From NCBI GenBank assembly GCA_049682815.1, contig JBAUII010000068.1, forward strand, positions 4,738 to 68,737: a stretch of 64,000 nt of DNA. The letters are read 5' to 3'. This stretch comes from Thermodesulfobacteriota bacterium (GTDB lineage Bacteria; Desulfobacterota_D; UBA1144; Nemesobacterales; CSP1-2). Positions 1 to 64,000 of this stretch are shown one piece after another. The notes beneath the pieces were generated by a model, which saw only the letters and a list, made by a program, of their open reading frames with translations, had not been told where the DNA came from and did not search any database. Both the position numbers and the translations under genes were made by a program. Each line of letters starts with the position of its first letter. The stretch's first letter is position 1.

Positions 1-1
1 C

Positions 2-2110
2 TGGCAATTCCCTACAGTCTCTATGGGACTGAGTCCGATTATGGCGATCTACCAGGCAAGGTTCAACCGTTATCTTGAGGATCGCGGGCTTAGAAAGCCA
101 TCAGACGCAAAGGTGTGGTGTTTGATGGGGGACGGAGAAACCGATGAACCTGAATCTCTGGGTGCAATTACCTTGGCAGCAAGGGAGAAATTGGATAATC
201 TGATTTTCGTAATAAATTGCAATTTGCAGAGATTGGATGGCCCCGTTCGCGGCAACGGCAAAATAATACAGGAACTTGAGACGATCTTCAGAGGAGCAGG
301 CTGGAACGTAATTAAGGTGATATGGGGAAGTGACTGGGATGCGCTGCTAGCCAAAGATCACCACGGAGTTCTCGTCAATCGTATGGAGGAAGCTGTCGAC
401 GGCGATTATCAAAAGTATATAGTCGAATCGGGGAAATACATCCGTGATCACTTTTTTGGTACTGACCCTCGGCTTTTGGAGTTGGTGAAAAACCTGTCTG
501 ATGAACAACTACAAAAACTTAGGCGAGGGGGGCATGATCCCGAAAAGGTGTATGCCGCCTTCAAGGCTGCGATAGATAATACAGGCTCACCAACTGTGAT
601 CTTGGCTAAAACAATTAAGGGTTATGGACTTGGCGAGAGCGGTGAGGGTCGGAATATAACTCATCAACAGAAGAAATTAAATGAGGAAGAGCTCAGGGAA
701 TTTCGAACTCGTTTTGGTATTCCTATCTCTGATGAAGAAGTTTCCAAGGCGCCATTCTATAAGCCTCCCGATGATAGTCCCGAAATCAAATATCTTCATG
801 AAAGGCGGAAGGAACTCGGCGGATATATACCTGATAGGTCGGTTAACTACGAGCCTCTCAAGACTCCTTCTGAAAAGCTTTTTGAAGAATTTCATAAGGG
901 ATCCGGTGATAGAGGTGTTGCAACGACTATGGCATTCGTAAGAATGCTTTCTAAGTTGCTCAAAGATGAACAGATTGGGAAACTGATAGTTCCTATTATC
1001 CCGGATGAGGCTCGTACTTTTGGGATGGAATCTCTATTTCGCCAAGTTGGCATTTACTCTCATGTTGGACAACTCTATGAGCCTGTTGATAAGGATACCC
1101 TTCTCTATTATAAGGAGGCCCTCGATGGGCAGATTCTCGAAGAGGGTATTACGGAGGCTGGTTCAATGTCCTCATTTATTGCAGCGGGCACCGCATATGC
1201 CACTCACGGTATAAACATGATACCTTTCTTCGTTTTTTATTCCATGTTTGGTTTTCAAAGAATTGGCGATCTTATGTGGGCTGCCGGTGACATGAGGTGT
1301 CGCGGATTTTTGATTGGCGGAACCTCCGGTCGCACGACATTGGCCGGCGAAGGGTTGCAACACCAGGATGGTCACAGCCACCTCTTAGCGTATTCTGTCC
1401 CAAACTTAAAGACCTACGATCCAGCATTCGCTTACGAGATAGCCGTAATCATAAGGGACGGTATACGTCGTATGTATGAAGAGCAGCAGGACATATTCTA
1501 TTATCTGACCGTAATGAATGAACCCTATCTTCAGCCCCCCATGCCCAAAGGGATAAAGGAGGGTATTTTGAAGGGAATGTACAAGGTTAAGGCATCTGAA
1601 AACACAGACGCTAAGCGCCACGCCCAGATACTTGGAAGCGGGTCAATCCTGAATGAATCCCTTAAGGCCCAGAAGATCCTTGAAGAAAGGTATGGAGTAG
1701 CCGCCGATGTTTGGAGCGTGACCAGTTATAAGGAACTCTATAGGGATGGCCTAGATGTTGAGAGATGGAACATGTTGCATCCGTCGGAGATAAACAAAAT
1801 ACCGTACATTACTCAATGCCTTGGCGACGCACCCGGTGTTTTCGTTGCCGCTACCGATTATGTGAAGGCACTCCCAGATTCTATCTCCCAATGGCTTCCA
1901 CGGCCCCTTGTCTCACTGGGAACAGACGGCTTTGGCAGAAGCGGTAGTCGATCTGCCCTGCGTGACTTTTTCGAAGTTGATTCTAGGTTTATAACTTTGG
2001 CGACTCTTGCTGCACTCGCGCGAGAGAAAAAAATCAATACGGATATAGTTCAAAACGCTATAAAAGACCTAGAAATCGAGCCAAACAAACTAAATCCAAT
2101 GATTTCTTGA
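2..2110 (+). CDS. aceE: Pyruvate dehydrogenase E1 component, homodimeric (AceE-type), C-terminal ~695 aa; 5' end lies outside the window
   Basis: The ORF is open to the window start in frame 2. It has the long single-chain E1 architecture with a ThDP-binding region (GDGE...NCN). It is followed directly by E2 and E3 genes. Confidence 0.85.
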   Translation, partial: WQFPTVSMGLSPIMAIYQARFNRYLEDRGLRKPSDAKVWCLMGDGETDEPESLGAITLAAREKLDNLIFVINCNLQRLDGPVRGNGKIIQELETIFRGAGWNVIKVIWGSDWDALLAKDHHGVLVNRMEEAVDGDYQKYIVESGKYIRDHFFGTDPRLLELVKNLSDEQLQKLRRGGHDPEKVYAAFKAAIDNTGSPTVILAKTIKGYGLGESGEGRNITHQQKKLNEEELREFRTRFGIPISDEEVSKAPFYKPPDDSPEIKYLHERRKELGGYIPDRSVNYEPLKTPSEKLFEEFHKGSGDRGVATTMAFVRMLSKLLKDEQIGKLIVPIIPDEARTFGMESLFRQVGIYSHVGQLYEPVDKDTLLYYKEALDGQILEEGITEAGSMSSFIAAGTAYATHGINMIPFFVFYSMFGFQRIGDLMWAAGDMRCRGFLIGGTSGRTTLAGEGLQHQDGHSHLLAYSVPNLKTYDPAFAYEIAVIIRDGIRRMYEEQQDIFYYLTVMNEPYLQPPMPKGIKEGILKGMYKVKASENTDAKRHAQILGSGSILNESLKAQKILEERYGVAADVWSVTSYKELYRDGLDVERWNMLHPSEINKIPYITQCLGDAPGVFVAATDYVKALPDSISQWLPRPLVSLGTDGFGRSGSRSALRDFFEVDSRFITLATLAALAREKKINTDIVQNAIKDLEIEPNKLNPMIS

Positions 2111-2125
2111 TACTGACGATGACCT

Positions 2126-3532
2126 ATGGTGACTGAATTCAGATTGCCTGAGCTGGGCGAAGATATAGCGACAGGGGACGTCATAAACGTTTATGTCTCT
2201 GTCGGTGATAAAATCTCGAAAGACCAGCCCATTATGGAAATTGAAACAGACAAGGCGACGATTGAGGTTCCGGCACCTGTAAGTGGTGTTATAACTGGAG
2301 TGCACGTAAAGGAGGGAGAAACGATAAATATAGGACAATTATTAGTTACCATAGATGAATCTGGGGAAGAAGAAAAAGAAGCGCCCGAAGTTAAAGAAGC
2401 GATTCAGGAAGAAGTAGAAGTATCAGCCGAAGAAAAGATTGAAGCTAAAAAGAAGAAGACGGTAGAGAAGATTGCGGAAGTAAAAACTGAAGCTGAACCA
2501 AAAGGAAAAGACGAGACAGAGATTGAAGAAAAAGAATACGAAGAAGAAGCAGCCTCGAAGGAAGAAGAGGGCAAAGTCGTAGAATTTGCTCGATCGTCTC
2601 AAGCAGGTGTCGAGAAACAGGCTCCAAGAAAACTCGTCCCGGCCTCACCGTCGGTTCGCAGATTGGCTCGTGAGATCGGAGTGGATATCAATCAGATTAA
2701 GGGTTCAGGTGCGGGGGGACGGATTTCGGAAGAAGATGTAAAAAATTATGCAAGCAAAGAGATTTCAAAGACTGGCCCAGAAGAAATTCAAGTGGGAAAA
2801 GCAGATATATCTTTACCTGATTTTACAAAATGGGGAGAAATAGAGCGGAAGCAGATGTCCAAGGTAAGACGACTAACGGCAGAGCGGATGACATCTGCCT
2901 GGCGGGCGCCTCATGTAACCCAGCATGACAAGGCCGATATTACGGAGTTAGAGAAAACAAGGAAGCTCTTCGGCAGGGAAACAGAAAACGCCGGTGGAAA
3001 ACTGACTGTCACCGCTATTTTAATCAAGGTAGTCGGCTCTGCGCTTAAGATCTTCCCTCAATTCAACGCCAGCGTAGATATGACAAACAGCGAGGTAATC
3101 TACAAGAAATATTATAACATCGCCGTCGCAGTGGACACCGACAGAGGACTTCTAGCACCCGTCATAAAGAATGTGGATAAGAAGAATTTGATTGGAATTT
3201 CCTCAGAGCTTACGCAATTGTCCGAAAAAGCGAGGAATAAGAAAATCACGGTCGAAGAATTGCAGGGAGGGACTTTCACCATTAGCAATCTTGGCGGACT
3301 CGGGGGCACTTATTTTACACCGGTTATCTATTCTCCGGATGTTGCTCTGCTTGGGGTATCGCGCTCTAAAATAGAACCGGTCTTTATTGACGACAAATTT
3401 GAGCCTCGCCTAATGTTACCGCTTTCACTATCTTATGATCACCGAATTATAGATGGCGCAGATGCAGTTCGATTCTTGCGGTGGATTGTCGAAGCCTTGG
3501 AAGAGCCTTTCAAGCTTGTACTTGAAGGATGA
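2126..3532 (+). CDS. aceF: Dihydrolipoamide acetyltransferase (E2) of the pyruvate dehydrogenase complex
   Basis: N-terminal lipoyl domain (IETDKATIEVPAP). A long Glu/Lys/Ala-rich linker. Peripheral subunit-binding domain (SPSVRRLAREIGVD). C-terminal 2-oxoacid acyltransferase catalytic domain with the DHRIIDGA motif. Confidence 0.85.
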   Translation: MVTEFRLPELGEDIATGDVINVYVSVGDKISKDQPIMEIETDKATIEVPAPVSGVITGVHVKEGETINIGQLLVTIDESGEEEKEAPEVKEAIQEEVEVSAEEKIEAKKKKTVEKIAEVKTEAEPKGKDETEIEEKEYEEEAASKEEEGKVVEFARSSQAGVEKQAPRKLVPASPSVRRLAREIGVDINQIKGSGAGGRISEEDVKNYASKEISKTGPEEIQVGKADISLPDFTKWGEIERKQMSKVRRLTAERMTSAWRAPHVTQHDKADITELEKTRKLFGRETENAGGKLTVTAILIKVVGSALKIFPQFNASVDMTNSEVIYKKYYNIAVAVDTDRGLLAPVIKNVDKKNLIGISSELTQLSEKARNKKITVEELQGGTFTISNLGGLGGTYFTPVIYSPDVALLGVSRSKIEPVFIDDKFEPRLMLPLSLSYDHRIIDGADAVRFLRWIVEALEEPFKLVLEG

Positions 3533-3669
3533 ATTTATTCAGCCACATATACACACGAAAATTACTTATATACAGCATAATTATCTTAAATTAAATAATT
3601 GGATTTATGTCAATTAGTGAAAATTCGTGCTAATCTGTGGCTTCAATTTTATCTTTTCAAATTGAAGTG

Positions 3670-5106
3670 ATGAGTAAAGAAATGAAATCAACACAAGTTG
3701 CCGTTATAGGTGGTGGACCAGGTGGTTATCCCGCCGCTTTCCTGGCTGCCGATCTTGGATTGAAGGTGACTTTAATCGACAACGAAGCTAACCCGGGAGG
3801 GGTATGCCTTTACCGCGGGTGCATACCTTCCAAGGCGCTGTTACATGCTGCAAGAGTGATAACCGAAGCAAAGGAGGCGTCAAACTGGGGGATCGGCTTT
3901 TTGGAGCCTGTTATAGATATCGATAAACTTCGTAATTGGAAGGATAACGTGGTTCAAAAGATGACGGGCGGGCTCGGTCAGCTATCAAAGCATCGGAGGA
4001 TCACCTACATACAGGGTCACGCCAAATTCTCGGATAAGAAGACTCTAAAGATACAGAATCAAAATGGAAGCGAATTATTAAGCTTCGAGAATGCAATCAT
4101 AGCTACCGGTTCGCGCCCTGCCAATCTTCCCAATCTTCCAATCGATTCTCGGCGCATACTCGATTCTACAACTGGGTTGGAATTGCCGGAAATTCCCAAG
4201 AATATGCTTATAGTGGGAGGAGGCTACATAGGGCTTGAACTCGGAACCGTCTATGCGGCGCTTGGCACGAAGGTCTCTGTTGTGGAAATGACATCAGGTT
4301 TAATGCCGGGTGTTGATCGGGACCTTGTCTTGGTTCTTTCAAAGAGGTTGGAGAAGATTTTTGAGTCCATCATGCTGGACACCAAGGTAGTCGATATGAA
4401 TGAAGAGAAATCTGGAATGAGGGTCAAACTTGAGGGCTCCAATGTTAAAGGCAGCGAACAGATATTCGATAAGGTTCTGGTCTCGGTCGGAAGAAGGCCG
4501 AATTCTGAGAGTCTCGGTCTGGAAAATACGCGTATAAAAACCGATCCGGAAGGCTTCATCGAGGTTGACGAGCAGCGAAGGACTTCTGAACCCACGATAT
4601 TTGCGATAGGGGATGTTGCGGGCGAGCCGATGCTGGCACACAAGGCAACGCATGAGGGTAGGGTAGCAGCAGAGGTGATTGCGGGATACAACGTCGCTTT
4701 TGAGCCCAATGCAATACCGGCGGTGGTATTCACAGACCCCGAGATAGCCTGGTGCGGTTTGACTGAGACAAACGCGAAAACGGAAAATCGTCCGGTAAAA
4801 ATTGCCCGGTTCCCTTGGGGGGCTTCCGGCAGGGCAACGACCCTGGATCGAAACGACGGAGTGACCAAGCTGATAGTAGACCCGGAGACTGAACAGATCC
4901 TGGGAGTAGGTATTGTCGGAACAGGAGCCGGGGAATTGATCGCAGAGGGGGTATTGGCCGTCGAAATGGAAGCGAATGTGTCAGACCTTAAGTTGACGAT
5001 ACACCCTCATCCGACCCTTTCAGAGACGATTATGGAGTCCGCTGAGGTTTTTTTCGGACAGAGCACGCACATCTATCGTCCTAAAAAGATTAAAATGGAA
5101 AAGTGA
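3670..5106 (+). CDS. lpdA: Dihydrolipoyl dehydrogenase (E3)
   Basis: FAD-binding GGGPGGY motif. Redox-active disulfide motif CLYRGCIPSK. C-terminal dimerisation region HPHPTLSE. The start is ambiguous: the ORF opens at 3637 and the in-frame ATG at 3670 is chosen. Confidence 0.85.
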   Translation: MSKEMKSTQVAVIGGGPGGYPAAFLAADLGLKVTLIDNEANPGGVCLYRGCIPSKALLHAARVITEAKEASNWGIGFLEPVIDIDKLRNWKDNVVQKMTGGLGQLSKHRRITYIQGHAKFSDKKTLKIQNQNGSELLSFENAIIATGSRPANLPNLPIDSRRILDSTTGLELPEIPKNMLIVGGGYIGLELGTVYAALGTKVSVVEMTSGLMPGVDRDLVLVLSKRLEKIFESIMLDTKVVDMNEEKSGMRVKLEGSNVKGSEQIFDKVLVSVGRRPNSESLGLENTRIKTDPEGFIEVDEQRRTSEPTIFAIGDVAGEPMLAHKATHEGRVAAEVIAGYNVAFEPNAIPAVVFTDPEIAWCGLTETNAKTENRPVKIARFPWGASGRATTLDRNDGVTKLIVDPETEQILGVGIVGTGAGELIAEGVLAVEMEANVSDLKLTIHPHPTLSETIMESAEVFFGQSTHIYRPKKIKMEK

Positions 5107-5332
5107 TATATTGCGTGGATAGCCTTTGGTTAAGTAAGCTTTCCCATAAATTAAATCCTTCACGTATCTTCGTGGAGTCAGGCACTGTAGTGACATAATC
5201 CGTATCTTATGCGAGAATCGTTTTCGTTGAATTTTTTGTGTGTGAATAATATAATATATGGTCACGTCATTCTTTTTTCTGGGGGATGCTTACTCAAAGC
5301 AAGTTCCCGAAAAAAATTAGGAAATTAACGGC

Positions 5333-8300
5333 ATGAGGTGGGTCTCCGAAAATAAGGTTTACTTCCGGTTCGGAATTTCCGTACTTTGTCTAGTCATAAT
5401 CGTCTTCTTATCCTACCGGTCTACGTCCCAACAAATTAAGAATGAAGCTGCAGAAGATCAAACATATGAGGCACTTATAAAACTCCAACTTATATTCTCA
5501 TATCTAAAAGATGCCGAAAGCGGAGCACGGGGCTATGTTATCACTGGGATAGAATCCAATCTGGAGCAGTATTTTCATGCACAACAGAAAATTGAAAGGG
5601 AAATTAGTGAAACTCGCCGCGCCTTAGGCGATAGTCCGAGCTTACTTTTGAACTTAGTTCGCCTTGAATCTCTGATTTCGGAAAGACTAAATTTGATTAA
5701 CCAGACTATTGAGCTTAGGAAGAAATATGGATTTGAGGCAGCAAAGCAATTGTTAATGAAAGGTAGAGGAAATGAACTTTCGGATTATATCCGAGATGCG
5801 ATCAATCAGATCGAGAACGAAGGAATCACGTTGTTGAGAAGTCGAGTGGGTGAAGAAGAGGAAAGTAAAAGACTCATGATCTTGGTCTATGCGGTGGGAA
5901 TCCTTCTGGCTATTCTATTCGCCGGATTATCAATCACCACCATCAGACGCGACCTCACCAAGCACAGGCAGGCTGAGACAGAACACCAAACTCGTGAAAA
6001 GCATCAGCAAGCCCTGGTTGAACTAGGTCAAGTTGCACTAGGAGGTACCGACCTCTTAATGCTGATGAATGAGGCTGTATCGCAGGTTGCCAAAACCCTT
6101 GAGGTAGAATATGTCAAGATTTTGGAGCTCCAACCAGACAGCGACTCTTTGCTGCTTCGAGCGGGTGTGGGATGGAAAGATGGATTAGTAGGCCATGCGA
6201 CGATTGGTGTAGGTGTTGAATCGCAGGGGGGCTTTACTCTCGTTTCCAAAGAGCCAGTGATTATGGATGACATTATCAAGGAAAACAGATTTTCTGCGCC
6301 GCCACTGCTCAAAGATCATAATGTAGCGAGTGGCATAAGCACAACCATCCATGGTAAGGAAGGGCCCTATGGGGTATTGGGCGCTCACAGCGTAAGCAAA
6401 AGGACATACACGAAAGATGAAATTCACTTTCTTCAGTCTGTTGCAAATTTGATTTCTGAGGCGGTTGAGCGCAATCGCGTTCAAGATGAGCTAAGGATAA
6501 CAAATAGTATTATGGAATCGGTTAATAAGTCGTCTAAACTTGTTGGTGTTTTTGAAACTGCGATAGATAGGGTTTTGGAATTAACGGATATAAACATAGT
6601 CGGTATATATTTAATAGATGAAGCTACAAATGAGGCAGTACTTGAGGCTCACAGGGGATACAGTGGTGCATATATAGAGAGAGCGGGGAGGATACCATAT
6701 CCTAAGGGTGTGACGTGGAAGGTTATCGGCACAGGTGAGACCTATGTCGTCCAGGATGTGTCGATTGATCCATACGTTGGCGAAGCCGGTAGGGACGGTG
6801 GGTTTCAAAGCTTTCTGTCCGTGCCGATAAAAGTAGGAGAGAGAGCGATAGGTGCTATACATTTTCATAGCTTCAAGAGGAATTATTTTGGCAGAAGGGA
6901 GATAGACCTTCTCAATTCTATAGGGACACAGATTGCAATAGCGGTATCGAAGGCAAAACAGACTGAGGACTTGAAGTTAATCAATGAAGATCTACATACT
7001 CTAAATGTAATAACTACATCTGTTCATAAGTCTTTAAATCTTGAAGAGGTATTAAATATTGCTCTGGACAAGGTGGTGGAGATAACCGAGTTTGATATCA
7101 TCATGGTTTATCTTGTGGATGACGAAACTAACGAGGCGGTGCTAAAGGTACACAGGGGTCTTACAGAAGACTATATAGAGAGGGCAGGGAGGATAGCATA
7201 TCCAAAGGGTGTGACATGGAGGGTTATCAAGTCGGGCGAGCCTCACTATAGTGAAGATGTTCAAAAAGACCCTGACCTTGGTCCTGCCGGTAAGGCATTG
7301 GGTCACCATACTCACGTGTCAGTGCCTATGATACAGGAAAATAAAACAATAGGCGTAGTAAATTTTGCAAGTCGAAGGGTGTTAGGGCTTAGTTCGCGAG
7401 ATATAAATCTCCTCAATGCCATAGGGAATCAAATTGGGACATCAATGGTGCAGGCATCATTGTATGAAAGATCCCAGAAGCAATCAGAAGAGTTAAGAGG
7501 ACTATATAGGGATTTGGATGAGAGACGTAAAGACTTGGAAATAGTAAATACTATAACTCAAGCTGTGCATAAGTCCCTCGACTTGATGGAGATCTATGAG
7601 ATTGCTCTGGATTCGGTTGTTGATCTAGAAGATGTGGATATGGCAATGATTTATTTAGTGGACGAAGATAGAAAAGAGGCTATTCTCCAGGCCCAGAGAA
7701 ATCTTCCCCAGGATTACATAAATCGGGCGGGGAGGATACCATATCTCAAAGGAACTACCTGGCATGTTATTAACAAGGGGGAAGTAGTCCATATTGAAGA
7801 TATACAGAAAGATCCAACGGTCGGTCCTGCGGGTAGAGAGATAGGACATCATAGTGCATTAGGGATACCATTAAAAATAGAGGAGAAAGTTATAGGAGTG
7901 TTCTGGTTTCTGAGTTATAGGGAACATAAATTTGATAAGCAAGAGATAGATCTACTTTCTTCTATCGGAGATCAAATCGCTACAGCCATAGCAAAGGCAA
8001 AACTTTACCAAGACTCTAATAGGAGGCATGAGCAGATTGAGTTAGTGTATGAGCTTTCAAAGTCCCTAAATATGGATCTTTCCCTCGATGTAGTCCTAAG
8101 TAAGATAATCGAAGTTGCAAGGCAATTAGTAAAGGCTCGTTATTCCGCATTGGCAATATTTGATGAAAATAACAAAATAAGCCGATTTACCACTAACCTA
8201 ACGCCTGAAGAGATCAATTTAATTGGAACGTTACCTGAGGGGAAGGGTCTCTTGGGAGAGTTATTCAGAGACGGTAAATTATTGCGTTTGGACGATATCA

Positions 8301-9271
8301 CAAAGCACCCCAGAGCCGTTGGATTTCCCCCTAATCACCCTCCTATGAAAACCCTTTTGGGTGCACCTATTATAATGAAAGGACATACCATAGGCGCCCT
8401 TTACTTAACAGAAAAGGAAGGTGGTATGCCATTTGACAAGGATGACGCGGAACTCGTCGGGACCCTTTGCTCTGCAGCAGGGATTTCATTAGAGAATGCA
8501 AGGCTGTTTAAGAAGATTGCCGACTCGGAAAGTGAATTAAAAGAGGCGAATGAGAGACTCTTGGAACTCGACGAAATGAAAGACGAATTTATATCGATGG
8601 CATCACACGAGCTCAGGACTCCTCTAACCGCCATCAACTCCTTCATTTCTATGCTGTTAGACGGGGACTACGGCAGTCTACCCCCGGAAGCAGTGGAAGC
8701 ATTGGCAGACATGAATACGGCTGCAAAACGATTAATAGGTTTGACTAATTATATGCTGGACGTATCAAGGATTGAGGAGGGAAGATTACAATTCAAAATA
8801 TTCGATTTCGATATTGGGGAAGTTTGTGAAAAGGTAATAAATGACCTAACACCTATAGCCGAGGGGAAAGGGCTAACGATAGAATACCAGAAACCACCGT
8901 TGGGAGGAACGCTGCTGGTGTCAGGCGACAAGTTTAGAGTTGAACAGATTATTGTTAACCTTATCGACAATGCTTTGAAATATACGGATAGCGGGAGCGT
9001 CGCTATAAGTCACCACGATAATGGCCCCCTTATAACTACCCATGTGATTGATACAGGAATCGGAGTCCCACAACAACATCAAAAGCTTCTTTTTCAAAAG
9101 TTTCGTGCGGTACATCATTCGCTTTCGGACCAATATAAAGGGGGGACAGGCATGGGTCTCTATATATGCAAGCTGTTACTTAGTGAAATGAAGGGTGATA
9201 TATTGCTCGAAAAAAGTGAATTGGGACAGGGAAGCACATTTTCCTTTTCCCTACCAAAAGCCAAGACCTAG
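5333..9271 (+). CDS. Large multi-sensor hybrid-type histidine kinase: N-terminal CHASE3-like periplasmic domain, TM, five GAF domains (three near-identical tandem copies), HisKA and HATPase_c
   Basis: A TM helix at the N-terminus, a CHASE3-like segment, and a second TM around residue 190. Repeated GAF signatures (ERAGRIPYPKGVTW..; IGV.NF.S). HisKA H-box MASHELRTPLTAI. G1/G2 boxes near the C-terminus (IDTGIGVP, GGTGMGL). Confidence 0.8.
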   Translation: MRWVSENKVYFRFGISVLCLVIIVFLSYRSTSQQIKNEAAEDQTYEALIKLQLIFSYLKDAESGARGYVITGIESNLEQYFHAQQKIEREISETRRALGDSPSLLLNLVRLESLISERLNLINQTIELRKKYGFEAAKQLLMKGRGNELSDYIRDAINQIENEGITLLRSRVGEEEESKRLMILVYAVGILLAILFAGLSITTIRRDLTKHRQAETEHQTREKHQQALVELGQVALGGTDLLMLMNEAVSQVAKTLEVEYVKILELQPDSDSLLLRAGVGWKDGLVGHATIGVGVESQGGFTLVSKEPVIMDDIIKENRFSAPPLLKDHNVASGISTTIHGKEGPYGVLGAHSVSKRTYTKDEIHFLQSVANLISEAVERNRVQDELRITNSIMESVNKSSKLVGVFETAIDRVLELTDINIVGIYLIDEATNEAVLEAHRGYSGAYIERAGRIPYPKGVTWKVIGTGETYVVQDVSIDPYVGEAGRDGGFQSFLSVPIKVGERAIGAIHFHSFKRNYFGRREIDLLNSIGTQIAIAVSKAKQTEDLKLINEDLHTLNVITTSVHKSLNLEEVLNIALDKVVEITEFDIIMVYLVDDETNEAVLKVHRGLTEDYIERAGRIAYPKGVTWRVIKSGEPHYSEDVQKDPDLGPAGKALGHHTHVSVPMIQENKTIGVVNFASRRVLGLSSRDINLLNAIGNQIGTSMVQASLYERSQKQSEELRGLYRDLDERRKDLEIVNTITQAVHKSLDLMEIYEIALDSVVDLEDVDMAMIYLVDEDRKEAILQAQRNLPQDYINRAGRIPYLKGTTWHVINKGEVVHIEDIQKDPTVGPAGREIGHHSALGIPLKIEEKVIGVFWFLSYREHKFDKQEIDLLSSIGDQIATAIAKAKLYQDSNRRHEQIELVYELSKSLNMDLSLDVVLSKIIEVARQLVKARYSALAIFDENNKISRFTTNLTPEEINLIGTLPEGKGLLGELFRDGKLLRLDDITKHPRAVGFPPNHPPMKTLLGAPIIMKGHTIGALYLTEKEGGMPFDKDDAELVGTLCSAAGISLENARLFKKIADSESELKEANERLLELDEMKDEFISMASHELRTPLTAINSFISMLLDGDYGSLPPEAVEALADMNTAAKRLIGLTNYMLDVSRIEEGRLQFKIFDFDIGEVCEKVINDLTPIAEGKGLTIEYQKPPLGGTLLVSGDKFRVEQIIVNLIDNALKYTDSGSVAISHHDNGPLITTHVIDTGIGVPQQHQKLLFQKFRAVHHSLSDQYKGGTGMGLYICKLLLSEMKGDILLEKSELGQGSTFSFSLPKAKT

Positions 9272-9421
9272 GTTGATCTAGATTGATAACGCCTTTTAAA
9301 AATTGAGTAAGAACTGGAATCTTAAAGTTTTTATGAAGTATAAAACTTTTGGAAGGTTATAAGAGATGATGCATTAAGGGCTTCTTTGAGATAATATAAA
9401 ATAGGAGGTGAAAGTTTTAAG

Positions 9422-9787
9422 ATGGCAAAAATTTTACTTGTTGAAGATGACGAGCTCCTCATTAAGGCATACAGAAGAAAGCTCGAGATAGCACAATATG
9501 AAGTAGAGACAGCCGTCGATGGGGTAGAAGGATTAGAAAAGGCAAAACAATTAAAACCAGATTTAATCCTACTTGACATTCTTATGCCCCGACTTAATGG
9601 AATAGAGGTCTTAAAAAGGATTAAGGCCGATCCTGAACTAAAAGCAATACCGGTTATAGCGCTCACCAACGTAGCAAGTAGTGAGAATACAGAGGAGTGC
9701 TTGCGGGCAGGATGTGTAAGTTACATTATTAAAAGTGGCACTATTCCCAGCGATGTTCTCAAGGAGGTCAAAAGAGTTCTGGAGTGA
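9422..9787 (+). CDS. Single-domain response regulator (CheY-like receiver)
   Basis: Receiver motifs: LLVEDD, the phospho-acceptor Asp in LILLDILMP, and conserved T/K later in the domain. A strong RBS (GGAGGTG) lies 8 nt upstream. The stop overlaps the next start (ATGA). Confidence 0.8.
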   Translation: MAKILLVEDDELLIKAYRRKLEIAQYEVETAVDGVEGLEKAKQLKPDLILLDILMPRLNGIEVLKRIKADPELKAIPVIALTNVASSENTEECLRAGCVSYIIKSGTIPSDVLKEVKRVLE

Positions 9788-10410
9788 GGCTAAGCATGGA
9801 AGGTGCCGGAAAATTTAAAATCCTAATTATAGAAGACGACCCGATGATTCGGAAGGTATACCATGATAAACTCACTAAAGAGGGTTATCATGTGGACCTT
9901 GCAAGTAATGGTGAGGAGGGGATTAATAAGGCATTGAATAGCAAGCCTGATTTAGTTCTTTTAGATTTAGTCCTTCCAAAAATAAATGGTTTTTACGTTT
10001 TATCTGAACTCAGAAAAAACCCCAAGACTCTGATTACACCCATCATAATTCTAAGTAACAGAGGTAGGGAAGATGAAATAGAAAAAGGGCTGAAGCTCGG
10101 GGCGGACGATTATCTTGTAAAGGTTTTCGCAACTCCGATGCATGTCGTAGAGAAAATTCAGAAACACCTTGCAATGGCGAGATCGAGACCGTATAGCAGG
10201 CCCGGTGTTGGCAGCTACCGCGTAGCTATTGAACCTTCCAAGTTCGATGCCCCACATCTCGCACACGATTTTGGCGTTAATGATTCATATTCCTGTAATC
10301 AATGTGGAAGTCAAATATTTTTAGAAATCACATATGATCACACCTTTTCAGGTTCTGGAAATCGCTTCTTCGCACAGTTTAGTTGTCCCAGGTGTAATAA
10401 GATCTATTAA
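9784..10410 (+). CDS. Response regulator receiver domain fused to a C-terminal 4-Cys zinc-ribbon-like tail
   Basis: N-terminal receiver (ILIIEDD, LVLLDLVLP). The C-terminal ~60 aa contain CNQCGSQ...CPRCNK, suggesting a Zn ribbon. Translationally coupled to the upstream receiver. Confidence 0.7.
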   Translation: MRLSMEGAGKFKILIIEDDPMIRKVYHDKLTKEGYHVDLASNGEEGINKALNSKPDLVLLDLVLPKINGFYVLSELRKNPKTLITPIIILSNRGREDEIEKGLKLGADDYLVKVFATPMHVVEKIQKHLAMARSRPYSRPGVGSYRVAIEPSKFDAPHLAHDFGVNDSYSCNQCGSQIFLEITYDHTFSGSGNRFFAQFSCPRCNKIY

Positions 10411-10485
10411 GGACGAATAGTAACGAGGTAAAAATCTGGATTAAAACTATCCGCTGCGGGGTTTTAGGTTTTATTACATAAGGGA

Positions 10486-11166
10486 GTGTACCATCCAATG
10501 ATTCGAAATCTGGGAATCTCAATCCTCTTACTATCCACTTTTTTAATCCTCGTTTCACAGCCTGCGTCTGCAAAAGAGCCCGAAAATCTCCATACCTTAA
10601 AGCAGGCTGTAATCTTCTACCATGATTCCGGCGAATATAATTATGATCAGGAGGCGGTTGCGCAAAAAGCGCGTGATTATCTTGAGATGAGAATCAGTCA
10701 GGATACAAACAATCAAAAGTTAGCGATTGTTTTTGATATAGATGAAACGGCTCTCTCGAATTACCAGCACATGCTGAAATTGAATTTCGGCAGGATCCCC
10801 CAACTTGTGGTTGAAGACATAGAAAAGGCTGAGGATCCTGCGATTGAAACTACCTTCAAGCTCTATGAATATGCAAAAGAGAAAGGGGTTGCGATATTCT
10901 TTATAACAGGTCGCCAAGAGAGGCTTAGAGACGCTACTCAAAAAAATCTTAAATCCGTAGGATACGTAGAGTGGGACGGCTTGTATCTTAAGCCAAATGA
11001 TTACAAGGAAAAATCTGTGATCTCATATAAAAGCTCGACTAGAAAAAGGATTCAGGAAGAAGGGTACATTATAGTGGTTAACGTTGGAGATCAGTTCAGC
11101 GACCTGGCTGGAGGTTATGCCGAAAGGGTTTTTAAGCTTCCTAACCCATATTATTTTATTTCTTAA
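10486..11166 (+). CDS. Secreted class B acid phosphatase / HAD-superfamily phosphatase (e(P4)/plant acid phosphatase family)
   Basis: N-terminal signal peptide (ISILLLSTFLILVSQPASA). HAD motif I DIDETAL. The later FITGRQE and GDQFSDL motifs are typical of Acid_phosphat_B. Confidence 0.7.
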   Translation: MYHPMIRNLGISILLLSTFLILVSQPASAKEPENLHTLKQAVIFYHDSGEYNYDQEAVAQKARDYLEMRISQDTNNQKLAIVFDIDETALSNYQHMLKLNFGRIPQLVVEDIEKAEDPAIETTFKLYEYAKEKGVAIFFITGRQERLRDATQKNLKSVGYVEWDGLYLKPNDYKEKSVISYKSSTRKRIQEEGYIIVVNVGDQFSDLAGGYAERVFKLPNPYYFIS

Positions 11167-11257
11167 TGAATCATATTCCATTATCTATTCTGGTAACTCA
11201 TGTAATCCGAGCTTCGAAAACCTCGGCTATCGATGATGTGATAGATCATTTACATAC

Positions 11258-12166
11258 TTAAGCTGAATGAGAATTCATCATTTCGACAATCTCTTCTAAC
11301 ATGACTTCAGCGTTTTCCATACAGTCGTGTCTTGCATTTGGAACAACTCTCAACCTTATGTTTTTGTTTCCCGCCTCTTTACCTATTTTTACAAGCTCCT
11401 CAACCTCCCACTGATCGACGATGAAATCATTTTCGCCCCTTAAGAAAAGGATCGGTGTTTTGATTTTAGGAACATGTTTATGTGCCATAGCACCGTATGC
11501 GTGCGGCCCCATCATAAACCACCAGGTCTTATAGGTAAAGATTTCGTTATTCGTGGGCTCGGGCGTAGGACCCTTGGCCCTATAAACAACAAATATCTCG
11601 TCCCGCTTACTGTTGTAGGGATCGTCTCCTAGAACAGATTTCGCGGTTTCGTATATTTCTTCGTATGTCGGTGATCCTCCCCACTTTTCCAAACGGGCCC
11701 TCTGTGCTTCAGAAGTTGCATAATGAATTCCTTCCAACACGAGTCCCCTCACGTTTTGAGGACTTCTACTTGCTGTCCAGTAGGCAAGCATGCTGGCGCC
11801 CAGGCTGTAACCAAGGATATAGATATTTTTAAACCCAGTTTCATCGAGAAAATTAAGCGCGGCATCGATATCCATCAGAGTGTCATCGAAGATACCCTTT
11901 CCGGTAAACTGTCCCGCGAAAGCAAGCCTGGTGTTTAGGGACATAGAACCAAATCCCCGCTCGAGCAGGGCATGGGGCAGGAGGCGAGGAGTTCCCCTTG
12001 CAAGAAAGTGACCCAACAAGCCATGAATTTGGAGCAAAATCGGCTTGTCAAGGATTTCCTCTATTTTGACGTAATCCTTGGTGACCAATAGGCTGCTAAG
12101 AAAATTCCCATCCGAAGCTCGAAGCCTTATCAATTTCTGTTTCTCGCGGACTTTTGACTCAGTCAT
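11258..12166 (-). CDS. Alpha/beta-hydrolase fold protein (esterase/peptidase-like)
   Basis: GYSLGAS nucleophile elbow (GxSxG), with a downstream Asp/His consistent with a catalytic triad. Paralogous to the adjacent gene. Confidence 0.65.
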   Translation of the reverse strand: MTESKVREKQKLIRLRASDGNFLSSLLVTKDYVKIEEILDKPILLQIHGLLGHFLARGTPRLLPHALLERGFGSMSLNTRLAFAGQFTGKGIFDDTLMDIDAALNFLDETGFKNIYILGYSLGASMLAYWTASRSPQNVRGLVLEGIHYATSEAQRARLEKWGGSPTYEEIYETAKSVLGDDPYNSKRDEIFVVYRAKGPTPEPTNNEIFTYKTWWFMMGPHAYGAMAHKHVPKIKTPILFLRGENDFIVDQWEVEELVKIGKEAGNKNIRLRVVPNARHDCMENAEVMLEEIVEMMNSHSA

Positions 12167-12204
12167 ATTTCTGCTTTACAGGAGCTTATTTGATGCCTTG
12201 ATAT

Positions 12205-13119
12205 TTAGAACCTTTCGCCTAACCATTCAATAATTGCTTGTGCCAGTTCCTCATGTTTTCCGTCAAATGAATGGTTAGCATCGATATTCACATGTGTCAC
12301 ATCTTTATTGCCGCTACGCTTAGCTATTTCGCAAAGATCCTCAGATTCTCGACCCTCGATTATTTCATCCTTCGACGCATGAACAAAGAGTATAGGCGTA
12401 TGTTTAACATTTCCAACCTGTTTATAGGCCTTAGCGCCTTCAGCCTCCGGGCCGGCAAGAGCCCACCACGTTTTCAACGTGTAAATCTCGGTATGTTCGG
12501 GGAGGCTCGTAGGTCCATGAGCCTTTTTTACTACTATGGTCTCGTCATGGACGCGCTCTACTTTATCACCGAGCTCAATGATTCTTCGTGCCTTTTCATA
12601 GACCTCATCATAACTTGGCTCGCTCCCAAAACGTTCCCATCTTCTACGGATAGTATCAGGCATTGAAAATGGGGTCGCGATCGCTATTGCCCCACTTAAA
12701 TCGGGATATCTTTCAATGTCGTTTCTCCGCGCGCAGTATCTCAATGCTATACATCCGCCAAGTCCATGACCCGCAATGATAATTTTCTTGTAACCAATAT
12801 TTCTAAGATACTCGCAGACTCCATCGATTTGAGGAATAGCATCATCGAATATTCCAAAACCAAAAAAAAGTCCAAGATTTGCGAGAAGTGTGTTCATTGT
12901 AACGGAGGAGAAATCGTTATCAGCAAGTATGCTTGGGAGGTAGTGTTCTGTCTCATCAAGGAGGTTTCCAAGGATCCCGTGAAGACGAACAATCACAGGT
13001 TTATGTTCCCGGTGATTTAAATGAGTATCTATATGGTAATGAAGGGCGTCAATCTTATGAGAGTTGAAAGGTATGGATATAATCGTGCCTGAGTATTCTT
13101 CTATATTGTCGAAATTCAC
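12205..13119 (-). CDS. Alpha/beta-hydrolase fold protein, paralogue of the upstream gene
   Basis: Same length and architecture as 11258-12166. Shared motifs: HG(I/L)LG near the N-terminus, a G(H/Y)(G/S)LG elbow, KTWW, PILF. Confidence 0.65.
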   Translation of the reverse strand: MNFDNIEEYSGTIISIPFNSHKIDALHYHIDTHLNHREHKPVIVRLHGILGNLLDETEHYLPSILADNDFSSVTMNTLLANLGLFFGFGIFDDAIPQIDGVCEYLRNIGYKKIIIAGHGLGGCIALRYCARRNDIERYPDLSGAIAIATPFSMPDTIRRRWERFGSEPSYDEVYEKARRIIELGDKVERVHDETIVVKKAHGPTSLPEHTEIYTLKTWWALAGPEAEGAKAYKQVGNVKHTPILFVHASKDEIIEGRESEDLCEIAKRSGNKDVTHVNIDANHSFDGKHEELAQAIIEWLGERF

Positions 13120-13140
13120 TTACTCTAACCCCCGATGTCC

Positions 13141-13860
13141 TTACGCTTTTCCATATACGGGTATACCGGCACCGCTTATGAGCTTTGAATCATCCGACGA
13201 GAGAAAGACTATGACCCTTGCAATCTCTTCGGGTTTTACCCATTTTGAAAAATCAGCCTCAGGCATATCCCTTCTGTTTGCAGGGGTATCTATGGTGCTT
13301 GGAAGCACCGCATTCACATTCATCTCGTAATCCTTTACCTCATCTGCGATTGTTTCCGTCAGGTTCAAAACCCCGGCCTTTGAGGCCGAGTAGGCACCTA
13401 CACCGGCCGAGCCTTTCAGGGCCGGCCGTGAGGATATATTGATTATTTTCCCATAATTTTGCTCAATCATTCGCGGGAGTACATATTTCGAGCATAGAAA
13501 AGCAGATTTTAAATTTAAATTCATCATAAGATCCCAGGTTTTCTCATCCGTGTCCTTTATATAGGAGAAAGCAAATCCGCCCACGACATTGACCAGGATA
13601 TCAACTCTTTTAAAATTCCTGGTGGTATTTGTAATCATGTTGAATACATCCTTCTTATTTGTAACATCGGCTTTAATAAAAACAATTTTGTCTTTATGTT
13701 TCTTAGTTAATGAAAGACATTCTTTTTTCTCCTTATCAACAATATAAGTACAAACTACCTTCGCACCCTCTTCAAGAAACGCTATGGTGATCGCCTTTCC
13801 CAGCGCACCCGTACCGCCGGTGACGATCGCTATCTTATTTTTAAGGGCATTCATTGGCAT
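13141..13860 (-). CDS. Short-chain dehydrogenase/reductase (SDR) family oxidoreductase
   Basis: TGGTGALGKAI Rossmann motif, NVVG, and a YxxxK active site (YSASK). Confidence 0.75.
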   Translation of the reverse strand: MPMNALKNKIAIVTGGTGALGKAITIAFLEEGAKVVCTYIVDKEKKECLSLTKKHKDKIVFIKADVTNKKDVFNMITNTTRNFKRVDILVNVVGGFAFSYIKDTDEKTWDLMMNLNLKSAFLCSKYVLPRMIEQNYGKIINISSRPALKGSAGVGAYSASKAGVLNLTETIADEVKDYEMNVNAVLPSTIDTPANRRDMPEADFSKWVKPEEIARVIVFLSSDDSKLISGAGIPVYGKA

Positions 13861-14147
13861 CTCCTTAAACTATTCAGGATTTTCTCCGCTTATTCGAAGA
13901 CTGCAAGATAAATAAAATCTAAGGGATTTATTTTAATCGATTAATGAGATGTCACAATGGGTTAGATAACCAAAGGGAGAATTTTAAATACGTAAAACAC
14001 GCTTGGCACCTTACTTGGACTTGCTGCTCGTACTGTTGCTCTAGCAGCCTAAAATTTATTAACTTAAAGAAAAAAATAAGTATCTGTTGTCCCTATTGTT
14101 CAAATTTTAAAAAGGGTCGACATTATTTCACAATTATTTCAAAAACG

Positions 14148-14186
14148 GCGTCATTGCGAGAAACCATGTTTCGAAGCAATCTCATC
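14148..14186 (+). repeat. Repeat family A copy (GTCATTGCGAG-hairpin-CGAAGCAATCTCA)
   Basis: Related copies occur at 14477-14512 (+), 15597-15635 (-) and 53668-53703 (+). The outer ATTGC/GCAAT complementarity is retained, and the variable inner segment keeps its self-complementarity (gaaac/gtttc vs gtggc/gccac). Confidence 0.7.
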
Positions 14187-14435
14187 CGTTGCAATAATCC
14201 TATTCATTTACCAGAAATCCGATTGACTGTCTGTGAGGAGTCCCCAGTAGCGGAGGACTTCAGTCCTCCACTTATCTTCTAATTGATAATGATATAAAGA
14301 AAGATGAGAAGAAAGAGGGATTTGTTGATGAGAAAAGTATCAAAGACAATTCAAGAAATAGCGGGGAAGAGGAAAAATAAGTTGAAACAATGGTCAATTG
14401 TAGACCCGTTCGCTTATATTGGGAACCTACTTACC

Positions 14436-14472
14436 GCCTGTCATTCCCCAATCAGTTATTGGGAATCCGCAT
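14436..14472 (-). repeat. Repeat family B copy (ATGGATTCCCGATAAC..TCGGGAATGACA hairpin element)
   Basis: Other copies occur at about 14958-15030 (composite), 15360-15398 and 15399-15436 (tandem), 15637-15675, and 53606-53650 (-). The stem bases differ between copies by compensatory changes (cccgag/ctcggg vs ccccaat/attgggg). Confidence 0.7.
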
Positions 14473-14716
14473 AGTTGTCATTAGCGAGAAACTACGTATC
14501 GAAGCAATCTCAGATCCCGTCATGATAAAAAAGGATTTGAACGGCCTTCCAAAAATTGCGTTAAGAAAATCAGAAACGAAGACGTATAGAAAAATTTGTG
14601 GGTTGTGGTTGAATTAAATTTTTTAGTCGGCGTTTATGATTTGTAGCGAATTTTTGGGTAGCCTTGATTTTTGCTTCTTTGTATCAAGACAAAGAAGTCA
14701 GAAAGAAGAGTAAGAT

Positions 14717-15319
14717 ATAAGTCAATATGCATGCCTGGCACCGCACTTTTTCCTCAGAAACTTCAACGAGAATCTCTGGGGCCAGGCATGCAAATTGACA
14801 CTTATAAGCTATCTTTGTTCTTCCCCCGTTGTTTCTTAATTTACCTTTGTTAGTTTCTTCATCATCAGCTTCCTCTTTCTTGTTCTTTTCTTTCTATTCG
14901 TCGAAGTATCCTAGTTCTTCAAGAGATAGGCAGGAGATCGCCACAGGGCTTTGCCCTTCGCGATGACAATATGGATTCCCGATAACGCTTGTCCTCGAAA
15001 TCCTTGATCGGGGAATCCTCGGGAATGGCGGTTGGTGGGGCAGGGGGGTCTATAATAAGAAATTAGAGCAAAGAGAGAAGATAAAGTCAAACAGGCTTCT
15101 TTATGGAATAAGATAATAATAGGTGGTTATGGGAGTATCTGTGGCTAACGGGGTCCGTCAAAAGAGAGTGACTGAGCTCTGAACTGCCGGATGCTCCCAG
15201 CCTATACCCTGTCTAATGGGAAGATGCCTATCGGTGGCTATTATAGACGGGATAAAAGGTATTGGCAGAGCCACAAAATCTAAGACACACAAACTCGGTG
15301 CCTGGCATGCATATTGACT
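14717..15319. mobile_element. MITE-like non-autonomous element bounded by ~25-nt terminal inverted repeats (AGTCAATATGCATGCCTGGCACCG), with a third TIR copy inside at 14770-14790
   Basis: The left end 14717-14742 and the inverted right end 15294-15319 match at about 24 of 26 positions. The interior has no long ORF and carries copies of repeat families B and C. No transposase is present. Confidence 0.5.
14921..14992 (+). repeat. Repeat family C (about 60-75 bp direct repeat), copy 1; copy 2 at 15311-15388
   Basis: GGAGATC(G/A)CCACAGGGCTTTGCCCTTCGCGATGACAATATGGAT(T/C)CCCGATAAC is shared with about 3 mismatches. It embeds a GGGC-TTTG-CCC hairpin and a family-B head. Confidence 0.7.
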
Positions 15320-15851
15320 CTATAGAGGAGATCACCACAGGGCTTTGCCCTTCGCGATGACAATATGGATCCCCGATAACTATCCTCGTGGATGACAAAA
15401 GGTGGTGTCCCGATAACGGTCCTCGAGAATGACAACCCTTGAGATCTGTTCAACCTAGTCATCAGATCGATTTCACTCAATGGAGGCACTTCGACCCTTC
15501 GATGGAATTCAGGACAGTGTGAACGGATTAGGATACAGGATGTATGATCCACGATGCATGATGGTAGGAGGGAATGAAAGAAAATGGGTATTAAATATGA
15601 GATTGCTTCGAAGACGAGTTTCTCGCGATTGACGTCTTTATGGATTCCCGATAACAATCCTCGGGAATGACAAAAGGGAAAAGAAGGGTAGGCGAATATA
15701 ATTTTGTCGGGCTAGTCTCTTTCGTGGGTTAACAAGAACCCCAAAAAATCCCTGCTTGTTACCTGTAAATATATCTTCAATATTCTGCTTGACATCAATA
15801 CTGACATGGTCTTAGAATTAAAAGCTGATAAATTCTATCGAAAGGAATAGG

Positions 15852-16187
15852 ATGGACATCCTCATTTCAATGAAGGCAGAAACGATTCAGAAAGGTCTAT
15901 ACATGAATTGCAACATAATGCAGATGCCAACTGCTCAAGCAAAGCCCTATTTTATTATGGAGCTCCGAGAAGATAATGAAGGTAAGCTTAAACTTATCAA
16001 ACAATACGCCGAAATCCTTCAAGAAAAATTCGACGAAGATGAGGAATTTCTGATCGAGCATACAAACCTCGGGATCATACTTAAGAAAAGGGTTGATGAA
16101 GGCATACAATATATGGAAGCGTGGGATAATTGGGTTGCATTTTCGAGGAAAGTGTATGAAGAACTAGCGGAAATAGTAGGAGAATAA
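15852..16187 (+). CDS. Hypothetical small acidic protein (111 aa)
   Basis: Intact ORF between the repeat region and ileS. No recognisable motif. Confidence 0.35.
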   Translation: MDILISMKAETIQKGLYMNCNIMQMPTAQAKPYFIMELREDNEGKLKLIKQYAEILQEKFDEDEEFLIEHTNLGIILKKRVDEGIQYMEAWDNWVAFSRKVYEELAEIVGE

Positions 16188-16342
16188 TTGACTAATGTTA
16201 TCCCTATTATCTCATAAGTATAACCTATAACTCAACTTGCATTTCCATCTATCTTGGCTAATATTCTTTTCACTTTATAAAGAATCCGCTAACCAACCAT
16301 TAATACTTTGACCAATCAGAAAAGCCGGAGAAAAATCACCAT

Positions 16343-19168
16343 ATGGCTGATGAGAAAACTATCGATTATAAGAGTACACTGAACCTTCCAAGAACAGATT
16401 TTAAGATGAAGGCCAACCTTAATCAGATGGAGCCCGAAATTCTAAAAGCCTGGGACAAGCACGAACTATATAAAAAGATCAGACACACATCGAGAGGGAA
16501 GCCTAGATTTATTCTCCATGACGGACCACCGTATGCGAATGGACACATACACCTCGGTCACTGTTTGAATAAGATACTAAAGGACATTATCGTAAAATCG
16601 AAGACAATGAGTGGGATGGATTGTTATTTTGTTCCAGGCTGGGATTGCCACGGTCTTCCGATTGAATACCAAGTCACGAAAGATTTAGGACCTAAGAAGG
16701 AAGCCAAAACGATATATGAGATCAGAAGCATGTGTAGGGAATATGCCGATAAATTTGTAAAAATTCAGCGGGACGAGTTCAAGCGAATAGGGATCTTTGG
16801 AGATTGGGAGAATCCCTATCTCACTATGGACTTTGATTACGAGGCCACAATCGCCGGTGAGCTTGGAAACTTTGTCAAAGCAGGAAACCTGTACCGAGGG
16901 AAAAAGCCAGTGTACTGGTGTTATCATTGCGAGACAGCACTGGCAGAGGCTGAGGTTGAATATGATGATAAGATGTCCCCATCCATCTATGTTAAATTTC
17001 CTTTTGATTCTGAAACGTTGACTTCAAGATTTCCTTCCCTCAAAGATAAGAAGGTTTATGCTTTGATCTGGACAACAACCCCCTGGACACTTCCGGCAAA
17101 TCTGGCCCTTGCTTTTAATCCCGATTATACATACGCTGCAGTTGATTATAAAGAAGAGGTCCTGATTTTGGCAGAAGCACTTGCCGAAAAAGTCTTGGGA
17201 AGTGAGATTCAAATAATTGAGAGGTTTAAAGGAAACGAAATGGAGGGGATAGAGGTCAAGCATCCTTTTTATAGCAGAAAGTCCCTGGTGACCCTAGGAA
17301 CCTTTGTCACGCTTGACGCTGGTACCGGAATCGTTCATATAGCACCGGGACATGGACAGGATGACTATGAAATCGGTATGAAGCACAATCTCGAGATTTA
17401 TGCCCCGGTGGATAAAAAGGGTGTATTTACGGATGAAGTCGAATACTTTGCGGGCATGTTTGTCTATGACGCAAATGAGAGTATTATCGAAAAACTAAGG
17501 GAGGTGGGAAATCTTCTCGATGAGGGTAATTTGACCCACTCATATCCCCACTGCTGGAGATGTAAAAACCCGATTATTTTCAGGGCAACGCCGCAGTGGT
17601 TTATTTCGATGGAGATAAACAGTCTGAGGTCGAAGGCGCTTAAGGAAATCGATAAAGTGAAATGGATCCCCCCTTGGGGTAAGGAAAGAATATTCAACAT
17701 GGTTCAGAATCGCCCGGATTGGTGTGTCTCAAGGCAGAGGGCATGGGGTGTGCCGATAGCAATTTTCTATTGTTCAGAATGCGGCCACGCATTGCTCGAT
17801 CCAGAACTCGTTTATCATGTCGCCGAAATTTTTAAAGAGCACGGTTCGGATATGTGGTTTAAATTAGATGTGAATGAACTTATTCCTGCCGGAATCAAAT
17901 GCCCCGAATGCGGTAGTGATAATTTTGTGAAGGAAACCGATATCCTGGATGTCTGGTTTGATTCAGGCGTAAGCTTTTCTTCTGTGCTGGAAAGAAACCC
18001 GGAACTATATATGCCGGCCGATATGTACCTCGAGGGAAGCGATCAACACCGTGGATGGTTTCACTCAAGCCTACTTGTGGCGGTGGGAACGAGGGATAAG
18101 GCACCTTATAAATCGGTACTCACGCACGGCTTTGTCGTGGACAAGGAAGGCGAAAAGATGTCAAAATCAAAGGGCAACGTAATTTCCCCCTCTGACATTC
18201 TGGGTAAGTACGGAGCCGAAATACTGAGGTTATGGGTAGCAGCGGAGGATTACAGGGGGGATATCAGGATCTCTACTGAGATACTAGAAAGACTTATTGA
18301 ATCGTACAGAAAGATAAGAAATACCTTCCGATACCTACTAGGAAATCTTTTTGATTTTGATCCCTTGAAAGATCATGTGGTTTACGAGAACCTTGATGAA
18401 ATCGACAAATGGATACTCCATAAGCTGGGAATATCAAGCAACACGATGTTCACAGCGTATGATCGTTATGAATTCCATGTCGTATACCATGAGTTGCAAA
18501 GGTTCTGCATCGTTGATTTGAGTTCTGTATACATGGATGTTCAAAAGGATCTTCTATATACTTACCATGCAAATTCGCGAAAGAGAAGATCTTCTCAAAC
18601 CGCAATGTATATGATCCTGAGCTGGCTCACCAGGCTTTCCGCTCCGATCCTCACATTTACGGCGGATGAGGTTTGGAGATTTATTCCCGGGATCTTCGAG
18701 GAAAGTGTCCATCTCTCAACATTCCCTGAAGTTGACTTTGTCAATAATGAACTCGACGAAAAGTGGAATAAGTTGATGGCCTTCAGAGACGAGATCTTAA
18801 AAGCGCTGGAGATGGCAAGAGGTGCTAAACTCATAAGGAGCTCCCTTGAAGCCGGCATTGAGATTTACGGCGATCCCGACACTGTCTCATTTATATCCGA
18901 AAACCTTGAACTAATAAGGGTACTTTCAATTGTATCGCATATAGAAATCCTAGATGAGCCCCCTCAAGGGGTTAATTTCATACATAAGAGCACTGAATTT
19001 GAGAGATTGATCGTAAAGGTCGTGAAAGCACCGGGGGATAAATGTGAAAGGTGCTGGACCTATAGAATTTCTGTCGGGGACAACCCGGATCATCCAACAA
19101 TTTGTCATGTATGCGTAGATAATCTTGGGGGAAGGGATATTCTATATAACACAACATCCTCTGAGTGA
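16343..19168 (+). CDS. ileS: Isoleucyl-tRNA synthetase
   Basis: HIGH motif (PYANGHIHLGH), KMSKS motif, and a C-terminal zinc-binding CxxC pair (CERCW ... CHVC). Confidence 0.9.
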   Translation: MADEKTIDYKSTLNLPRTDFKMKANLNQMEPEILKAWDKHELYKKIRHTSRGKPRFILHDGPPYANGHIHLGHCLNKILKDIIVKSKTMSGMDCYFVPGWDCHGLPIEYQVTKDLGPKKEAKTIYEIRSMCREYADKFVKIQRDEFKRIGIFGDWENPYLTMDFDYEATIAGELGNFVKAGNLYRGKKPVYWCYHCETALAEAEVEYDDKMSPSIYVKFPFDSETLTSRFPSLKDKKVYALIWTTTPWTLPANLALAFNPDYTYAAVDYKEEVLILAEALAEKVLGSEIQIIERFKGNEMEGIEVKHPFYSRKSLVTLGTFVTLDAGTGIVHIAPGHGQDDYEIGMKHNLEIYAPVDKKGVFTDEVEYFAGMFVYDANESIIEKLREVGNLLDEGNLTHSYPHCWRCKNPIIFRATPQWFISMEINSLRSKALKEIDKVKWIPPWGKERIFNMVQNRPDWCVSRQRAWGVPIAIFYCSECGHALLDPELVYHVAEIFKEHGSDMWFKLDVNELIPAGIKCPECGSDNFVKETDILDVWFDSGVSFSSVLERNPELYMPADMYLEGSDQHRGWFHSSLLVAVGTRDKAPYKSVLTHGFVVDKEGEKMSKSKGNVISPSDILGKYGAEILRLWVAAEDYRGDIRISTEILERLIESYRKIRNTFRYLLGNLFDFDPLKDHVVYENLDEIDKWILHKLGISSNTMFTAYDRYEFHVVYHELQRFCIVDLSSVYMDVQKDLLYTYHANSRKRRSSQTAMYMILSWLTRLSAPILTFTADEVWRFIPGIFEESVHLSTFPEVDFVNNELDEKWNKLMAFRDEILKALEMARGAKLIRSSLEAGIEIYGDPDTVSFISENLELIRVLSIVSHIEILDEPPQGVNFIHKSTEFERLIVKVVKAPGDKCERCWTYRISVGDNPDHPTICHVCVDNLGGRDILYNTTSSE

Positions 19169-19233
19169 ATCAATCGCACGCGGTATGGATAAGAATAATC
19201 AGAATTTTCTGTTAGACTTGACGTAATGACCAA

Positions 19234-20304
19234 CTATTCCAAACCTGGCCATCTCACGATTGGTTCAGTTGACCTCACAACATGCATCCCGGTGCTATCA
19301 AATCGTTCAAAGGCAATATCAGCTTCTTCCGTATAGTCTATAATTCCGGGAATCACAACAGGTGACGTACAATCCTCCAATAGATAGATCCTTTCTACAA
19401 GGCTTTTATCAACTTTCATTACTCCATCCAGCAAATCAGATATTGTCCATGCAACACAATGACTCTTTGCCTGACCGGCGATTATAATTGCATCAAAGGC
19501 CCTAAATTCGTGAAGTATTTCCTCTGACCGGGTACTTTTCTGAAATAGTGACTGTGTCCTCAATCCAATGGGCTTGCCGTCCGGACCCGACTTCACTTCT
19601 GGGGCCAAAACCGAGTAATGCTCCGTAAGAGGATTATCCCCCTTAACATGAATATGAGGCTGGCTGTACCTTGCGATTGTATGGAAAAAGATTGCCTCCT
19701 CAACAGATGAGACTAAAGCGTGGCCGATACCGCCCAACATTGCATGATAGGGCCAAACCGTGAGTTCATATTTGCCTGTTTTTTTCAGTTCCTCGGTATA
19801 GTGAAGTAAGTGGTTATTAACATACTCCGGACTTCGTTTTATGTTATGGCTCAGCAACTCATTGAATCTCCACCGACCTTCTCTAATATCGTCATGTGAG
19901 ATCAAAGTAAAAGGGGAGGGGTGCTCTCCATTTTCATCCACAAGAAATATACTATGGAAAATCTGCATTGCCTGGTGTGTGTCCATCGTCGGCATGATCT
20001 GGGTAATTAGATGCAGATTCCGGTAAATGAAATCGCATAATTTTTGATTGTCATGTACTGCCCCCATTCCAGACCTTCCACCAACAAAAAGCTCAAATTC
20101 CGGGATACAGAAGGTATTCTGAACATCGACAATCACGAGACAAAGCTTGAAGCTGTCATCGCTCGAAGGCTCGATATTATGGTTCTTAGACCAGTCGCTT
20201 GCCGCCTTGCCAATTTTTTGATAATCCACCTTCCATACCCTGGATACCATTTCTGGATCGAAATGGGGAGGAATCGGAAGCTCACGGCGGTTCGGATTAA
20301 TCAT
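19234..20304 (-). CDS. Isochorismatase-family cysteine hydrolase (nicotinamidase-like) with N-terminal extension
   Basis: LVIVDVQNTFC (the D..Q.DF-type motif of isochorismatase-like hydrolases). Catalytic-Cys region AGQAKSHCVAWT. Confidence 0.6.
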   Translation of the reverse strand: MINPNRRELPIPPHFDPEMVSRVWKVDYQKIGKAASDWSKNHNIEPSSDDSFKLCLVIVDVQNTFCIPEFELFVGGRSGMGAVHDNQKLCDFIYRNLHLITQIMPTMDTHQAMQIFHSIFLVDENGEHPSPFTLISHDDIREGRWRFNELLSHNIKRSPEYVNNHLLHYTEELKKTGKYELTVWPYHAMLGGIGHALVSSVEEAIFFHTIARYSQPHIHVKGDNPLTEHYSVLAPEVKSGPDGKPIGLRTQSLFQKSTRSEEILHEFRAFDAIIIAGQAKSHCVAWTISDLLDGVMKVDKSLVERIYLLEDCTSPVVIPGIIDYTEEADIAFERFDSTGMHVVRSTEPIVRWPGLE

Positions 20305-20501
20305 AGAATTGATATTTTACAGATCGCCTTTAGCAACGTAAAAGCTGTTTTGACTGACGTGTCGGACTGACCCCCCGCTTCCTAAGTCAGCATGCCGTTT
20401 TTTGATCCTCGAACAAATTCAGCATGACGCCAACCGCGCAGAATGACCGTTTCGAGAACAAAAAGGTTTGTGGACTTTCAAAATCCGCTTCGGGTGATCA
20501 T

Positions 20502-21347
20502 CTACTCTTGAGCAAGGAATTTATCAATTTCCGTCTTAAACACCTGAAATGGCTGTGCTCCGCGGATGTATACTCCGGTCATTTCGTTTTCATTATCTTC
20601 GGTTTTTCCAATGAAGAAACTCGGGGTCCCCCTTACTCCGTATAATTGACCTTCCTGAAAATCTTTATTAATCTCAGTTTCCTTTGTCTTATCGTTCACG
20701 CATTGTTCGAATTTCTCGTGGTTGAGATTTAATTCCACTGTAGAGCTGAGTATACTGGCCGTATCGAGCTTATTCGGGTTTTCAAACAAAAAGTCGTGAA
20801 CTTCCCAGTATTTTCCCTGTTCGCCGGCGCAGTTGGCAGCGATGGCGGCGGGGAGGGCATTTTTGTGAAATTCTAGTGGATAGTCTCTAAACACAAGCCG
20901 GACCTTGCCCGTGGTAATATATTCTTTCTCCAATGATGGTAACACCTGATCGTAAAACCTTTTGCAGAACGGACATTGGAAGTCACTAAACTCAACTATC
21001 GTAACGGGTGCCTTTGGATCCCCCTTGATAGGGTCGTCATCTACGCTAACTTTGACATTCTCCGGACTAGGAGGTGTCGGGCGTGCGGGAGGCCTGGAAG
21101 CAGCTAACCTCTTCACCTCTTCAATCGCATTCGATATCTGTTGATCCCGAGCAGTTATGTCGCTCTTGACTGACTCCAGTTCTAGGAGTATCCATGCACT
21201 TAGCACGATGCTTATCAAAACACCTACCGCGATCAATCCTAAAAATATTTTCATCAACGGTGCCTCCTTGACTAGTGTTAACCGTACATATTCTAATGTA
21301 TCTTTACGTAATATCAAAAGATAAGAGGATTCAGTGGTTCTTGACAT
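20502..21347 (-). CDS. Membrane-anchored DsbA-like thiol:disulfide oxidoreductase (thioredoxin fold)
   Basis: N-terminal TM helix, a coiled-coil segment, and a thioredoxin-fold domain with the CPFC active site. Confidence 0.7.
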   Translation of the reverse strand: MSRTTESSYLLILRKDTLEYVRLTLVKEAPLMKIFLGLIAVGVLISIVLSAWILLELESVKSDITARDQQISNAIEEVKRLAASRPPARPTPPSPENVKVSVDDDPIKGDPKAPVTIVEFSDFQCPFCKRFYDQVLPSLEKEYITTGKVRLVFRDYPLEFHKNALPAAIAANCAGEQGKYWEVHDFLFENPNKLDTASILSSTVELNLNHEKFEQCVNDKTKETEINKDFQEGQLYGVRGTPSFFIGKTEDNENEMTGVYIRGAQPFQVFKTEIDKFLAQE

Positions 21348-21403
21348 TGGAACTCCTAATCGAAATAATCAAGACGGAACGGACAGCAAATAATTTTTTT
21401 AAA

Positions 21404-22171
21404 TTGTTCTCAGGAAAGGAAGGTGCCAAAATAAAGGCCCATATTTTTATAACTTGCCTAATCGATGCCCTTTTCCCCCATGTCGGCGAAAGCATGGTAG
21501 CTGTTCTCCGACGAATTGGGGTAGATCTTGAGTTTCTTGACGACCAAACCTGCTGCGGACAGCCTGCTTTTAATAGCGGGTATCATACCGATGCCAAAAT
21601 ACTCGCAAGGAGATTTCTCTCGATATTTGATAAAGGCGACTATATCGTCTGTCCGTCTGGTTCATGCACCAGCATGGTAAAGATTTTTTATAAGGAACTG
21701 TTGAAGAATGATCCGGAGATGCATGAGATCACCGAGAGGGTATCGGCGAGGACTCGTGAATTTTCTGATTTCATCGTTAACGTACTAAACAGGGAGGACG
21801 TAGGTGCTTCGTTTAATGGGAAGGTTACATATCACGACTCCTGCCATCTTTTAAGAGAGCTAGGGGTTAAAGATGAACCAAGAAAGCTGATTAATTCTGT
21901 AAAGGGGATTGATTTTATTGACATGAGCAACAGCGATGCGTGCTGTGGGTTCGGGGGAACGTTTTCAATAAAGTTTCCGAATGTATCCGTCTCGATTTTA
22001 GATGAGAAGATTGAAAATATCACAAACACAGGTGCGGATGCCGTAATATCAGCCGATATGGGATGTCTTATGCAGATCGGCGGGGCGTTAAGGAGAAGAA
22101 AGATCCCTATCAAGACGATGCATCTGGCGGAACTACTCGCCTCGGATCAAACCCAAAAATCAATAATTTAA
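21404..22171 (+). CDS. lutA: LutA-like Fe-S oxidoreductase (CCG-domain protein; lactate-utilisation/glycolate-oxidase subunit family)
   Basis: KAHIFITCLIDALFP...QTCCGQP..NSG and a second CCG motif (DACCGFGG). The ORF opens at ATG 21275. The in-frame TTG at 21404 is preferred as the start, but this choice is uncertain. Confidence 0.65.
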   Translation: MFSGKEGAKIKAHIFITCLIDALFPHVGESMVAVLRRIGVDLEFLDDQTCCGQPAFNSGYHTDAKILARRFLSIFDKGDYIVCPSGSCTSMVKIFYKELLKNDPEMHEITERVSARTREFSDFIVNVLNREDVGASFNGKVTYHDSCHLLRELGVKDEPRKLINSVKGIDFIDMSNSDACCGFGGTFSIKFPNVSVSILDEKIENITNTGADAVISADMGCLMQIGGALRRRKIPIKTMHLAELLASDQTQKSII

Positions 22172-22179
22172 TCTTAGAA

Positions 22180-23613
22180 ATGAGTGTACATAGTCACGAT
22201 TTTAAAATTGGGTCGGACAGGGCCTTGAAAAATGAAAATCTCCAAAAGGCGTTGAGATATACGACAGATCGCTTTAGGGAAAGAAGAAAATCCGCAGTAG
22301 CAGCCGTGGATAACTGGGAGGACTTAAGATCCCTCGCAAGAGAGATAAAACAGGAAACGATTTCAAATCTTGATAAGTACTTGGAGCTGCTAGAAGAAAA
22401 CGTCGTAAAAGCCGGAGGAATTGTTCACTGGGCGAAGGATGCGGATGAGGCGACCAGAGTAATCTTAGAAATAGCCTTGAAGGGAGGGGTGAAGTCGGTT
22501 GTGAAGAGTAAGTCAATGACAACCGAAGAAATAGAGCTCAACCACGCGCTCGATCAAGCAGGGATAGAGGCAATTGAAACAGACCTCGGCGAGTATATCA
22601 TTCAACTCGCGAAAGAAACTCCATCGCATATAATCGCTCCTGCTATTCACAAATCAAAAGAAGAAATCTCGAGACTATTTTCAGAAAAGTTGAACATTCC
22701 CTATTACACTGAACCTGAGGATCTGACAAAGATAGCCAGGGAAAAATTGAGACAAAAGTTTCTCATGGCAGATATGGGAGTCTCAGGAGCAAACTTTGCT
22801 GTGGCAGAGACCGGTACTATCGTGATTGTCGAGAATGAAGGGAATGCTAGGCTCACAACTACCTTGCCCAGGGTTCATGTCGCCTTGATGGGTATAGAAA
22901 AGGTTATTCCGCACTTCGAGGATTTGGCACTGTTTCTCAGCATACTGGCAAGAAGCGCCACGGGCCAAAAGATGTCCTCATATGTGTCTCTCATAACCGG
23001 CCCGAAGAGGCGAGGTGAAAAAGATGGCCCTGAAGAATTTCATCTTGTTCTACTAGATAATGGAAGGTCAAATATTCTGGCTTCTGATGAAACCAGGGAA
23101 TCCCTTTATTGTATAAGGTGTGGAGCCTGTCTTAACATCTGTCCTGTTTACAGAAAGGTTGGGGGCCACTCATATGGATGGGTCTATTCCGGTCCTATTG
23201 GTGCGATTATATCTCCACAACTCCTAGGGCTTGACAGAGCACCGGACCTTCCATTCGCTTCCTCTCTCTGTGGAGCGTGTAAGGATGTTTGTCCACTTAA
23301 AATCGATATACCAAAGGTTTTACTGGAGCTCAGGAAAAGAGTTATTGAAGAAAAAGGCCGAGCGAATAGGGTAGGGGTTGATAAGCTAGAGAAACTTGGA
23401 ATAAAGATCTGGCGGTTAGCAATGGAGCATACCTGGCTTTATAGCTATTTGTTGACATTGGCATATTACGGCCAGCGAATGTGGCTCCACGGAAGAGCAG
23501 ATGAAAGGAAAATCCTCCCACTCCCATTTCCACGATGGACAAAATACAGGGAGTTTCCAACGATAGCAAAAAAGACCTTCAGGAAGAGATGGAAGGAAAT
23601 AAGAGACAAGTAA
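22180..23613 (+). CDS. lutB: LutB-like iron-sulfur protein (LUD domain plus 2x[4Fe-4S] ferredoxin motifs)
   Basis: CIRCGACLNICPVY and CGACKDVCP cluster motifs. The ATG at 22180 lies 9 nt after the lutA stop; the longer ORF starting at 22063 overlaps lutA. Confidence 0.75.
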   Translation: MSVHSHDFKIGSDRALKNENLQKALRYTTDRFRERRKSAVAAVDNWEDLRSLAREIKQETISNLDKYLELLEENVVKAGGIVHWAKDADEATRVILEIALKGGVKSVVKSKSMTTEEIELNHALDQAGIEAIETDLGEYIIQLAKETPSHIIAPAIHKSKEEISRLFSEKLNIPYYTEPEDLTKIAREKLRQKFLMADMGVSGANFAVAETGTIVIVENEGNARLTTTLPRVHVALMGIEKVIPHFEDLALFLSILARSATGQKMSSYVSLITGPKRRGEKDGPEEFHLVLLDNGRSNILASDETRESLYCIRCGACLNICPVYRKVGGHSYGWVYSGPIGAIISPQLLGLDRAPDLPFASSLCGACKDVCPLKIDIPKVLLELRKRVIEEKGRANRVGVDKLEKLGIKIWRLAMEHTWLYSYLLTLAYYGQRMWLHGRADERKILPLPFPRWTKYREFPTIAKKTFRKRWKEIRDK

Positions 23614-23615
23614 AT

Positions 23616-24353
23616 ATGGAACTTGGTTCTAGGGATAAGGTGCTAAGAAGGATAAAGAGTGCCCTTCACGGGTCAAGCAGTGACAGCAGATCCGGTTCAG
23701 AACCTGTATCCCATAAGCTCGGTCGCCTTGTCAAGGACAAGATTCCCATCAAGTCAGATAATAACCTCGAGCGAGAAGACCGGGACCTTATTGACATATT
23801 CACAAACGAGCTTGGTAAGGTAAACGGGCTGTCTAAAGTTCTGAGTAACGAGGCTGAGGTCAGGGAATATATATCAAACGTAACTACCGAACATGATTCA
23901 AAATCCTTCATAGTATGGGAAACGGCTCTAATCAACCAGTTGAAGGTTATTGAATATCTTAAAAGTAATGGCCTTAGAGCGATCAAGTCGCATGATAAAA
24001 TGCATCTTGAAAGAGCAGATATAGGCATTACCGAGGCAGACTATGCAATCGCAGACTCGGCCACATTGGTTTTGTTCTCGAATCCAAGGAAAGCAAGGCT
24101 GGTATCCCTCATAACGCCGATTCATATAGCTATATTGGACTCGAAAAAGATCGTTCGGAATATTTTCGATTTATTTCAGGTACTTACGCAAGAATATGAC
24201 GAGGAATTACACTCTAAAGACATCATGAGTTGCATTACGTTTATCACAGGTCCTAGCAGAACCGCAGACATAGAACTGAACCTTACATTAGGAGTACACG
24301 GCCCTAAGGAAGTTCATGTTTTGATATATAATAATATTGATGGTAGGTTATAA
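23616..24353 (+). CDS. lutC: LutC-like (LUD/DUF162 domain) protein
   Basis: It follows lutB immediately (TAAATATG). LUD-domain family by position and by composition. Confidence 0.6.
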   Translation: MELGSRDKVLRRIKSALHGSSSDSRSGSEPVSHKLGRLVKDKIPIKSDNNLEREDRDLIDIFTNELGKVNGLSKVLSNEAEVREYISNVTTEHDSKSFIVWETALINQLKVIEYLKSNGLRAIKSHDKMHLERADIGITEADYAIADSATLVLFSNPRKARLVSLITPIHIAILDSKKIVRNIFDLFQVLTQEYDEELHSKDIMSCITFITGPSRTADIELNLTLGVHGPKEVHVLIYNNIDGRL

Positions 24354-24478
24354 ACATCTCTTAACACTATGCATTAGTTTATGAAGTCAGATTGTGAATC
24401 GATTAATTACTATAATATACGCTAGTTACACAAATATTATAATGTGACACATTAGTGCCCTTATCTAACCTACTAAGG

Positions 24479-25207
24479 TTATTGGATACCCTTTGGTTCG
24501 CGCATCCAATCTCTAGCATTGAAGGCTTCACCGGTCACATTAATTGAGTCATCAGATGCTAGATATACAAAAATCGGCGCTATATCATCCGGGGTCGGAA
24601 GCGTTTCAGGATCTTCCTCTGGATAGGCCCCAGCACGCATCTCTGTTCTTGTACCGCCCGGATTGACAGAGTTAACCCGTACTCTTGACCTTAATTCATC
24701 TGCAAGTACCTGTGTTAAGCCCTCGAGTCCGAATTTGGATGCTGCATAGGCTCCCCATTCAGCTTTCCCGCGTCTTCCGACGCTTGAACTAACATTGATT
24801 ATTGAAGCATTATCTGCATTCAATAATAGCGGGAGGAAGGCCTTGGTCACGAAAAATTGAGCGTTCAGGTTTATATGAATTGTCTTCTGCCAAATATCCT
24901 CGTCATAATCGATGATTGGTTTACGAAGTCCAAGTATGCTGGCATTGTTCACCAGGACATCTAGCTTTCCAAAGCTCCTTTCAATCTTACTTTTCAGCGA
25001 CTTAAGCTGATTCCTCTTAGATATATCCGCTTTGATATATGAGATCTTCCCATATTTGCTCAACTCGTCCCGAGTTCTTTTCAAATCTCTTTCATTTCTT
25101 CCACAAATAATAACAATAGCGCCTTCGTCGAGGAAGCCCCTCGCAATACCTTTGCCAATGCCTTTGCTACCTCCGGTAATGAGAGCAGTCTTATCTTTAA
25201 GCTTCAT
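24479..25207 (-). CDS. SDR family oxidoreductase
   Basis: TGGSKGIGKGIA Rossmann motif, NNAS, YAASK. Confidence 0.75.
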   Translation of the reverse strand: MKLKDKTALITGGSKGIGKGIARGFLDEGAIVIICGRNERDLKRTRDELSKYGKISYIKADISKRNQLKSLKSKIERSFGKLDVLVNNASILGLRKPIIDYDEDIWQKTIHINLNAQFFVTKAFLPLLLNADNASIINVSSSVGRRGKAEWGAYAASKFGLEGLTQVLADELRSRVRVNSVNPGGTRTEMRAGAYPEEDPETLPTPDDIAPIFVYLASDDSINVTGEAFNARDWMREPKGIQ

Positions 25208-25884
25208 ATAAGAGAATATACCACAGATTCGGGAATGATATTATGTCCGATAAGATATATTATGTAAACTAATATTAGTGCATTTCCCAGCGTATCGCCC
25301 TGCCTGAATCAGCTTGGATCTAAAAATATAACATGTAAAGGACAAACGACTACCGTCAATTCGATGTAATTTTTCATTACCCGGTTCGATTGTTAATTTC
25401 AATAATGTATGTATGTTAGAGTAGTTCATTCAGTAACAATAATCCAATCCAGATTCAAATTCTTTGCACTTGTGCTGGTTCTAAGAGAGTTTTATCGGCG
25501 ACCGTTCTAGATGTTAGTGTATAAGCTTTAAGCCACTTTTGTCAATGCAGGTTTTTACAAGATGCAAATTCTTAGACGCTGTTGACTCATATTATAACAG
25601 TATGTCGGTAAGTTAGGCACATCATGTTATATTATGGTTTAGCAGTGTTACGATAATAGATTAAGTGGAGGCTATTACAGTCTATGATTATTAAATAATT
25701 GACGAATATTTCTGTTGATTTCTTTCCGGCGGCTTAAATAAAATCAATCGATCTTGGCGGGACTTGAGGTTAAAGATCGCCCCTACCCTTTCAGAATAAA
25801 AAATTTTAAGGACTTAGAAATTTTGGGGTTTTTGGTTAATCTAGTAATGAGCCTGATATCGGAGAATGAGTTTTGGTCGAGAAT

Positions 25885-26853
25885 ATGAGAGAGATTATAG
25901 GAATTGATGCGGGAGGTTCAAAAACCAGGGTTCTCCATGCTTCTGTGGATACCATTGCGAGGTTTAGATTAATGATGGAAGCCCGGTTCGATGCCTATAA
26001 TTATAGACAGGATGGAAAAACCGGTCTTAATAAGCTTATTAGACAAATCCTCAGTACTTTGAAGATCAGAGATATTAAAAGGACCCTTCTGCTCGGTGGA
26101 TTTGCCGGTGCAGGAACACCCAAATGTCATAACGATATTCAAAGAACATTCGAGAAACATGGGTTTCCTAGGAGCTTGATCAATATTACAAGCGACGCTG
26201 ACCTGCTTTTAATGGCAATCGGCAATATCGGGATAGTTTTAACCGCAGGAACAGGGTCGATATGTATAGGCAGGAGAAAGGTATCAGAGCAAGGGAGGGA
26301 AATAAACATCCGCGCGGGGGGTTACGGGTTTCGGATGTACTCAGAGCCAGGGGGATATCAATTGGGAATGAGAGCGATTGATGCTGCGCTCAAGGTAGAA
26401 GATGGGAGAGGACAAGAATCTACTGTTTTATATACGAGGATAAAGGATTATTTTGGGGTTAGCCGTCTTGAAGAGATAAGTGCATTAATATACTCTCGAA
26501 CAGCCAGAAACATCAATGTTAACAGGCAGATAGCGGGTATTTCTAAGGTCGTACTTAAAGCCGCTCAGGAAGGCGATAAAACGGCAATTCATCTCGTTAT
26601 AGAGCTGGTCGATAATTTTGTGGACCATATCCAGGGCGTGTACAACAAACTGGGACTAAAAAGTCCTCTAGTTGGGTTACATGGAGGACTATTTGCCGAC
26701 CCACACAGTGAAGAACTCCTCGTAAGACCATTGATACAACATGCGCTGTTGAGTAAGTATGGTTTGAGATTTATCAGATTGGGAACAGGAAAAGCCGATA
26801 CCGATCCCCTGATAGAGGCTATGAAGTGCGCGTTTCTTAAGAGGCAAAAATGA
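25885..26853 (+). CDS. BadF/BadG/BcrA/BcrD-type ATPase (N-acetylglucosamine kinase-like, ASKHA fold)
   Basis: N-terminal IGIDAGGSKTR phosphate-1 motif. A second glycine-rich GTGSI segment. Confidence 0.65.
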   Translation: MREIIGIDAGGSKTRVLHASVDTIARFRLMMEARFDAYNYRQDGKTGLNKLIRQILSTLKIRDIKRTLLLGGFAGAGTPKCHNDIQRTFEKHGFPRSLINITSDADLLLMAIGNIGIVLTAGTGSICIGRRKVSEQGREINIRAGGYGFRMYSEPGGYQLGMRAIDAALKVEDGRGQESTVLYTRIKDYFGVSRLEEISALIYSRTARNINVNRQIAGISKVVLKAAQEGDKTAIHLVIELVDNFVDHIQGVYNKLGLKSPLVGLHGGLFADPHSEELLVRPLIQHALLSKYGLRFIRLGTGKADTDPLIEAMKCAFLKRQK

Positions 26854-27093
26854 CTTGATTTTTAAACATTATCCTTTACGTACTTTTAAGAGAAAGTGGA
26901 ACCTACACGGATACTCATCGGATAATATTCTCCAAATTTCTCCCCCTATTCCTTGTCAGCGATCTTCCATAATATGATGAATTCTTGTGTTTTATTTTCA
27001 AATCAATTAATCTAACATCTTGAAAAATAAGGTTTATCTATTATATTAAAACTATTTTATAATCAACTAAAATAGAAATCAGAGGTTCTTAAC

Positions 27094-27441
27094 ATGCCGA
27101 TATATGAATATGAGTGTACCAAATGTGGTGAGATTACCGAAGCACTCCAGGGCTTTAATGACAAGCCGCTTAAGAGATGCAAGTCTTGTAAGGGGAAACT
27201 AGAAAGAATAGTATCCCTCTCGTCATTCCACTTGAAGGGCAACGGGTGGTATTCAACTGATTATGCAAAGAATGCTGGAATTCCCCCGAAGGCCGAAGCC
27301 CAGGATAATCCGGCAATTTCGGACAGTACAAACGCAACTAAACCGAGCGCGGATGTGGATAAGAAAACAGCCGCCGATCCAAAACCGGCCGGATCATCCA
27401 GACGGGTTATCCAAAAAAACGGCATACAAAGGTCTGAATAG
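27094..27441 (+). CDS. FmdB-family zinc-ribbon protein with disordered C-terminal tail
   Basis: MPIYEYEC.KCG...CKSCKG is the canonical FmdB CxxC..CxxC start. The tail is Pro/Ala/Lys-rich. Confidence 0.7.
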   Translation: MPIYEYECTKCGEITEALQGFNDKPLKRCKSCKGKLERIVSLSSFHLKGNGWYSTDYAKNAGIPPKAEAQDNPAISDSTNATKPSADVDKKTAADPKPAGSSRRVIQKNGIQRSE

Positions 27442-27625
27442 TATCTTTAAGACAACCCTGTTTTCTTATTCATTTCAGAAGCATTCCAATACACGAAGTA
27501 CCTTAAATCGAACTTATCTAATTAGTCCTAATGTGTAAATGTATTCTTGATATATTCTTTCCCGGTATCCTTTTTCTGCGTTTTCGACTTATACTTTAAT
27601 TTCAGCAAGGGGGAAAAATCGAAAA

Positions 27626-28417
27626 ATGGATCTTGGAATAAAAAATAAGGTCGCAATTGTAGCGGCATCCAGTAAAGGCTTGGGCAAGGGAGTCGCGCTC
27701 GGACTCGCTGAGGAAGGCGTGAATCTGACAATCTGTGCCAGGGGGATAGAGGCATTAGAAGCAACCGCCGAAGAAATAAGGTCCAAAACCGGCGTCGTTG
27801 TTCTACCAATCCAGGCAGACGTCTCAAATGTCGATGACATTAACCGGGTTGTTTCCGAAACGTTGCTTCATTACTCTAAGCTTCACATACTGATAAACAA
27901 TGCAGGGGGACCTCCCCTCGGCTATTTTGCCGATTTCTCTCTTGAGGATTGGAAACGAGCCTTAGAGCTTAACCTTTTGAGCACTATAGGTTTCATCAAG
28001 GAATCAATCCCACACATGAGAAAACAAAAATGGGGAAGGATCGTAAACATAACGTCAGTAGCCGTTAAGCAGCCAATCGACGGGCTAATCCTGTCGAATA
28101 CATCAAGGGCTGGAGTGATAGGTCTCACCAAAACATTATCCAATGAATATGCTAAGGATAATATTTTATTCAACAATGTTTGCCCCGGCAGAATACTTAC
28201 CGACAGGATCATCCAGCTCGCCGAAGCCAGAGCCAAGAATGCCAGTATGAGCGTTGAAGAAGTGTTATCCTCTATGGAAAAAGACATCCCGATCGGAAGG
28301 ATCGGTAAACCGAACGAATTGGCCGACCTCGTCGTATTTCTTTCATCAGAAAGGGCAAGTTATATAACTGGAACAACTATACAGGTGGACGGAGGAGCTG
28401 TGAAAGGAATATATTAG
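27626..28417 (+). CDS. SDR family oxidoreductase
   Basis: VAASSKGLGKGVA, NNAG, and a Y/K active site. Confidence 0.75.
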   Translation: MDLGIKNKVAIVAASSKGLGKGVALGLAEEGVNLTICARGIEALEATAEEIRSKTGVVVLPIQADVSNVDDINRVVSETLLHYSKLHILINNAGGPPLGYFADFSLEDWKRALELNLLSTIGFIKESIPHMRKQKWGRIVNITSVAVKQPIDGLILSNTSRAGVIGLTKTLSNEYAKDNILFNNVCPGRILTDRIIQLAEARAKNASMSVEEVLSSMEKDIPIGRIGKPNELADLVVFLSSERASYITGTTIQVDGGAVKGIY

Positions 28418-28436
28418 GTCCATAGCTTGATTCAGG

Positions 28437-28964
28437 ATGAAGGACAATTATGATTTCGCAAAATCATACAACAGATCAATCTTAGTGCTGTCATTGCTCG
28501 TAACGGTGTTTTATGTACTGAATACTTACATTGCCGAAATAAGTTCTCCTGAAGAGAAAGCTCCGATTTCCAAACCCGTTCACATTGAGATAGCAAAAGA
28601 AGGTGAACCACCCTACATTGTTCAATTGGATGACAATCATGAAGTCAATAAATTTGTCGAATCATATCGACTTCAGAGGCCCCCAAAGAATGGTGACAAG
28701 TTGATTATCACCGGGGAAAATAAAATAATATTCTCTAGGATAAACGGAAGAAAGAGCTTAGCCTTGGGAGTTTCCATCGGAATAAATTCCGCAACCTTCG
28801 AGGATCTCAAAACGCTGCCGGGGATAGGTCCGAAAATAGCTAAAAGAATTATCGAGTATAGAAAATTGAATGGTATCTTTAAGAATCTATATGAGTTAAG
28901 AAAAGTCCATGGAATAGGAGAAAAGAAGTTTAAATCGTTAAAGCAGCTTATAAGCCTGGATTAA
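28437..28964 (+). CDS. comEA: ComEA-like helix-hairpin-helix DNA-binding protein
   Basis: N-terminal TM helix. C-terminal tandem HhH (LPGIGPKIAKRII ... VHGIGEKKF). Confidence 0.7.
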   Translation: MKDNYDFAKSYNRSILVLSLLVTVFYVLNTYIAEISSPEEKAPISKPVHIEIAKEGEPPYIVQLDDNHEVNKFVESYRLQRPPKNGDKLIITGENKIIFSRINGRKSLALGVSIGINSATFEDLKTLPGIGPKIAKRIIEYRKLNGIFKNLYELRKVHGIGEKKFKSLKQLISLD

Positions 28965-31624
28965 TGACGAAATAAGAAATCAATATTGACCTCGTCTTCA
29001 CTCGTCTTTTCGGCTTTACTGGTATCCCCATCATAACTGCTTTCAATGTATTCGTTGTTTGAATCTCGGATGTCAGTAACTGTCTCACGAATTAATGAAT
29101 CCGACGTGTACGGAATATTACCATAGGGCGTCTTGGCAATTCGTATTCCATTTGGGACTTCAAATTCACCACCGGGAAATTTGTTCAGGACTATCTCCAT
29201 AAAATCCTTCCATATAGGCAGAGCGGCCTTCGAGCCAGCTTCGCCCTTCCCTAACGAAGTGTGGCTATCCTTACCTACCCAGACGCCCGCTGTAATACGC
29301 GGACTAAATCCGATAAACCATGCATCCGTGAAATCATTTGTCGTTCCCGTCTTCCCGGCAACGGGAGCGATCGAGTTGAGATCGCTTGCCCTTCGTCCGG
29401 TCCCTTCATTAATAACTGCTTCTAGTAAATCGGTAACGATAAATGCTGTTTCCGGGCTTATAACCTGGTTCCCGGGATTTGAAGTTGATAGGCTAATTGA
29501 TTTTGATCTCAACCCTTTGAGAAAATCTTGAGGTGATAAATATGTCGACACTTCATCTTTATTACTGAAGTTTTTATTCGCAATATCTTCCTCCTTCAGG
29601 TAATCCTCGTCGTCATCCGACCTGTTCCTAAACGTACCACCAATGCTCTTAGCGATCTTCTCTAGAATTCTCATGCGTTTTTGTTCCCGATCCTCCCTTT
29701 CAACTTCGTCATTTGACAGTAACTTCCACGAAACGTTATCCTCTATCATCCTTCCATTCCGATCATATACACGAAGTATCAACCGAGGCTCTACAAGCTT
29801 ACCGCCAGATGCAAACACATTATAAGCATTTACTAATTCCAATAAAGTTACGTCTGATCCACCGAGTGCAAGGGACGGATACGGGTATAGATGAGACGTA
29901 AATCCAAATCTCTTTGCATATTCTACCACTCGTCTGGCACTTATATCTAAGAGTATCCTCACGGTTGCCATATTTCTTGATTTAGCAATGGCATTCCGTA
30001 GAATCATCGGCCCCAAATACTCTCCGTCATAGTTCTTAGGCGCCCAGTCTTTGATTGCCACAGGCATGTCATATACGACGGATGTTTCAGTGTACCCTTT
30101 GGCAATCGCTGCGGCATAAACAAACGGCTTAAATGCAGATCCTGGCTGCCTTAATGCTTGCGTAACTCTGTTAAATTGCGAATCTAAAAAATTGTAACCG
30201 CCCACCAGCGCCGTTACATTACCGGAGACATCCATGGCCATTAAGGCACCCTGAACCTTAGGCGTAGCGTCAAATGAAACCTGAAAGACCCCATTTTCGC
30301 TATCGTTAACCTTTACTTTTATAACATCTCCGACCGTTAGTTTGAATGGAATTAGACTAATTCGTCCATATCCATTTATCGGGGCGAAGTTGTCAGACAA
30401 ATCAGATTTCAAACCCTTTACGGCGCTTCCTAATGGTGAGCTAACAGCATAATGGAATATTCCCCTTTTATTGCCTACGCCGACTTCTGCCTTATATACG
30501 GCTTCTAGGTTCTCGACATTGGATTGTCCGATTAACACAGCTTCGTAGGTCTTGCCTTCCTGAATGTTGTCAAGCTCTTGCGCTAATCTGAATTTATTGA
30601 TGCTGTCCGTGTTTTTTAAATTCTTGATGACCAGGTTACGCCCTCTTCTGGTTTCAATATCGAGTATACCCCGTCTCAATGCCCACTGAGCTGCCAGACT
30701 TTGATCGGTGTCGATTGTAGTAAATATCTTGTAGCCACCCTTACGAAAGGCTTTCGCGCCGACCATGTCCTCCACATGCTGTCTGACAAGTTCTACAAAG
30801 TAAGGTGCAACATCAATGACCATGTTGCCCTTTGGCATAATGTTAATTTTATACGCCTCTGCTTCCTGTCTTTGCTTTTTCGTTATAAAATCATCTTCCT
30901 CCATCATCTTCAGCACCAGCCTCTGCCTGCGAATGGCCCTATTAAAATGTTTACGTGGCGAGTAGTATTCCGGCCTCTTCGGCAGACCGGCAAGAAAAGC
31001 AGCTTCCGCAATATTGATATCCCTCGCTGATTTGCCGAAATAGTTATTGCTGGCAGCCTCAACCCCATATGTCCCATCCGCTAGGTAGATATGATTAAGA
31101 TAGATGTAGAATATCTCCTCCTTAGAAAGGTTATTTTCCATCCTGTAGGCAAGAATTGCCTCCTTGATCTTTCGAGAAATGCTTTTTTCAGGTGAGAGAA
31201 CCAGATTTTTCGTTACCTGCTGAGTTATGGTGCTAGCTCCTTGTACAATTTCACCTTCCTTTATGTTCGTTATAAGGGCAGCTATGATTCTCATAACATC
31301 AACACCCCCATGATGAAAGAAACGCTTATCCTCTATGGCTAAAAAGGCCTCTTTAACATGGTCAGGAATTTGCTCATAAGGAATGAGTTTTCTCTTTTGA
31401 ATCGCAAACTCCGCGATTAACCTACCGTCAGACGAGTAAATTTCGTTTATTAGGGGAGGCTCGTAACCAGTAATTTTTGTCAAATCCGGGAGATCGTAGA
31501 TGTAATACCAGTATACGACATAGAGAGATAAGAGGGGTATTACTACAAAAGTAAAAAAAAGGAGAAAGTAAAGTTTTATTCTCGGTTTGTTACGACGGCC
31601 CTTCGATTGCTTTTTTTTCATCAA
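28961..31624 (-). CDS. mrcA: Penicillin-binding protein 1A (bifunctional glycosyltransferase/transpeptidase) with acidic C-terminal extension
   Basis: N-terminal TM helix. GT51 motifs (EDKRFFHHGGVD, QGASTITQQ). Transpeptidase motifs SAFKP, SRN, KTGTT. Confidence 0.85.
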   Translation of the reverse strand: MMKKKQSKGRRNKPRIKLYFLLFFTFVVIPLLSLYVVYWYYIYDLPDLTKITGYEPPLINEIYSSDGRLIAEFAIQKRKLIPYEQIPDHVKEAFLAIEDKRFFHHGGVDVMRIIAALITNIKEGEIVQGASTITQQVTKNLVLSPEKSISRKIKEAILAYRMENNLSKEEIFYIYLNHIYLADGTYGVEAASNNYFGKSARDINIAEAAFLAGLPKRPEYYSPRKHFNRAIRRQRLVLKMMEEDDFITKKQRQEAEAYKINIMPKGNMVIDVAPYFVELVRQHVEDMVGAKAFRKGGYKIFTTIDTDQSLAAQWALRRGILDIETRRGRNLVIKNLKNTDSINKFRLAQELDNIQEGKTYEAVLIGQSNVENLEAVYKAEVGVGNKRGIFHYAVSSPLGSAVKGLKSDLSDNFAPINGYGRISLIPFKLTVGDVIKVKVNDSENGVFQVSFDATPKVQGALMAMDVSGNVTALVGGYNFLDSQFNRVTQALRQPGSAFKPFVYAAAIAKGYTETSVVYDMPVAIKDWAPKNYDGEYLGPMILRNAIAKSRNMATVRILLDISARRVVEYAKRFGFTSHLYPYPSLALGGSDVTLLELVNAYNVFASGGKLVEPRLILRVYDRNGRMIEDNVSWKLLSNDEVEREDREQKRMRILEKIAKSIGGTFRNRSDDDEDYLKEEDIANKNFSNKDEVSTYLSPQDFLKGLRSKSISLSTSNPGNQVISPETAFIVTDLLEAVINEGTGRRASDLNSIAPVAGKTGTTNDFTDAWFIGFSPRITAGVWVGKDSHTSLGKGEAGSKAALPIWKDFMEIVLNKFPGGEFEVPNGIRIAKTPYGNIPYTSDSLIRETVTDIRDSNNEYIESSYDGDTSKAEKTSEDEVNIDFLFRH

Positions 31625-31715
31625 AAATCATTCGACCTCGGTTGTTTGACAATATTAAGTGCATTAATTAGCCTTAAAATACATTCTTGTCCCTTTTTAC
31701 TTAGTATATTAAACA

Positions 31716-31925
31716 ATGGAAAATCGAGAAAATCAAGGAAATAGATCGCTTGATGAGTTTATCCGAGACGTCAAAGACCAAGAGCTAAAGGGTATTTTGT
31801 TAAAGCTTAAAAATGAGATTAGAAAACCCGATGTTCCATGGGTTGATATTAAGAATATCCTTAAATCGCTCGGCAATAAAGATAAACACGCCCTTTACGA
31901 GATTCTGCAATTGATCATTAATTAG
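31716..31925 (+). CDS. Hypothetical small protein (69 aa)
   Basis: Intact ORF in an otherwise empty gap. No recognisable motifs. Confidence 0.3.
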   Translation: MENRENQGNRSLDEFIRDVKDQELKGILLKLKNEIRKPDVPWVDIKNILKSLGNKDKHALYEILQLIIN

Positions 31926-32151
31926 GCTAAGCTTACATCTTTGCAAGGTTTCTTCAAAAAGAAAGAGCGTGTTTTTTTCAGCAGAATGCACAATGGATAA
32001 AACCGTTACTAGCAAATTCAATAAATATTGAGTGGCGGGATCCCTATATAATTCATTTTCTATTATTTTTGAAAGTTATCTGTTAAAAAATTTCTAAATC
32101 GAAGCGCTAGACCCACAGAAATCGTCAACAATTAGGTACGGATAATAAAAT

Positions 32152-33093
32152 TTGGAGAAAGTAGTGATAAAACCCCCGGTCGATAACATTTTAGATCTAA
32201 TTGGAGACACCTATATCATAAAACTGAATAGACTGATTCCCAAGTCCTCAGCAACAGTCTGGGCCAAACTCGAGAACATGAACCCCGCGGGAAGCGTCAA
32301 AGAAAGAATCTGTTTGGGCATGATTGAAGCGGCAGAACGGGAAAAGAAAATACATCCTTCAAGGACACTCGTGGTAGAACCAACAAGTGGTAACACTGGT
32401 ATTGGGCTTGCCCTTGTCTGTGCAGTTAAAGGCTACAGATTAATACTCACTATGCCCGATGACATGAGCATCGAAAGAAGACTGCTTTTTGCTGCCTACG
32501 GGGCAGAACTAATACTTACCCCTGCTTGGGAGCAGATGGAAGGGGCAGTAAGAAAAGCTGAAGAGATCGTTCACGATAATTCCAATGCATTCATGCCACA
32601 GCAGTTTAAAAACCCGGAGAATCCCGAGACACACAGGAAAACTACAGCACCCGAAATACTTGGGCAATTCCCGGGAGAGATCCATGCATTTGTTGCCGGC
32701 GTTGGAACCGGTGGAACTATCACCGGCACGGGTGAGGTTCTCAAGGAAAAGTTTCCAAATATCCTCATCGTCGCAGTCGAACCCGCAGAATCCGCTGTTC
32801 TATCAGGAGAAAAAGGAAGTGTTCATGAGATTCAAGGAATTGGCGCGGGTTTTATTCCAGAAATCCTGAATACGAGTATCTACGATGAGATCATTACTAT
32901 AACAGGGGAGGAGGCAAAGAAATTTACCAGGCTTATAGCGAGAAAAGAGGGACTCCTTGTAGGGATATCGGCAGGGGCTAATGGACTCGCTGCCGCTAGG
33001 ATTGCCGAAAGGCTTGGGCCCAGTAAACAGGTCTTAACTGTGTTTTGCGATACCGGGGAAAGATACTTGAGTACAGGTGTTTTTGATCAATGA
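32152..33093 (+). CDS. cysK: Cysteine synthase (O-acetylserine sulfhydrylase), PLP-dependent
   Basis: PLP-lysine region KLENMNPAGSVKER, EPTSGNTGIGLA, and GTGGTITG. The start codon is TTG. Confidence 0.85.
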   Translation: MEKVVIKPPVDNILDLIGDTYIIKLNRLIPKSSATVWAKLENMNPAGSVKERICLGMIEAAEREKKIHPSRTLVVEPTSGNTGIGLALVCAVKGYRLILTMPDDMSIERRLLFAAYGAELILTPAWEQMEGAVRKAEEIVHDNSNAFMPQQFKNPENPETHRKTTAPEILGQFPGEIHAFVAGVGTGGTITGTGEVLKEKFPNILIVAVEPAESAVLSGEKGSVHEIQGIGAGFIPEILNTSIYDEIITITGEEAKKFTRLIARKEGLLVGISAGANGLAAARIAERLGPSKQVLTVFCDTGERYLSTGVFDQ

Positions 33094-33219
33094 TGGTTAA
33101 AGGACAAGCAGTCGGACAGCCCTACCCCATCATGTAAATTAATCTTAACAATATTGTTGAAAACCAATTTTACGTATGCTATCATTCTAGTGTATATTTC
33201 CAAATAAATTGAGGTAATT

Positions 33220-35109
33220 GTGAGTAGTCAATTGTTCAAAAATTTAATTCTATGGCTAGTTATATTTGTGGCAATTATTGCGCTCTACCAATTAATCCAT
33301 ACGCCGAGGAACAATTATTTAGAGATACCGTATAGTGAATTCCTTTCGAGCCTTGACCGAGGCGAAATCAAAGATATTGAAGTTAGGGGGGAAGAGATTA
33401 AGGGTACTTTTTTATCCAATGATAGAGATCAGCTATCCCAAGGATTCAAAACCGTAGGACCTACGAGTGACGATCTTGTAAAGAAGCTTGGAGAAAAGGG
33501 CGTTACATTTAAATTCGCCGAACAGCAGGAAGGATCCTTGACACACCTCTTGTTCAACTGGGCTCCACTCATACTTCTAATCGTAATAATGGTTTTCTTC
33601 ATGAGGCAATTACAGGCCGGGGGTACTAAGGCCATGTCATTTGGAAAAAACCGGGCACGCATGCTCTCAGAAAACCAGAACAAGATCACGTTTAAAGATG
33701 TTGCAGGTATAGAAGAGGCGAAAGAAGAGGTTCAAGAAATTGTTGAGTTTCTTAAGAATCCAAAGAAATTCACCCGGCTCGGAGGACGTATTCCGAAGGG
33801 AGTTTTGCTCGTCGGGCCACCAGGAACAGGAAAAACACTGCTGGCAAAGGCGATAGCCGGAGAGGCAGGGGTTCCTTTTTTCATAATTAGTGGAAGCGAT
33901 TTTGTGGAGATGTTTGTGGGTGTTGGCGCATCCAGGGTCCGAGACCTTTTCGGCCAGGCTAAGCGGCACTCTCCGTGCATAATATTTGTGGATGAGCTAG
34001 ATGCTGTGGGACGACACAGGGGAGCCGGCCTCGGCGGGGGACACGATGAAAGAGAACAAACCCTTAACCAGCTTCTTGTCGAGATGGATGGGTTTGAGCC
34101 CAACGAAGGTATTATCGTAATTGCCGCTACAAACAGACCGGACGTTTTGGATCCGGCACTTCTTAGGCCCGGCAGATTTGACAGGCAGGTAGTCGTCCCC
34201 AGGCCAGATGTCAGGGGTAGAGAAGAGATACTCAAAGTACACACTACTAACACACCGGTTGAAGAGAATGTCAGCCTTCAATTAATCGCGCGTTCGACTC
34301 CCGGATTTACAGGCGCTGACCTGGAGAACCTAGTTAATGAGGCAGCTTTGCATGCCGCCCGTGTCGGCAGGACAAAGATATGTATGGAAGATTTTGAATA
34401 TTCCAAGGACAAGGTTATCATGGGAGTTGAGAGAAAAAGTCTCATAATCAGCGATAGTGAAAAAAGGATTACGGCCTATCATGAAGGCGGTCATGCCCTT
34501 GTTGCCAAGCTGACTCCGGGAACAGATCCAATTCATAAGGTTACCATAATCCCTCGAGGCCTAGCTCTTGGGGTAACCCAGCAGCTCCCCATAGAGGATA
34601 AATACACGCTCGCAAGAGAGTATCTAAACAAAACAATTATGGTGCTTCTTGGTGGGAGGGCGGCTGAAGAAATTGTTTTCGCAGAAAGAACCAGCGGTGC
34701 GGGTAATGATCTCGAAAGGGCATCTGAGATTGCAAGAAAGATGGTTTGCGAATGGGGCATGAGCGACAAGGTTGGTCCGGTTACATTTGGCAAGAAAGAG
34801 GAGCAGATATTCCTTGGGAAAGAGATTGCTCGAAGCAAAGATTACAGTGAAGCGACGGCCCTCGAAATCGATAATGAAGTAAAAAGGATTGTTAATGAAA
34901 GCTATGAAAAGGCAAAGACTGTTCTGGAGGAAAATATAGACTTACTTCACAAACTTGCCGAAGTCTTGCTCGATAAAGAGGTAGTAGATGGGAAAGAACT
35001 CGATGATCTGGTCAAGCAAAACAAAAAGAATTGTCCCTCTTGGGAGAGTGGTCTTAGTCAACAGAGTACGGTAGCATTGAGAACAAAGATCGATGATTCC
35101 AGCACATAA
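33220..35109 (+). CDS. ftsH: ATP-dependent zinc metalloprotease FtsH
   Basis: Two TM helices. Walker [12 protein letters not shown] region. Zn motif HEGGHAL. Confidence 0.9.
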
Positions 35110-35217
35110 TTACTCTCTAAGAACTATCCATCTGCGGGTTATTATCTAATCCAACATTTGCTGACCTTTGAAATGCGATTGCCTAAAAATCTGTAAGTAA
35201 AAAAGCAACTATTTTAT

Positions 35218-36135
35218 ATGCAAGAAAGCATAACTCAAGTCGACAAGGTTATCTCTGCAGAAAAACAAAAATCCGTTTGTCGTGAAATTAGGTCTCATGA
35301 TCTAAGACTCAGAGGTTTTAGTTTCGATCTTAGCTCCAAAACGCTCATCATGGGCGTTCTTAATGTAACACCCGATTCATTCTTTGACGGTGGAAAGTAT
35401 CTTGAAATAGACAAGGCGCTAAGCCATCTAGATGAAATGATCAACGATGGGGCCGATATCATAGATATTGGGGGAGAATCAACAAGACCTGGCTCGCAAG
35501 GTGTTTCCGAAAGAGTAGAACTTGAGCGAGTGATACCCGTAATCAAAGCGGCTGTAAGGGGCTTCAATGTTCCTGTGTCAATAGATACAACCAAGTCAAA
35601 TGTTGCCAAAGAGGCTTTAGAAGAAGGCGCGTCTATGGTAAACGATATTAGTGGACTTAAATTTGATCCAGAGATTGCAAAGATAGTCGCTGCCTATGAT
35701 GCAGGACTTGTTATCATGCATACCCCTTCTCATCCAGTAGACATGCAGAATATGACAAATTATGAATCAATTGTTCATGATATAATTAAATCACTTAGTG
35801 ATTCCGTCGAATTGGCAGAAAGCGCCGGGGTGTCACCATACAGTATAATGGTGGATCCCGGGATTGGCTTTGGAAAAACCACCGAGCAAAATCTCAAACT
35901 TCTAAAACACTTAAATGAATTCCTCATTCTCAGGAAGCCAGTTTTGATCGGCACTTCAAGAAAATCATTCATTGGTAAAATAATTGGCTCTGATAATTTC
36001 GACGACAGATTAGAAGGCACTTCCGCTACTGTCGCAATCGCTATAATGAATGGCGCGTCAATCATCAGGGTACACGACGTGCGGAATATGAAGAGGGTTG
36101 CTCAGGTAGTGGATGCAACTGTAAATACAGAGTGA
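35218..36135 (+). CDS. folP: Dihydropteroate synthase
   Basis: Pterin-binding domain motifs GILNVTPDSFFDGG, DIGGEST. Confidence 0.85.
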   Translation: MQESITQVDKVISAEKQKSVCREIRSHDLRLRGFSFDLSSKTLIMGVLNVTPDSFFDGGKYLEIDKALSHLDEMINDGADIIDIGGESTRPGSQGVSERVELERVIPVIKAAVRGFNVPVSIDTTKSNVAKEALEEGASMVNDISGLKFDPEIAKIVAAYDAGLVIMHTPSHPVDMQNMTNYESIVHDIIKSLSDSVELAESAGVSPYSIMVDPGIGFGKTTEQNLKLLKHLNEFLILRKPVLIGTSRKSFIGKIIGSDNFDDRLEGTSATVAIAIMNGASIIRVHDVRNMKRVAQVVDATVNTE

Positions 36136-36186
36136 GTAAAACTTTTTAGAGTAGTAGCAAATTCATCAAACTTGAAGGTCTAAACC

Positions 36187-37020
36187 GTGTTTGACGCTAT
36201 ATCAAACTTTAGAATCGTATGGGACAGCTTAGACATACTTATAGTCGCGTTGATCGTATATTATATTCTGACCCTGATCGAGGGGACCCGAGCAGTTCAA
36301 ATGCTTGTAGGTCTTGGCGCACTGTTCCTGTTATATCTCTTCTCACAACGATGGGAATTCTTCACGCTCGGCTGGATATTGGGGCATTTCCTGGGTTCCA
36401 TAATCTTAATTGTTGTCATCCTATTTCAACAGGATATTAGAAAAGCCCTCGCGGCACTTGGCAAAAATCCTTTTCTCATAAATATATCTCCGGGAAAGTC
36501 GGAAAAACATATTGTTGACGAAATCGTGAAGGCGACTAGCTTTTTGTCCAATCGGCAGATCGGTGCCATTATAGCATTAGAGAAAGATAACAGCCTAGCC
36601 GATTTTGTCGAAATAGGAATGAAGATAGATGGTTGGGTATCTACGGAACTTATAATAAGTATATTCAATCCTTCGTCTCCACTGCATGACGGTGGAATCA
36701 TAATCGGAAATAACAAAATCTTATCTGCCGGATCCTTTTTCCCCCTTGCAACCGATCCAGAACTTGAGAGAGAACTGGGTACGAGGCATAGAGCTGCAAT
36801 TGGACTATCCGGGGAAACAGATGCCATAGTTGTTGTCGTCTCCGAGGAAACCGGAATTGTGTCCCTTGGTCATGAAGGCGAATTGACCAGGGGGCTTGAC
36901 GCGACTTCTCTTACTAACCGTCTTAACGACCTATTGGAATTAAAAAAGCAAAAAACAGAAGGAATTGGCCTTATAGACCGCATACTAAGGAAGAGGCAAG
37001 TAGAAAGGAAAAGTGCTTAA
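36187..37020 (+). CDS. cdaA: Diadenylate cyclase CdaA (DacA), membrane-anchored
   Basis: Three N-terminal TM helices. DAC domain motifs DGA and RHRAA...TGIVS. Confidence 0.85.
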   Translation: MFDAISNFRIVWDSLDILIVALIVYYILTLIEGTRAVQMLVGLGALFLLYLFSQRWEFFTLGWILGHFLGSIILIVVILFQQDIRKALAALGKNPFLINISPGKSEKHIVDEIVKATSFLSNRQIGAIIALEKDNSLADFVEIGMKIDGWVSTELIISIFNPSSPLHDGGIIIGNNKILSAGSFFPLATDPELERELGTRHRAAIGLSGETDAIVVVVSEETGIVSLGHEGELTRGLDATSLTNRLNDLLELKKQKTEGIGLIDRILRKRQVERKSA

Positions 37021-37963
37021 TAATATAAATAATGCAATTAAAAATATTTTCGTTAAAAATATAGGCAAAAAGATTTTCGCGATCGCCATTTCAATATTTA
37101 TCTGGCTTGTAGTCTCACTGGAGTCAAGCGTTGAAAAGAATATTACAATAGATGTAAATTACGCGAATTTGCCTCCGGGTCTGGTCATTACAAATGAACC
37201 TCCGGAAGAACTAAATCTCGTTGTTAGGGGCACACGAACTCAACTTTCAACCCTTTCGCCCCAAAATCTGATTTTTTCAATCGACGTCGCTCACGTCTCC
37301 ACTGGTCTATCCAAGTTCAACATACGGGCAGAGCAGATAAGGCCACCCCGAGGAATACAAGTGATCGGAATCAGCCCGGCCGAAGTGACAGTTGATGTAG
37401 ACGAATTAATCCGTAAGAATGTGCCTGTCGAACCTATAATAGGTGTTCCAGAGACTGGATACGAGATCGTAGGGAAGCCCGACGTTGTACCATCTATGAC
37501 AACAGTCAGTGGTCCCAAATCAATTGTTTCCGACATGAAGTTTATTCCAACAGATACCATATCAACAATACGAGAAACGTCAAAGTTTACCATCGAAGTA
37601 CCTTTGCGGTCCCCTCATCGTTTGGTAAAACTGATTGGTGATAAAACGACTCGCGTTACTATAAATATAGAGGAAAAGACACTGGAAAAAGAGTTCAAAG
37701 ACCTAGATATAAAATTTGTAAACTTTGAGAATCTAAATTTTGAACCGAGAGGAATGTTAAAGGCCGAGGTTGCATTCGAAGGGCCCTACAGTCTTATAAA
37801 GAACCTGAATAGCAATGATATCGAGGTCTATGTGGATGTTGGCAAGCTTAAGGAAACTGACAAAAAATTACAGAAATTAAATGTGAGTGTTTCTTATCCC
37901 TTTACCAATAGCATAAAGCTAAAGAAACAGGAACCCAAGACACTTGAAATAAAATTAAACTAG
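37013..37963 (+). CDS. cdaR: CdaA regulatory protein CdaR (YbbR-like domains)
   Basis: N-terminal TM helix. Repeated YbbR-like beta-rich segments. Its position between cdaA and glmM matches the conserved cdaA-cdaR-glmM operon. Confidence 0.75.
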   Translation: MLNNINNAIKNIFVKNIGKKIFAIAISIFIWLVVSLESSVEKNITIDVNYANLPPGLVITNEPPEELNLVVRGTRTQLSTLSPQNLIFSIDVAHVSTGLSKFNIRAEQIRPPRGIQVIGISPAEVTVDVDELIRKNVPVEPIIGVPETGYEIVGKPDVVPSMTTVSGPKSIVSDMKFIPTDTISTIRETSKFTIEVPLRSPHRLVKLIGDKTTRVTINIEEKTLEKEFKDLDIKFVNFENLNFEPRGMLKAEVAFEGPYSLIKNLNSNDIEVYVDVGKLKETDKKLQKLNVSVSYPFTNSIKLKKQEPKTLEIKLN

Positions 37964-37976
37964 CCGGAGAATAGAT

Positions 37977-39353
37977 TTGAACCATAAAAGAGAGCGTCTC
38001 TTTGGCACAGATGGAATAAGGGGGATAGCAAATCTACACCCCATGACTCCGGAGATAAGCCTAAGACTTGGAAAGGCTCTTGTGAGTGTCCTGACGCATG
38101 AGAAATCAGATGAAAGGAGACTGAAAGTCGTAATCGGAAAGGACACAAGGCTATCAGGTTACATTTTTGAACAAGCTATATCTGCTGGAATTGCGTCGAT
38201 GGGAGCGGACGTTCTCCTTGTTGGCCCCCTTCCTACGCCTGCGGTAGCATTTCTTACGACAAATATGCGAGCCGATGCCGGAGTGGTGATATCCGCCTCC
38301 CATAACACCTTTGAGGACAACGGAATTAAGGTTTTTGATAAACTTGGCTTTAAACTTCCGGATGAGAAGGAAGTGGAGATAGAGGAATTAATTTCAAGCG
38401 ACAGGATCGATGATCTGCGGGTCAGGGGAACGGAGATTGGAAAAGCTTTCAGGGTTGACGACGCACCTGGAAGGTATGTGGTATTTGTTAAGAATACACT
38501 CGCCAAGGATTTAACACTTGATGGGATCAAGATAGTTCTCGATTGTGCAAACGGCGCGTCTTACAGGGTTTCTCCCCTAGTATTTCAGGAACTAGGTGCA
38601 GAACTGACAACCGTAGGCGTTAGTCCGGACGGCAGAAATATAAACACAAACTGTGGAAGTTTGAATCCCGAATTACTAAGACAAAGGGTTTTAGAAATGC
38701 GTGCTGATATAGGGATCGCCCTGGATGGGGATGCAGACAGAGTGGTTTTTTGTGATGAGACTGGCGATGTAGTCGATGGTGACAAAATCATAGCACTTCT
38801 TGCAGATGAGATGATTTCAACTGGTTCATTATCAAAAAACACAGTGGTTGCGACTATTATGAGTAATATGGGTCTTGAGATATTCCTGAAAAATAGGGGA
38901 TGTCATCTGGTTAGGACGCAGGTCGGCGACAGATATGTAGTCGAGGAGATGAGGAGGAGGGGATGCGATTTTGGGGGCGAGAAATCAGGACACCTGATCT
39001 TCTTAAATCACGGAACAACGGGAGATGGGACTTTAGCTGCCCTTCAAGTTTTATCAATCATGAAGAGTAAGGGCAGAAATCTCTCCGAGCTCACAAAAAT
39101 ACTCGATCTTTTTCCTCAATTACTGATAAACGTCAGGGTTAAGGAGAAAAGACCCTTTAGAGATATACCCATAGTCACAAAATTAATCTCCTCGAAAGAA
39201 AAGGAACATGACGGACAGATAAGAATTAACTTGAGATATTCTGGTACCGAGCCCGTGGCAAGGATTATGGTAGAGGGAGAAGACGATCTGATAGTAAAGG
39301 AAACTGCCGAGGAGATCGCCAATGAAATAGATCGCCAAATAGGCGAAAGGTAA
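37977..39353 (+). CDS. glmM: Phosphoglucosamine mutase
   Basis: Phosphoserine loop [11 protein letters not shown]. Metal-binding DGDADR. Confidence 0.9.
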
Positions 39354-39355
39354 TC

Positions 39356-40069
39356 ATGCCAAGACTGAATGTGAACATAGACCATATCGCTACAATACGG
39401 GAAGCAAGGAAATCAAGAGAGCCAGATCCGGTCCTAGCAGCCTACTTAGCTGAACTGGCAGGAGCTGAAGGCATAGTGGTCCATCTCCGGGAAGACAGGA
39501 GGCATATTCAAGACAGGGACCTCTTGATTCTTAGAAAAACCGTGAAGACGAGACTCAACCTGGAAATGGCACCGACTAGTGAGATGATAGATATAGCTTT
39601 GGATGTAAGGCCGGATATGGTCACGCTCGTCCCCGAGAAGAGAGAAGAAATAACCACCGAAGGCGGACTCGATGTTTTCAAGAACCCCGAGACCGTAGCG
39701 CATGTGATAAACGAGATCAAGACAGGTGGGATAATTGTTAGCGTTTTCATCGATCCTAACGCTAAACAAATTGAACTGGTGAGGAAAGCTGGTGCAGAGA
39801 TGGTAGAGATTCATACGGGAAACTATGCCAATGCTAAAAACGAAAAAGGCCAAGAGAATGAGCTCATTATGATCCAGGAAGCAGTTGAGTATTCGGAGAA
39901 GCTTGGGCTTAGAGTAGCCGCCGGACACGGTCTTAACTACACAAATGTACGGAAGGTATCCACTCTGAAGGGAATCGAACAACTAAATATAGGCCACAGT
40001 ATTATCGCTAATGCCGTTATTGTAGGGCTTGAAAAGGCCGTACGGGAAATGGTTGCCCTTTGCCGGTAG
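39356..40069 (+). CDS. pdxJ: Pyridoxine 5'-phosphate synthase
   Basis: [19 protein letters not shown]-terminus and a TIM-barrel PdxJ signature. Confidence 0.85.
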
Positions 40070-40135
40070 GAAATTAAAGGCTTGTAAATGCTACACTGAT
40101 TGATCTAGAAAGGGTGATACTAGTTTTTCGCGTCA

Positions 40136-40615
40136 TTAAAAACCAGATGCACGTTGCTTTTGTTCAGGGCAAGAAGAGCAGTAGCCATAGAGCTCTAACT
40201 TATGATTTATTACATTAAAATTGTTCATACTTGCCACCTGGTTCGAGCAGGATTCGATTTGGTCATTGGCAAATTCTATAATCTTCCCGCATCCAAGACA
40301 TATGAGATGATCGTGATGTTCTCCTTCAAATCTTACCGGTTCATACTTGGCTCTACCATCTCCGAAATTCCTTTCGAAAGCAAGGCCGCATTCTTTAAAG
40401 AGCTTTAGGGTCCGGTAAATAGTGGCATAACCAATCCTGGGATGATGTTTTTTGACACTCTCGTATAGTTCATCAACCGTAACATGCTTACCGAGATAAT
40501 TGAAAAATCTATCAAATATAATATCTCTTTGAGTCGTGGATTTTAAACGCTTCTTTGCGATGTATTCTTGCAGGTATTTTTTGCGCTCGGCCTTAGGTCT
40601 TACCTTTGGAATCAA
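40136..40615 (-). CDS. fur: Fur-family metal-responsive transcriptional regulator
   Basis: Winged-helix N-terminus. HHDHLICLGCGKI and C..C metal sites. Confidence 0.8.
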   Translation of the reverse strand: MIPKVRPKAERKKYLQEYIAKKRLKSTTQRDIIFDRFFNYLGKHVTVDELYESVKKHHPRIGYATIYRTLKLFKECGLAFERNFGDGRAKYEPVRFEGEHHDHLICLGCGKIIEFANDQIESCSNQVASMNNFNVINHKLELYGYCSSCPEQKQRASGF

Positions 40616-40640
40616 CGTCGGTTCCTTATTTACATTTTTT

Positions 40641-40655
40641 TGATAATCATTATCA
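40641..40655. promoter_or_regulatory. Fur-box-like operator TGATAATCATTATCA in the fur / HIT divergent intergenic region
   Basis: It matches the right half of the 19-bp Fur box consensus GATAATGATAATCATTATC. It sits about 25 bp upstream of the fur start on the opposite strand. Confidence 0.6.
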
Positions 40656-40798
40656 ATTTTACATGATAACTCAATATTAGCAACAAATATTTTCCATTTG
40701 GGAATTATTACCAGTGGATCTTCACATTTCCTGTTACAATTTATCGCTTGAGCTAAAATGTACCCGAACCAGTTTTTTGATTAACCAGGAGAGCGAGA

Positions 40799-41143
40799 AT
40801 GGATAATTGTATATTTTGTAATATAGTAAAAAAGGAAGCCGAATGCGACATAGTTTACGAAGATCACGACTCTATAGCATTTACCGATATAAATAAGCAA
40901 GCGCCGGTCCACATACTGGTAATTCCGAAGAAGCATATACGCTCACTATCCGAGATTAAAGATGCTGACCTGCCTATCATCGGACATCTATTCGATGTTG
41001 CAAATAATGTGGCAGAGCAACAGGGGATAAGCAAAAAGGGATACAGACTGGTCATAAATTGTGGCATAGAGAGTGGACAGTCAGTATGGCATCTTCACAT
41101 ACATGTATTAGGGGGGCGGAGAATGACCTGGCCGCCCGGTTGA
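40799..41143 (+). CDS. HIT-family (histidine triad) nucleotide hydrolase
   Basis: HLHIHVLGG histidine-triad motif. Confidence 0.8.
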   Translation: MDNCIFCNIVKKEAECDIVYEDHDSIAFTDINKQAPVHILVIPKKHIRSLSEIKDADLPIIGHLFDVANNVAEQQGISKKGYRLVINCGIESGQSVWHLHIHVLGGRRMTWPPG

Positions 41144-41184
41144 TACATCGATGCCCAAAATCCATAAGAGCCGGATACTGAAAA

Positions 41185-42465
41185 ATGCGTAACGCCGTTA
41201 ACTACCTCAACTCTCTTGGTGCACACAGGATAAATCTGAGTCTTGATAGGATTTCGAAAATTCTTGAAGCCTTTGATAATCCTCATAATAAATTAGCCTC
41301 AATTATAATTGCCGGAACAAACGGCAAAGGTTCCGTAGCAGCCATCACAGCATCCATACTGAGTGCTGCCGGCTTCAAGGTTGGTCTCTACACATCTCCT
41401 CATCTGGTTAACATTTCAGAGAGAATAACAGTAAATGACGAAGTGATATTCCCTAGCGATCTGAGTCGATTAATAATGAAGATTAAGGGAAAGGCTTCGA
41501 TGATCTTGACCGAACAACCGACTTATTTTGAGGTATTAACGGCTGTTGCATTTCAATTTTTTCATGAAAAACAGGTGGATTGCGCAGTGCTTGAAGTAGG
41601 TATGGGCGGGAGATTTGACGCGACAAACGTAGCAAACCCAATCGTTTCTGTCATAACGAACATTCACTTGGATCATACTGAGTATCTCGGAAACAATATC
41701 GAGAAGATCGCCTACGAAAAGTCGGGAGTGATTAAATATGGAGTGCCGGTTGTCACTGGGGCAGATGGATCGGCGCTGGATGTTATAAGGACCGTAGCAG
41801 AGAAAAAATCTGCCAGCGTCTTGTATATGGGAAGGGATTTCTCCACAAAGTCAGAAAACTCAGCTTACTTTGACTATAGGGGTCATTCATTCAATTTAAT
41901 AAACCTTCACCTCAGCCTTCCGGGCTTATATCAGGTGAATAATGCAGCATTGGCAATCGCTACAATAGAAACCCTGTGCGAACGTTATGGAATAGACATA
42001 GATGAGAAAAGTTTAAGGACAGGACTTTCAACCGCCACTTGGGAAGGCAGGATGGAGACACTTACATTAAATCCCCCTTTGATCCTAGACGGCGCGCATA
42101 ATCCTTCTGCCGCATATGCATTAAGAAGCTCACTTACGCATGCCTATCCTGAGCAGAAATTTCTATTCTTAATAGGAATGCTCGCCGACAAGGATCACGA
42201 AAATTATGTAAAACAATTATCACCCATCACAGAAGGTATGATAATCACGGAGATTCCATCGGAGAGACGTATGCCTTCAGAAGATCTTGCAAGAATTGCA
42301 GGAAGTTATGTTGACAGCATAAGAGTGATAAAAGATTCCGAAGCGGCTTTTGTCGAGCTTAAGAAGCATAATGCTACCCCAGCCTGCATCACTGGCTCTC
42401 TATATCTTATCGGCGCCATAAAGAAATTAATCAAGGGAAACCCTGAGAGTATTAGAAAAGAATGA
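41185..42465 (+). CDS. folC: Folylpolyglutamate synthase / dihydrofolate synthase
   Basis: Mur-ligase P-loop GTNGKGS and DxTxE-type metal motifs. Confidence 0.85.
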   Translation: MRNAVNYLNSLGAHRINLSLDRISKILEAFDNPHNKLASIIIAGTNGKGSVAAITASILSAAGFKVGLYTSPHLVNISERITVNDEVIFPSDLSRLIMKIKGKASMILTEQPTYFEVLTAVAFQFFHEKQVDCAVLEVGMGGRFDATNVANPIVSVITNIHLDHTEYLGNNIEKIAYEKSGVIKYGVPVVTGADGSALDVIRTVAEKKSASVLYMGRDFSTKSENSAYFDYRGHSFNLINLHLSLPGLYQVNNAALAIATIETLCERYGIDIDEKSLRTGLSTATWEGRMETLTLNPPLILDGAHNPSAAYALRSSLTHAYPEQKFLFLIGMLADKDHENYVKQLSPITEGMIITEIPSERRMPSEDLARIAGSYVDSIRVIKDSEAAFVELKKHNATPACITGSLYLIGAIKKLIKGNPESIRKE

Positions 42466-42594
42466 AAGTTAGTATAAAATATGGAGACCTATATCGTATC
42501 CAAATCCCGTCATCGTCTCTTTTCCAATTGGAGGTCGTAGATTAAAAAGCTAGGGATATTTCTCGATAATCTTTATTTTCAACACGACAATGGC

Positions 42595-43575
42595 ATGGGT
42601 CACCCAGAGTCCCAGGACCGTCTCTTGGCCATCTGGGACATGCTTCAGGAAACTAACCTAACTGAAGAGCTGGAAGTATTGGAGCCCAGGGATGCGACCA
42701 AGGAAGAGATATGCCTGGTTCACGATCCAAAATACTTTGATATGATAAAATCTACGAGTGGCAAGCCTAGGGTATATTTAGACACCGACACATCTACCTG
42801 CCCGGTATCGTTCGCTGCAGCGGTTCGTGCAGCGGGAGGTATGTTATCTGCTGTTGATGCCATACTCACCAAGGAAATTGATATAGCATTTCCGTTGGTG
42901 CGTCCTCCGGGACATCATGCTGAAAAAAATATGGCAATGGGATTCTGTCTCTTCAACAACGTTGCAATAGGAGCATCCTATATTATTAGTTCAGGTAATT
43001 TTAAAAGAGTCTTAATTGTGGACTGGGATCTCCATCATGGAAATGGTACTCAGAATATGTTTTATGGTTCGGGAGAAGTTCTCTACTTCTCGACCCATCA
43101 GTATCCCCATTATCCAGGCACTGGTTCTGTCAAAGAAGTCGGCATCGGCGATGGCACAGGGTACAACATCAATGTACCACTTCCTGCGGGTATGGGGGAT
43201 ACAGAATATGCGAAAATCTTCTTTGAAATTCTCGGACCCGTTATAGGGCAATTCCGCCCTGAGTTTATCTTGGTCTCAGCGGGTTTCGATACCTATTTTG
43301 AAGATCCGCTAGGCGGTATGAATATAACGCCAAAGGGATTCGCACAGATGACAAGGTTTTTAAAGGAAGCCGCAGAAACGCATAGCGACGGAAACATTAT
43401 TCTCATTCTTGAAGGTGGATATAATCTTGAGGGTCTCTGGCTCTCGACAAGAGAGGTCATAGAGGAATTGATAGAGAAAAAGAAGACGGACTACCCTCGA
43501 ACAGACCTGACGACGAGCGCGGATTCCATAATCGCAGATGTAAAGAGTACACACTCGAAGTACTGGAAATTTTAA
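42595..43575 (+). CDS. Histone deacetylase-family (arginase/deacetylase fold) protein, AcuC/Aph-like
   Basis: RPPGHHA, the DWDLHHGNGTQ zinc site and the GGYNL motif. Confidence 0.8.
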   Translation: MGHPESQDRLLAIWDMLQETNLTEELEVLEPRDATKEEICLVHDPKYFDMIKSTSGKPRVYLDTDTSTCPVSFAAAVRAAGGMLSAVDAILTKEIDIAFPLVRPPGHHAEKNMAMGFCLFNNVAIGASYIISSGNFKRVLIVDWDLHHGNGTQNMFYGSGEVLYFSTHQYPHYPGTGSVKEVGIGDGTGYNINVPLPAGMGDTEYAKIFFEILGPVIGQFRPEFILVSAGFDTYFEDPLGGMNITPKGFAQMTRFLKEAAETHSDGNIILILEGGYNLEGLWLSTREVIEELIEKKKTDYPRTDLTTSADSIIADVKSTHSKYWKF

Positions 43576-44399
43576 ACATTCCTCCGCACCCTTCTTATAT
43601 CATCGCCCTTCAGGTGAATAAATTCACACATTTCATGGAGTCTGGATGTTATCCTTTTGCCAACCCTTAACTCAAGTATTTCATAATCCTCAATCACCGG
43701 ACCCTTCGTATAATCACTTCTTGAAACAAAGTTAGTTGTTACGAGTGTAATCTTTGAAGCGTTGTATCTCTTCGAGATCAACTGATCCAGTATGTTTAAT
43801 TCCCAGTCACTACTCTTACCCTTTCCTAATTCGTCAATTGCCAAGACCTCCGCTTCGATTAGTGGGTTTAGCACCTCGATCTCCGGCGTCCCAAGTGAGT
43901 AAGCCTTTTTAAGTTCCGATAGAAGATCAAAGAAATCCTGAAACATACACCTTACACCATACCTCAGGGTAAGCTCAGATATCGTTCCTACCGTTAGATG
44001 TGTTTTACCGAGGCCTGGTGTCCCCATGAGCAGGAAACCCCGTTTCGTAGGATACTTCATCACGAACTCTTCCCTTGCATACTTCAGAGCCCTCTGCTGT
44101 GACTCATTATTCGATGGATCAAAGCCTGCGTCTACTTGAAGCACGTGCGAAAACTTTGCCGGTATCCCCGCCATATTGTAAAGTTTTACATTCCTTCGCA
44201 CCGTCCCGCACATCTCACAAGCTTTGGTATTGATGTAACCGGCTGAATTCCTAGTAAAGACTAAGCCAGAGGAATTGCAATCGGCGCACCGTAGTACACA
44301 ATTACACACTCTTGCATTCGCGTACTGACCCTTTTTTTCGACGAGGTACTCGTCGCCATGACAATTCTCACATTCAATTGCCTTTTTCTTCCTAACCAT
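43572..44399 (-). CDS. dnaI: DnaI/DnaC-like helicase loader (AAA+ ATPase) with N-terminal multi-CxxC zinc-binding domain
   Basis: Walker A LMGTPGLGKTHL. Several N-terminal CxxC pairs. Adjacent to a DnaD/DnaB-like gene. Confidence 0.7.
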   Translation of the reverse strand: MVRKKKAIECENCHGDEYLVEKKGQYANARVCNCVLRCADCNSSGLVFTRNSAGYINTKACEMCGTVRRNVKLYNMAGIPAKFSHVLQVDAGFDPSNNESQQRALKYAREEFVMKYPTKRGFLLMGTPGLGKTHLTVGTISELTLRYGVRCMFQDFFDLLSELKKAYSLGTPEIEVLNPLIEAEVLAIDELGKGKSSDWELNILDQLISKRYNASKITLVTTNFVSRSDYTKGPVIEDYEILELRVGKRITSRLHEMCEFIHLKGDDIRRVRRNV

Positions 44400-44405
44400 A
44401 TCTAA

Positions 44406-45068
44406 TCAATAATCCACGGCGTTGAAGTTTATTAATTGAAACTCTTTTATCAGCAACTCATTTCGAAATGAGATAAGACTTTCTAATTGCGCCCGTTTGA
44501 TCATGAATCGTTCTCTCTTGCTTATATTTGTCTCGGCTTCCTGCATGATTTTTTTCCTGTCTCCTTCCGATATGCTTTGGAAGAAGTCTTCAAAAAAATC
44601 TTCTTCTATCTCCCTTAAAACTCTAAATATGTCAGATCGATCCTCTTTAAGCAGATCTAAGACTCTTCTTCTTGATTTTATATAATGCTTCCTCACCATA
44701 TCCCTTTTTTCCGATATTATTATGCGATTGAGCTTATCCAATATTAATGTAACCAGCTCTTTACTTCCATAATTGGCATCACCCAGATCACTTTGCTGGC
44801 TAGATTTGTACTCCCGAATCAGCTCCTCTACATAAGCTGCACATTGAGTTAAACTTCGAAAATTCCGTTTTCTATCGTGCTCGTCAGTAAAGCCTTTCTC
44901 AAAGGCCCTTCTAATTCCCATTATGACTATGTCTTGGGGCACAGACCTCGTCCTCCAATTTACTATCAGATCATACTCTTTAGGTGAGAGCATGATGCCC
45001 TCCCCTTTTAGCTTCAAATAGTAACCCTCAATAGCTTTCACAAAATCATTAGAACTATGGCTGTTCAC
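44406..45068 (-). CDS. DnaD/DnaB(B. subtilis-type)-like replication initiation/restart protein
   Basis: Assigned by its position upstream of dnaI-like (overlapping operon) and its size. No strong motif. Low confidence. Confidence 0.4.
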   Translation of the reverse strand: MNSHSSNDFVKAIEGYYLKLKGEGIMLSPKEYDLIVNWRTRSVPQDIVIMGIRRAFEKGFTDEHDRKRNFRSLTQCAAYVEELIREYKSSQQSDLGDANYGSKELVTLILDKLNRIIISEKRDMVRKHYIKSRRRVLDLLKEDRSDIFRVLREIEEDFFEDFFQSISEGDRKKIMQEAETNISKRERFMIKRAQLESLISFRNELLIKEFQLINFNAVDY

Positions 45069-45165
45069 GGTTTTCTCCCCTTTTCGGTTCTAAAACTCTC
45101 ATCAATTGTAGGCCGGATTGTCATTAATAATTTTACCAACTCGACGGTCCGAAATAAAGACGGTT

Positions 45166-45849
45166 TCATTTCCTACCAGACTGAGTTTCTATCTTCCTTC
45201 GCATTTCTCGAATGGTCTTGGCGTAACTGTTGGTTCTGAAAATGCCAGACCCCGATACAAGCACATCGGCTCCGGCTTTTGCTAATTCACCTATATTATC
45301 CAGCTTTATTCCCCCGTCCACCTCTATCAAAGGCCTGTGACCCAATTTGTCTATAAGTTTTCTCAGGCGTTTTACCTTTGCAATCATTGATGTTATCAAG
45401 CTTTGACCTGCAAAACCGGGCTCAACCGTCATTATCAGTATTAGATCTACATAAGGAATTATTTCCTCTAATGCGGTGAGAGGGGTCAATGGGTTTAGTG
45501 CAATACCAGCCATGACGCCATGCGATTTAATCTTAGATATCGTACTGTGTAATAATTTACAGGTCTCATATTGTACCGTGACAACCTTTACAAGCGGGCC
45601 TCCGGCACGGATGTATAACTCCACGCAATCGTCTGGATTATCGATCATCAGGTGGATGTCCATCGGCGGAGATGGAATCCTCTTAAGCGCCTCGATTACC
45701 GGTACTCCAAGGCTAATATTAGGCACAAAGTGACCGTCCATTACATCTACATGGATCCACTCAGCTCCACAGTCACTGATCGCTTTTACCTCATCCCCTA
45801 ACCTGGCGAAGTCAGCTGAGAGAATTGAAGGCGCAATTATTTTGTCCAT
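45166..45849 (-). CDS. rpe: Ribulose-phosphate 3-epimerase
   Basis: SILSADFARLG...HVDVMDGHFVPN and the IEVDGG motif. Confidence 0.9.
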   Translation of the reverse strand: MDKIIAPSILSADFARLGDEVKAISDCGAEWIHVDVMDGHFVPNISLGVPVIEALKRIPSPPMDIHLMIDNPDDCVELYIRAGGPLVKVVTVQYETCKLLHSTISKIKSHGVMAGIALNPLTPLTALEEIIPYVDLILIMTVEPGFAGQSLITSMIAKVKRLRKLIDKLGHRPLIEVDGGIKLDNIGELAKAGADVLVSGSGIFRTNSYAKTIREMRRKIETQSGRK

Positions 45850-46106
45850 ATCCCGCTATACGATGCTTCTCAGAGAAAATATTCTGAAAGCTTCCAATAT
45901 ACTTGAAGTTAGCCCTAAAGATTAGGTATCAAAGAATGCATGCTAAATCCACACTTAATGCTACTACATTTGATCACTAATATACGATTATACCATCGGT
46001 ATTCAGCATATACGATAAGTTATTTTATTTAGATCTATTTTCATAAGTGCTAGTATGATCCTCAATTAAATTGACTCAATACAACAATAATGAATCCGAA
46101 AAATGC

Positions 46107-46134
46107 TTGACTTAATTAGTTAAAGGATTATATT
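46107..46134 (+). promoter_or_regulatory. Sigma-70-like promoter upstream of metK (TTGACT - 16 nt - TATATT)
   Basis: A -35 TTGACT at 46107 and a -10 TATATT at 46129, placed about 45 nt upstream of the metK ATG. Confidence 0.45.
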
Positions 46135-46176
46135 TTTGGCTTTTAAAGGCGGCTTTTTTGCTGGGAGACAATTCGT

Positions 46177-47337
46177 ATGGCTCAAAAAGATTTCATATTC
46201 ACCTCTGAATCTGTAACAGAAGGGCATCCTGATAAGATGGCTGATCAGATTTCGGATGCAGTACTCGACGCAATCATTGCGCAGGATCCAAACGGCAGAG
46301 TAGCTTGTGAAACCCTCTTGACCACGGGGTTGGTTGTTGTAGCGGGCGAACGCACAACCACCGCGAATGTAGACATTTCAGAAGTGGTGAGGGAAACAAT
46401 AAGAAATATAGGATATGTAAATGGGTCAATGGGATTTGATGCCGAGAATTGCGGTGTTCTGATGGTAATGGGCAAACAGTCTCCAGACATTGCGCTCGGT
46501 GTTAATCCCTCGGAGGATAAGGAACAAGGTGCGGGGGACCAGGGACTCATGTTTGGCTATGCAATAAATGAGACCCCTGAACTCATGCCAACTCCGATCA
46601 TGTATTCCCACAAACTCGCAAGACGCCTCAGCGAGGTGAGAAAGAACGGCACCCTCCCCTTCCTGAGGCCAGACGGAAAGACCCAGGTAACTGTCAGGTA
46701 CGAAAACAATATACCAAGATCCATCGAAACAATTGTTGTATCATCTCAACATTCGCCCGATGTATCCAACTCGACAATTTATGAAGACATCGTAGAGAAT
46801 GTTATAAGACCGGTAATCCCTGAAGAACTTTTGTCTTCAAGAACAAAGATCTTTATAAACCCAACTGGCAGGTTTGTGGTAGGAGGCCCGAAAGGGGACG
46901 CGGGGCTAACCGGAAGAAAAATCATCATAGACACTTACGGTGGATGGGCAAGACATGGGGGCGGTGCATTCTCCGGAAAGGATCCTTCAAAGGTTGATCG
47001 AAGTGCCAGTTATATGGCTCGATATATTGCCAAGAATGTTATTGCAGCAGGTCTGGCAATGAAGTGCGAGGTACAGGTCGCCTATGCAATTGGTATTGCC
47101 GAGCCCGTTTCAGTCATGGTCGATACATTTGATACAGGGCTCGTCCCAGAAGACAAGATTTCAAGGGGTATAAGAGAGATCTTTGACCTGAGACCCGCTG
47201 AAATAATAAAGGCACTTAAACTACTTAGACCCATATATCAGAAGACAGCCGCATATGGACATTTCGGAAGAGAAGAACCGGATTTCACCTGGGAGGCAAT
47301 CGACAAGACAGAATTATTGAGAAAGGCAGTTCAATAG
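46177..47337 (+). CDS. metK: S-adenosylmethionine synthetase
   Basis: GHPDK, GAGDQG, and the [10 protein letters not shown]-loop. Confidence 0.9.
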
Positions 47338-47376
47338 TTGAGATGCCAAAAATTTAAACCAGATTGGTGACGTTAA

Positions 47377-48729
<1,353 letters not shown>

Positions 48730-48751
48730 TCTTTCAGATTTAAATCTTAGG

Positions 48752-49639
48752 ATGAATAATCTTGTAGATTCATTTCTCTCTTATCAGGCCGCGGTAAAAG
48801 GGCTGTCAAAAAACACACTGGAATCATATGGAAGGGATGTCTTAAAATTTGTAGATTACCTCGAGAAGAGAAATATATCCGGGATCGAGGACGTTAAGTA
48901 CAATAACATTCTGGAATATGTGACTACTCTCCAGGAAGAACGTATCAATATCAGGTCGGTTGCACGTAATCTGGTTTCTCTTAAGCAGTTCTTTAAATTT
49001 TTACTTCTTGAGAAAATCATAGTCGAAGATCCCAGCCTTCACGTAAAAACACCAAAAATGAAGAGAAGCATTCCAGGCTTCCTATCATTAGAAGATGTGG
49101 AAAGGCTCCTCTCCTCGCCCAATCCGGCGTCATATGAAGGGATAAGAGACAGAGCTATGCTGGAGATACTATACGCCTGCGGCATCAGGGCATCAGAACT
49201 TGTGAATCTTGAACTCAATAGTGTAAACTTTGAGCTGGGTTACCTGATTGTATATGGCAAGGGTTCAAAGGAAAGATTGGTGCCAACGGGTGAGAAGGCC
49301 AGAACTGCCTTGAAAGATTACCTGGCTCTATCGAGACCAAATATTCTTAAAACAAGAAGCTCACCTTGCCTGTTTGTTACCAGACGCGGGGAAGGAATGA
49401 CTCGTCAGGGGTTTTGGAAGATTCTGAAAAACTACGCAATCAAGTGTGGTATAAGTAAGAAGATAAGCCCTCATACTATAAGGCATTCTTTTGCTACACA
49501 TTTGCTGGAGAGAGGGGCGGACCTGAGAACAATCCAGATCATGCTCGGACATTCTGATATTTCGACGACACAGATTTATACACATATCGCCAAAGAGAGA
49601 CTAAAGGAGATACATAGAAAGTATCACCCTAGATCTTGA
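48752..49639 (+). CDS. xerD: Tyrosine site-specific recombinase XerD/XerC
   Basis: R..HxxR...Y catalytic residues (HTIRHSFATHLL ... TQIYTH). Immediately upstream of scpA-scpB, as in the conserved xerD-scpA-scpB arrangement. Confidence 0.8.
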   Translation: MNNLVDSFLSYQAAVKGLSKNTLESYGRDVLKFVDYLEKRNISGIEDVKYNNILEYVTTLQEERINIRSVARNLVSLKQFFKFLLLEKIIVEDPSLHVKTPKMKRSIPGFLSLEDVERLLSSPNPASYEGIRDRAMLEILYACGIRASELVNLELNSVNFELGYLIVYGKGSKERLVPTGEKARTALKDYLALSRPNILKTRSSPCLFVTRRGEGMTRQGFWKILKNYAIKCGISKKISPHTIRHSFATHLLERGADLRTIQIMLGHSDISTTQIYTHIAKERLKEIHRKYHPRS

Positions 49640-49688
49640 ATGTGATTTTCTTTTTATCGTTATTATATACAGTAAATAGAACTTATAT

Positions 49689-50366
49689 ATGGATTTCAAC
49701 TATAAACTCATAATAATCCAGGCTCCTGTTATTCTATTCGCGCTCACGATTCATGAGTATTGCCATGGCCTGGTTGCCAATTATTTGGGAGACGATACTG
49801 CGCTCAAGCAGGGTCGGCTAACCCTGAATCCCATAGCTCACCTTGATGTAATTGGCACTATTCTCATGTTTCTGGTGGGTTTTGGGTGGGCGAAGCCTGT
49901 CCCCGTAAATCCGCTTAATTTTAAAGATCCCAAAAAGGGAATGCTTCTCGTCGCGCTAGCCGGTCCTGTTTCTAACCTTTTGACCGCCATTGTTGCAGGT
50001 ATAGTTCTTAGGAATCTAATTCCCAGTATCATAACGTCAGATCATGCGATATCGGGATTTTATTCGACGCTTCTCGTGGTGATGGTTCTTACCGTCATTT
50101 ATGGAGTGGGCCTTGCGATATTCAACATACTGCCAATACCCCCGCTTGACGGCTCGCGAGTGCTTTATGGACTTTTGCCTGAAAGACATGCATATGCCTA
50201 CAGCAGGTTTGAGCCTTACGGAGTAATGGTATTATTCGCCCTCTTTTTATTCGGCGGACGTATCTTTTCGGTCGTTATTTGGTATCCCGTTTCAATAATT
50301 ACGGAACTAATTTCAGGGGTGGGATATTTTCAACTTTGGCAAGTAATCCATTATATTACTGCATGA
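49689..50366 (+). CDS. Peptidase M50-family (site-2 protease-like) membrane zinc metalloprotease
   Basis: HEYCHG (HExxH) inside a TM helix, and multiple further TM segments. Confidence 0.7.
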   Translation: MDFNYKLIIIQAPVILFALTIHEYCHGLVANYLGDDTALKQGRLTLNPIAHLDVIGTILMFLVGFGWAKPVPVNPLNFKDPKKGMLLVALAGPVSNLLTAIVAGIVLRNLIPSIITSDHAISGFYSTLLVVMVLTVIYGVGLAIFNILPIPPLDGSRVLYGLLPERHAYAYSRFEPYGVMVLFALFLFGGRIFSVVIWYPVSIITELISGVGYFQLWQVIHYITA

Positions 50367-50408
50367 ACATCGGAGAAATCATATAATATAGACATCACGG
50401 AGGCATCG

Positions 50409-51164
50409 TTGACTTCGGACAGTTCTGAGACATGCTTGGTTAAGGTACAGGCTTTCGAGGGTCCCCTGGATCTCCTATTACACCTTATCAAAAAACACGA
50501 GATCAACATTTATGACATACCAGTGGCTTTAATCACACAGCAATATCTTGAATACCTGAACTTGATGAAAGAGTTGAATTTAGAGATCGTTGGAGACTAT
50601 TTGATAATCGCGGCGGAGCTCGGGCATATCAAATCAAAGATGCTGCTGCCAAAGTCTGATGACGATGATGAAATTGAAGAAGACGATCCCAGAGCCGATC
50701 TGGTAAGAAGGCTTATTGAGTACCAGATGTATCAAGAAGCGGCTGAGCAGTTGTCCAGGCTTGAAACCCTGGAAAGGGATGTGTTTACAAGATCGTACGA
50801 GGACGACACGGCTGATAACGCGAGTCAGCTATTGAAGGTTGATCTCTGGTCTTTAATCGATTCTTTAAGAGAGGTATTCAAGCGAAGAAATCTGAATATA
50901 TCGGAGGGAATACAATTTGATATTGAAACAGTAACACTGGACGAGAGGATTCGCGAGGTCAACTCTATACTTATTTCAAAAAAGGAAATGAAGTTTGAGG
51001 ACCTGTTTAGAAAAAATGCGTCAAGATTGGAGCTGATAATTACATTTCTCGCTATTTTAGAGCTTATAAGAACTCGTACAATAAGTGCATATCAGGAATA
51101 TCCGTTTGGACCGATAAAATTAGCCTACGAGGGAGAACCCATAAGTTGGAAAAACAATACTTAA
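50409..51164 (+). CDS. scpA: Segregation and condensation protein A
   Basis: FEGPLDLLLHLI N-terminal motif. An acidic central stretch. Confidence 0.85.
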   Translation: MTSDSSETCLVKVQAFEGPLDLLLHLIKKHEINIYDIPVALITQQYLEYLNLMKELNLEIVGDYLIIAAELGHIKSKMLLPKSDDDDEIEEDDPRADLVRRLIEYQMYQEAAEQLSRLETLERDVFTRSYEDDTADNASQLLKVDLWSLIDSLREVFKRRNLNISEGIQFDIETVTLDERIREVNSILISKKEMKFEDLFRKNASRLELIITFLAILELIRTRTISAYQEYPFGPIKLAYEGEPISWKNNT

Positions 51165-51706
51165 AAAAGGTGATTGAGTGCATCATCTTTGTTTCAGAAA
51201 AACCCCTTTCAATTCAGAGGCTTCTGAAGGTATTACCTGAAACAAAGAAAAGTGAAATTACTGAGTGTATCGAGGAATTGATAAGCGAATGGAATTCGCT
51301 GGATAGGGGATTTAGATTACATGAGGTTGCCAACGGTTATCAGTTTAGAACCAATTCGGAATTTAGTGATGAAATCATCCGTTTTAAAGCGATTAAGCCA
51401 TTCCGTCTGAGTCGTCCGGCTCTGGAGGCGCTCGCAATAATCGCCTATAATCAGCCCATCACAAGGCTTGAGGTCGATCAGATTAGGGGAGTCGATTCAA
51501 CAGGTGTCATAGGGGCTCTCTTGGAAAAACGCCTCATCGAAATCAGTGGTAGGAAGGAGGTGATCGGAAGACCATTCCTGTATGCAACCACCAGCGAATT
51601 TCTCGAGACCTTCGGACTCAAAAGCATGAGGGATCTCCCTAGCCTAAAGGAGCTAGAAGAGCTAGAGGCATCTTTTGAAAAACCGCTACAGGGACTCGAT
51701 GCGTGA
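51146..51706 (+). CDS. scpB: Segregation and condensation protein B
   Basis: Tandem winged-helix protein. Overlaps the scpA end. Confidence 0.85.
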   Translation: MEKQYLKKVIECIIFVSEKPLSIQRLLKVLPETKKSEITECIEELISEWNSLDRGFRLHEVANGYQFRTNSEFSDEIIRFKAIKPFRLSRPALEALAIIAYNQPITRLEVDQIRGVDSTGVIGALLEKRLIEISGRKEVIGRPFLYATTSEFLETFGLKSMRDLPSLKELEELEASFEKPLQGLDA

Positions 51707-52114
51707 CAGGATTTCTGATTCCTTTTCCCTCATTACCTTGGCTTCGTTTTTTTTCTTATGGTCATAGCCCAGCAGATGCAATATCCCATGTATCATCAAT
51801 TTGTGAATCTCATGTTCAATGCTTAGCTTCTGCAGCTTTGAACGTCTTATTGCCGTGTCAATCGAAATAATTACATCTCCAAGTATGGAATCATCGGGTC
51901 CATCCTGGGGAAAGGACAGGACATCGGTGGTCCGGTTTATGTTTCTATAATCCGCGTTCAGCTTCCGCATTTCCTCGTCGCCAACAAAAGCTACGCACAA
52001 CTCCTTATTTCCTGACACATTGAGTGTTTTAAGTATGAAAAGCGCCTTCCTTTTCAGGTTCTTCTTTTGCTCGCTCCTTAGGTAATTGACCCTGTCTAAT
52101 ATAGATAATGTCAT
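51686..52114 (-). CDS. ybeY: rRNA maturation endoribonuclease YbeY
   Basis: HGILHLLGYDH zinc motif. Confidence 0.85.
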   Translation of the reverse strand: MTLSILDRVNYLRSEQKKNLKRKALFILKTLNVSGNKELCVAFVGDEEMRKLNADYRNINRTTDVLSFPQDGPDDSILGDVIISIDTAIRRSKLQKLSIEHEIHKLMIHGILHLLGYDHKKKNEAKVMREKESEILSRIESL

Positions 52115-52227
52115 ATGGAAAAATTAAATTACCCAATTTCAATCTTCAGATCAATTTAGCGAGCAATTTCGCTTTCCCTTGCTAAAGGTTTGTAAATCTA
52201 GGTTATAATCATTCTAAACAATCCATC

Positions 52228-52977
52228 ATGCACTCAGATTATCTGTTCGAAAAAATTGAGACCCTTTTTAACAGGTCCGGGTTCAATATCGTAAGCAAGG
52301 TTAAAACAAACGACTATCACAAGAATTTTAAACACAGGGACGAACCGGATAAAGTCTTGCAAAATGGTAAATCCATCATCCTCGCTGGGTTTGCCGGTAA
52401 TGGGTTCTGGGATATCTTGCGAGCATTCTTGAGAAATAATCCTGATTCCGAAGAAACTCGAATTGATTGGATAGATGATTACACGCAAATTATATTCAAA
52501 TCGGCAGCAGAGATTTTAGACCACAGCAGTGTTTCATACGAAATGGTTTTTCCGTTTGGCATAACCGCCCTCGATCTGGACTTTATGGAACTGGGAAGAA
52601 TGTCTGGAGTAGGAGTTGACAGCCTCCTGGGAATACTTTTACATCCTGAGTATGGTCCTTGGATTTCTCTAAGGGGTTCCATAATTACCGATCTGGTATT
52701 TTCCGCTTATGATAGCCCGCTTGAGAATTTCGCGCCCTGCCCTCCTTGCCCCAAGCCATGCATTACAGCATGCCCCGCGAAAACCATATCAAACAGGGGT
52801 TGGAACTGGAATGCATGCATGGATTACCGCTTGAGTAGCGAAACCTGTGAAACCAATTGTGCATCAAGGCGAGCCTGCCCGTATGGGAAGGAGCATCAGT
52901 ATACTGGAGAACAACTCGCCCATCATCACAAATTTGTACTTAAGAGTGTAAAACAGTATCGGACGAAGAAAACATAA
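52228..52977 (+). CDS. Fe-S cluster protein, epoxyqueuosine-reductase (QueG)-like C-terminal 4Fe-4S region; function uncertain
   Basis: Cys-rich C-terminal half with CPPCPKPCITACP and CETNCASRRACP. It is shorter than canonical QueG. Confidence 0.4.
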   Translation: MHSDYLFEKIETLFNRSGFNIVSKVKTNDYHKNFKHRDEPDKVLQNGKSIILAGFAGNGFWDILRAFLRNNPDSEETRIDWIDDYTQIIFKSAAEILDHSSVSYEMVFPFGITALDLDFMELGRMSGVGVDSLLGILLHPEYGPWISLRGSIITDLVFSAYDSPLENFAPCPPCPKPCITACPAKTISNRGWNWNACMDYRLSSETCETNCASRRACPYGKEHQYTGEQLAHHHKFVLKSVKQYRTKKT

Positions 52978-53116
52978 TCATTAAGAATAGCCGATCCCCT
53001 AACTATATGTAGGGAAGGCATATATGCATTCCCTAGAATTTGGTTAAAAAAAATTCCCTTTTGTTAGGTTGATAAAACGTACGTCTTAACGTACACTTTT
53101 AATAAAGGTTATTAAA

Positions 53117-53359
53117 ATGAAGATCGTAAAAGCAACCGAAGCAAGAAACAATTTATACAGGTTGATTGACGAGGCTAGTGAATCCCATGAGCCGATTCAA
53201 ATATCCGGTAAGCGTTCGAATGCCGTTCTTATATCTGAAGAGGATTGGCGATCCATTCAAGAAACACTTAACTTGGTCTCTATACCAGGGATGAGGGAAT
53301 CAATAATTGAAGGACTTCAGACGCCGGTAGAGGAGTGCTCTGAGGAACCAGAGTGGTGA
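53117..53359 (+). CDS. Phd/YefM-family type II antitoxin
   Basis: The N-terminal (I/V)xAT(E/D)ARxNLxxL(I/L) motif, the approximately 80 aa size and an acidic C-terminus. Confidence 0.75.
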   Translation: MKIVKATEARNNLYRLIDEASESHEPIQISGKRSNAVLISEEDWRSIQETLNLVSIPGMRESIIEGLQTPVEECSEEPEW

Positions 53360-53605
53360 TTAGTCCCTTTAATTATCCAGGAATTAAAATACATTATTTT
53401 TCTCTATAAATTTAATAGCTGCTATTCATAAGGAATTGGAATACTTAAACCAAAAGAAAGAAGAGGACAGTACAGAGGAAATTGATCATAAAAGGAGAAA
53501 GATAATTCAACAAATAGGGGGCGAGAAGAACCAGGCCAAAAAATAACTCATTTATTCATGCCCGCCCCTGTCCTTCCTTCAATCAAGAGTTGCTCCCGAG
53601 GACCT

Positions 53606-53703
53606 TTGTCGGGAATCCGCCACCATTCTGTCATCCCCGAATGCTTTAATCGGGGATCCATAAAGACGTCATTGCGAGTGGCAACGCCACGAAGCAATCT
53701 CAT
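53606..53703. repeat. Family-B hairpin repeat (minus orientation, 53606-53650) immediately followed by a family-A repeat (53668-53703), at the edge of the AT-rich island
   Basis: Same sequence families as in 14148-15675 (TGTCATCCCCGAATGCTTTAATCGGGGATCCAT; GTCATTGCGAGTGGCAACGCCACGAAGCAATCTCA). Confidence 0.7.
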
Positions 53704-54298
53704 ATTCGCCCCCCCTACCCTCCATTCTCTTTCATCATTTGAATCTTGTCATGAGTCCTTTAAAATCCCGTCCCTTCACCCTGTCTGAGCCCTGAGCCTG
53801 TCGAACTATCGAATGGGGTCGAAGGATCGAACGCTGATCCGGGTTCTCCCCATACTCCGACAAGACCATATGAGGCCAAATGCGTGGAATGAGAAAAGGG
53901 CGTGACAAACAAATAAGCAAAGCCTGTGCACAACTTATTCAAATTACAACAATACAAGCCTGACCCGTAGCTCTAAGTAATTATGCAATATCTTATTATC
54001 TAAGTCTCCTCTATCCATTGGTTTGTTTTTAATTTGGTTCATTATTCCTAAAGATTTCATTGAGCGGATTATCATCCTAAGCTCTTCAGGCCAAGCTACA
54101 AAGAAATAGCCAAGCTATGATAACAGGGTGGCACTTATATTATCCTCGATGGTGGTCTGGCGAATATTGCATATTAAACGGCTTTTGTGTATAATCTTTA
54201 CCATATAAAACGAGTATGCACTATTTGTTTAAGACAAACTATAACACAAGAGATTTATTTATTAATATTCAAAAATATCTCTACAAGGGGGTTAATAA

Positions 54299-54677
54299 GA
54301 TGAGAATAAAATTCATATCTCCTAAGGCTGGATATGGGAAAGTAAAATGTACTGTGCACAAAAACGGTAAGTTAGGTTTTTCCCAAGCTGCCATTAAAAG
54401 ATTGAATGTAACCGACTCTAAACATTTCAAAATTGGTGTCAACGAAGAAGATAAGTCTGATGATAGCTTGTACCTTATGGTAACAGAGAATGAAGATAGA
54501 GATACATACAATGTAAATAAAGCCGGCAACTACTATTATCTGAATACTAGAAATTTGTTTGATGAACTAAACCTGAATTATAGAAACAAGCGTATTATAT
54601 ACGATATTGAAGAGATTGAATACGAGGGAACACGATTGTATAAATTAAATAAGAGGGAGTTGGACAGGAGTAAATAG
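54299..54677 (+). CDS. Hypothetical small protein (126 aa), first gene of the AT-rich island
   Basis: A strong RBS (AAGGGGG) lies 8 nt upstream of the ATG at 54299. There are no recognisable motifs. Composition is Lys/Asn/Tyr-rich. Confidence 0.5.
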
Positions 54678-54751
54678 AGGTGATAAATATAGCTTGAATA
54701 TCTATGCATTTATGTTAGATTTCTAAAACCTATTATGACGGAGGAAAAATT

Positions 54752-55897
54752 TTGCATAAATTAACATTTTATCCGCTTGGAAATGCAGATACCTGCAAGA
54801 TTGATCTTTCAGATGGACAAAAGCTTCTCTTTGACTATGCCCACTTGCGAGATAACGAGAATGAAGAAGATCTTCGAGCAGATCTGGAAAAATTGCTCCG
54901 AGAGGATTTAGAAGCAGCAGGACGTGATTATTTCGATGTTGTGGCATTTACGCATGCTGACACAGACCATATAAAACGTGCTTCTGAATTTTTTTTCTTA
55001 GAGCATGCTAGCAAATATCAGGGTGATGAACGTATTAAAATCAAGGAACTTTGGGTTCCTGCCGCTATGATAATCGAAGAAGGATTAAAAGATGATGCTA
55101 GAGTGTTGCGGAGTGAAGCTAGATATCGCCTAAAGAATGGTTTTGGCATAAGAGTTTTTTCTCGACCTGAAAGGCTAAAAGATTGGTTTGAAGAACAAGG
55201 TATAGCAGTAGAGGAGCGGAGTGGATTAATAACCAACGCTGGTCAAACGGTTCCAGGATTTAACAAAGATAGGGACGGAGTTGAGTTTTTTGTTCATTCG
55301 CCTTTTGCACTACGAGATGGTGAAGAATTAGAGGATCGTAATGAGAGTTCTTTAATACTCCATATAACACTCATTTGCAAGGGGAGGGAAACAAAATTTT
55401 TACTCATAGGAGACTCAACGCATGACGCTTTAGCTAATGTAGTGAATATTACAAAATATCACCATAGAGAAGAACGCTTGGAATGGGATATTTACGATAT
55501 ACCCCACCATTGTAGCTACTTAGCACTTAGCGATGAAAAAAGAGCGAAAAAAACTATACCTGCTCCAGAAGTTAAGTGGCTATTAGATCAAGGCAGTAAG
55601 AAGGGTGTTTTAGTATCTAGCAGCAATCCAATTCCAAATGATTATGAAAATCCTCAGCCCCCACATAAGCAGGCAGCAAGTTGTTACGAAGATATTGAGC
55701 AGGGTATAGATGGTAGATTTAAGGTAACGATGGAGCATCCGACTGTATCTAAACCAGAACCATTAGTTATTACCATTGACGAGTGGGGAGCTAAACCAAA
55801 GTTAATTATTTCGGGTGGTGGATCTGCAACTACAAGTCGTCCAGCACCAAGGGCTGGTATTTTGAATGACGCTAAATTATCTTCCAGTACTGGGTGA
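54752..55897 (+). CDS. Metallo-beta-lactamase-fold hydrolase, ComEC/Rec2-like variant (HxDxDH), with ~200-aa C-terminal extension ending in a disordered Gly/Ser/Thr-rich tail (...SGGGSATTSRPAPRAGILNDAKLSSSTG)
   Basis: N-terminal beta strand (KLTFYPLGNADTCKI), THADTDH metal motif, later GDSTHD and HHCSY. Paralogous in these motifs to 58267-59082. Its 3' end overlaps the next gene by 32 nt. Confidence 0.6.
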   Translation: MHKLTFYPLGNADTCKIDLSDGQKLLFDYAHLRDNENEEDLRADLEKLLREDLEAAGRDYFDVVAFTHADTDHIKRASEFFFLEHASKYQGDERIKIKELWVPAAMIIEEGLKDDARVLRSEARYRLKNGFGIRVFSRPERLKDWFEEQGIAVEERSGLITNAGQTVPGFNKDRDGVEFFVHSPFALRDGEELEDRNESSLILHITLICKGRETKFLLIGDSTHDALANVVNITKYHHREERLEWDIYDIPHHCSYLALSDEKRAKKTIPAPEVKWLLDQGSKKGVLVSSSNPIPNDYENPQPPHKQAASCYEDIEQGIDGRFKVTMEHPTVSKPEPLVITIDEWGAKPKLIISGGGSATTSRPAPRAGILNDAKLSSSTG

Positions 55898-58115
55898 TGT
55901 AATATCCAAAAGTGATCTTAGAATTTCTAAAGCCAAAGAGATTTCAGATGCTTTAGAAAAATTACCTTATTTCTCACTTATAGAACTAAGAAGAATAACA
56001 AATCCATATGAGGCGGAAGCGGTAATATTTGATACCGAGGTGGAAATTGGACAAAAAACTATCCATGATATTCGTAGTACGGAACGAATTGCAGTAATTT
56101 TTACTCCAGAAGATAAATTCGTTCCTGAGGTTCTTGGTCTCCGCCCAGATTTTCCTTTAGTCCCTCATTTGAACTTACGTCAACAAGAAAGGCCCCGAAG
56201 CCTTTGTCTATTCAGTGAGAAGTACAGTGAAGTGAAATTTCACTGGACACCAAAATACTTTTTGGAGCGCATCCGTGAATGGTTAGCTCTTAGCGCTAAG
56301 GGTGAACTTCATGGAGATGATCAACCTCTAGAACCATTATTAATAGGATCACCTATAAAACTAATATTTCCATTCGACCTATTTGATGGAAAAAATATTG
56401 ACGAACTTGAATTGATAATAATACGACGTGCCGATTATGGAAGTAACGGATCGACTCTAATTGCTAATCGACAGAAAGACACTCCGACGATTAATAAAGA
56501 AGAGATACGATTTATTGCATTTCCAATCCAGGGCAGGCCTCAAGCGCACGGAATAATTTATAATCAGCCCGCGAATTTGTCAGAGCTTCACGACTTTCTA
56601 GATAGAACAAAGATTGATTTATTGAATGAACTACGAGGCTTTTTGAGAAAGTTTCAAACAAGTCACCCTAATAGTAACTTAATTAGAGCTCACCTTATAT
56701 TGATTATTAATCTCCCTAAGACAAGACATAGTAGTGGTAAACCCGAATCATCAGATATGTGGGCTTTCTGGTTGGAAGACACAATAGAAGAACTAGGAAG
56801 GAAAATTGGAATCTGGGAGAAAAAGGCAGGAGGGTTAGGAATCTTAATACCTCCTGACTATTTTAAAAAGGGTGAAGATGTGAAAATACACATACTCGAT
56901 CCTACACCCTACTTATCACGAGAACTTGCTTCTAAGTTAAATGGATTAAACCGAATAGATGACAGACAATTTTGTCTTGTTGGAGTTGGAGCACTTGGTT
57001 CACAAGTATTGAATAATCTCGTTCGAATGGGTATTGGAAACTGGACAATCATTGATGAAGATTGTTTGCTTCCCCATAATCTTGCTCGTCATGCACTTAC
57101 AAGTATTCATTTGGGATATTCCAAAGCAGAAATGCTTGCGGCAGAAGCGAATGGAATGATAAAAGGTGAGCCAGTCGCAAGCTCCATTGTAACTGATGTT
57201 TTAAATCCCCTAGATTCATTTGAGAATCTAAATTCTGCTTTCAAAGAGGCTCGAGTTATTATAGATGCGTCTGCATCAATCCCAGTTGCTCGACATTTGG
57301 TTCGAGATATCAAATCCAGAGCTCGCCGCCTGTCTATATTTCTCAACCCATCAGGAAGTGATGTCGTTATTCTTGCAGAAGATGAAAAAAGAAAACTTCC
57401 CCTTGATTGTTTGGAAATGCAATATTATCGTTACGTGATAACTAAGCCTAAATTAAAAACTCATTTTCAAAGAAAGGTTGGCTCAGTTCGTTATGCTCGC
57501 TCATGCAGAGACATAAGTAGCACTATTCCACAAGACCTAGTTTCATTACATTCTTCCATATGTTGCCGAGGGATCCTCAGTTTGATTAAGCAGAAGAAGT
57601 CACGTATTTCGATATGGAAGGCTGACATTATTGATTTGACAGTGACGAAATACAACGTTCCAATTTATGAGATTATACAGAGGAAGCTTGGCCCCTGGAC
57701 CTTATGTTTCGATCAGTTTTTGTTAAATAAAATATCAGAATCACGGGAAGAAAAATTGCCAAACGAAACCGGAGGTGTTCTGATAGGATCTTACGACATG
57801 CAAAGAAAGATTGTTTACGTTGTGGATACTATTTTGTCACCTCCTGACAGTTTTGAATATCCGACCGCATATATAAGAGGGTGCAAAGGATTAAAAAAAC
57901 GTGTTGATGAAATTCAAGAAACAACTATAGGAATGTTGAATTATGTAGGAGAGTGGCATTCCCACCCATGTGGATTTAATACTAAACTTAGTGACGATGA
58001 TAAAAAATTGTTTAGCTGGCTGAAAGAAAATATGAATATAGAAGGATTACCTGCATTGATGCTGATTGCAGGAGATAAAGCAAAATACTCGTGGTACCTT
58101 GAGAACACTAGTTAA
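55866..58115 (+). CDS. E2-like / E1 (ThiF) / JAB (JAMM) triple-fusion protein of a ubiquitin-like conjugation-type defence module
   Basis: N-terminal region with the UBC-like motif FPLVPHLN...RSLCLF (HPN..C-like). Central ThiF/E1 Rossmann fold (LVGVGALGSQV...IIDEDCLLPHNLARH). C-terminal JAMM metalloprotease motif (E..GEWHSHP...LSDDD). Confidence 0.7.
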   Translation: MTLNYLPVLGDVISKSDLRISKAKEISDALEKLPYFSLIELRRITNPYEAEAVIFDTEVEIGQKTIHDIRSTERIAVIFTPEDKFVPEVLGLRPDFPLVPHLNLRQQERPRSLCLFSEKYSEVKFHWTPKYFLERIREWLALSAKGELHGDDQPLEPLLIGSPIKLIFPFDLFDGKNIDELELIIIRRADYGSNGSTLIANRQKDTPTINKEEIRFIAFPIQGRPQAHGIIYNQPANLSELHDFLDRTKIDLLNELRGFLRKFQTSHPNSNLIRAHLILIINLPKTRHSSGKPESSDMWAFWLEDTIEELGRKIGIWEKKAGGLGILIPPDYFKKGEDVKIHILDPTPYLSRELASKLNGLNRIDDRQFCLVGVGALGSQVLNNLVRMGIGNWTIIDEDCLLPHNLARHALTSIHLGYSKAEMLAAEANGMIKGEPVASSIVTDVLNPLDSFENLNSAFKEARVIIDASASIPVARHLVRDIKSRARRLSIFLNPSGSDVVILAEDEKRKLPLDCLEMQYYRYVITKPKLKTHFQRKVGSVRYARSCRDISSTIPQDLVSLHSSICCRGILSLIKQKKSRISIWKADIIDLTVTKYNVPIYEIIQRKLGPWTLCFDQFLLNKISESREEKLPNETGGVLIGSYDMQRKIVYVVDTILSPPDSFEYPTAYIRGCKGLKKRVDEIQETTIGMLNYVGEWHSHPCGFNTKLSDDDKKLFSWLKENMNIEGLPALMLIAGDKAKYSWYLENTS

Positions 58116-58266
58116 TTTATCACCTATCATGATAAAGGAAACTCTGAAATTTTGATTTATAGGTGAAACTTGAAAAAAGGATTTGAATTCTTTTTTGTAA
58201 GTTACCAGTAATACTGTGATTACAAAAAAATGAGCATATATGATAATGAACTAAGGAGAATTAGAA

Positions 58267-59082
58267 GTGGAAGTGCATTTTATAGATGTAGGTTGTGGAA
58301 ACATGGTATTAATTGTTCTCCCAGAAGGATCGGTGTTAATTTACGATTGTAATATAACAAATGATAATACAGGGAGGGTTCTTTTATACTTATATAGAAT
58401 CATAGATAATAAATCTATAGATGTCTTTATTAATTCGCATAGAGATGCTGATCATATGAGAGGAATAAAAAAGCTACATGCTGCCAACACAATCAAAGCG
58501 ATTTGGGATACGGGAGTACCTGGAACCACTACTTATTCACCAGAATACAGGGAATATATGGATCTTCGTAGATCGCTTCCTTCAAAAGAGATTGAACCAA
58601 GGAAATACTGGACATATGGAGATGCCAAGCTAAGATGTATGAATTCAAAATGGGAGGACTTCTCTGAGCCAAATGAACAAAGTGTGGTATTGAAAATTGA
58701 GTATAAAGGGTCGTCGGTTATGCTCAGCGGAGATACGAACTATAGACCATGGAAAGAGAAACTTCTTACTTTTTATAAAAACGGTGACCTCGGGTCCGAC
58801 ATTTTGCTTGCTGCTCATCATGGTTCATTATCGTTCTTTGATGATCCATCAAATTCCCAAAATTATTACACCAACCATATTAGAAAAATAAATCCAGCAA
58901 TGACTCTGATATCTGTTGGGCCAAATAATTATGACCTTCCAAATAAGAAAGCCGTTGAGCTCTATGAGAAATTTTCACGAGGTTCCGAGAAAGGAAATAA
59001 AGTTTTCACAACAGAAAATAAAGGTACTATGAAGTTGGTAATGAAAGAAGCGGGAGGCTGGACATTATATAGCAATCAATAA
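58267..59082 (+). CDS. Metallo-beta-lactamase-fold hydrolase, ComEC/Rec2-like variant (HxDxDH, HHGS)
   Basis: VHFIDVGCGNMVLI beta-strand start, SHRDADHMRG, SGDT, AAHHGS. These are the hallmarks of the ComEC-type lactamase_B subfamily. Confidence 0.7.
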   Translation: MEVHFIDVGCGNMVLIVLPEGSVLIYDCNITNDNTGRVLLYLYRIIDNKSIDVFINSHRDADHMRGIKKLHAANTIKAIWDTGVPGTTTYSPEYREYMDLRRSLPSKEIEPRKYWTYGDAKLRCMNSKWEDFSEPNEQSVVLKIEYKGSSVMLSGDTNYRPWKEKLLTFYKNGDLGSDILLAAHHGSLSFFDDPSNSQNYYTNHIRKINPAMTLISVGPNNYDLPNKKAVELYEKFSRGSEKGNKVFTTENKGTMKLVMKEAGGWTLYSNQ

Positions 59083-59084
59083 AA

Positions 59085-59783
59085 ATGGACAAATTAAGTT
59101 ACTATGATGTATTATCAAACCTTCTTCCTGGGCTAGTGTTTGTTTGGGCCTTGGGAGTGCTTGGACCATTCACAAAAGGTACAATCCAGCTTCTTTTAAC
59201 TGGTAATACTATCGTCGATTCGATAATTTTTGTCGCACTAGGTTATGTTGCTGGCCATATTTTACAGTTTATATCGAGATATTCTATAGAACAAATTTTG
59301 AAGAGAATATTTTGGAAAGGAAATTTCTTTTCAGATATTTTTCTAGTATCGGCATTTAAGCAATGTCCCCAAGTTGAATTACGCCGTTATATAGCCATTG
59401 CTGAAAATAAGCTTGGCTTCTCCCGTGATGATTTGGGAGTTTTGTGTGATCCAGATGTTACATCAAATCAATCCAAGAAAGAAAAAGCGATTTCACTCTC
59501 AAGAGCAATTTATCGTGCTATTGATGCAAAGACAAGCGGCTTATCACGTGCACATAAAGCACATATTCAGAATACATTCTATTCATTATTCAGAAATCTT
59601 TCGGTAGTTTTTCTGATACTAGGACTGTCTGATTTGTTAGCAATAATCTTACATTTTGTACCACTAAGTAAAAAGATGACGTTTCTCATAGTAGTTAACT
59701 TTGCAATCTCGGTAATTTTTTTTATTAGAGCAAAACAACGTGGCGAATTATATGTAAGAAGTTTATTTTGGAGCTATATTTGA
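59085..59783 (+). CDS. Hypothetical integral membrane protein (about 4-5 TM helices)
   Basis: Hydrophobic helices at the N- and C-termini. Starts 3 nt after the preceding stop. Confidence 0.45.
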   Translation: MDKLSYYDVLSNLLPGLVFVWALGVLGPFTKGTIQLLLTGNTIVDSIIFVALGYVAGHILQFISRYSIEQILKRIFWKGNFFSDIFLVSAFKQCPQVELRRYIAIAENKLGFSRDDLGVLCDPDVTSNQSKKEKAISLSRAIYRAIDAKTSGLSRAHKAHIQNTFYSLFRNLSVVFLILGLSDLLAIILHFVPLSKKMTFLIVVNFAISVIFFIRAKQRGELYVRSLFWSYI

Positions 59784-59873
59784 GAATTATGGAAGTTCTT
59801 GAAAAAAGCTGAACGGGAACTTGTTCTATAAAAAAATAAAACGGAATTTAATCCCATAAGGAGGCCTAAAATA

Positions 59874-60125
59874 ATGCCATCAAAAAGAGATAATTATCGA
59901 TATGAACTCCGCGATAAGGGTTCATTAGTTTATGTGGGGATTACAAATGATCCTGAAAAGAGGGAGCAGGAGCATAAGGGTGAAAGAAAAAGATTCACTA
60001 GTATGAACATTATTACGCCCCCTGTTACACAAGATTCAGCTGAGAGATGGGAAGAAAAAAGGCTGGAAACATACCGCACAAATCATCAAGGGAAAAACCC
60101 CCGATATAACAAGACGGGAATATAA
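59874..60125 (+). CDS. Small GIY-YIG-like domain protein
   Basis: YRYEL...LVYVGITNDPEKREQEH matches the GIY-(10-11)-YIG..R..E/H N-terminal motif. An RBS (GGAGG) lies upstream. Confidence 0.5.
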   Translation: MPSKRDNYRYELRDKGSLVYVGITNDPEKREQEHKGERKRFTSMNIITPPVTQDSAERWEEKRLETYRTNHQGKNPRYNKTGI

Positions 60126-60215
60126 ACAGGTTCTATCTAGTTCATACAAGCTTATTATCTTAACGACGATACGGAAGTCTTATCTCTTGCTTCGCATGTG
60201 TTCCTTTTAAGATTA

Positions 60216-63173
60216 CTAAGTCTTTGCCAATTCTTGATAAACCATCTCAAACATCTTCGCCACCAGCGCTGCTCTTATTGCCTTGTTGTCATTAACCTTC
60301 TTATAGAAGTCGAAGTGCTCGTCAATTATCTCTTGGAGCTTCTCATCAAAGAGATGGTCGAATGTTAGCCTTATTTTTTCCTTGCTATTTACCTTTGCGC
60401 TTGCCTTCAGCGATGGATTGCTCTCAATTCTTGATTGCAGTTGTTGAGCAATTACTTTATCTGATTCTGTAAAGTCAGTGCCATACTTGTCGTTTATTGA
60501 TTCAATTATCTTAGATAGGGCCTCTTTCTCTTTGCTCTTTAATGTTATCGCATCATATCTAGCTGGCCTAATCGAACCTCCGCGATCTCGGATTTCAATA
60601 CCCGTGCCCAGGTGCCCTATTCTGTAAGAATCCATATCAACCTGTTCCATGACCTCCACGGGCAGCCTATCATCGATTCGTGGCAACTTCCTTATCAGCA
60701 TCTTGCTGAAAACATATAGCTTTTCCAGATTAATATCTTTGAAGGGTATTATCTGAGATAAAAAGGCGTATAGGCGAATATAATTCCTTAGAAGTTTCTT
60801 GAACTCCTCCTGCTTCTCGGTTGGTAACTCCTCAAATCGTGAGACAACTTCATTAAGTATGGGATGCAGTTTATCTTGCTTCACTTTCTTATCGAAGAAG
60901 AGTTTTGCAAATCCATCCACATCTTCATGACTGAATACATACTGGTCCAGGAGCTTATGCTGAAAGTCATACAACTTGTTTGGATCAGTGCCTTCAGAAA
61001 GTATTGTTTCTCCATAATAATCCTCAAAGGCTTTTTCTATTTCATCCGCTTCATTAGCAAAATCCAGAATTAAGGGGTCTTCTTTATTGGAATAAATTCT
61101 GTTGACTCTGCTCAACGTTTGTACTGCTGCTACGTTTGCCAATTTCTTGTCCACATACATTGCATAAAGCAGGGGCTGGTCAAATCCTGTCTGGAATTTA
61201 TTTGCAACTATCAGAAATTTATTTCCCGCTCTTTTGAATTCATCCGCAGTCTGCTTTTCTGAGAAGCCATTCATGCCTGCTTCCGTAAAATCAAGGCCGC
61301 TGTCTGGATCATGAACTGTTCCTGAGAAGGCAACCAGGGTCTTGAACTTGTACCCCTTCTTCTTGATATATTTATCGCACGCAAGCTTAAACCTTACCGC
61401 GTGAAGCCTTGACCTCGTGACAATCATTGCCTTAGCTTGCCCGTTACCATTTTTGTCTGGAATCTTGTTTTTAACATGGTCATTGAAGTGCTCTATCATG
61501 ATTTCCACTTTCTTGTTGATTGAGTGCTCATGCAGGTCGACAAATGACCTTAGAAGAGCGGTTGCTTTTCTCTTGTCATAATTGGGGTCATCCTCAATTT
61601 TTTTAAGCAAATTGAAGTAGGTTTTGTAAGTTGTGTAGTTTTTTAACACGTCCCGAATAAAGGCTTCTTCAATTGCCTGCCTCATCGTGTAGAGGTGGAA
61701 TGGAAGGTATGAGCCGTCTTCTTGTTTTTCTCCAAATAATTCAAAAGTCTTTCCTTTGGGTGTTGCCGTGAATGCGAAATAGCTTACATTTTTCAACCTG
61801 CCTCTTGCATCTATTTCTTTCGTAATTTCATCTTCCCAGGTTACTTCCTCTATGTCTTTTTCCTCGGCTTCTTCAAGGCCTGAGACAGATAAAACCATTT
61901 TCAGGCTTTTGCTCGTCTCTCCTGATTGTGAGGAGTGAGCCTCATCAACAACAATGGCAAATTTCTTGCCAGGAAGCTTCGTTATATCATCAACGATGTA
62001 GGGAAATTTTTGGATTGTGGTTACAATAATTTTCTTGCCGCTCTCCAATGCTTCCTTTAGCTTCTTAGAGCCCTTGTCAATTTTTTCGACAACTCCGCTC
62101 ACCTGCGCAAACTGGTGGACTGTCCTTTGAAGCTGCCTGTCTAGTACAAGCCTGTCAGTAACAACTATTATTGAGTCAAATATTACCTTGTCTTTCTTGT
62201 CATGTAAGCTCGTTAGGTTATGACAAAGCCACGCTATCGTATTGCTTTTGCCGCTTCCCGCGCTGTGCTGGATAAGGTAGCTTTTGCCTAGATTATCTTT
62301 CTTGGCCGCTTCTACTAATTGCCTTACGGCATCTAGTTGATGGTATCTTGGGAAGATTAATTTCTGCTCTCCTGTTGGCTTTCCCTTTTCGTCCAGCACA
62401 TCTTCTATATGAAGAAAGTCCTTTATTATCTCTGAGAGTATTTCCTTAGTGAGGATTTCCTTCCACAAATATTCTGTTTTAAATCCTGCTGTATCAGGAT
62501 TTCCAGCGCCTCCATCCCGTCCCTTATTGAATGGCAGGAACTTTGTCTTTCCATTCTCCAGCTTGGTTGTCATGTAAACAAGGTCTTCATCTACGGCAAA
62601 GTAGACAAGATTCCTCTTAAAGGCAAAGTAAGGCTCTCTTGAGTCCCTGTCATACTTGAACTGCTTTATCGCATGCTCGACACTCTGCCCCGAAAGCTGG
62701 TCTTTAAGCTCAATTGTTATAATTGGAAGGCCATTAATAAAGAGCACCATATCAACAGATTTGTTGTTTCTCTCGCTGAAATAAACCTGCCGCATGACGC
62801 GGAACATATTTGCCTGAAAGAGTTTTTGGTAAGCTACGTTGAGCGTGGAAGCCGGCAAAGGATAGAATAAGTCGAAGTAGCAGCCGTAATCCCTTACACC
62901 CTTCCTCAAAACATCCAAGGTGCCTCTTTTCCCAATCTCATCTGCTAACCTCTTAAGGAACTTCTCTTGAACCTGGGAGCCATGCTGTTTCTTTAGCTTT
63001 CCCCACTCATCAGGCTGGGTTGCATAGATAAAAGCCAAAACCAGCTCAGTGTCCAAAGAAAGCTTTTTGTCATAATCGGTATTGTTTCTTGAAATGTATG
63101 CGTTCTTCCTTACAAGCCAGTCCTCTGTCTGCTCCTCCATCCTCATTTCTGAAGTTTTTAATTTAACAGCCAT
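60216..63173 (-). CDS. hsdR: Type I restriction enzyme R subunit (HsdR)
   Basis: N-terminal nuclease/PD-(D/E)xK region. SF2 helicase motifs: Walker A (QHSAGSGKS), DEAH box (VVDEAH), motif VI. About 985 aa. Confidence 0.85.
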   Translation of the reverse strand: MAVKLKTSEMRMEEQTEDWLVRKNAYISRNNTDYDKKLSLDTELVLAFIYATQPDEWGKLKKQHGSQVQEKFLKRLADEIGKRGTLDVLRKGVRDYGCYFDLFYPLPASTLNVAYQKLFQANMFRVMRQVYFSERNNKSVDMVLFINGLPIITIELKDQLSGQSVEHAIKQFKYDRDSREPYFAFKRNLVYFAVDEDLVYMTTKLENGKTKFLPFNKGRDGGAGNPDTAGFKTEYLWKEILTKEILSEIIKDFLHIEDVLDEKGKPTGEQKLIFPRYHQLDAVRQLVEAAKKDNLGKSYLIQHSAGSGKSNTIAWLCHNLTSLHDKKDKVIFDSIIVVTDRLVLDRQLQRTVHQFAQVSGVVEKIDKGSKKLKEALESGKKIIVTTIQKFPYIVDDITKLPGKKFAIVVDEAHSSQSGETSKSLKMVLSVSGLEEAEEKDIEEVTWEDEITKEIDARGRLKNVSYFAFTATPKGKTFELFGEKQEDGSYLPFHLYTMRQAIEEAFIRDVLKNYTTYKTYFNLLKKIEDDPNYDKRKATALLRSFVDLHEHSINKKVEIMIEHFNDHVKNKIPDKNGNGQAKAMIVTRSRLHAVRFKLACDKYIKKKGYKFKTLVAFSGTVHDPDSGLDFTEAGMNGFSEKQTADEFKRAGNKFLIVANKFQTGFDQPLLYAMYVDKKLANVAAVQTLSRVNRIYSNKEDPLILDFANEADEIEKAFEDYYGETILSEGTDPNKLYDFQHKLLDQYVFSHEDVDGFAKLFFDKKVKQDKLHPILNEVVSRFEELPTEKQEEFKKLLRNYIRLYAFLSQIIPFKDINLEKLYVFSKMLIRKLPRIDDRLPVEVMEQVDMDSYRIGHLGTGIEIRDRGGSIRPARYDAITLKSKEKEALSKIIESINDKYGTDFTESDKVIAQQLQSRIESNPSLKASAKVNSKEKIRLTFDHLFDEKLQEIIDEHFDFYKKVNDNKAIRAALVAKMFEMVYQELAKT

Positions 63174-63895
63174 TACACAACGCCCCGTACATCAATCTTT
63201 CCAGTCACCGCATGCGAAATCAAGGACGTTTTGTATTCATTCAAGAGGTCTATTTGTTTGTTTATTTTTTCCATTAGGTTGTCGATTCTTGAAGTTTCAG
63301 TTTTTAAATACTCTAAAATCTTTTCCTGCTCATCAACAGGCGGTAAAGGTAACAATACATTTTTCATATTGTCTTGATAGATTACCTCAATTGTTGTAGC
63401 GCAACTCATTATCAAAAGTTGCTCCCAGATTAATTTTGCTTGCTCGATTATCAGTGTTAAATACTCCTTAAGAATCCTTTCCTTATTAACTTGAATCCTT
63501 AGTAAACACGGATGTAAAATACCTTTTTCAGCATTCTCAGCGACAATGAACGTTTGGCCTATAGAACCTCTGGTTGTTATTAGAATGTCGCCAGGTTCTA
63601 CCTCAAAAGCTTTAAGTTCCGAATATTTTTCGTAAGAAACGTAATTCTCACCATGAGTAATATCCTTAAGAAGTACAGTTTCTTGATTGTATACTTTAAC
63701 ATCACCCAATTCCATATCGCTGGCTTTTAACTGGCTACCGAATGGACCTGTTTTGATTGCACCCTTTTTATTATCAACGCAATATTTAAGTTTCTTAAAA
63801 TCCCAATGAAACGGAATTGTTTCAATTAGTTCACTTCCGGAATCCTTCATCTTTACATCAGGGTCTAAACCCTTCGTCACAACATGGCTTATCAA
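63173..63895 (-). CDS. hsdS: Type I restriction-modification specificity subunit (HsdS), one target-recognition domain plus conserved coiled-coil; the gene probably continues beyond the window end
   Basis: HsdS-like TRD and a conserved central/C-terminal helix (LPPVDEQEKI...). The sequence at 63940-64000 repeats the conserved-helix-coding motif seen at 63240-63300, which suggests a second half. Confidence 0.7.
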   Translation of the reverse strand: MISHVVTKGLDPDVKMKDSGSELIETIPFHWDFKKLKYCVDNKKGAIKTGPFGSQLKASDMELGDVKVYNQETVLLKDITHGENYVSYEKYSELKAFEVEPGDILITTRGSIGQTFIVAENAEKGILHPCLLRIQVNKERILKEYLTLIIEQAKLIWEQLLIMSCATTIEVIYQDNMKNVLLPLPPVDEQEKILEYLKTETSRIDNLMEKINKQIDLLNEYKTSLISHAVTGKIDVRGVV

Positions 63896-64000
63896 GGCTA
63901 TTCTCTTTTCTTTTAGAAGGTCGATGTATTGTTGATATTTTTTGATTAGTTCTTCAAGTTGTGATGTTTCTTTTTTTACATACTCTATTATATGTCTTTG

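Follow-up and report, generated by a model that had tools for sequence, protein, structure and literature searches.

A probable 6A-MBL anti-phage gene pair with a fused E2-E1-JAB protein in a Thermodesulfobacteriota MAG

A triple-module protein combining E2, E1 and JAB, encoded beside an MBL gene, was described as operon type 6a by Iyer, Burroughs & Aravind (2006, Table 1; PMC1779556), and this type was kept apart from type 6b, in which the partner is a nucleotidyltransferase. Type 6b is type II CBASS, and type 6a, now named 6A-MBL, is its sister. The system was described as two genes (PMC1779556), and NCBIfam likewise holds models for two only. 6A-MBL is included among the known jumbo-phage defence systems (bioRxiv 2025.09.30.679545) and appears in PMC13276650 as a ubiquitin-related defence confirmed by experiment; later papers credit its anti-phage activity to van den Berg et al. 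2024. Conjugation of the MBL protein is mentioned in passing in one preprint, and the mechanism of 6A-MBL appears to be largely unpublished. In CBASS, a conserved C-terminal Gly/Ala of the CD-NTase is found only in operons with both Cap2 and Cap3, and Cap3 cleaves at the C-terminus of cGAS (PMC10097602).

Here, a gene pair from a Thermodesulfobacteriota MAG is compared with these systems. It lies in a window of 64,000 nt on contig JBAUII010000068.1, the window being the whole stretch of DNA that was analysed. We put the probability at about 0.8 that the two genes (54752..55897 and 55866..58115) belong to 6A-MBL, a known anti-phage system, and that they work in a Cap2/Cap3-like manner through conjugation of the MBL protein. 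Their features are as follows.

54752..55897, + strand: 6A-MBL MBL-fold enzyme, 381 aa (NF058524), with a TTG start and a GGAGG ribosome-binding site 8 nt upstream
55847..55858, + strand: codons of the conserved MBL tail motif P366-R367-A368-G369, G369 being the proposed adenylation/conjugation site
55859..55894, + strand: unconserved 12-residue extension (ILNDAKLSSSTG) after G369, a proposed pro-peptide for removal by JAB
55866..56390, + strand: E2-like domain of Cap2_3, about residues 1-175 (Prok-E2_A), with H101 within PHLN and the Cys114 codon at 56205..56207
56391..56930, + strand: linker domain of Cap2_3, about residues 176-355, from NF058523 coverage and the Foldseek alignment, boundaries approximate
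56931..57665, + strand: E1 (ThiF-type adenylation) domain of Cap2_3, about residues 356-600 (Pfam ThiF), with the Cys547 codon at 57504..57506
57693..58115, + strand: JAB/JAMM metallopeptidase domain of Cap2_3, about residues 610-749 (Prok-JAB), with E634 and with H698-S-H700...S709-x-x-D712 at 57957..58001

Both proteins score about twice the cutoff of their dedicated NCBIfam equivalog models: Cap2_3 reached 659.5 bits against NF058523 (cutoff 320; residues 64-734 on model positions 3-665 of 665), and the MBL protein 405.7 bits against NF058524 (cutoff 220). These two models are titled "anti-phage 6A-MBL system cap2_3 protein" and "6A-MBL system MBL-fold protein", respectively. The 749-aa ORF of Cap2_3, reported earlier in a sequence-only reading of this DNA as a single polypeptide with E2-like, ThiF-type E1 and JAMM/JAB domains, begins with ATG and carries all three, each above its Pfam gathering threshold: Prok-E2_A (residues 52-171, 80.3 bits, cutoff 25), ThiF (residues 357-482, 57.3 bits, cutoff 28.1) and Prok-JAB (residues 619-737, 36.6 bits, cutoff 25). 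This order of domains in one chain is the one that defines type 6a. The motifs quoted in that reading also lie where it placed them (PHLN at 100-103, VGVGALG at 372-378, NLARH at 405-409, HSH at 698-700, SDDD at 709-712), and SLCLF is present at 112-116, 8 residues past PHLN, but its Cys is C114 rather than residue 113. The novelty that the reading implied did not survive, as the architecture has been known since 2006 (PMC1779556), is cited as 6A-MBL, and has NCBIfam equivalogs that the window proteins pass. Since the architecture is both published and named in NCBI models, the pair is regarded as one more member of 6A-MBL.

Each of the four activities has kept its catalytic residues, namely the E2 Cys, the E1 adenylation site and its Cys, the JAMM motif, and the MBL metal site. 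The E1 domain of Cap2_3 contains the Rossmann motif G373-x-G375-x-x-G378 together with D397, N405/R408, K420 and D467. In an alignment of 25 full-length Cap2_3 homologues (48-58% identity), H101, C114, G373/G375/G378, D397, N405, K420, D467 and C547 were invariant, as were the JAMM residues E634, H698/S699/H700, S709 and D712, and R408 was kept in at least 90%. The MBL protein has the conserved metal-binding residues H68-x-D70-x-D72-H73, H182, D221 and H252/H253. All positions conserved across the family, invariant or, for R408, D70 and D221, at least 90% conserved, are kept in the window proteins.

Structure prediction, which had been proposed earlier as a check, gave an AlphaFold2 model of Cap2_3 (mean pLDDT 80.2, pTM 0.70) whose best Foldseek match among solved structures was full-length Cap2 of Enterobacter cloacae (7to3_A, E = 1.4e-24, 637 columns), with Atg7 (4gsk, 3vh1) ranking next. 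The alignment to Cap2 covers the E2-like and linker regions, the linker resembling that of Cap2 as well as the N-terminal domain of Atg7. The E1 domain aligned to 7tsx_B with a TM of 0.87 and an rmsd of 2.8 Å, and Cap2 was also its best match in a profile search of solved structures (7tsq, 7tsx, 7to3; E about 1e-14). The JAB domain matched the PADLOC JAB model (E = 1.8e-24) and the solved structure 9ild, "Peptidase" (E = 3.3e-5), and scored 34.8 bits against the NCBIfam Cap3 model NF050170, below the cutoff of 200. PADLOC matches are judged here by E-value, the curated cutoffs being unpublished in the tool used.

That Cap2 is the closest solved structure agrees with a type II CBASS that is degenerate or split, in which an ordinary Cap2-Cap3 fusion would serve a CD-NTase and an effector encoded elsewhere. 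PADLOC, which holds no 6A-MBL model, assigns Cap2_3 to CBASS "E1-E2" (E = 4e-32) and "JAB" (E = 2e-24), and patatin, a classic CBASS effector type, is encoded downstream of cap2_3 in at least 20 related loci. However, the ORFs of at least 250 aa between 47.4 and 64 kb include no CD-NTase candidate, all being assigned to other families, which is consistent with the earlier statement that none lies nearby. The Cap3 score also falls far short of its cutoff, whereas the 6A-MBL model is passed by a wide margin; the partner conserved with cap2_3 in 80 related loci is the MBL gene only; and types 6a and 6b were already separated in 2006 (PMC1779556). This explanation is thus largely refuted, and we consider it very improbable. 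Whether the architecture was already catalogued as a Cap2-Cap3 fusion in CBASS operons with a nearby cyclase had been raised earlier; catalogues do list it, though as a system in its own right. As for the surroundings, the type I restriction-modification neighbour reported previously was found (HsdR, 60216..63173, - strand; HsdS, 63173..63895, - strand), and the AT-rich island proved mild, the GC content being 0.34-0.39 between 54 and 60 kb and about 0.42-0.44 over most of the window.

Homologues of Cap2_3 number at least 1295, and relatives occur in at least 558 species genomes; the best 120 of the homologues are full length, one of them without a recorded JAB match. In 77 of the 80 loci fetched, cap2_3 is immediately preceded by an MBL gene on the same strand, and two of the other three are cut by the contig at the 5' end. 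Neither a small conserved gene beside cap2_3 nor a nucleotidyltransferase cluster emerged in these 80 loci. The nearest relatives of the window proteins have identities of 58% (Cap2_3) and 67-69% (MBL). The MBL partner had been overlooked in the earlier reading; it makes sense of a conjugation enzyme that comes without a ubiquitin-like protein and without a cyclase. Profile searches of the flanking small ORFs (54216..54677, 53558..53788 and 59874..60125) gave no ubiquitin-like match.

The end of the MBL ORF overlaps the start of cap2_3 by 32 nt on the same strand. For the AlphaFold2 model of the MBL protein (pLDDT 86.6) the best match is 9ic4, the beta-lactamase-like domain of ComEC (E = 2.2e-14), so that its fold comes nearest to the ComEC nuclease domain, and phosphocholine esterase and NAPE-PLD are also among its structural neighbours; the protein is ComEC-like, a putative phosphodiesterase and probably a nuclease. 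The model leaves its tail (residues 353-381) disordered, with pLDDT below 50. Among 28 MBL homologues G369 never varies, P366 and R367 are each kept in at least 90%, and database homologues mostly stop at about residue 369 (97% query coverage). The tail motif is present in 75 of 77 loci, as xR/K(A/V/M)G in 73 and as RRAG in two more. It forms the exact C-terminus in 43 of the 77, and in 32 (30 with the pattern and the two RRAG tails) it is followed by 1-19 unconserved residues. The 12-residue extension in the window is longer than most. It owes its existence to the overlap with the start of cap2_3, and may therefore be an artefact of assembly or of an indel in the MAG and not a true pro-peptide. 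The Gly tail parallels the conserved C-terminal Gly/Ala of CD-NTases and the Cap3 cleavage site, and by likeness to Cap3 the extension would be removed by the JAB domain (PMC10097602).

The tail also bears on what Cap2_3 modifies. The MBL protein might be a downstream effector nuclease only, with Cap2_3 acting on another molecule (a phage or host protein, or a lipid) by means of a different carboxylate donor and the PRAG tail serving to dock or to autoinhibit. Such a role would fit the missing ubiquitin-like fold, the conserved Arg and Pro, which adenylation chemistry does not need, and a divergent family member (L082) without a PRAG tail. Yet the invariant residue is Gly, it is terminal in more than half of the loci, and nothing beyond it is conserved, a pattern characteristic of a processed conjugation terminus and not of a docking peptide. 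Moreover, the closest homologue conjugates CD-NTases, themselves devoid of a ubiquitin fold, in the same way, and the operon offers no other small conserved gene in the 80 related loci. A purely downstream role is accordingly judged improbable, and conjugation of the MBL protein itself is preferred. The PRAG tail with its variable extensions provides a testable hypothesis, with Gly369 as the conjugation site and JAB as the processing enzyme.

The model that we infer for 6A-MBL, in every chemical step as well as in the nuclease activity of the MBL protein and the target of conjugation, is patterned on Cap2/Cap3 acting on the CD-NTase. The MBL-fold phosphodiesterase, with its flexible tail ending in P-R-A-G, would take the role of the ubiquitin-like substrate. 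The JAB domain of Cap2_3 would trim the residues past the Gly (12 here) and expose Gly369, the carboxylate of which would be adenylated by the ThiF-type E1 domain with ATP. The acyl group would then pass to Cys547 of the crossover loop, from there to Cys114 of the E2 domain, and the MBL protein would finally be ligated to a protein lysine or other amine of its target. Ligation may prime, localise or activate the MBL enzyme during phage infection, and the same JAB domain could reverse the conjugation.

Two further genes follow the pair.

58267..59082, + strand: MBL2, a second, ComEC-like MBL-fold protein, 271 aa (Pfam Lactamase_B, 37.8 bits), a possible accessory module
59085..59783, + strand: TM protein, 232 aa, of a family (F252) whose HMM, built from 35 locus proteins, matches it with E = 5e-12

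MBL2 starts 152 nt downstream of cap2_3, beyond an AT-rich gap, and the TM gene 2 nt beyond MBL2. MBL2 matches PADLOC PDC-M48B weakly (E = 8.3e-12) and NCBIfam ComEC/Rec2 below the cutoff; a related gene in another locus (L002) is a clear PDC-M48B, with 538 bits. Hydrophobic stretches of the TM protein (residues 8-27, 34-64 and 167-218) lie at both of its ends and are read as about four putative TM helices. In PADLOC it matches Csx27 (E = 4.8e-12) and, over the N-terminal 75 residues only, PDC-M48A (E = 1.8e-5), and it reaches 29.5 bits against NCBIfam Csx27, below the cutoff of 65. About 20 of the 80 loci have an MBL2 homologue near the 6A-MBL pair, and in 29 loci a gene of the TM family is adjacent to the pair on the same strand.

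These neighbours raise the possibility of a unit larger than the pair, here of four genes (MBL, Cap2_3, MBL2 and the TM protein) and generally of the pair together with a membrane-disrupting effector that can be exchanged, either the TM protein or patatin. Sensing or signal generation would fall to the conjugated MBL protein, upstream, and killing of the cell to the TM protein or patatin. A same-strand accessory gene lies within 350 nt of the pair in 54 of 80 loci, a frequency which suggests that the MBL protein may not be the final effector, and genes starting at -3 or -7 from the stop of cap2_3 are common, a spacing that suggests translational coupling. No locus has both a member of the TM family (present in 36) and patatin (present in 25), although about 11 co-occurrences were expected; the loci are phylogenetically related, and the statistic therefore overstates their independence. 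On the other hand, about a quarter of the 80 loci have no such accessory gene, the literature and NCBIfam both know two genes, and in the window the AT-rich 152 nt set MBL2 apart from cap2_3. The MBL2 family is also found without Cap2_3 (L081, L083, L084), in two cases together with the TM gene (L081, L084); as this pair resembles PDC-M48, the association may be defence-island clustering. We hold both the larger unit and this division of labour as tentative and rather unlikely. It is similarly doubtful, and slightly more so, that the 6A-MBL pair usually sits in a larger modular operon with the conjugated MBL protein upstream of an exchangeable patatin phospholipase or 4-TM Csx27-like protein, the latter often with a second ComEC-like MBL protein, as in the window. 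If true, 6A-MBL would be a sensor-effector system like CBASS, with an MBL hydrolase where CBASS has a nucleotide cyclase; the mutually exclusive patatin and TM genes beside the pair hint at a possible, unrecognised CBASS-like effector layer. On this reading, and given the Atg7/Atg3-like enzymes, the MBL protein might even be attached to the membrane or to the TM protein.

Among the systems with which the locus can be compared, Bil (type 6c/6e-like) and Bub share E1, E2 and JAB-type chemistry with 6A-MBL in phage-defence or defence-like contexts, but they have a separate beta-grasp ubiquitin-like protein, E1 and E2, whereas no ubiquitin-like gene was found among the small ORFs flanking the pair; Bub, in addition, uses serine and not cysteine. 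PDC-M48 (TM protein A and MBL-fold B), which is a PADLOC candidate system only, and Csx27 are weakly resembled by the TM protein and MBL2. The closest solved structure to Cap2_3 is Cap2-CdnD02 of type II CBASS from E. cloacae (PDB 7TO3/7TQD/7TSX), and both have an Atg7-like E1 with a crossover-loop Cys (C548 in E. cloacae Cap2, C547 in Cap2_3) and an E2 hairpin Cys (C109 and C114, respectively). As in type II CBASS, an enzyme whose flexible tail ends in a conserved Gly would be the substrate in place of a beta-grasp ubiquitin-like protein, and a JAB peptidase would cleave at its terminus. The differences noted in the sequence-only reading from type II CBASS, with its separate Cap2 and Cap3, and from Bil hold: here Cap3 is fused onto Cap2, the Cap3 model stays far below its cutoff, an MBL-fold hydrolase replaces the nucleotidyltransferase as the proposed substrate, and the pair comes without a cyclic-nucleotide synthase. 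From other 6A-MBL loci the window copy differs in its longer extension past the Gly and in the MBL2 and TM module downstream; its two genes are those of 6A-MBL, with order and orientation unchanged, the E2-E1-JAB domain order is retained, and nothing essential sets it apart from 6A-MBL.

Both members of the gene pair, cap2_3, which encodes the E2-E1-JAB fusion, and its partner encoding a metallo-β-lactamase-fold (MBL) protein, were matched by NCBIfam models of a catalogued two-gene anti-phage system, 6A-MBL. Cap2_3 scored 659.5 bits on NF058523 ("anti-phage 6A-MBL system cap2_3 protein", cutoff 320) and the MBL protein scored 405.7 bits on NF058524 ("anti-phage 6A-MBL system MBL-fold protein", cutoff 220), and the probability that the pair belongs to this family is put at about 95%. 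The sequence-only reading had described the fusion correctly, but it took the architecture to be unusual and its account did not include the upstream MBL gene; the system is already known, and the pair is an ordinary, intact member of it. The name 6A-MBL traces to Iyer, Burroughs and Aravind 2006 (PMC1779556), in which row 6b is the operon later named type II CBASS. More recent publications take the system as established: bioRxiv 2025.09.30.679545 counts it with the jumbo-phage defence systems known from P. aeruginosa, and PMC13276650 presents it as a defence that has ubiquitin-related elements and was confirmed by experiment, for which it credits van den Berg et al. 2024. The pair and its neighbours in the window are arranged as follows.

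53117..53359, + strand, Phd/YefM-family antitoxin gene (Pfam 67.4 bits)
53558..53788, + strand, 76-aa ORF
54216..54677, + strand, AT-rich 153-aa ORF directly upstream of the MBL gene
54752..55897, + strand, MBL gene (381 aa, TTG start, GGAGG ahead of the start)
55866..58115, + strand, cap2_3 (749 residues, ATG start)
58267..59082, + strand, second ComEC-like MBL gene (MBL2)
59085..59783, + strand, gene of a four-transmembrane (4-TM) protein
59874..60125, + strand, 83-aa ORF between the TM gene and hsdR
60216..63173, - strand, HsdR of a type I restriction-modification system
63173..63895, - strand, HsdS of the same system

The start codon of cap2_3 is supported because the N-terminal methionine aligns across homologues. 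All three Pfam domains scored above their gathering scores in the single 749-aa chain, and a script found the motifs quoted in the sequence-only reading exactly in place; the E2 cysteine, expected around residue 113, is present and its exact position is C114.

Residues 52-171, Prok-E2_A domain (80.3 bits)
Residues 100-103, E2 motif PHLN, followed after 8 residues by SLCLF at 112-116 (cysteine C114)
Residues 357-482, ThiF domain (57.3 bits)
Residues 372-378, VGVGALG
Residues 405-409, NLARH
Residues 619-737, Prok-JAB domain (36.6 bits)
Residues 698-700, HSH
Residues 709-712, SDDD

An alignment of the window protein with 24 full-length homologues (48-58% identical) showed that H101 and C114 of the E2 domain, the adenylation-site residues G373/G375/G378, D397, N405, K420 and D467, C547, and the JAMM motif E634, H698/S699/H700, S709 and D712 are all invariant, and that R408 is kept in at least 90% of the sequences. 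A Foldseek search with the AlphaFold2 model built from this alignment (mean pLDDT 80.2, pTM 0.70) ranked full-length Cap2 of E. cloacae first among solved structures (chain 7to3_A of the Cap2-CdnD02 complex; E = 1.4e-24 over 637 aligned columns) and Atg7 next, and the E1 domain alone superposed on 7tsx_B with a TM score of 0.87 and an rmsd of 2.8 Å. A sequence-profile search of solved structures detected the E1 and JAB parts and not the E2 domain, which is assigned on the basis of Pfam and the full-length Foldseek alignment to Cap2. Thus both a UBC-type E2 and a JAMM peptidase, the two folds on which the sequence-only reading depended, are present.

At least 1295 Cap2_3 homologues were found in the protein database at E ≤ 1e-10. 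The best 120 of these are about 730-815 aa long and carry the three Pfam domains, except for one truncated entry of 687 aa, and the Cap2_3 of the window has an identical NCBI entry, which comes from a Thermodesulfobacteriota MAG. When each species was represented by one genome, relatives turned up in at least 558 genomes of many phyla. Among 80 fetched loci, tblastn placed an MBL gene directly upstream of cap2_3 on the same strand in 77. Of the three exceptions, two lie on contigs that break off at the 5' end of cap2_3; the third (L074) has ample upstream sequence with neither a detectable MBL gene nor an E2-domain match, and its cap2_3 match (6001-7509) covers query residues 244-748 only. Truncation or rearrangement of this copy is possible.

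The pair belongs to a small island of defence genes and is not a CBASS. Up to about 52 kb the genes are housekeeping (MetK, AhcY, XerC/D-like recombinase, M50 peptidase, ScpA, ScpB, YbeY). The AT-rich island and the type I restriction-modification neighbour noticed in the sequence-only reading are both borne out, the first mildly: GC content is 0.34-0.39 across 54-60 kb, compared with about 0.42-0.44 in the greater part of the window, and HsdR and HsdS lie downstream. Its statement that no CD-NTase lies nearby is also consistent with the data: between 47.4 kb and the end of the window, all ORFs of at least 250 aa were assigned to other families, and ORF clustering yielded no nucleotidyltransferase family conserved across the 80 related loci. 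PADLOC v2 (2023), which holds no 6A-MBL model, labels Cap2_3 with its CBASS E1-E2 and JAB models, as would suit a split CBASS; these labels were rejected as evidence for CBASS, the cyclase being absent. A split CBASS can be all but excluded: neither this locus nor the related ones yielded a cyclase, and the Cap3 model scored far below its cutoff.

The XerC/D-like recombinase (48752..49639), about 3-4 kb before the island start, was considered as an island integrase and rejected, as it lies among housekeeping genes (AhcY, M50 peptidase, ScpA/B). A tRNA scan of the window found no tRNA that could mark an integration site, and the scans for promoters (19 promoter-like sites versus 22.8 expected) and terminators (6 terminator-like sites versus 3.3 expected) were uninformative. 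At the island edge, the Phd/YefM gene and the 76-aa ORF, which begins 200 nt after it and has no family match, possibly form a toxin-antitoxin pair. The 153-aa ORF had no match in Pfam, PADLOC or NCBIfam and no conserved counterpart among the 80 related loci. Of the GIY-YIG nuclease domain, the 83-aa ORF carries the first half only (25 bits, profile positions 5-39 of 78), and it is probably what remains of a gene.

The MBL protein keeps the metal site of its family (H68-x-D70-x-D72-H73, H182, D221, H252/H253). The closest solved structure to its model (pLDDT 86.6, pTM 0.86) is the β-lactamase-like nuclease domain of ComEC (9ic4, E = 2.2e-14), which the sequence profile also found (E = 2.2e-5), and the next matches, phosphocholine esterase Pce and NAPE-PLD, are phosphodiesterases too. 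The telling part of the protein is its C-terminus. The model shows residues 353-381 as disordered, and across 28 homologues G369 within this tail is invariant and P366 and R367 nearly so. The pattern x-R/K-(A/V/M)-G occurs near the C-terminus of 73 of the 77 locus-derived proteins (PRAG in 53), and RRAG in two more tails brings the motif to 75. Its glycine is the exact C-terminus in 43 of the 77 and is followed by 1-19 unconserved residues in 32. The window protein ends ...SRPAPRAG and then ILNDAKLSSSTG, a 12-residue extension that arises because the ORF runs 32 nt into cap2_3. The pattern is one of a processed conjugation terminus. A short terminator-like GC-rich hairpin followed by a T-run (55841..55857, + strand, CCAGCACCAAGGGCTGG TATTTTGAAT) falls right on the PRAG codons, 9 nt upstream of the ATG of cap2_3, and could affect translational coupling or be a coincidence. 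In one further locus (L082), a more divergent 6A-MBL-type MBL (1599-2753, + strand, HMM E = 9e-63) lies upstream of a 786-aa Cap2_3 and ends ...TPQTYGS, not PRAG; genes for the TM protein, MBL2 and an SLFN/AlbA_2 protein come next, a SAVED-domain gene is close by, and the locus may represent a subtype with different tail rules.

When all ORFs of the 80 loci and the window were clustered, four families recurred beside the pair on the same strand: 4-TM proteins of about 250 aa (F252, 36 loci by HMM, e.g., L004:3687-4433), patatin-like phospholipases (F414, 25 loci, Pfam Patatin 58.9 bits, e.g., L001:8321-9463), MBL2 (about 20 loci) and a clear PDC-M48B MBL (F344, 6 loci, 538 bits on the PADLOC model, e.g., L002:8855-9919). 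The most interesting alternative to a two-gene system is a larger functional unit of MBL, Cap2_3 and accessory genes. In its favour, 54 of the 80 loci have a member of these families at most 350 nt from the pair and in the same orientation, often with overlaps of 4 or 8 nt; against this, MBL2 and the TM gene are also found together without Cap2_3 (L081, L084). The TM family and the patatin never co-occur (0 versus about 11 expected; hypergeometric P 6e-9, inflated because the 80 loci are related), and they look like effector modules that replace one another, in the manner of CBASS. In the window, the MBL2 member (family match E = 9e-86) follows cap2_3 after 152 nt, and the TM gene, an F252 member (family match E = 5e-12) that is Csx27/PDC-M48A-like, follows MBL2 after 2 nt. 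These two may be either an accessory effector module or habitual island neighbours, because MBL2 and the TM gene occur together without Cap2_3 and resemble the PADLOC candidate PDC-M48.

The tail-motif hypothesis and the accessory-gene pattern are what gives the locus its remaining value. The analysis establishes 6A-MBL membership, intact active sites, an obligate gene pair and a flexible, conserved glycine tail with variable extensions, and the proposed mechanism is modelled on the homologous Cap2 and Cap3. The JAB domain of Cap2_3 would trim the extension beyond G369, the E1 domain would adenylate G369, and the acyl group would pass first to C547 and then to C114, so that the MBL protein would be ligated to some amine, reversibly through the same JAB domain; the MBL hydrolase could thereby be primed, relocalised or activated. 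Conjugation of the MBL protein in this manner is, in our estimation, fairly probable. It is possible that the MBL protein is a mere effector and Cap2_3 acts on another substrate, which fits the terminal-glycine pattern poorly.

Conjugation of the MBL protein would parallel what was reported for Cap2 and Cap3. A Gly/Ala end is conserved in CD-NTases only of operons with Cap2 and Cap3, the Cap2 thioester is formed with the terminal glycine of the CD-NTase, and Cap3 cuts precisely at the cGAS C-terminus (PMC10097602). In the cryo-EM structure of Cap2, the tail of cGAS sits in the E1 site in adenylated form, and the catalytic cysteines of Cap2, C109 in the E2 hairpin and C548 in the crossover loop (bioRxiv 2022.03.31.486616), correspond to the invariant C114 and C547 of Cap2_3.

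What the first reader, a model, noticed from the sequence alone, without database searches (positions are those of the whole stretch)
54752..55897. MBL-fold hydrolase with Gly-terminated disordered tail, coupled to the E2-E1-JAB gene: candidate conjugation substrate/effector
The gene immediately upstream of the E1 fusion ends in a low-complexity tail (SGGGSATTSRPAPRAGILNDAKLSSSTG-stop). Its last 32 nt overlap the start of the fusion gene. In CBASS the E1-E2 protein adenylates and conjugates the flexible C-terminus of the partner enzyme (CD-NTase), which ends in Gly/Ala. By analogy, this ComEC-type metallo-beta-lactamase (a likely nuclease/phosphodiesterase, motifs HADTDH, HHCSY) could be the protein whose C-terminus is activated and attached to targets. 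That would be a nuclease effector primed by ubiquitin-like transfer rather than by a nucleotide signal.
Basis: inference. Interest (0 to 1): 0.75.

Follow-up and report, generated by a model that had tools for sequence, protein, structure and literature searches.

The report
Known 6A-MBL anti-phage gene pair
This is an ordinary member of the already described "6A-MBL" bacterial anti-phage system, a metal-dependent hydrolase next to a fused E2-E1-JAB ubiquitin-type enzyme; the glycine likely to be attached to targets lies in a conserved P-R-A-G motif 12 residues before the end of the protein, not at its last residue.

Summary
A 381-aa MBL-fold protein (54752..55897) overlaps by 32 nt a 749-aa E2-E1-JAB fusion (55866..58115).

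The pair is not new. Both proteins score far above the curated cut-offs of the NCBIfam equivalogs "anti-phage 6A-MBL system MBL-fold protein" (406 bits, cut-off 220) and "6A-MBL system cap2_3 protein" (660 bits, cut-off 320). This is operon type 6a of Iyer, Burroughs and Aravind (2006). Later papers list it as a validated Pseudomonas phage defence, and one preprint already groups it with Type II CBASS as a conjugation pathway.

The substrate idea is supported, but on a different residue:
- The terminal G381 is not conserved.
- The conserved feature is P-R-A-G (P366–G369). It is found in 75 of 77 complete species-level relatives, with all synonymous codons in use.
- 41 of the 72 matching the stricter P/T/A/R–R/K–x–G form end exactly at that Gly. 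The others carry unconserved extensions of 1–13 residues (12 here).
- The tail is low-confidence in AlphaFold2.
- cap2_3 lies directly downstream in 75 of 76 assessable loci. Its E2 Cys, E1 Cys and JAB motif are invariant.
- Relatives without cap2_3 lack the tail.

Most likely the JAB domain trims the extension, and E1/E2 then activate and transfer G369. Conjugation itself was not shown here.

The parts
54752..55897 (+). 6A-MBL enzyme gene (381 aa plus stop): MBL-fold metallo-hydrolase of ComEC type
   Evidence: ORF. NCBIfam NF058524.1 '6A-MBL_enzyme', 405.7 bits against a cut-off of 220, covering residues 6-346. AF2 mean pLDDT 88.5. Best PDB match is the ComEC MBL domain 9ic4, E = 3.7e-14. 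Metal-site residues H68, D72, H73, H182, D221, H252 and H253 are invariant.
55802..55858 (+). Flexible C-terminal linker and tail (residues 351-369, ISGGGSATTSRPAPRAG)
   Evidence: pLDDT below 50 for residues 353-364. Linker residues vary among relatives while the end of the tail is conserved.
55847..55858 (+). Conserved P-R-A-G motif (P366-G369). G369 is the predicted mature C-terminus and the residue activated by E1.
   Evidence: P366, R367 and G369 are at least 90% conserved in A1. Among the 72 species-level relatives matching the P/T/A/R–R/K–x–G form, the positions read P 65, R 71, A 64 and G 72; 41 end exactly at this G. All synonymous codons are used. tblastn matches to relatives mostly stop at query residue 369.
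55859..55894 (+). Unconserved 12-residue extension (ILNDAKLSSSTG) after the conserved Gly. Predicted propeptide to be removed, probably by the JAB domain. It overlaps the start of cap2_3.
   Evidence: Extensions of 0-13 residues without sequence conservation occur in relatives. pLDDT below 50 for residues 373-381. The Gly codon lies 7 nt from the cap2_3 ATG, matching the modal spacing of 7-8 nt in relatives.
55866..58115 (+). cap2_3 gene: E2-E1-JAB triple-module protein (749 aa)
   Evidence: NCBIfam NF058523.1 '6A-MBL_cap2_3', 659.5 bits against a cut-off of 320. Pfam domains. Best solved relatives are CBASS Cap2 chains 7tsq, 7tsx and 7to3. A homologue lies directly downstream of the MBL gene in 75 of 76 assessable genome loci.
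56019..56378 (+). E2 (UBC-like) domain, residues 52-171, with invariant H101 and catalytic C114 (codon 56205..56207)
   Evidence: Prok-E2_A, 1.4e-22. H101 and C114 are invariant in 68 of 68 sequences.
56934..57506 (+). E1 adenylation domain (ThiF-like, residues 357-482) through the invariant cysteine C547 (codon 57504..57506)
   Evidence: ThiF, 1.7e-15. G373, G375, G378, R408, K420, D467 and C547 are invariant or nearly so in 68 sequences. Aligns to the Cap2 adenylation domain.
57720..58076 (+). JAB/JAMM peptidase domain (residues 619-737), Cap3-like
   Evidence: Prok-JAB, 4.5e-09. PADLOC JAB, 1.8e-24. NCBIfam Cap3, 1.8e-08. E634, H698, H700, S709 and D712 are conserved in 66-68 of 68 sequences.
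58267..59783 (+). Neighbouring two-gene module, probably a separate system: a small ComEC-like MBL (271 aa, 58267..59082) and a 4-TM Csx27-like protein (232 aa, 59085..59783)
   Evidence: PADLOC PDC-M48B and PDC-M48A/Csx27 hits. Pfam Lactamase_B. The same pair is found beside 6A-MBL in L001, L030, L032 and L066.

Best explanation
The two overlapping genes form a 6A-MBL anti-phage system (operon type 6a). It sits in a low-GC defence island of a Thermodesulfobacteriota genome.

The 381-aa protein is a soluble metallo-hydrolase of ComEC type, probably a nuclease or phosphodiesterase. Its catalytic domain ends near residue 350 and is followed by a flexible tail.

The tail carries the family's conserved P-R-A-G motif, and G369 is the functional C-terminus. 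In this genome the reading frame runs 12 codons past G369 into the start of cap2_3, so the primary product is a precursor.

Proposed mechanism (inferred, not shown here):
1. The JAB domain of Cap2_3 cuts after G369. Cap3 is known to cut after the C-terminal Gly of cGAS.
2. The E1 domain adenylates the G369 carboxylate and takes it as a thioester on C547.
3. The thioester passes to the E2 cysteine C114.
4. The MBL enzyme is attached to a target amine, which primes or localises the hydrolase. This parallels the way Cap2 primes the CD-NTase in Type II CBASS.
5. The JAB domain also reverses conjugation.

Because no second-messenger enzyme or separate effector is present, the MBL enzyme itself would deliver the antiviral activity.
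For: Identity of the system:
- The NCBIfam equivalogs for both proteins are passed with wide margins.
- The Pfam E2, ThiF and JAB architecture is present.
- The operon type is described by Iyer et al. 2006.
- '6A-MBL' is cited as an experimentally confirmed Pseudomonas defence and is listed among jumbo-phage defences.
- A 2024 preprint states that MBL pathways use the fused E2-E1 protein to conjugate their enzyme.

Tail as substrate:
- [RK]xG lies near the C-terminus in 75 of 77 complete relatives, one per species. Among the 72 that match the stricter P/T/A/R–R/K–x–G form, 41 end exactly at the Gly.
- 118 of 120 close relatives carry the motif. It persists as R-x-G down to about 31% identity.
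- All synonymous codons are used for P, R, A and G, so selection acts on the protein.
- The tail has low confidence in AF2.

Machinery:
- cap2_3 is directly downstream in 75 of 76 assessable loci.
- C114, C547, the GxGxxG motif, D467 and the JAMM motif are invariant.

Negative controls:
- MBL relatives fused to an AGS-C domain have no cap2_3 neighbour and no tail.
- L057 has no cap2_3 and no motif.

Precedent:
- The C-terminal Gly/Ala of cGAS is conserved only in operons with Cap2 and Cap3.
- Cap2 forms a thioester with that residue.
- Cap3 cuts precisely after it in a linear fusion (Jenson et al. 2023).

Fold:
- The ComEC MBL domain is the best structural match.
Against: - No conjugate, thioester or processing event was observed. 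All mechanistic steps are inferred from conservation and from the CBASS analogy.
- I could not read the primary paper on 6A-MBL (van den Berg et al. 2024). I do not know which of these steps it tested.
- The substrate of the MBL domain is unknown. The second-best structural matches are a phosphorylcholine esterase and other phosphodiesterases.
- A 12-residue extension is at the long end of the observed range of 0-13. This copy might therefore be poorly processed or inactive.
- No complex model was possible with the tools, so docking of the tail in the E1 pocket is untested.
Confidence: 0.7

Rival explanations
1. The tail is a tether or regulatory peptide rather than a transferred moiety. Cap2_3 adenylates or thioesterifies G369 and holds the MBL enzyme in a covalent, inactive (or active) complex with itself. 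There is no transfer to third-party targets, and JAB cleavage releases the enzyme on infection.
For: The same conservation data fit this reading. The targets of CBASS and MBL conjugation are described as unknown. The E2, E1 and JAB modules are fused in one polypeptide, which would suit reactions within a complex.
Against: The E2 cysteine C114 and H101 are invariant. That would be unnecessary if the reaction stopped at the E1 thioester. In CBASS, conjugates to many proteins are seen and depend on both the E1 and E2 activities.
Confidence: 0.15
2. One reading: the terminal Gly of the encoded protein (G381) is the residue that is activated and conjugated, without processing.
For: The ORF does end in Gly. 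CD-NTases end in Gly or Ala.
Against: Residues 370-381 have no counterpart in most relatives. 41 of the 72 motif-matching species-level relatives stop at the PRAG glycine, and the extensions vary in length (1-13 residues) and in sequence, ending in any residue. The extension coincides with read-through into the cap2_3 start.
Confidence: 0.04
3. The MBL protein is not the substrate. Cap2_3 acts on another protein or ubiquitin-like protein encoded elsewhere, and the tail is conserved for some other reason, such as oligomerisation or translational coupling with cap2_3.
For: No direct evidence of conjugation was obtained here. The Gly codon sits 7-8 nt from the cap2_3 start in most loci, so a nucleotide-level constraint was conceivable.
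Against: Codons for P, R, A and G are fully degenerate across relatives; Arg alone appears as AGG 21, CGG 15, CGC 12, AGA 11, CGT 10 and CGA 5. This excludes a ribosome-binding-site constraint. No beta-grasp or other conserved third gene accompanies the pair: the upstream 153-aa ORF has no homologue in 83 related loci, and Iyer et al. describe a two-gene operon. Tail loss goes with absence of cap2_3.
Confidence: 0.08

Closest known systems
6A-MBL anti-phage system (operon type 6a of Iyer, Burroughs and Aravind 2006; NCBIfam NF058524.1 and NF058523.1)
   Same: A two-gene unit. [quoted passage not shown] Both proteins pass the curated equivalog cut-offs, and the architecture is as described.
   Different: Nothing essential differs. 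This copy comes from an uncultured Thermodesulfobacteriota genome, where its protein is labelled 'hypothetical'. It has an unusually long 12-residue extension after the conserved Gly. It is followed by a PDC-M48-like TM + MBL pair.
Type II CBASS (CD-NTase + Cap2 + Cap3 + effector)
   Same: A Cap2-like E2-E1 protein and a Cap3-like JAB peptidase. The partner enzyme has a flexible tail carrying a conserved Gly, and that conservation is seen only when Cap2 and Cap3 are present. The likely logic, priming of an immune enzyme by ubiquitin-like conjugation, is also shared.
   Different: There is no CD-NTase, no cyclic-nucleotide signal and no separate nucleotide-activated effector. E2-E1 and JAB are fused into one protein. 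The conjugated enzyme is a hydrolase. The tail motif is a defined P-R-A-G, and it is often followed by a removable extension.
ComEC C-terminal MBL (beta-lactamase-like) nuclease domain
   Same: Best structural match (9ic4). Shared variant metal motif HxDxDH and PHH motif.
   Different: The protein is soluble, with no competence channel or transmembrane part. It has about 85 extra residues (a helical insertion around 105-160 and a C-terminal subdomain at 290-350) plus the conjugation tail. Sequence identity is only 16%.
MBL effector modules of other defence systems (Avs1a, MBL-type LmuA of Lamassu, DRT-associated RTasMBL)
   Same: Weak but significant profile matches over the N-terminal and central MBL motifs. 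This indicates one clade of defence-associated MBL hydrolases.
   Different: Scores are far below family cut-offs (Avs1a 28.7 bits against 420). Those proteins are controlled by STAND, SMC-like or reverse-transcriptase partners, not by an E1/E2 enzyme.
Bil and Bub bacterial ubiquitination-like pathways
   Same: E1, E2 and JAB chemistry. In Bub, JAB-type cleavage of a precursor exposes the reactive C-terminus.
   Different: Those pathways transfer a dedicated beta-grasp ubiquitin-like protein. Here no such protein exists, and the enzyme itself carries the reactive tail.

Membership tests
6A-MBL anti-phage system (type 6a operon) | [quoted passage not shown] | tested here: met
   Pfam Prok-E2_A 52-171, ThiF 357-482 and Prok-JAB 619-737. 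NF058523.1, 659.5 bits against a cut-off of 320.
6A-MBL anti-phage system (type 6a operon) | Adjacent gene encoding the specialised MBL-fold protein of this family | tested here: met
   NF058524.1, 405.7 bits against a cut-off of 220. The genes overlap by 32 nt on the same strand.
6A-MBL anti-phage system (type 6a operon) | Catalytic residues of the MBL, E2, E1 and JAB modules intact | tested here: met
   MBL H68, D72, H73, H182, D221, H252 and H253 are invariant. Cap2_3 H101, C114, GxGxxG, D467, C547, E634, H698, H700, S709 and D712 are conserved and present in the window protein.
6A-MBL anti-phage system (type 6a operon) | Protection against phage infection | not testable with these tools
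   Known only second-hand from papers citing van den Berg et al. 2024. The primary paper is not held.
Type II CBASS | CD-NTase (cGAS/DncV-like nucleotidyltransferase) in the operon | tested here: not met
   No such domain in the ORFs between 53117 and 60125.
Type II CBASS | Cap2-type E2-E1 protein and Cap3-type JAB peptidase | tested here: met
   Best PDB relatives are Cap2 chains. PADLOC E1-E2 and JAB models, and the NCBIfam Cap3 model, match. Here the two are fused.
Type II CBASS | Nucleotide-activated effector (CapV, Cap4, Cap5 and similar) | tested here: not met
   None found next to the pair.
Type II CBASS | Partner enzyme with a conserved C-terminal Gly/Ala on a flexible tail, conserved only when Cap2 and Cap3 are present | tested here: met
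   G369 in the PRAG motif. The tail is disordered. It is absent from relatives without cap2_3. The difference is that a variable extension often follows the Gly.
ComEC-type MBL nucleases | MBL fold with the HxDxDH and PHH metal motifs, closest to the ComEC C-terminal domain | tested here: met
   Foldseek 9ic4, E = 3.7e-14, TM (target) 0.66. Motif alignment.
ComEC-type MBL nucleases | Part of a membrane DNA-uptake channel protein (competence domain) | tested here: not met
   No Competence or transmembrane region. The AF2 model is a soluble globular domain plus tail.
ComEC-type MBL nucleases | Metal-dependent DNase activity | not testable with these tools
   Inferred from the fold only.
Ubiquitin-like modifier proteins (beta-grasp Ubl) | Beta-grasp fold | tested here: not met
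   The AF2 model is an MBL alpha-beta/beta-alpha sandwich with a small C-terminal beta subdomain. All PDB matches are MBL proteins.
Ubiquitin-like modifier proteins (beta-grasp Ubl) | Exposed C-terminal Gly, often made by peptidase removal of a short extension | tested here: inconclusive
   A conserved Gly with 0-13 residue extensions is seen. Processing itself is not observable.
PDC-M48 candidate defence system (neighbouring genes 58267..59783) | TM protein (A) plus MBL protein (B) as a gene pair | tested here: met
   PADLOC PDC-M48B at 8.3e-12 and PDC-M48A at 1.8e-05, with Csx27 at 4.8e-12. Four predicted TM segments.

The most novel reading that the evidence does not exclude
In nearly half of 6A-MBL systems, this one included, the hydrolase is made as a pro-enzyme whose reactive glycine is capped by a short, unconserved extension. 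Removal of the cap would then be an obligatory licensing step before conjugation; it could be done by the fused JAB domain or conceivably by a phage protease. In addition, this MBL clade swaps the same two regulatory modules as CD-NTases: a Cap2/Cap3 tail or an AGS-C domain. That would make it the sensor-regulated enzyme of a signal-free, CBASS-like immune pathway. It may sometimes work together with the adjacent 4-TM + small-MBL pair.
Probability: 0.25. Interest if true: 0.55.

Novelty: new member of a known kind. Interest (0 to 1): 0.3.

Why it matters
For the genome scan, this finding can be closed as an ordinary 6A-MBL defence system inside a defence island. It is not a new class.

For people who work on bacterial ubiquitin-like immunity, the comparative data give concrete targets. 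I could not find these details in the literature available to me.
- The reactive residue should be the Gly of a P-R-A-G motif.
- About 45% of family members carry a C-terminal extension that must be removed.
- Relatives that lack the E2-E1-JAB partner replace the tail with an AGS-C domain, just as CD-NTases do.

These points make the conjugation model directly testable by mutagenesis and mass spectrometry.

Tried and rejected
1. Terminal G381 as the reactive residue. Rejected because it is not conserved.
2. Conservation of PRAG caused by the cap2_3 ribosome-binding site or by translational coupling. Rejected because synonymous codons are fully degenerate.
3. A hidden ubiquitin-like or third gene. 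The upstream 153-aa ORF (54216..54677) has no Pfam, NCBIfam or PADLOC hit and no homologue in 83 related loci.
4. A tRNA or structured RNA marking an integration site near the island. None found.
5. The primary literature on 6A-MBL. Van den Berg et al. 2024, Ledvina et al. 2023 and Burroughs et al. 2009 are not held. Several text searches for a mechanistic paper on MBL conjugation returned nothing relevant.
6. Direct Pfam assignment of the MBL protein. No hit at E <= 0.01. The fold was established by NCBIfam, PADLOC, AF2 and Foldseek instead.
7. A model of the tail bound to E1. Not possible, because the structure tool takes single chains from the window only.
8. P0193, an apparent MBL-JAB fusion. 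On reading the sequence it looks like an internal deletion joining the MBL protein to the C-terminal part of cap2_3, not a designed fusion.
Full report
**1. The observation**

The ORF 54752..55897 (+ strand, TTG start, 381 aa) is real. It ends in ...ISGGGSATTSRPAPRAGILNDAKLSSSTG-stop. A GGAGG box precedes the TTG, and the N-terminus MHKLTFYPLGNAD matches the family consensus MHKxTFYPLGNAD, so the start is sound.

It carries Prok-E2_A (residues 52-171), ThiF (357-482) and Prok-JAB (619-737).

The motifs HADTDH and HHCSY are present and belong to an invariant metal-site set: H68, D72, H73, H182, D221, H252 and H253.

**2. What the pair is**

Pfam gives no hit for the 381-aa protein. NCBIfam does:
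- NF058524.1, "anti-phage 6A-MBL system MBL-fold protein": 405.7 bits against a cut-off of 220.
- NF058523.1, "anti-phage 6A-MBL system cap2_3 protein", for the downstream gene: 659.5 bits against a cut-off of 320.

This is operon type 6a of Iyer, Burroughs and Aravind (2006). [quoted passage not shown]

Later papers cite van den Berg et al. 2024 for experimental confirmation of "6A-MBL" as a Pseudomonas aeruginosa phage defence (PMC13276650). They also list it among jumbo-phage defences (10.1101/2025.09.30.679545).

I could not obtain the primary 2024 paper, so I do not know how much of the mechanism was tested.

**3. The fold**

With a 66-sequence alignment, AlphaFold2 gives mean pLDDT 88.5 and pTM 0.88. 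The domain is globular to about residue 350. Confidence is low for residues 353-364 and 373-381, and also for a surface loop at 186-196.

The best solved match is the beta-lactamase-like domain of ComEC (9ic4, E = 3.7e-14). Next come phosphorylcholine esterase Pce and other MBL phosphodiesterases and nucleases. A profile search of PDB sequences finds only that ComEC domain, aligning HxDxDH and PHH.

PADLOC shows weak matches to the MBL effectors Avs1a, MBL-type LmuA and RTasMBL. "ComEC-type MBL, likely nuclease or phosphodiesterase" is a fair inference. The substrate is unknown.

**4. The tail**

In 120 close relatives (56-69% identity), 118 have an [RK]xG motif in the last 20 residues and 103 have exact PRAG. 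Random 20-mers of the family's composition give 14% and 0.02%.

In 80 loci from a collection with one genome per species, 77 encode a complete protein. Of these:
- 75 have the motif. The 72 that match the stricter P/T/A/R–R/K–x–G form supply the two counts below.
- 41 of those 72 end exactly at its glycine.
- 31 of those 72 continue for 1-8 more residues with no conserved sequence.

tblastn matches typically stop at query residue 369. In cluster representatives down to about 31% identity the motif survives as PR[AVFMYH]G or RxG, at or near the end.

In the window protein the motif is P366-R367-A368-G369 (55847..55858). The 12 residues ILNDAKLSSSTG that follow are an extension, and the terminal G381 is incidental.

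The motif is under selection at the protein level. Arg is encoded by AGG, CGG, CGC, AGA, CGT and CGA (21, 15, 12, 11, 10 and 5 times), and Pro, Ala and Gly each use all four codons.

The Gly codon lies a modal 7-8 nt from the cap2_3 start (7 nt here). The extension is best read as the frame running past the usual stop position into the neighbouring gene.

**5. The partner**

A cap2_3 homologue lies immediately downstream on the same strand in 75 of the 76 loci that have enough sequence to judge.

An alignment of 68 such proteins shows the following residues invariant or nearly so:
- E2: H101 and C114.
- E1 adenylation site: G373, G375, G378, R408, K420 and D467.
- E1 cysteine: C547.
- JAMM motif: E634, H698, H700, S709 and D712.

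The closest solved relatives are CBASS Cap2 structures.

**6. Controls**

- Relatives of the MBL enzyme of about 500 aa (P0134, P0140 and others) replace the tail with an AGS-C domain (PF18134). This is the same module found at the C-terminus of CBASS cyclases (PADLOC Cyclase, 6e-39). They have no cap2_3 neighbour.
- Locus L057 has an MBL relative with no PRAG tail. It is followed by a SEC-C-motif protein and has no cap2_3.
- This mirrors the CBASS finding that the C-terminal Gly/Ala of cGAS is conserved only in operons with Cap2 and Cap3 (Jenson et al. 2023).

**7. Mechanism**

What is shown here:
- The identity of the system.
- The intact active sites.
- The conserved, disordered Gly tail, and its dependence on cap2_3.

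What is inferred:
1. JAB trims residues 370-381. Cap3 cuts precisely after the cGAS C-terminal Gly in a linear fusion, and JAB processing of precursors is documented for Bub.
2. E1 adenylates G369 and forms a thioester on C547.
3. The thioester passes to C114.
4. The MBL enzyme is attached to unknown targets, which primes it.
5. JAB also reverses conjugation.

Since the operon has neither a nucleotide cyclase nor a separate effector, the MBL hydrolase itself would deliver the antiviral activity.

Rivals:
- A covalent tether that stops at the E1 thioester. This is less likely, because the E2 Cys and His are invariant.
- Conjugation through G381. Rejected.
- A different, unlinked substrate. Unlikely given the controls and the two-gene operon.

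**8. Context**

GC content falls from 0.42-0.44 in the housekeeping genes to 0.34-0.39 across 54000-60000. The pair is flanked as follows:
- Upstream: a Phd/YefM antitoxin gene.
- Downstream: a PDC-M48-like pair (small ComEC-like MBL plus a 4-TM Csx27-like protein), then a short GIY-YIG ORF, then a 985-aa and a 240-aa ORF on the minus strand that look like type I restriction HsdR and HsdS. That last assignment is my reading of the translations and was not tested.

No tRNA or Rfam family lies nearby. This is a defence island. The identical protein is in NCBI as "hypothetical protein" from a Thermodesulfobacteriota MAG.

**9. Verdict**

Novelty: a new member of a known kind. Interest is modest (0.3).

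The parts I could not find in the accessible literature, and which are readily testable, are:
- the precise P-R-A-G motif;
- the frequent removable extension;
- the tail/AGS-C module swap.

Noticed in passing
window 58267..59783; also L001 4961..6539, L032 9522..11111, L030 2124..3724 (- strand), L066 9412..11104: The pair just downstream of cap2_3 is a small ComEC-like MBL of 271 aa plus a 232-aa protein with 2+2 TM helices (PADLOC PDC-M48B and PDC-M48A/Csx27-like). The same pair recurs next to 6A-MBL in four distant lineages: Falkowbacteria, two Dehalococcoidia and Latescibacterota. The MBL is 45-55% identical, the TM topology is the same, and the gene order varies. Weaker MBL271 matches occur in eight more of the 80 loci. 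This could be co-travelling defence systems or a functional four-gene variant.
   Followed up: partly
P0134, P0140, P0176, P0177; loci L081-L083: Relatives of the 6A-MBL enzyme of about 500 aa carry a C-terminal AGS-C domain (PF18134) in place of the PRAG tail. This is the domain found at the C-terminus of CBASS and Pycsar cyclases. These relatives have no cap2_3 neighbour; one sits beside BrxL. The MBL clade and the CD-NTases thus seem to share two interchangeable regulatory modules.
   Followed up: partly
L057 5941..8036; P0186: An MBL relative without the PRAG tail is followed by a 327-aa protein with a SEC-C motif, and no cap2_3 is present. P0186 (660 aa) is an MBL fused to a region with a SEC-C motif. 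This may be a third regulatory arrangement of the same hydrolase.
   Followed up: partly
P0193 (442 aa, metagenomic): The MBL C-terminal half is joined directly to the last ~150 residues (JAB domain) of a cap2_3 protein. It looks like an internal deletion that removed the tail, E2 and E1, that is, a decayed copy.
   Followed up: partly
window 55307..55342 (MBL residues 186-197): A low-confidence, acidic surface loop (ALRDGEELEDRN) lies between the invariant H182-S-P-F185 and N197. A 2026 preprint reports that phage prohead proteases activate CD-NTases by cutting an exposed loop. Whether this loop plays such a role is pure speculation.
   Followed up: no
window 54216..54677 (+): A 153-aa ORF lies directly upstream of the MBL gene, in the lowest-GC stretch (0.34). 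It has no Pfam, NCBIfam or PADLOC hit and no homologue in 83 related loci. It is not part of the conserved system, and its function is unknown.
   Followed up: partly
window 53117..53359 and 59874..60125: A Phd/YefM antitoxin gene (80 aa) has no obvious toxin ORF of at least 60 aa immediately after it. An 83-aa ORF with only the N-terminal half of a GIY-YIG domain also flanks the island; it may be a remnant.
   Followed up: no
window 54000..60000: GC content drops to 0.34-0.39, against 0.42-0.44 in the neighbouring housekeeping genes (AhcY-, XerD-, ScpA/B- and YbeY-like ORFs at 47470..52114). This is consistent with a horizontally acquired defence island that continues into type I restriction genes on the minus strand (60216..63895).
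   Followed up: partly
L056 and L021: Two loci with a cap2_3 neighbour have aberrant MBL tails. In L056 the match stops at residue 338 and an unrelated 41-residue tail follows. L021 ends ...ITRPHRERARDGCELL. These are probably frameshifts or decay rather than true exceptions to the motif.
   Followed up: no

Follow-up and report, generated by a model that had tools for sequence, protein, structure and literature searches.

Genes of the locus

The window, by which we mean the whole 64,000-nucleotide stretch of DNA that was analysed, carries a four-gene arrangement that encodes an MBL-fold enzyme (MBL1), a fusion of E2, E1 and JAB domains, a second MBL protein (MBL2) and a small membrane protein (Table 1). 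The two MBL genes flank the fusion, one on each side, as a sequence-only reading of this DNA had pointed out.

Table 1. Features of the locus, in window coordinates
Feature	Position	Strand	Description
153-aa ORF	54216..54677	+	precedes the 6A-MBL pair; M29 may be the true start
MBL1	54752..55897	+	381 aa, MBL-fold enzyme of the 6A-MBL system
E2-E1-JAB triple fusion ('cap2_3' of 6A-MBL)	55866..58115	+	749 aa; Pfam domains Prok-E2_A, ThiF and Prok-JAB
Spacer	58116..58266	+	151 bp, AT-rich (26% GC), between E2-E1-JAB and MBL2
MBL2	58267..59082	+	271 aa, GTG start; predicted ComEC-type MBL hydrolase, enzyme half of the MBL-TM module
TM protein	59085..59783	+	232 aa, four-helix membrane protein, Csx27-like and PDC-M48A-like
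GIY-YIG protein	59874..60125	+	83 aa; Pfam GIY-YIG, E = 2.4e-5

MBL1 scores 405.7 bits against the NCBIfam model NF058524 ('6A-MBL_enzyme', cut-off 220) and the fusion 659.5 bits against NF058523 (cut-off 320). By these matches, both above curated cut-offs, the pair is the known and named 6A-MBL anti-phage system. The type 6a operon was described by Iyer, Burroughs and Aravind (2006). According to passages in PMC13276650 and bioRxiv 10.1101/2025.09.30.679545, the name 6A-MBL comes from van den Berg et al. (2024), and 6A-MBL is cited as an anti-phage system. It is curated in NCBIfam as a two-gene system (NF058524, NF058523), to which the locus in the window adds an MBL and a TM protein. 6A-MBL belongs to the ubiquitin-like immune pathways of bacteria, and descriptions of it give both the conjugation target and the mechanism of killing as unknown. 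The sequence-only reading was right that two MBL hydrolases bracketing a conjugation enzyme are not a feature of described CBASS or Bil operons; however, it overlooked that MBL1 and E2-E1-JAB already have a name.

The MBL motifs of MBL1 read T67-H68-A-D70-T-D72-H73, G220-D221 and H252-H253-C254-S255. Near its C-terminus is a conserved PAPRAG sequence ending in G369, which is followed by a tail of 12 residues. This glycine is invariant among MBL1 homologues, about half of which end exactly there, and the C-termini of MBL1-type proteins are PRAG or HG. The AlphaFold model (pLDDT 86) shows an extra beta-hairpin, about 80 residues of helical structure inserted internally and a disordered tail that contains PAPRAG (residues 352-381).

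The spacer upstream of MBL2 holds a weak promoter-like site (58219-58247), so that MBL2 and the TM gene could form a separate transcription unit. No terminator-like hairpin was found in these 151 bp, and there was no Rfam match either in the spacer or in the gap at 53.4-54.2 kb. Both read-through from E2-E1-JAB into MBL2 and initiation at an internal promoter are possible.

The outer genes are less readily assigned. The 153-aa ORF has no Pfam or PADLOC match and only a sub-threshold NCBIfam match, and tblastn found no homologue in 150 related loci; it is possibly a regulator, and its membership of the system is doubtful. Homologues of the GIY-YIG protein adjoin MBL2-TM pairs in two loci only (L053 and L025), and its membership is uncertain. 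From 54 to 64 kb the DNA is low in GC and forms a defence island, next to which lie type I restriction-modification (R-M) genes, and no tRNA was found between 45 and 64 kb that could mark its border. The GC fraction is 0.40 in MBL1, 0.38 in E2-E1-JAB, 0.36 in MBL2 and 0.34 in the TM gene, against 0.43 in the backbone; we set these values aside as proof of separate acquisition of the modules, since they are not decisive.

The MBL2 protein

A strong ribosome-binding site, the Shine-Dalgarno sequence AAGGAGA (58254-58260), lies 6 nucleotides 5' of the MBL2 GTG codon, and residues 1-12 (MEVHFIDVGCGN) are kept across 35 homologues, with H4, V8 and G11 invariant. Together these two features support the GTG start. 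The product matches Pfam Lactamase_B above the gathering cut-off (E = 2.5e-9) and RTasMBL in PADLOC (2e-14). Its motifs are S57-H58-R59-D60-A61-D62-H63, G155-D156 and H184-H185-G186-S187, each residue being invariant or conserved in over 90% of the family. Among the 35 homologues the candidate metal ligands D27, H58, D62, H63, D156, H184 and H185 are invariant, and D60 is conserved in at least 90%. The ComEC signature has, besides motif II, a bridging Asp in motif IV and a His in motif V, to which D156 and H184/H185 of MBL2 correspond. It also has Asn in place of His in motif III; MBL2 has two Asn residues conserved in at least 90%, N126 and N136, one of which may take that place.

The AlphaFold model of MBL2 has a pLDDT of 94.8, and its top PDB neighbour in Foldseek is ComEC (9ic4; E = 1.1e-18, TM-score 0.80). 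A profile search of PDB sequences likewise matched ComEC domains over the full length (2.8e-11 and 1.5e-10). The gene is real, and its product is modelled with high confidence as an alpha-beta/beta-alpha MBL fold, a ComEC-type metal-dependent hydrolase, in agreement with the earlier assignment to the ComEC type. Motif II (HxDxDH) is shared with the C-terminal MBL domain of ComEC, with an Asp replacing the His, and that domain is a Mn2+-dependent DNA nuclease (PMC8579336). We read MBL2 as a cytoplasmic metallo-hydrolase of this type with two metal sites and, by inference, as most likely a Mn2+-dependent nuclease or phosphodiesterase.

The likeness to ComEC includes the setting, as the ComEC domain works beside a membrane component and MBL2, by its gene context, does too. 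However, the two are only 21% identical, MBL2 is a separate, cytoplasmic protein whereas ComEC carries its domain outside the cytoplasm and joined to a channel, the competence domain is unrelated to the TM partner of MBL2, and the context is competence in one case and defence in the other. MBL2 has no TM segment, and it scores 50 bits against the ComEC_Rec2 model TIGR00361 (cut-off 190), aligning with positions 442-653 of the model, the MBL part only. A stand-alone ComEC-like domain serving DNA uptake or general hydrolysis, with no part in defence, would account for ComEC/Rec2 being among the nearest curated and structural relatives and for the annotation of plasmid relatives at 27% identity as 'ComEC/Rec2 family competence protein'. 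Such a housekeeping role is close to refuted. MBL2 lacks the competence membrane domain, the OB domain and a signal peptide; it is distributed patchily over bacterial and archaeal phyla; it is flanked by 6A-MBL and type I R-M genes within a low-GC island; and its conserved neighbours are the TM protein, the 6A-MBL genes and other defence-type MBLs.

We found 676 homologues of MBL2, of which the best 120 are 56-72% identical to it. No relatives were found in IMG/VR viral contigs, and plasmid relatives were ComEC-like matches below 30% identity only. MBL2 ends in GGWTLYSNQ and has no C-terminal glycine. A hidden conjugatable C-terminus was considered and rejected, since its homologues also mostly end in NQ and lack the glycine.

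The membrane partner of MBL2

The TM gene begins two nucleotides past the MBL2 stop codon. The sequence-only reading overlooked this translationally coupled four-helix protein, which is the real partner of MBL2. Of 70 species-level MBL2 loci, 56 have a TM partner, and in 32 of the 42 loci with full flanks it is no more than 1 kb from MBL2. MBL2 and the TM protein form a two-gene module and co-evolve (Mantel r = 0.80, p = 5e-4, n = 36; the Mantel correlations given here reflect, in part, shared organismal ancestry). The module stands alone in most genomes.

In PADLOC the TM protein matches Csx27 (4.8e-12), tm_4 (4.8e-10) and, in its N-terminal part only, PDC-M48A (1.8e-5 and 1.2e-4). It aligns end to end with Csx27, an accessory protein of type VI-B CRISPR, also in NCBIfam (7e-7), although the score of 29.5 bits is below the cut-off of 65. 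Cas13b is absent from the locus in the window, and only five of 25 members of the TM family match the Csx27 model.

The module also resembles, as judged from profile matches and gene layout, the PADLOC phage defence candidate PDC-M48, a multi-gene candidate (Payne et al. 2024, bioRxiv 10.1101/2024.01.29.577857) that was mentioned in no paper found in our literature search. Both consist of a small multi-TM protein (A) and a ComEC-like MBL (B), although the TM protein in the window fits Csx27 and tm_4 better than PDC-M48A. Against the five PDC-M48B models, which were used here without a curated cut-off, the best MBL2 match is partial (8e-12); a second is full-length (3e-10; residues 2-253 on model positions 6-270 of 291) and three more are weaker. 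True PDC-M48B members score between 1e-36 and 1e-139. The MBL2 family is poorly captured by all five models and is therefore effectively a sixth subfamily that has no model.

Pycsar and many CBASS operons likewise pair an enzyme with a small multi-TM protein. This raises the question of whether the MBLs make or process a signal and the TM protein is a membrane-disrupting effector. The distant relationship of the TM protein to a CRISPR accessory membrane protein, Csx27, is compatible with such a scheme, and the Corbett laboratory places 'MBL pathways' in one group with type II CBASS and Pycsar, all of them conjugating 'their respective signaling enzymes'. However, in fold and ligand set these MBLs match a hydrolase, the nuclease domain of ComEC, and searches of Pfam, PADLOC and NCBIfam gave no nucleotide cyclase or ligand-sensing domain in the four proteins. 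To our knowledge, no product has been identified for any defence-associated MBL. In Avs1, Lamassu/Hachiman-like and DRT systems, moreover, related MBLs are annotated as effector-type partners, and we regard a signalling role as quite unlikely.

Relationship between MBL1 and MBL2

The sequence-only reading had called the two MBL proteins paralogues. This is overstated, as they fall in separate families. A pairwise BLASTP comparison gives E = 0.023 with 24% identity over 135 aa, and profile-profile alignment (hhalign) is colinear over 245 columns with E = 1.1e-3, 21% identity and a probability of 20%. The best curated match of MBL2 is NF058524, the model of MBL1's own family (E = 1.7e-15), but its 57 bits are well below the cut-off of 220. 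On these comparisons MBL1 and MBL2 are remote homologues, not recent paralogues, and the possibility that MBL2 is a recent duplicate of MBL1 was rejected on the same values.

The similarity nevertheless goes beyond generic MBL motifs, as had been proposed. For both proteins the AlphaFold model is closest in the PDB to ComEC 9ic4 and then to Pce 1wra, and this shared structural likeness, together with the NCBIfam match of MBL2 to the 6A-MBL enzyme, places both in the ComEC/Pce-like branch. Of the motifs said to be common to both, HxDxDH and GD are, but the third is HHCS in MBL1 and HHGS in MBL2. MBL2 does lack the C-terminal extension and tail, as stated, including the PRAG glycine that E1 would activate. 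However, that description was incomplete: the internal helical insertion of MBL1 is also absent from MBL2, and the C-terminal extension is therefore not the sole difference in size.

Association of the MBL2-TM module with 6A-MBL

We compared 70 species-level loci seeded with MBL2 and 45 independently sampled loci seeded with MBL1, samples of modest size in which ORFs were called mechanically. E2-E1-JAB is found within 10 kb of MBL2 in 17 of the 70 loci, and in 11 of the 42 that have at least 5 kb on both sides; in the window it adjoins MBL2 on the same strand at 151 bp. Membrane partners and MBLs aside, no other gene family is near MBL2 in more than five of the 70 loci. The MBL2 genes that adjoin 6A-MBL are scattered over the MBL2 tree. 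The order of the genes varies (MBL2-TM or TM-MBL2), and the gaps are mostly short, between genes on the same strand. Another MBL is found no more than 4 kb away in 18 of 42 MBL2 loci.

The loci seeded with MBL1 give a similar picture. The TM family is present within 3 kb in 21 of the 45, nearly always directly 3' of E2-E1-JAB, and the TM protein of the window is homologous to the one that follows E2-E1-JAB elsewhere (hhalign E = 3.4e-60). At these loci co-evolution of the TM protein extends to MBL1 (r = 0.85) and to E2-E1-JAB (r = 0.79); MBL1 and E2-E1-JAB give r = 0.78 with each other. A second MBL, distinct from MBL1, occurs in ten of the 45 loci, and seven have both this and the TM protein. 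These second MBLs are bona fide PDC-M48B members, and others next to MBL2-TM pairs also match that family strongly (E as low as 1e-139 over both settings). The pairing of MBLs around E2-E1-JAB, whose conservation the sequence-only reading had put forward as a check, recurs in other genomes, in 13-17 of the 70 loci seeded with MBL2 and in the ten seeded with MBL1. Units of the MBL2-TM type adjoin 6A-MBL too often for chance.

The link is specific but modular. Approximately three quarters of MBL2 loci lack a neighbouring 6A-MBL, and a second MBL is missing from about 78% of 6A-MBL loci; as most loci carry one module alone, neither needs the other. Even among closely related copies of a single MBL2-TM pair, 6A-MBL is present in one locus (L024) and absent in three (L025, L029 and L065). 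Some loci (L024 and L064) have two TM genes, one for each module. The distance matrices of MBL2 and MBL1 are not significantly correlated (Mantel r = 0.15, p = 0.19), nor are those of MBL2 and E2-E1-JAB (r = 0.33, p = 0.07).

These comparisons bear on an earlier suggestion that the two MBL proteins form a heteromer. MBL-fold nucleases are often dimeric, and an obligate MBL1-MBL2 heterodimer resembling CPSF73/CPSF100 would be in keeping with the recurrence of two MBLs with one TM gene and with the frequency of second MBLs near MBL2. Alternatively, MBL2 could be the lysine-bearing target of the MBL1 glycine, as K165 and K245 are invariant in its 35 homologues and the targets of 6A-MBL conjugation are among the parts of that system described as unknown. 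However, true partners at these loci give correlations of about 0.8, far from that of MBL2 and MBL1, and most members of either MBL family occur without the other. In one pair of loci (L028 and L032) sister MBL2 genes are 78% identical while the adjoining 6A-MBL enzymes are only 33% identical. In addition, both proteins keep complete catalytic motifs, so that neither would be an inactive scaffold subunit. We therefore do not favour an obligate heteromer, and consider it, together with the target hypothesis, very unlikely.

Another view is that MBL2-TM is a self-sufficient candidate of the PDC-M48 type which shares no parts and has no cross-talk with 6A-MBL and lies near it only through accumulation in defence islands. 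Either module is found alone in most loci, MBL2 and MBL1 show no co-phylogeny, and 6A-MBL comes and goes among close relatives of MBL2. In the window, the 151-bp spacer has a promoter-like site, MBL2 has its own ribosome-binding site, and the 54-64 kb island has type I R-M genes next door. In four loci (L032, L066, L013 and L024) the modules are in convergent or divergent orientation. On the other hand, no unrelated family approaches the frequency of E2-E1-JAB near MBL2, and at least four different PDC-M48B subfamilies, as well as divergent 6A-MBL lineages, take part in the pairing. Many composite loci have a single TM gene for two MBLs, their genes being 0-95 bp apart on one strand, and about half of the 6A-MBL operons have a member of this TM family as a third gene that co-evolves with them. 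Taken together, we hold mere proximity to be possible, but somewhat unlikely.

A model for the composite locus

We think it somewhat probable that the MBL2-TM module is appended to the 6A-MBL operon, at its 3' end, and that the two are parallel arms of one defence locus. In this model the basic working unit would be an MBL enzyme with a membrane protein. 6A-MBL would be the version in which the enzyme, MBL1, is under the control of conjugation: E2-E1-JAB would uncover the glycine near the C-terminus of MBL1, activate it and attach MBL1 to a target, as Cap2 and Cap3 act on cGAS-like enzymes in type II CBASS. MBL2 would be the conjugation-independent version, and in the four-gene arrangement MBL1 and MBL2 may use a single common membrane partner. 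The fold, the motifs, the make-up of the module and its repeated occurrence with 6A-MBL are shown by our data, whereas nuclease activity, a role of the MBL2-TM pair in defence, a common TM protein and cross-talk with conjugation are inferences. The sequence-only reading had suggested that the tailed protein is a regulated form and the other a constitutive one, and this fits what we found, as MBL2-type proteins have no C-terminal glycine and occur without E1, E2 or JAB in about three quarters of their loci.

The logic may parallel that of type II CBASS and Pycsar, which consist of an enzyme, an effector, the E1-E2 protein Cap2 and the JAB protein Cap3. A minimal pair of enzyme and membrane protein would stand beside a version conjugated by Cap2/Cap3-like activities, as MBL-TM stands beside 6A-MBL. 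There are differences, however: the enzyme at this locus has a hydrolase fold, and E2, E1 and JAB are in one polypeptide. No nucleotidyltransferase (CD-NTase) was found among the seven proteins of the locus with Pfam and PADLOC, nor among six of them with NCBIfam.

A broader form of this model can be envisaged, although we consider it unlikely as a whole. A widespread immune family would be built around an MBL and a small four-helix TM protein, with PDC-M48 as its 'type I' and 6A-MBL as a 'type II' regulated by E2-E1-JAB, and the enzymes of composite loci would converge on one TM partner. As a split, ComEC-like nuclease held at the membrane, the device might attack phage DNA or trigger membrane-linked abortive infection, and the TM protein or MBL2 might itself be the target of MBL1 conjugation.

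Implications

Genes of the MBL2 type should be annotated neither as competence (ComEC) proteins nor as duplicate 6A-MBL enzymes. For 6A-MBL, our comparisons suggest two additions to the curated system, a co-evolving membrane protein in about half of the operons and a second ComEC-like MBL in about one fifth. The pair of membrane protein and MBL also exists alone, as a defence candidate. If this holds, the TM protein and MBL2 would be concrete candidates for the effector or target of 6A-MBL, and a single locus would offer a natural comparison of an MBL enzyme with and without conjugation. It would also suggest that the two modules are related as type I and type II systems are in CBASS.

Genes at the locus

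Six open reading frames (ORFs) lie in a row on the + strand of the window, from 54.2 to 60.1 kb, in a stretch with a GC content of 0.34–0.40 versus 0.43 in the rest of the window. Among them are two MBL-fold proteins, MBL1 (identical to NCBI protein WBD99_08115, from a Thermodesulfobacteriota MAG) and MBL2, a triple fusion (E2-E1-JAB) and a membrane protein (TM). Two sequence features make GTG a credible start codon for MBL2: AAGGAGA lies 6 nt 5' of it, and the N-terminal residues are conserved among homologues. No terminator was found in the AT-rich 151-bp spacer between E2-E1-JAB and MBL2; this spacer carries a weak promoter-like site.

Coordinates of features in the window and in related loci (L numbers; L001–L070 were seeded on MBL2 and L071–L150 on MBL1)
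Feature	Position	Strand	Remarks
Antitoxin gene	53117-53359		Phd/YefM type, E = 9e-19
Interval after antitoxin gene	53360-54215		850 bp
153-aa ORF	54216-54677	+	directly 5' of MBL1
MBL1	54752-55897	+	381 aa
MBL1 tail region	55855-55897	+	residues 369-381
E2-E1-JAB	55866-58115	+	749 aa; Prok-E2_A + ThiF + Prok-JAB
MBL2	58267-59082	+	271 aa, GTG start
TM protein	59085-59783	+	232 aa; start 2 nt past MBL2 stop codon
GIY-YIG protein	59874-60125	+	83 aa
Type I restriction-modification-like genes	60216-63895	-	R-like (985 aa), S-like (240 aa)
TM genes after E2-E1-JAB (examples)	L093:4778-5533, L124:3860-4639, L138:13422-14174		~250 aa, 3-4 TM
Long E2-E1-JAB	L017:6054-9464, L028:8060-11548		~1,140-1,160 aa; divergent 6A-MBL lineages

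The 153-aa ORF has no family match and no homologue in any of the 150 related loci. In other loci of the 6A-MBL type described below, the small genes at this upstream position are different ones (clusters of ~145 and ~221 aa), frequently in divergent orientation, and may have a regulatory role. Downstream of the antitoxin gene there is no recognisable toxin ORF, and the interval that follows contains no convincing ORF, Rfam match or tRNA. The GIY-YIG protein, potentially a selfish nuclease or the product of an accessory gene, has homologues immediately next to MBL2-TM pairs at L053 (42% identity) and L025 (32% identity). The genes abutting the locus on the other strand resemble type I R and S subunits on reading of their ORF translations, the S-like gene running towards the window end; with such neighbours the MBL genes would sit in a defence island.

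MBL1 and E2-E1-JAB form a 6A-MBL system

On NF058524 ('anti-phage 6A-MBL system MBL-fold protein') MBL1 reaches 405.7 bits, and on NF058523 ('6A-MBL system cap2_3 protein') E2-E1-JAB reaches 659.5 bits; each value is over the cut-off. Together they are a known system, 6A-MBL, whose operon type comes from Iyer et al. (2006). In PMC13276650 and bioRxiv 10.1101/2025.09.30.679545, 6A-MBL is cited as an anti-phage system with experimental support, effective against jumbo phages, and is placed alongside type II CBASS and Pycsar among the pathways that conjugate their enzyme to targets. The glycine of ...PAPRAG is invariant in the alignment of MBL1 homologues and approximately half of these stop exactly there, which points to removal of the MBL1 tail by the JAB domain ahead of E1 activation. 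The others have tails of 1–12 residues. MBL1 itself carries a 12-residue tail, ILNDAKLSSSTG, which is disordered in the model, and the tail region shares 32 nt with the annotated 5' end of the E2-E1-JAB ORF. Divergent 6A-MBL lineages end in ...HG, and the much longer E2-E1-JAB proteins found in two of their loci imply at least one extra domain.

Relationship of MBL2 to MBL1

The sequence-only reading had described shared metal motifs, the absence from MBL2 of the C-terminal extension of MBL1, and the position of the two proteins on either side of the conjugation enzyme. This observation is confirmed by the motifs of MBL2 (SHRDADH, 57–63; GD, 155–156; HHGS, 184–187) and MBL1 (THADTDH, 67–73; GD, 220–221; HHCS, 252–255), which share HxDxDH and GD and differ in HHGS versus HHCS, by the missing extension, and by the E2-E1-JAB protein between them.

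The proposal that the two are paralogues holds only in part. BLASTP similarity is marginal (E = 0.023, 24% identity over 135 aa). A profile-profile comparison built on 35 and 36 homologues is colinear over 245 columns and spans every motif, with weak statistics (E = 1.1e-3, probability 20%, 21% identity). The top NCBIfam match of MBL2 is the family model of MBL1, 6A-MBL_enzyme (E = 1.7e-15), at 57 bits, far under the 220-bit cut-off, followed by ComEC_Rec2 at 50 bits. The AlphaFold models (pLDDT 94.8 for MBL2, 86.0 for MBL1) share their first two PDB neighbours, the ComEC MBL domain (9ic4) and Pce phosphorylcholine esterase (1wra), with MBL2 much nearer to ComEC (TM-score 0.80, E = 1.1e-18) than MBL1 (0.48 by its own length, 0.66 by target length, E = 3.2e-13). 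Both proteins belong to one ComEC/Pce-like branch of the MBL fold, so their similarity exceeds generic MBL motifs; they are nevertheless distinct families that diverged anciently.

MBL2 and its membrane partner

There are 676 database homologues of MBL2, the closest 120 of which are 257–292 aa and 56–72% identical. When one genome per GTDB species was scanned, 70 MBL2 loci emerged, across Chloroflexota, Proteobacteria, Planctomycetota, Verrucomicrobiota, Acidobacteriota, CPR bacteria and archaea. Such a patchy distribution is what mobile defence genes usually show. Every ORF up to 10 kb away, taken mechanically as the longest reading frame, was clustered with no prior assumptions. One membrane protein family (TM_A, ~240 aa, 3–4 helices as counted with a simple hydropathy window) occurs at 44 loci and a shorter one (TM_B, ~165 aa) at 13, for a combined 56 of the 70. 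Further MBLs recur, and besides these, the membrane partners and E2-E1-JAB, every family is limited to five or fewer loci.

In 32 of the 42 loci with complete flanks, MBL2 has a TM gene no more than 1 kb away. The distance matrices of MBL2 and the adjacent TM protein are correlated (Mantel r = 0.80, p = 5e-4, n = 36, organismal phylogeny still included). PADLOC matches MBL2 to PDC-M48B (8e-12 and 3e-10) and the window TM protein to Csx27 (4.8e-12), tm_4 and PDC-M48A (1.8e-5); PDC systems are 'phage defence candidates', a prediction based on their location inside known systems (Payne et al. 2024, bioRxiv 10.1101/2024.01.29.577857). From this adjacency, the correlated distances and the PADLOC matches, MBL2 and TM are a co-evolving two-gene module of the candidate PDC-M48 kind, MBL2 being a subfamily poorly captured by existing models.

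A different PDC-M48B-type MBL adjoins many stand-alone MBL2-TM pairs (L002, L003, L006, L019, L024, L025, L027–L029, L039–L042 and others). Such an MBL is present in 11 of the 42 full-flank loci, and a second MBL of any kind in 18.

Association with 6A-MBL

The paired MBL arrangement recurs elsewhere, as the sequence-only reading had proposed to check: MBL1-type genes occur at 13 of the 70 MBL2-seeded loci, and a second, non-MBL1 MBL at 10 of 45 MBL1-seeded loci (HMM sensitivity is uneven across MBL subfamilies). E2-E1-JAB is found at 15–17 of the 70, and near MBL2 in 11 of the 42 that are flanked by 5 kb or more on each side. These 6A-positive MBL2 genes are dispersed over the MBL2 tree and partnered with both window-type and divergent 6A-MBL lineages. 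Gene order is MBL1-E2E1JAB-MBL2-TM in the window and L022, MBL1-E2E1JAB-TM-MBL2 in L005, L009 and L063, and convergent in L032, L066 and L013; L024 and L064 have two TM genes.

The 80 metagenome loci seeded on MBL1 contain no true MBL2 orthologue. In the 45 with a complete 6A-MBL pair and at least 900 bp downstream, a TM protein lies within 3 kb in 21, nearly always straight after E2-E1-JAB on the same strand, and TM plus a second MBL in seven. This TM family is homologous to the MBL2 partner family (hhalign probability 100%, E = 3.4e-60), with the motif N-x-x-Y-G-F-x-R-N common to both. Its distances correlate with those of MBL1 (r = 0.85) and E2-E1-JAB (r = 0.79), as tightly as these correlate with each other (r = 0.82). 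As the system is curated as two genes, the TM protein looks like an unrecognised third component of 6A-MBL. The additional MBLs match PDC-M48B strongly and fall into several of its subtypes (E 1e-17 to 1e-139). The combination of 6A-MBL and a membrane protein, in some loci joined by another ComEC-like MBL, thus recurs across different gene families, which is not expected from random island neighbours.

MBL2-TM and 6A-MBL are nevertheless each mostly found without the other. Distances of MBL2 do not correlate with those of MBL1 (r = 0.15, p = 0.19) or E2-E1-JAB (r = 0.33, p = 0.07), whereas MBL1 and E2-E1-JAB correlate with each other (r = 0.78, p = 2e-4); all Mantel values retain organismal phylogeny, and the samples are small (70 and 45–80 loci) and mostly MAGs. 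L028 and L032 have sister MBL2 genes that are 78% identical next to 6A-MBL enzymes that are 33% identical, and the close MBL2 relatives L024 and L025/L029/L065 differ in 6A-MBL presence. Together with the 151-bp spacer and its promoter-like site, these features indicate that the modules reassort, which argues against an obligate, co-adapted MBL1-MBL2 heteromer; the sequence-only reading had offered a heteromer as one option.

Possible function

MBL2 differs from the 6A-MBL enzyme in score (57 versus 220 bits) and C-terminus, and from ComEC proper in having no channel domain and a ComEC_Rec2 score under the cut-off; its locus differs from CBASS in having no CD-NTase. All three assignments are ruled out on these grounds. 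MBL2 is best classed with the PDC-M48-like MBL-TM modules, as part of a divergent one joined here to a canonical 6A-MBL operon. Our literature search, which did not extend to the primary 6A-MBL paper, found no account of 6A-MBL with this TM family or a second MBL, and no mention of PDC-M48 in the papers searched.

The ComEC domain has Mn2+-dependent phosphodiesterase and DNA nuclease activity; its motif II has Asp in place of His, and mutating both motif II aspartates abolishes activity (PMC8579336). MBL2 has no signal peptide or TM segment and is translationally coupled to the 4-TM protein. It is a putative metal-dependent nuclease or phosphodiesterase that would work with or at the TM protein. 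The MBLs may be either effectors or processors of a signal, and the TM protein may serve as an anchor, a pore or a target. MBL2 probably acts independently of conjugation, since its C-terminus lacks a glycine and an E1 is usually absent from its neighbourhood. The single TM protein in the window could be a common partner of MBL2 and the conjugation-controlled MBL1. The combination of two unlike MBLs and a single membrane protein may be a layout of general occurrence, and MBL2-TM and 6A-MBL may cooperate in a modular manner, by analogy with effector swapping among CBASS operons.
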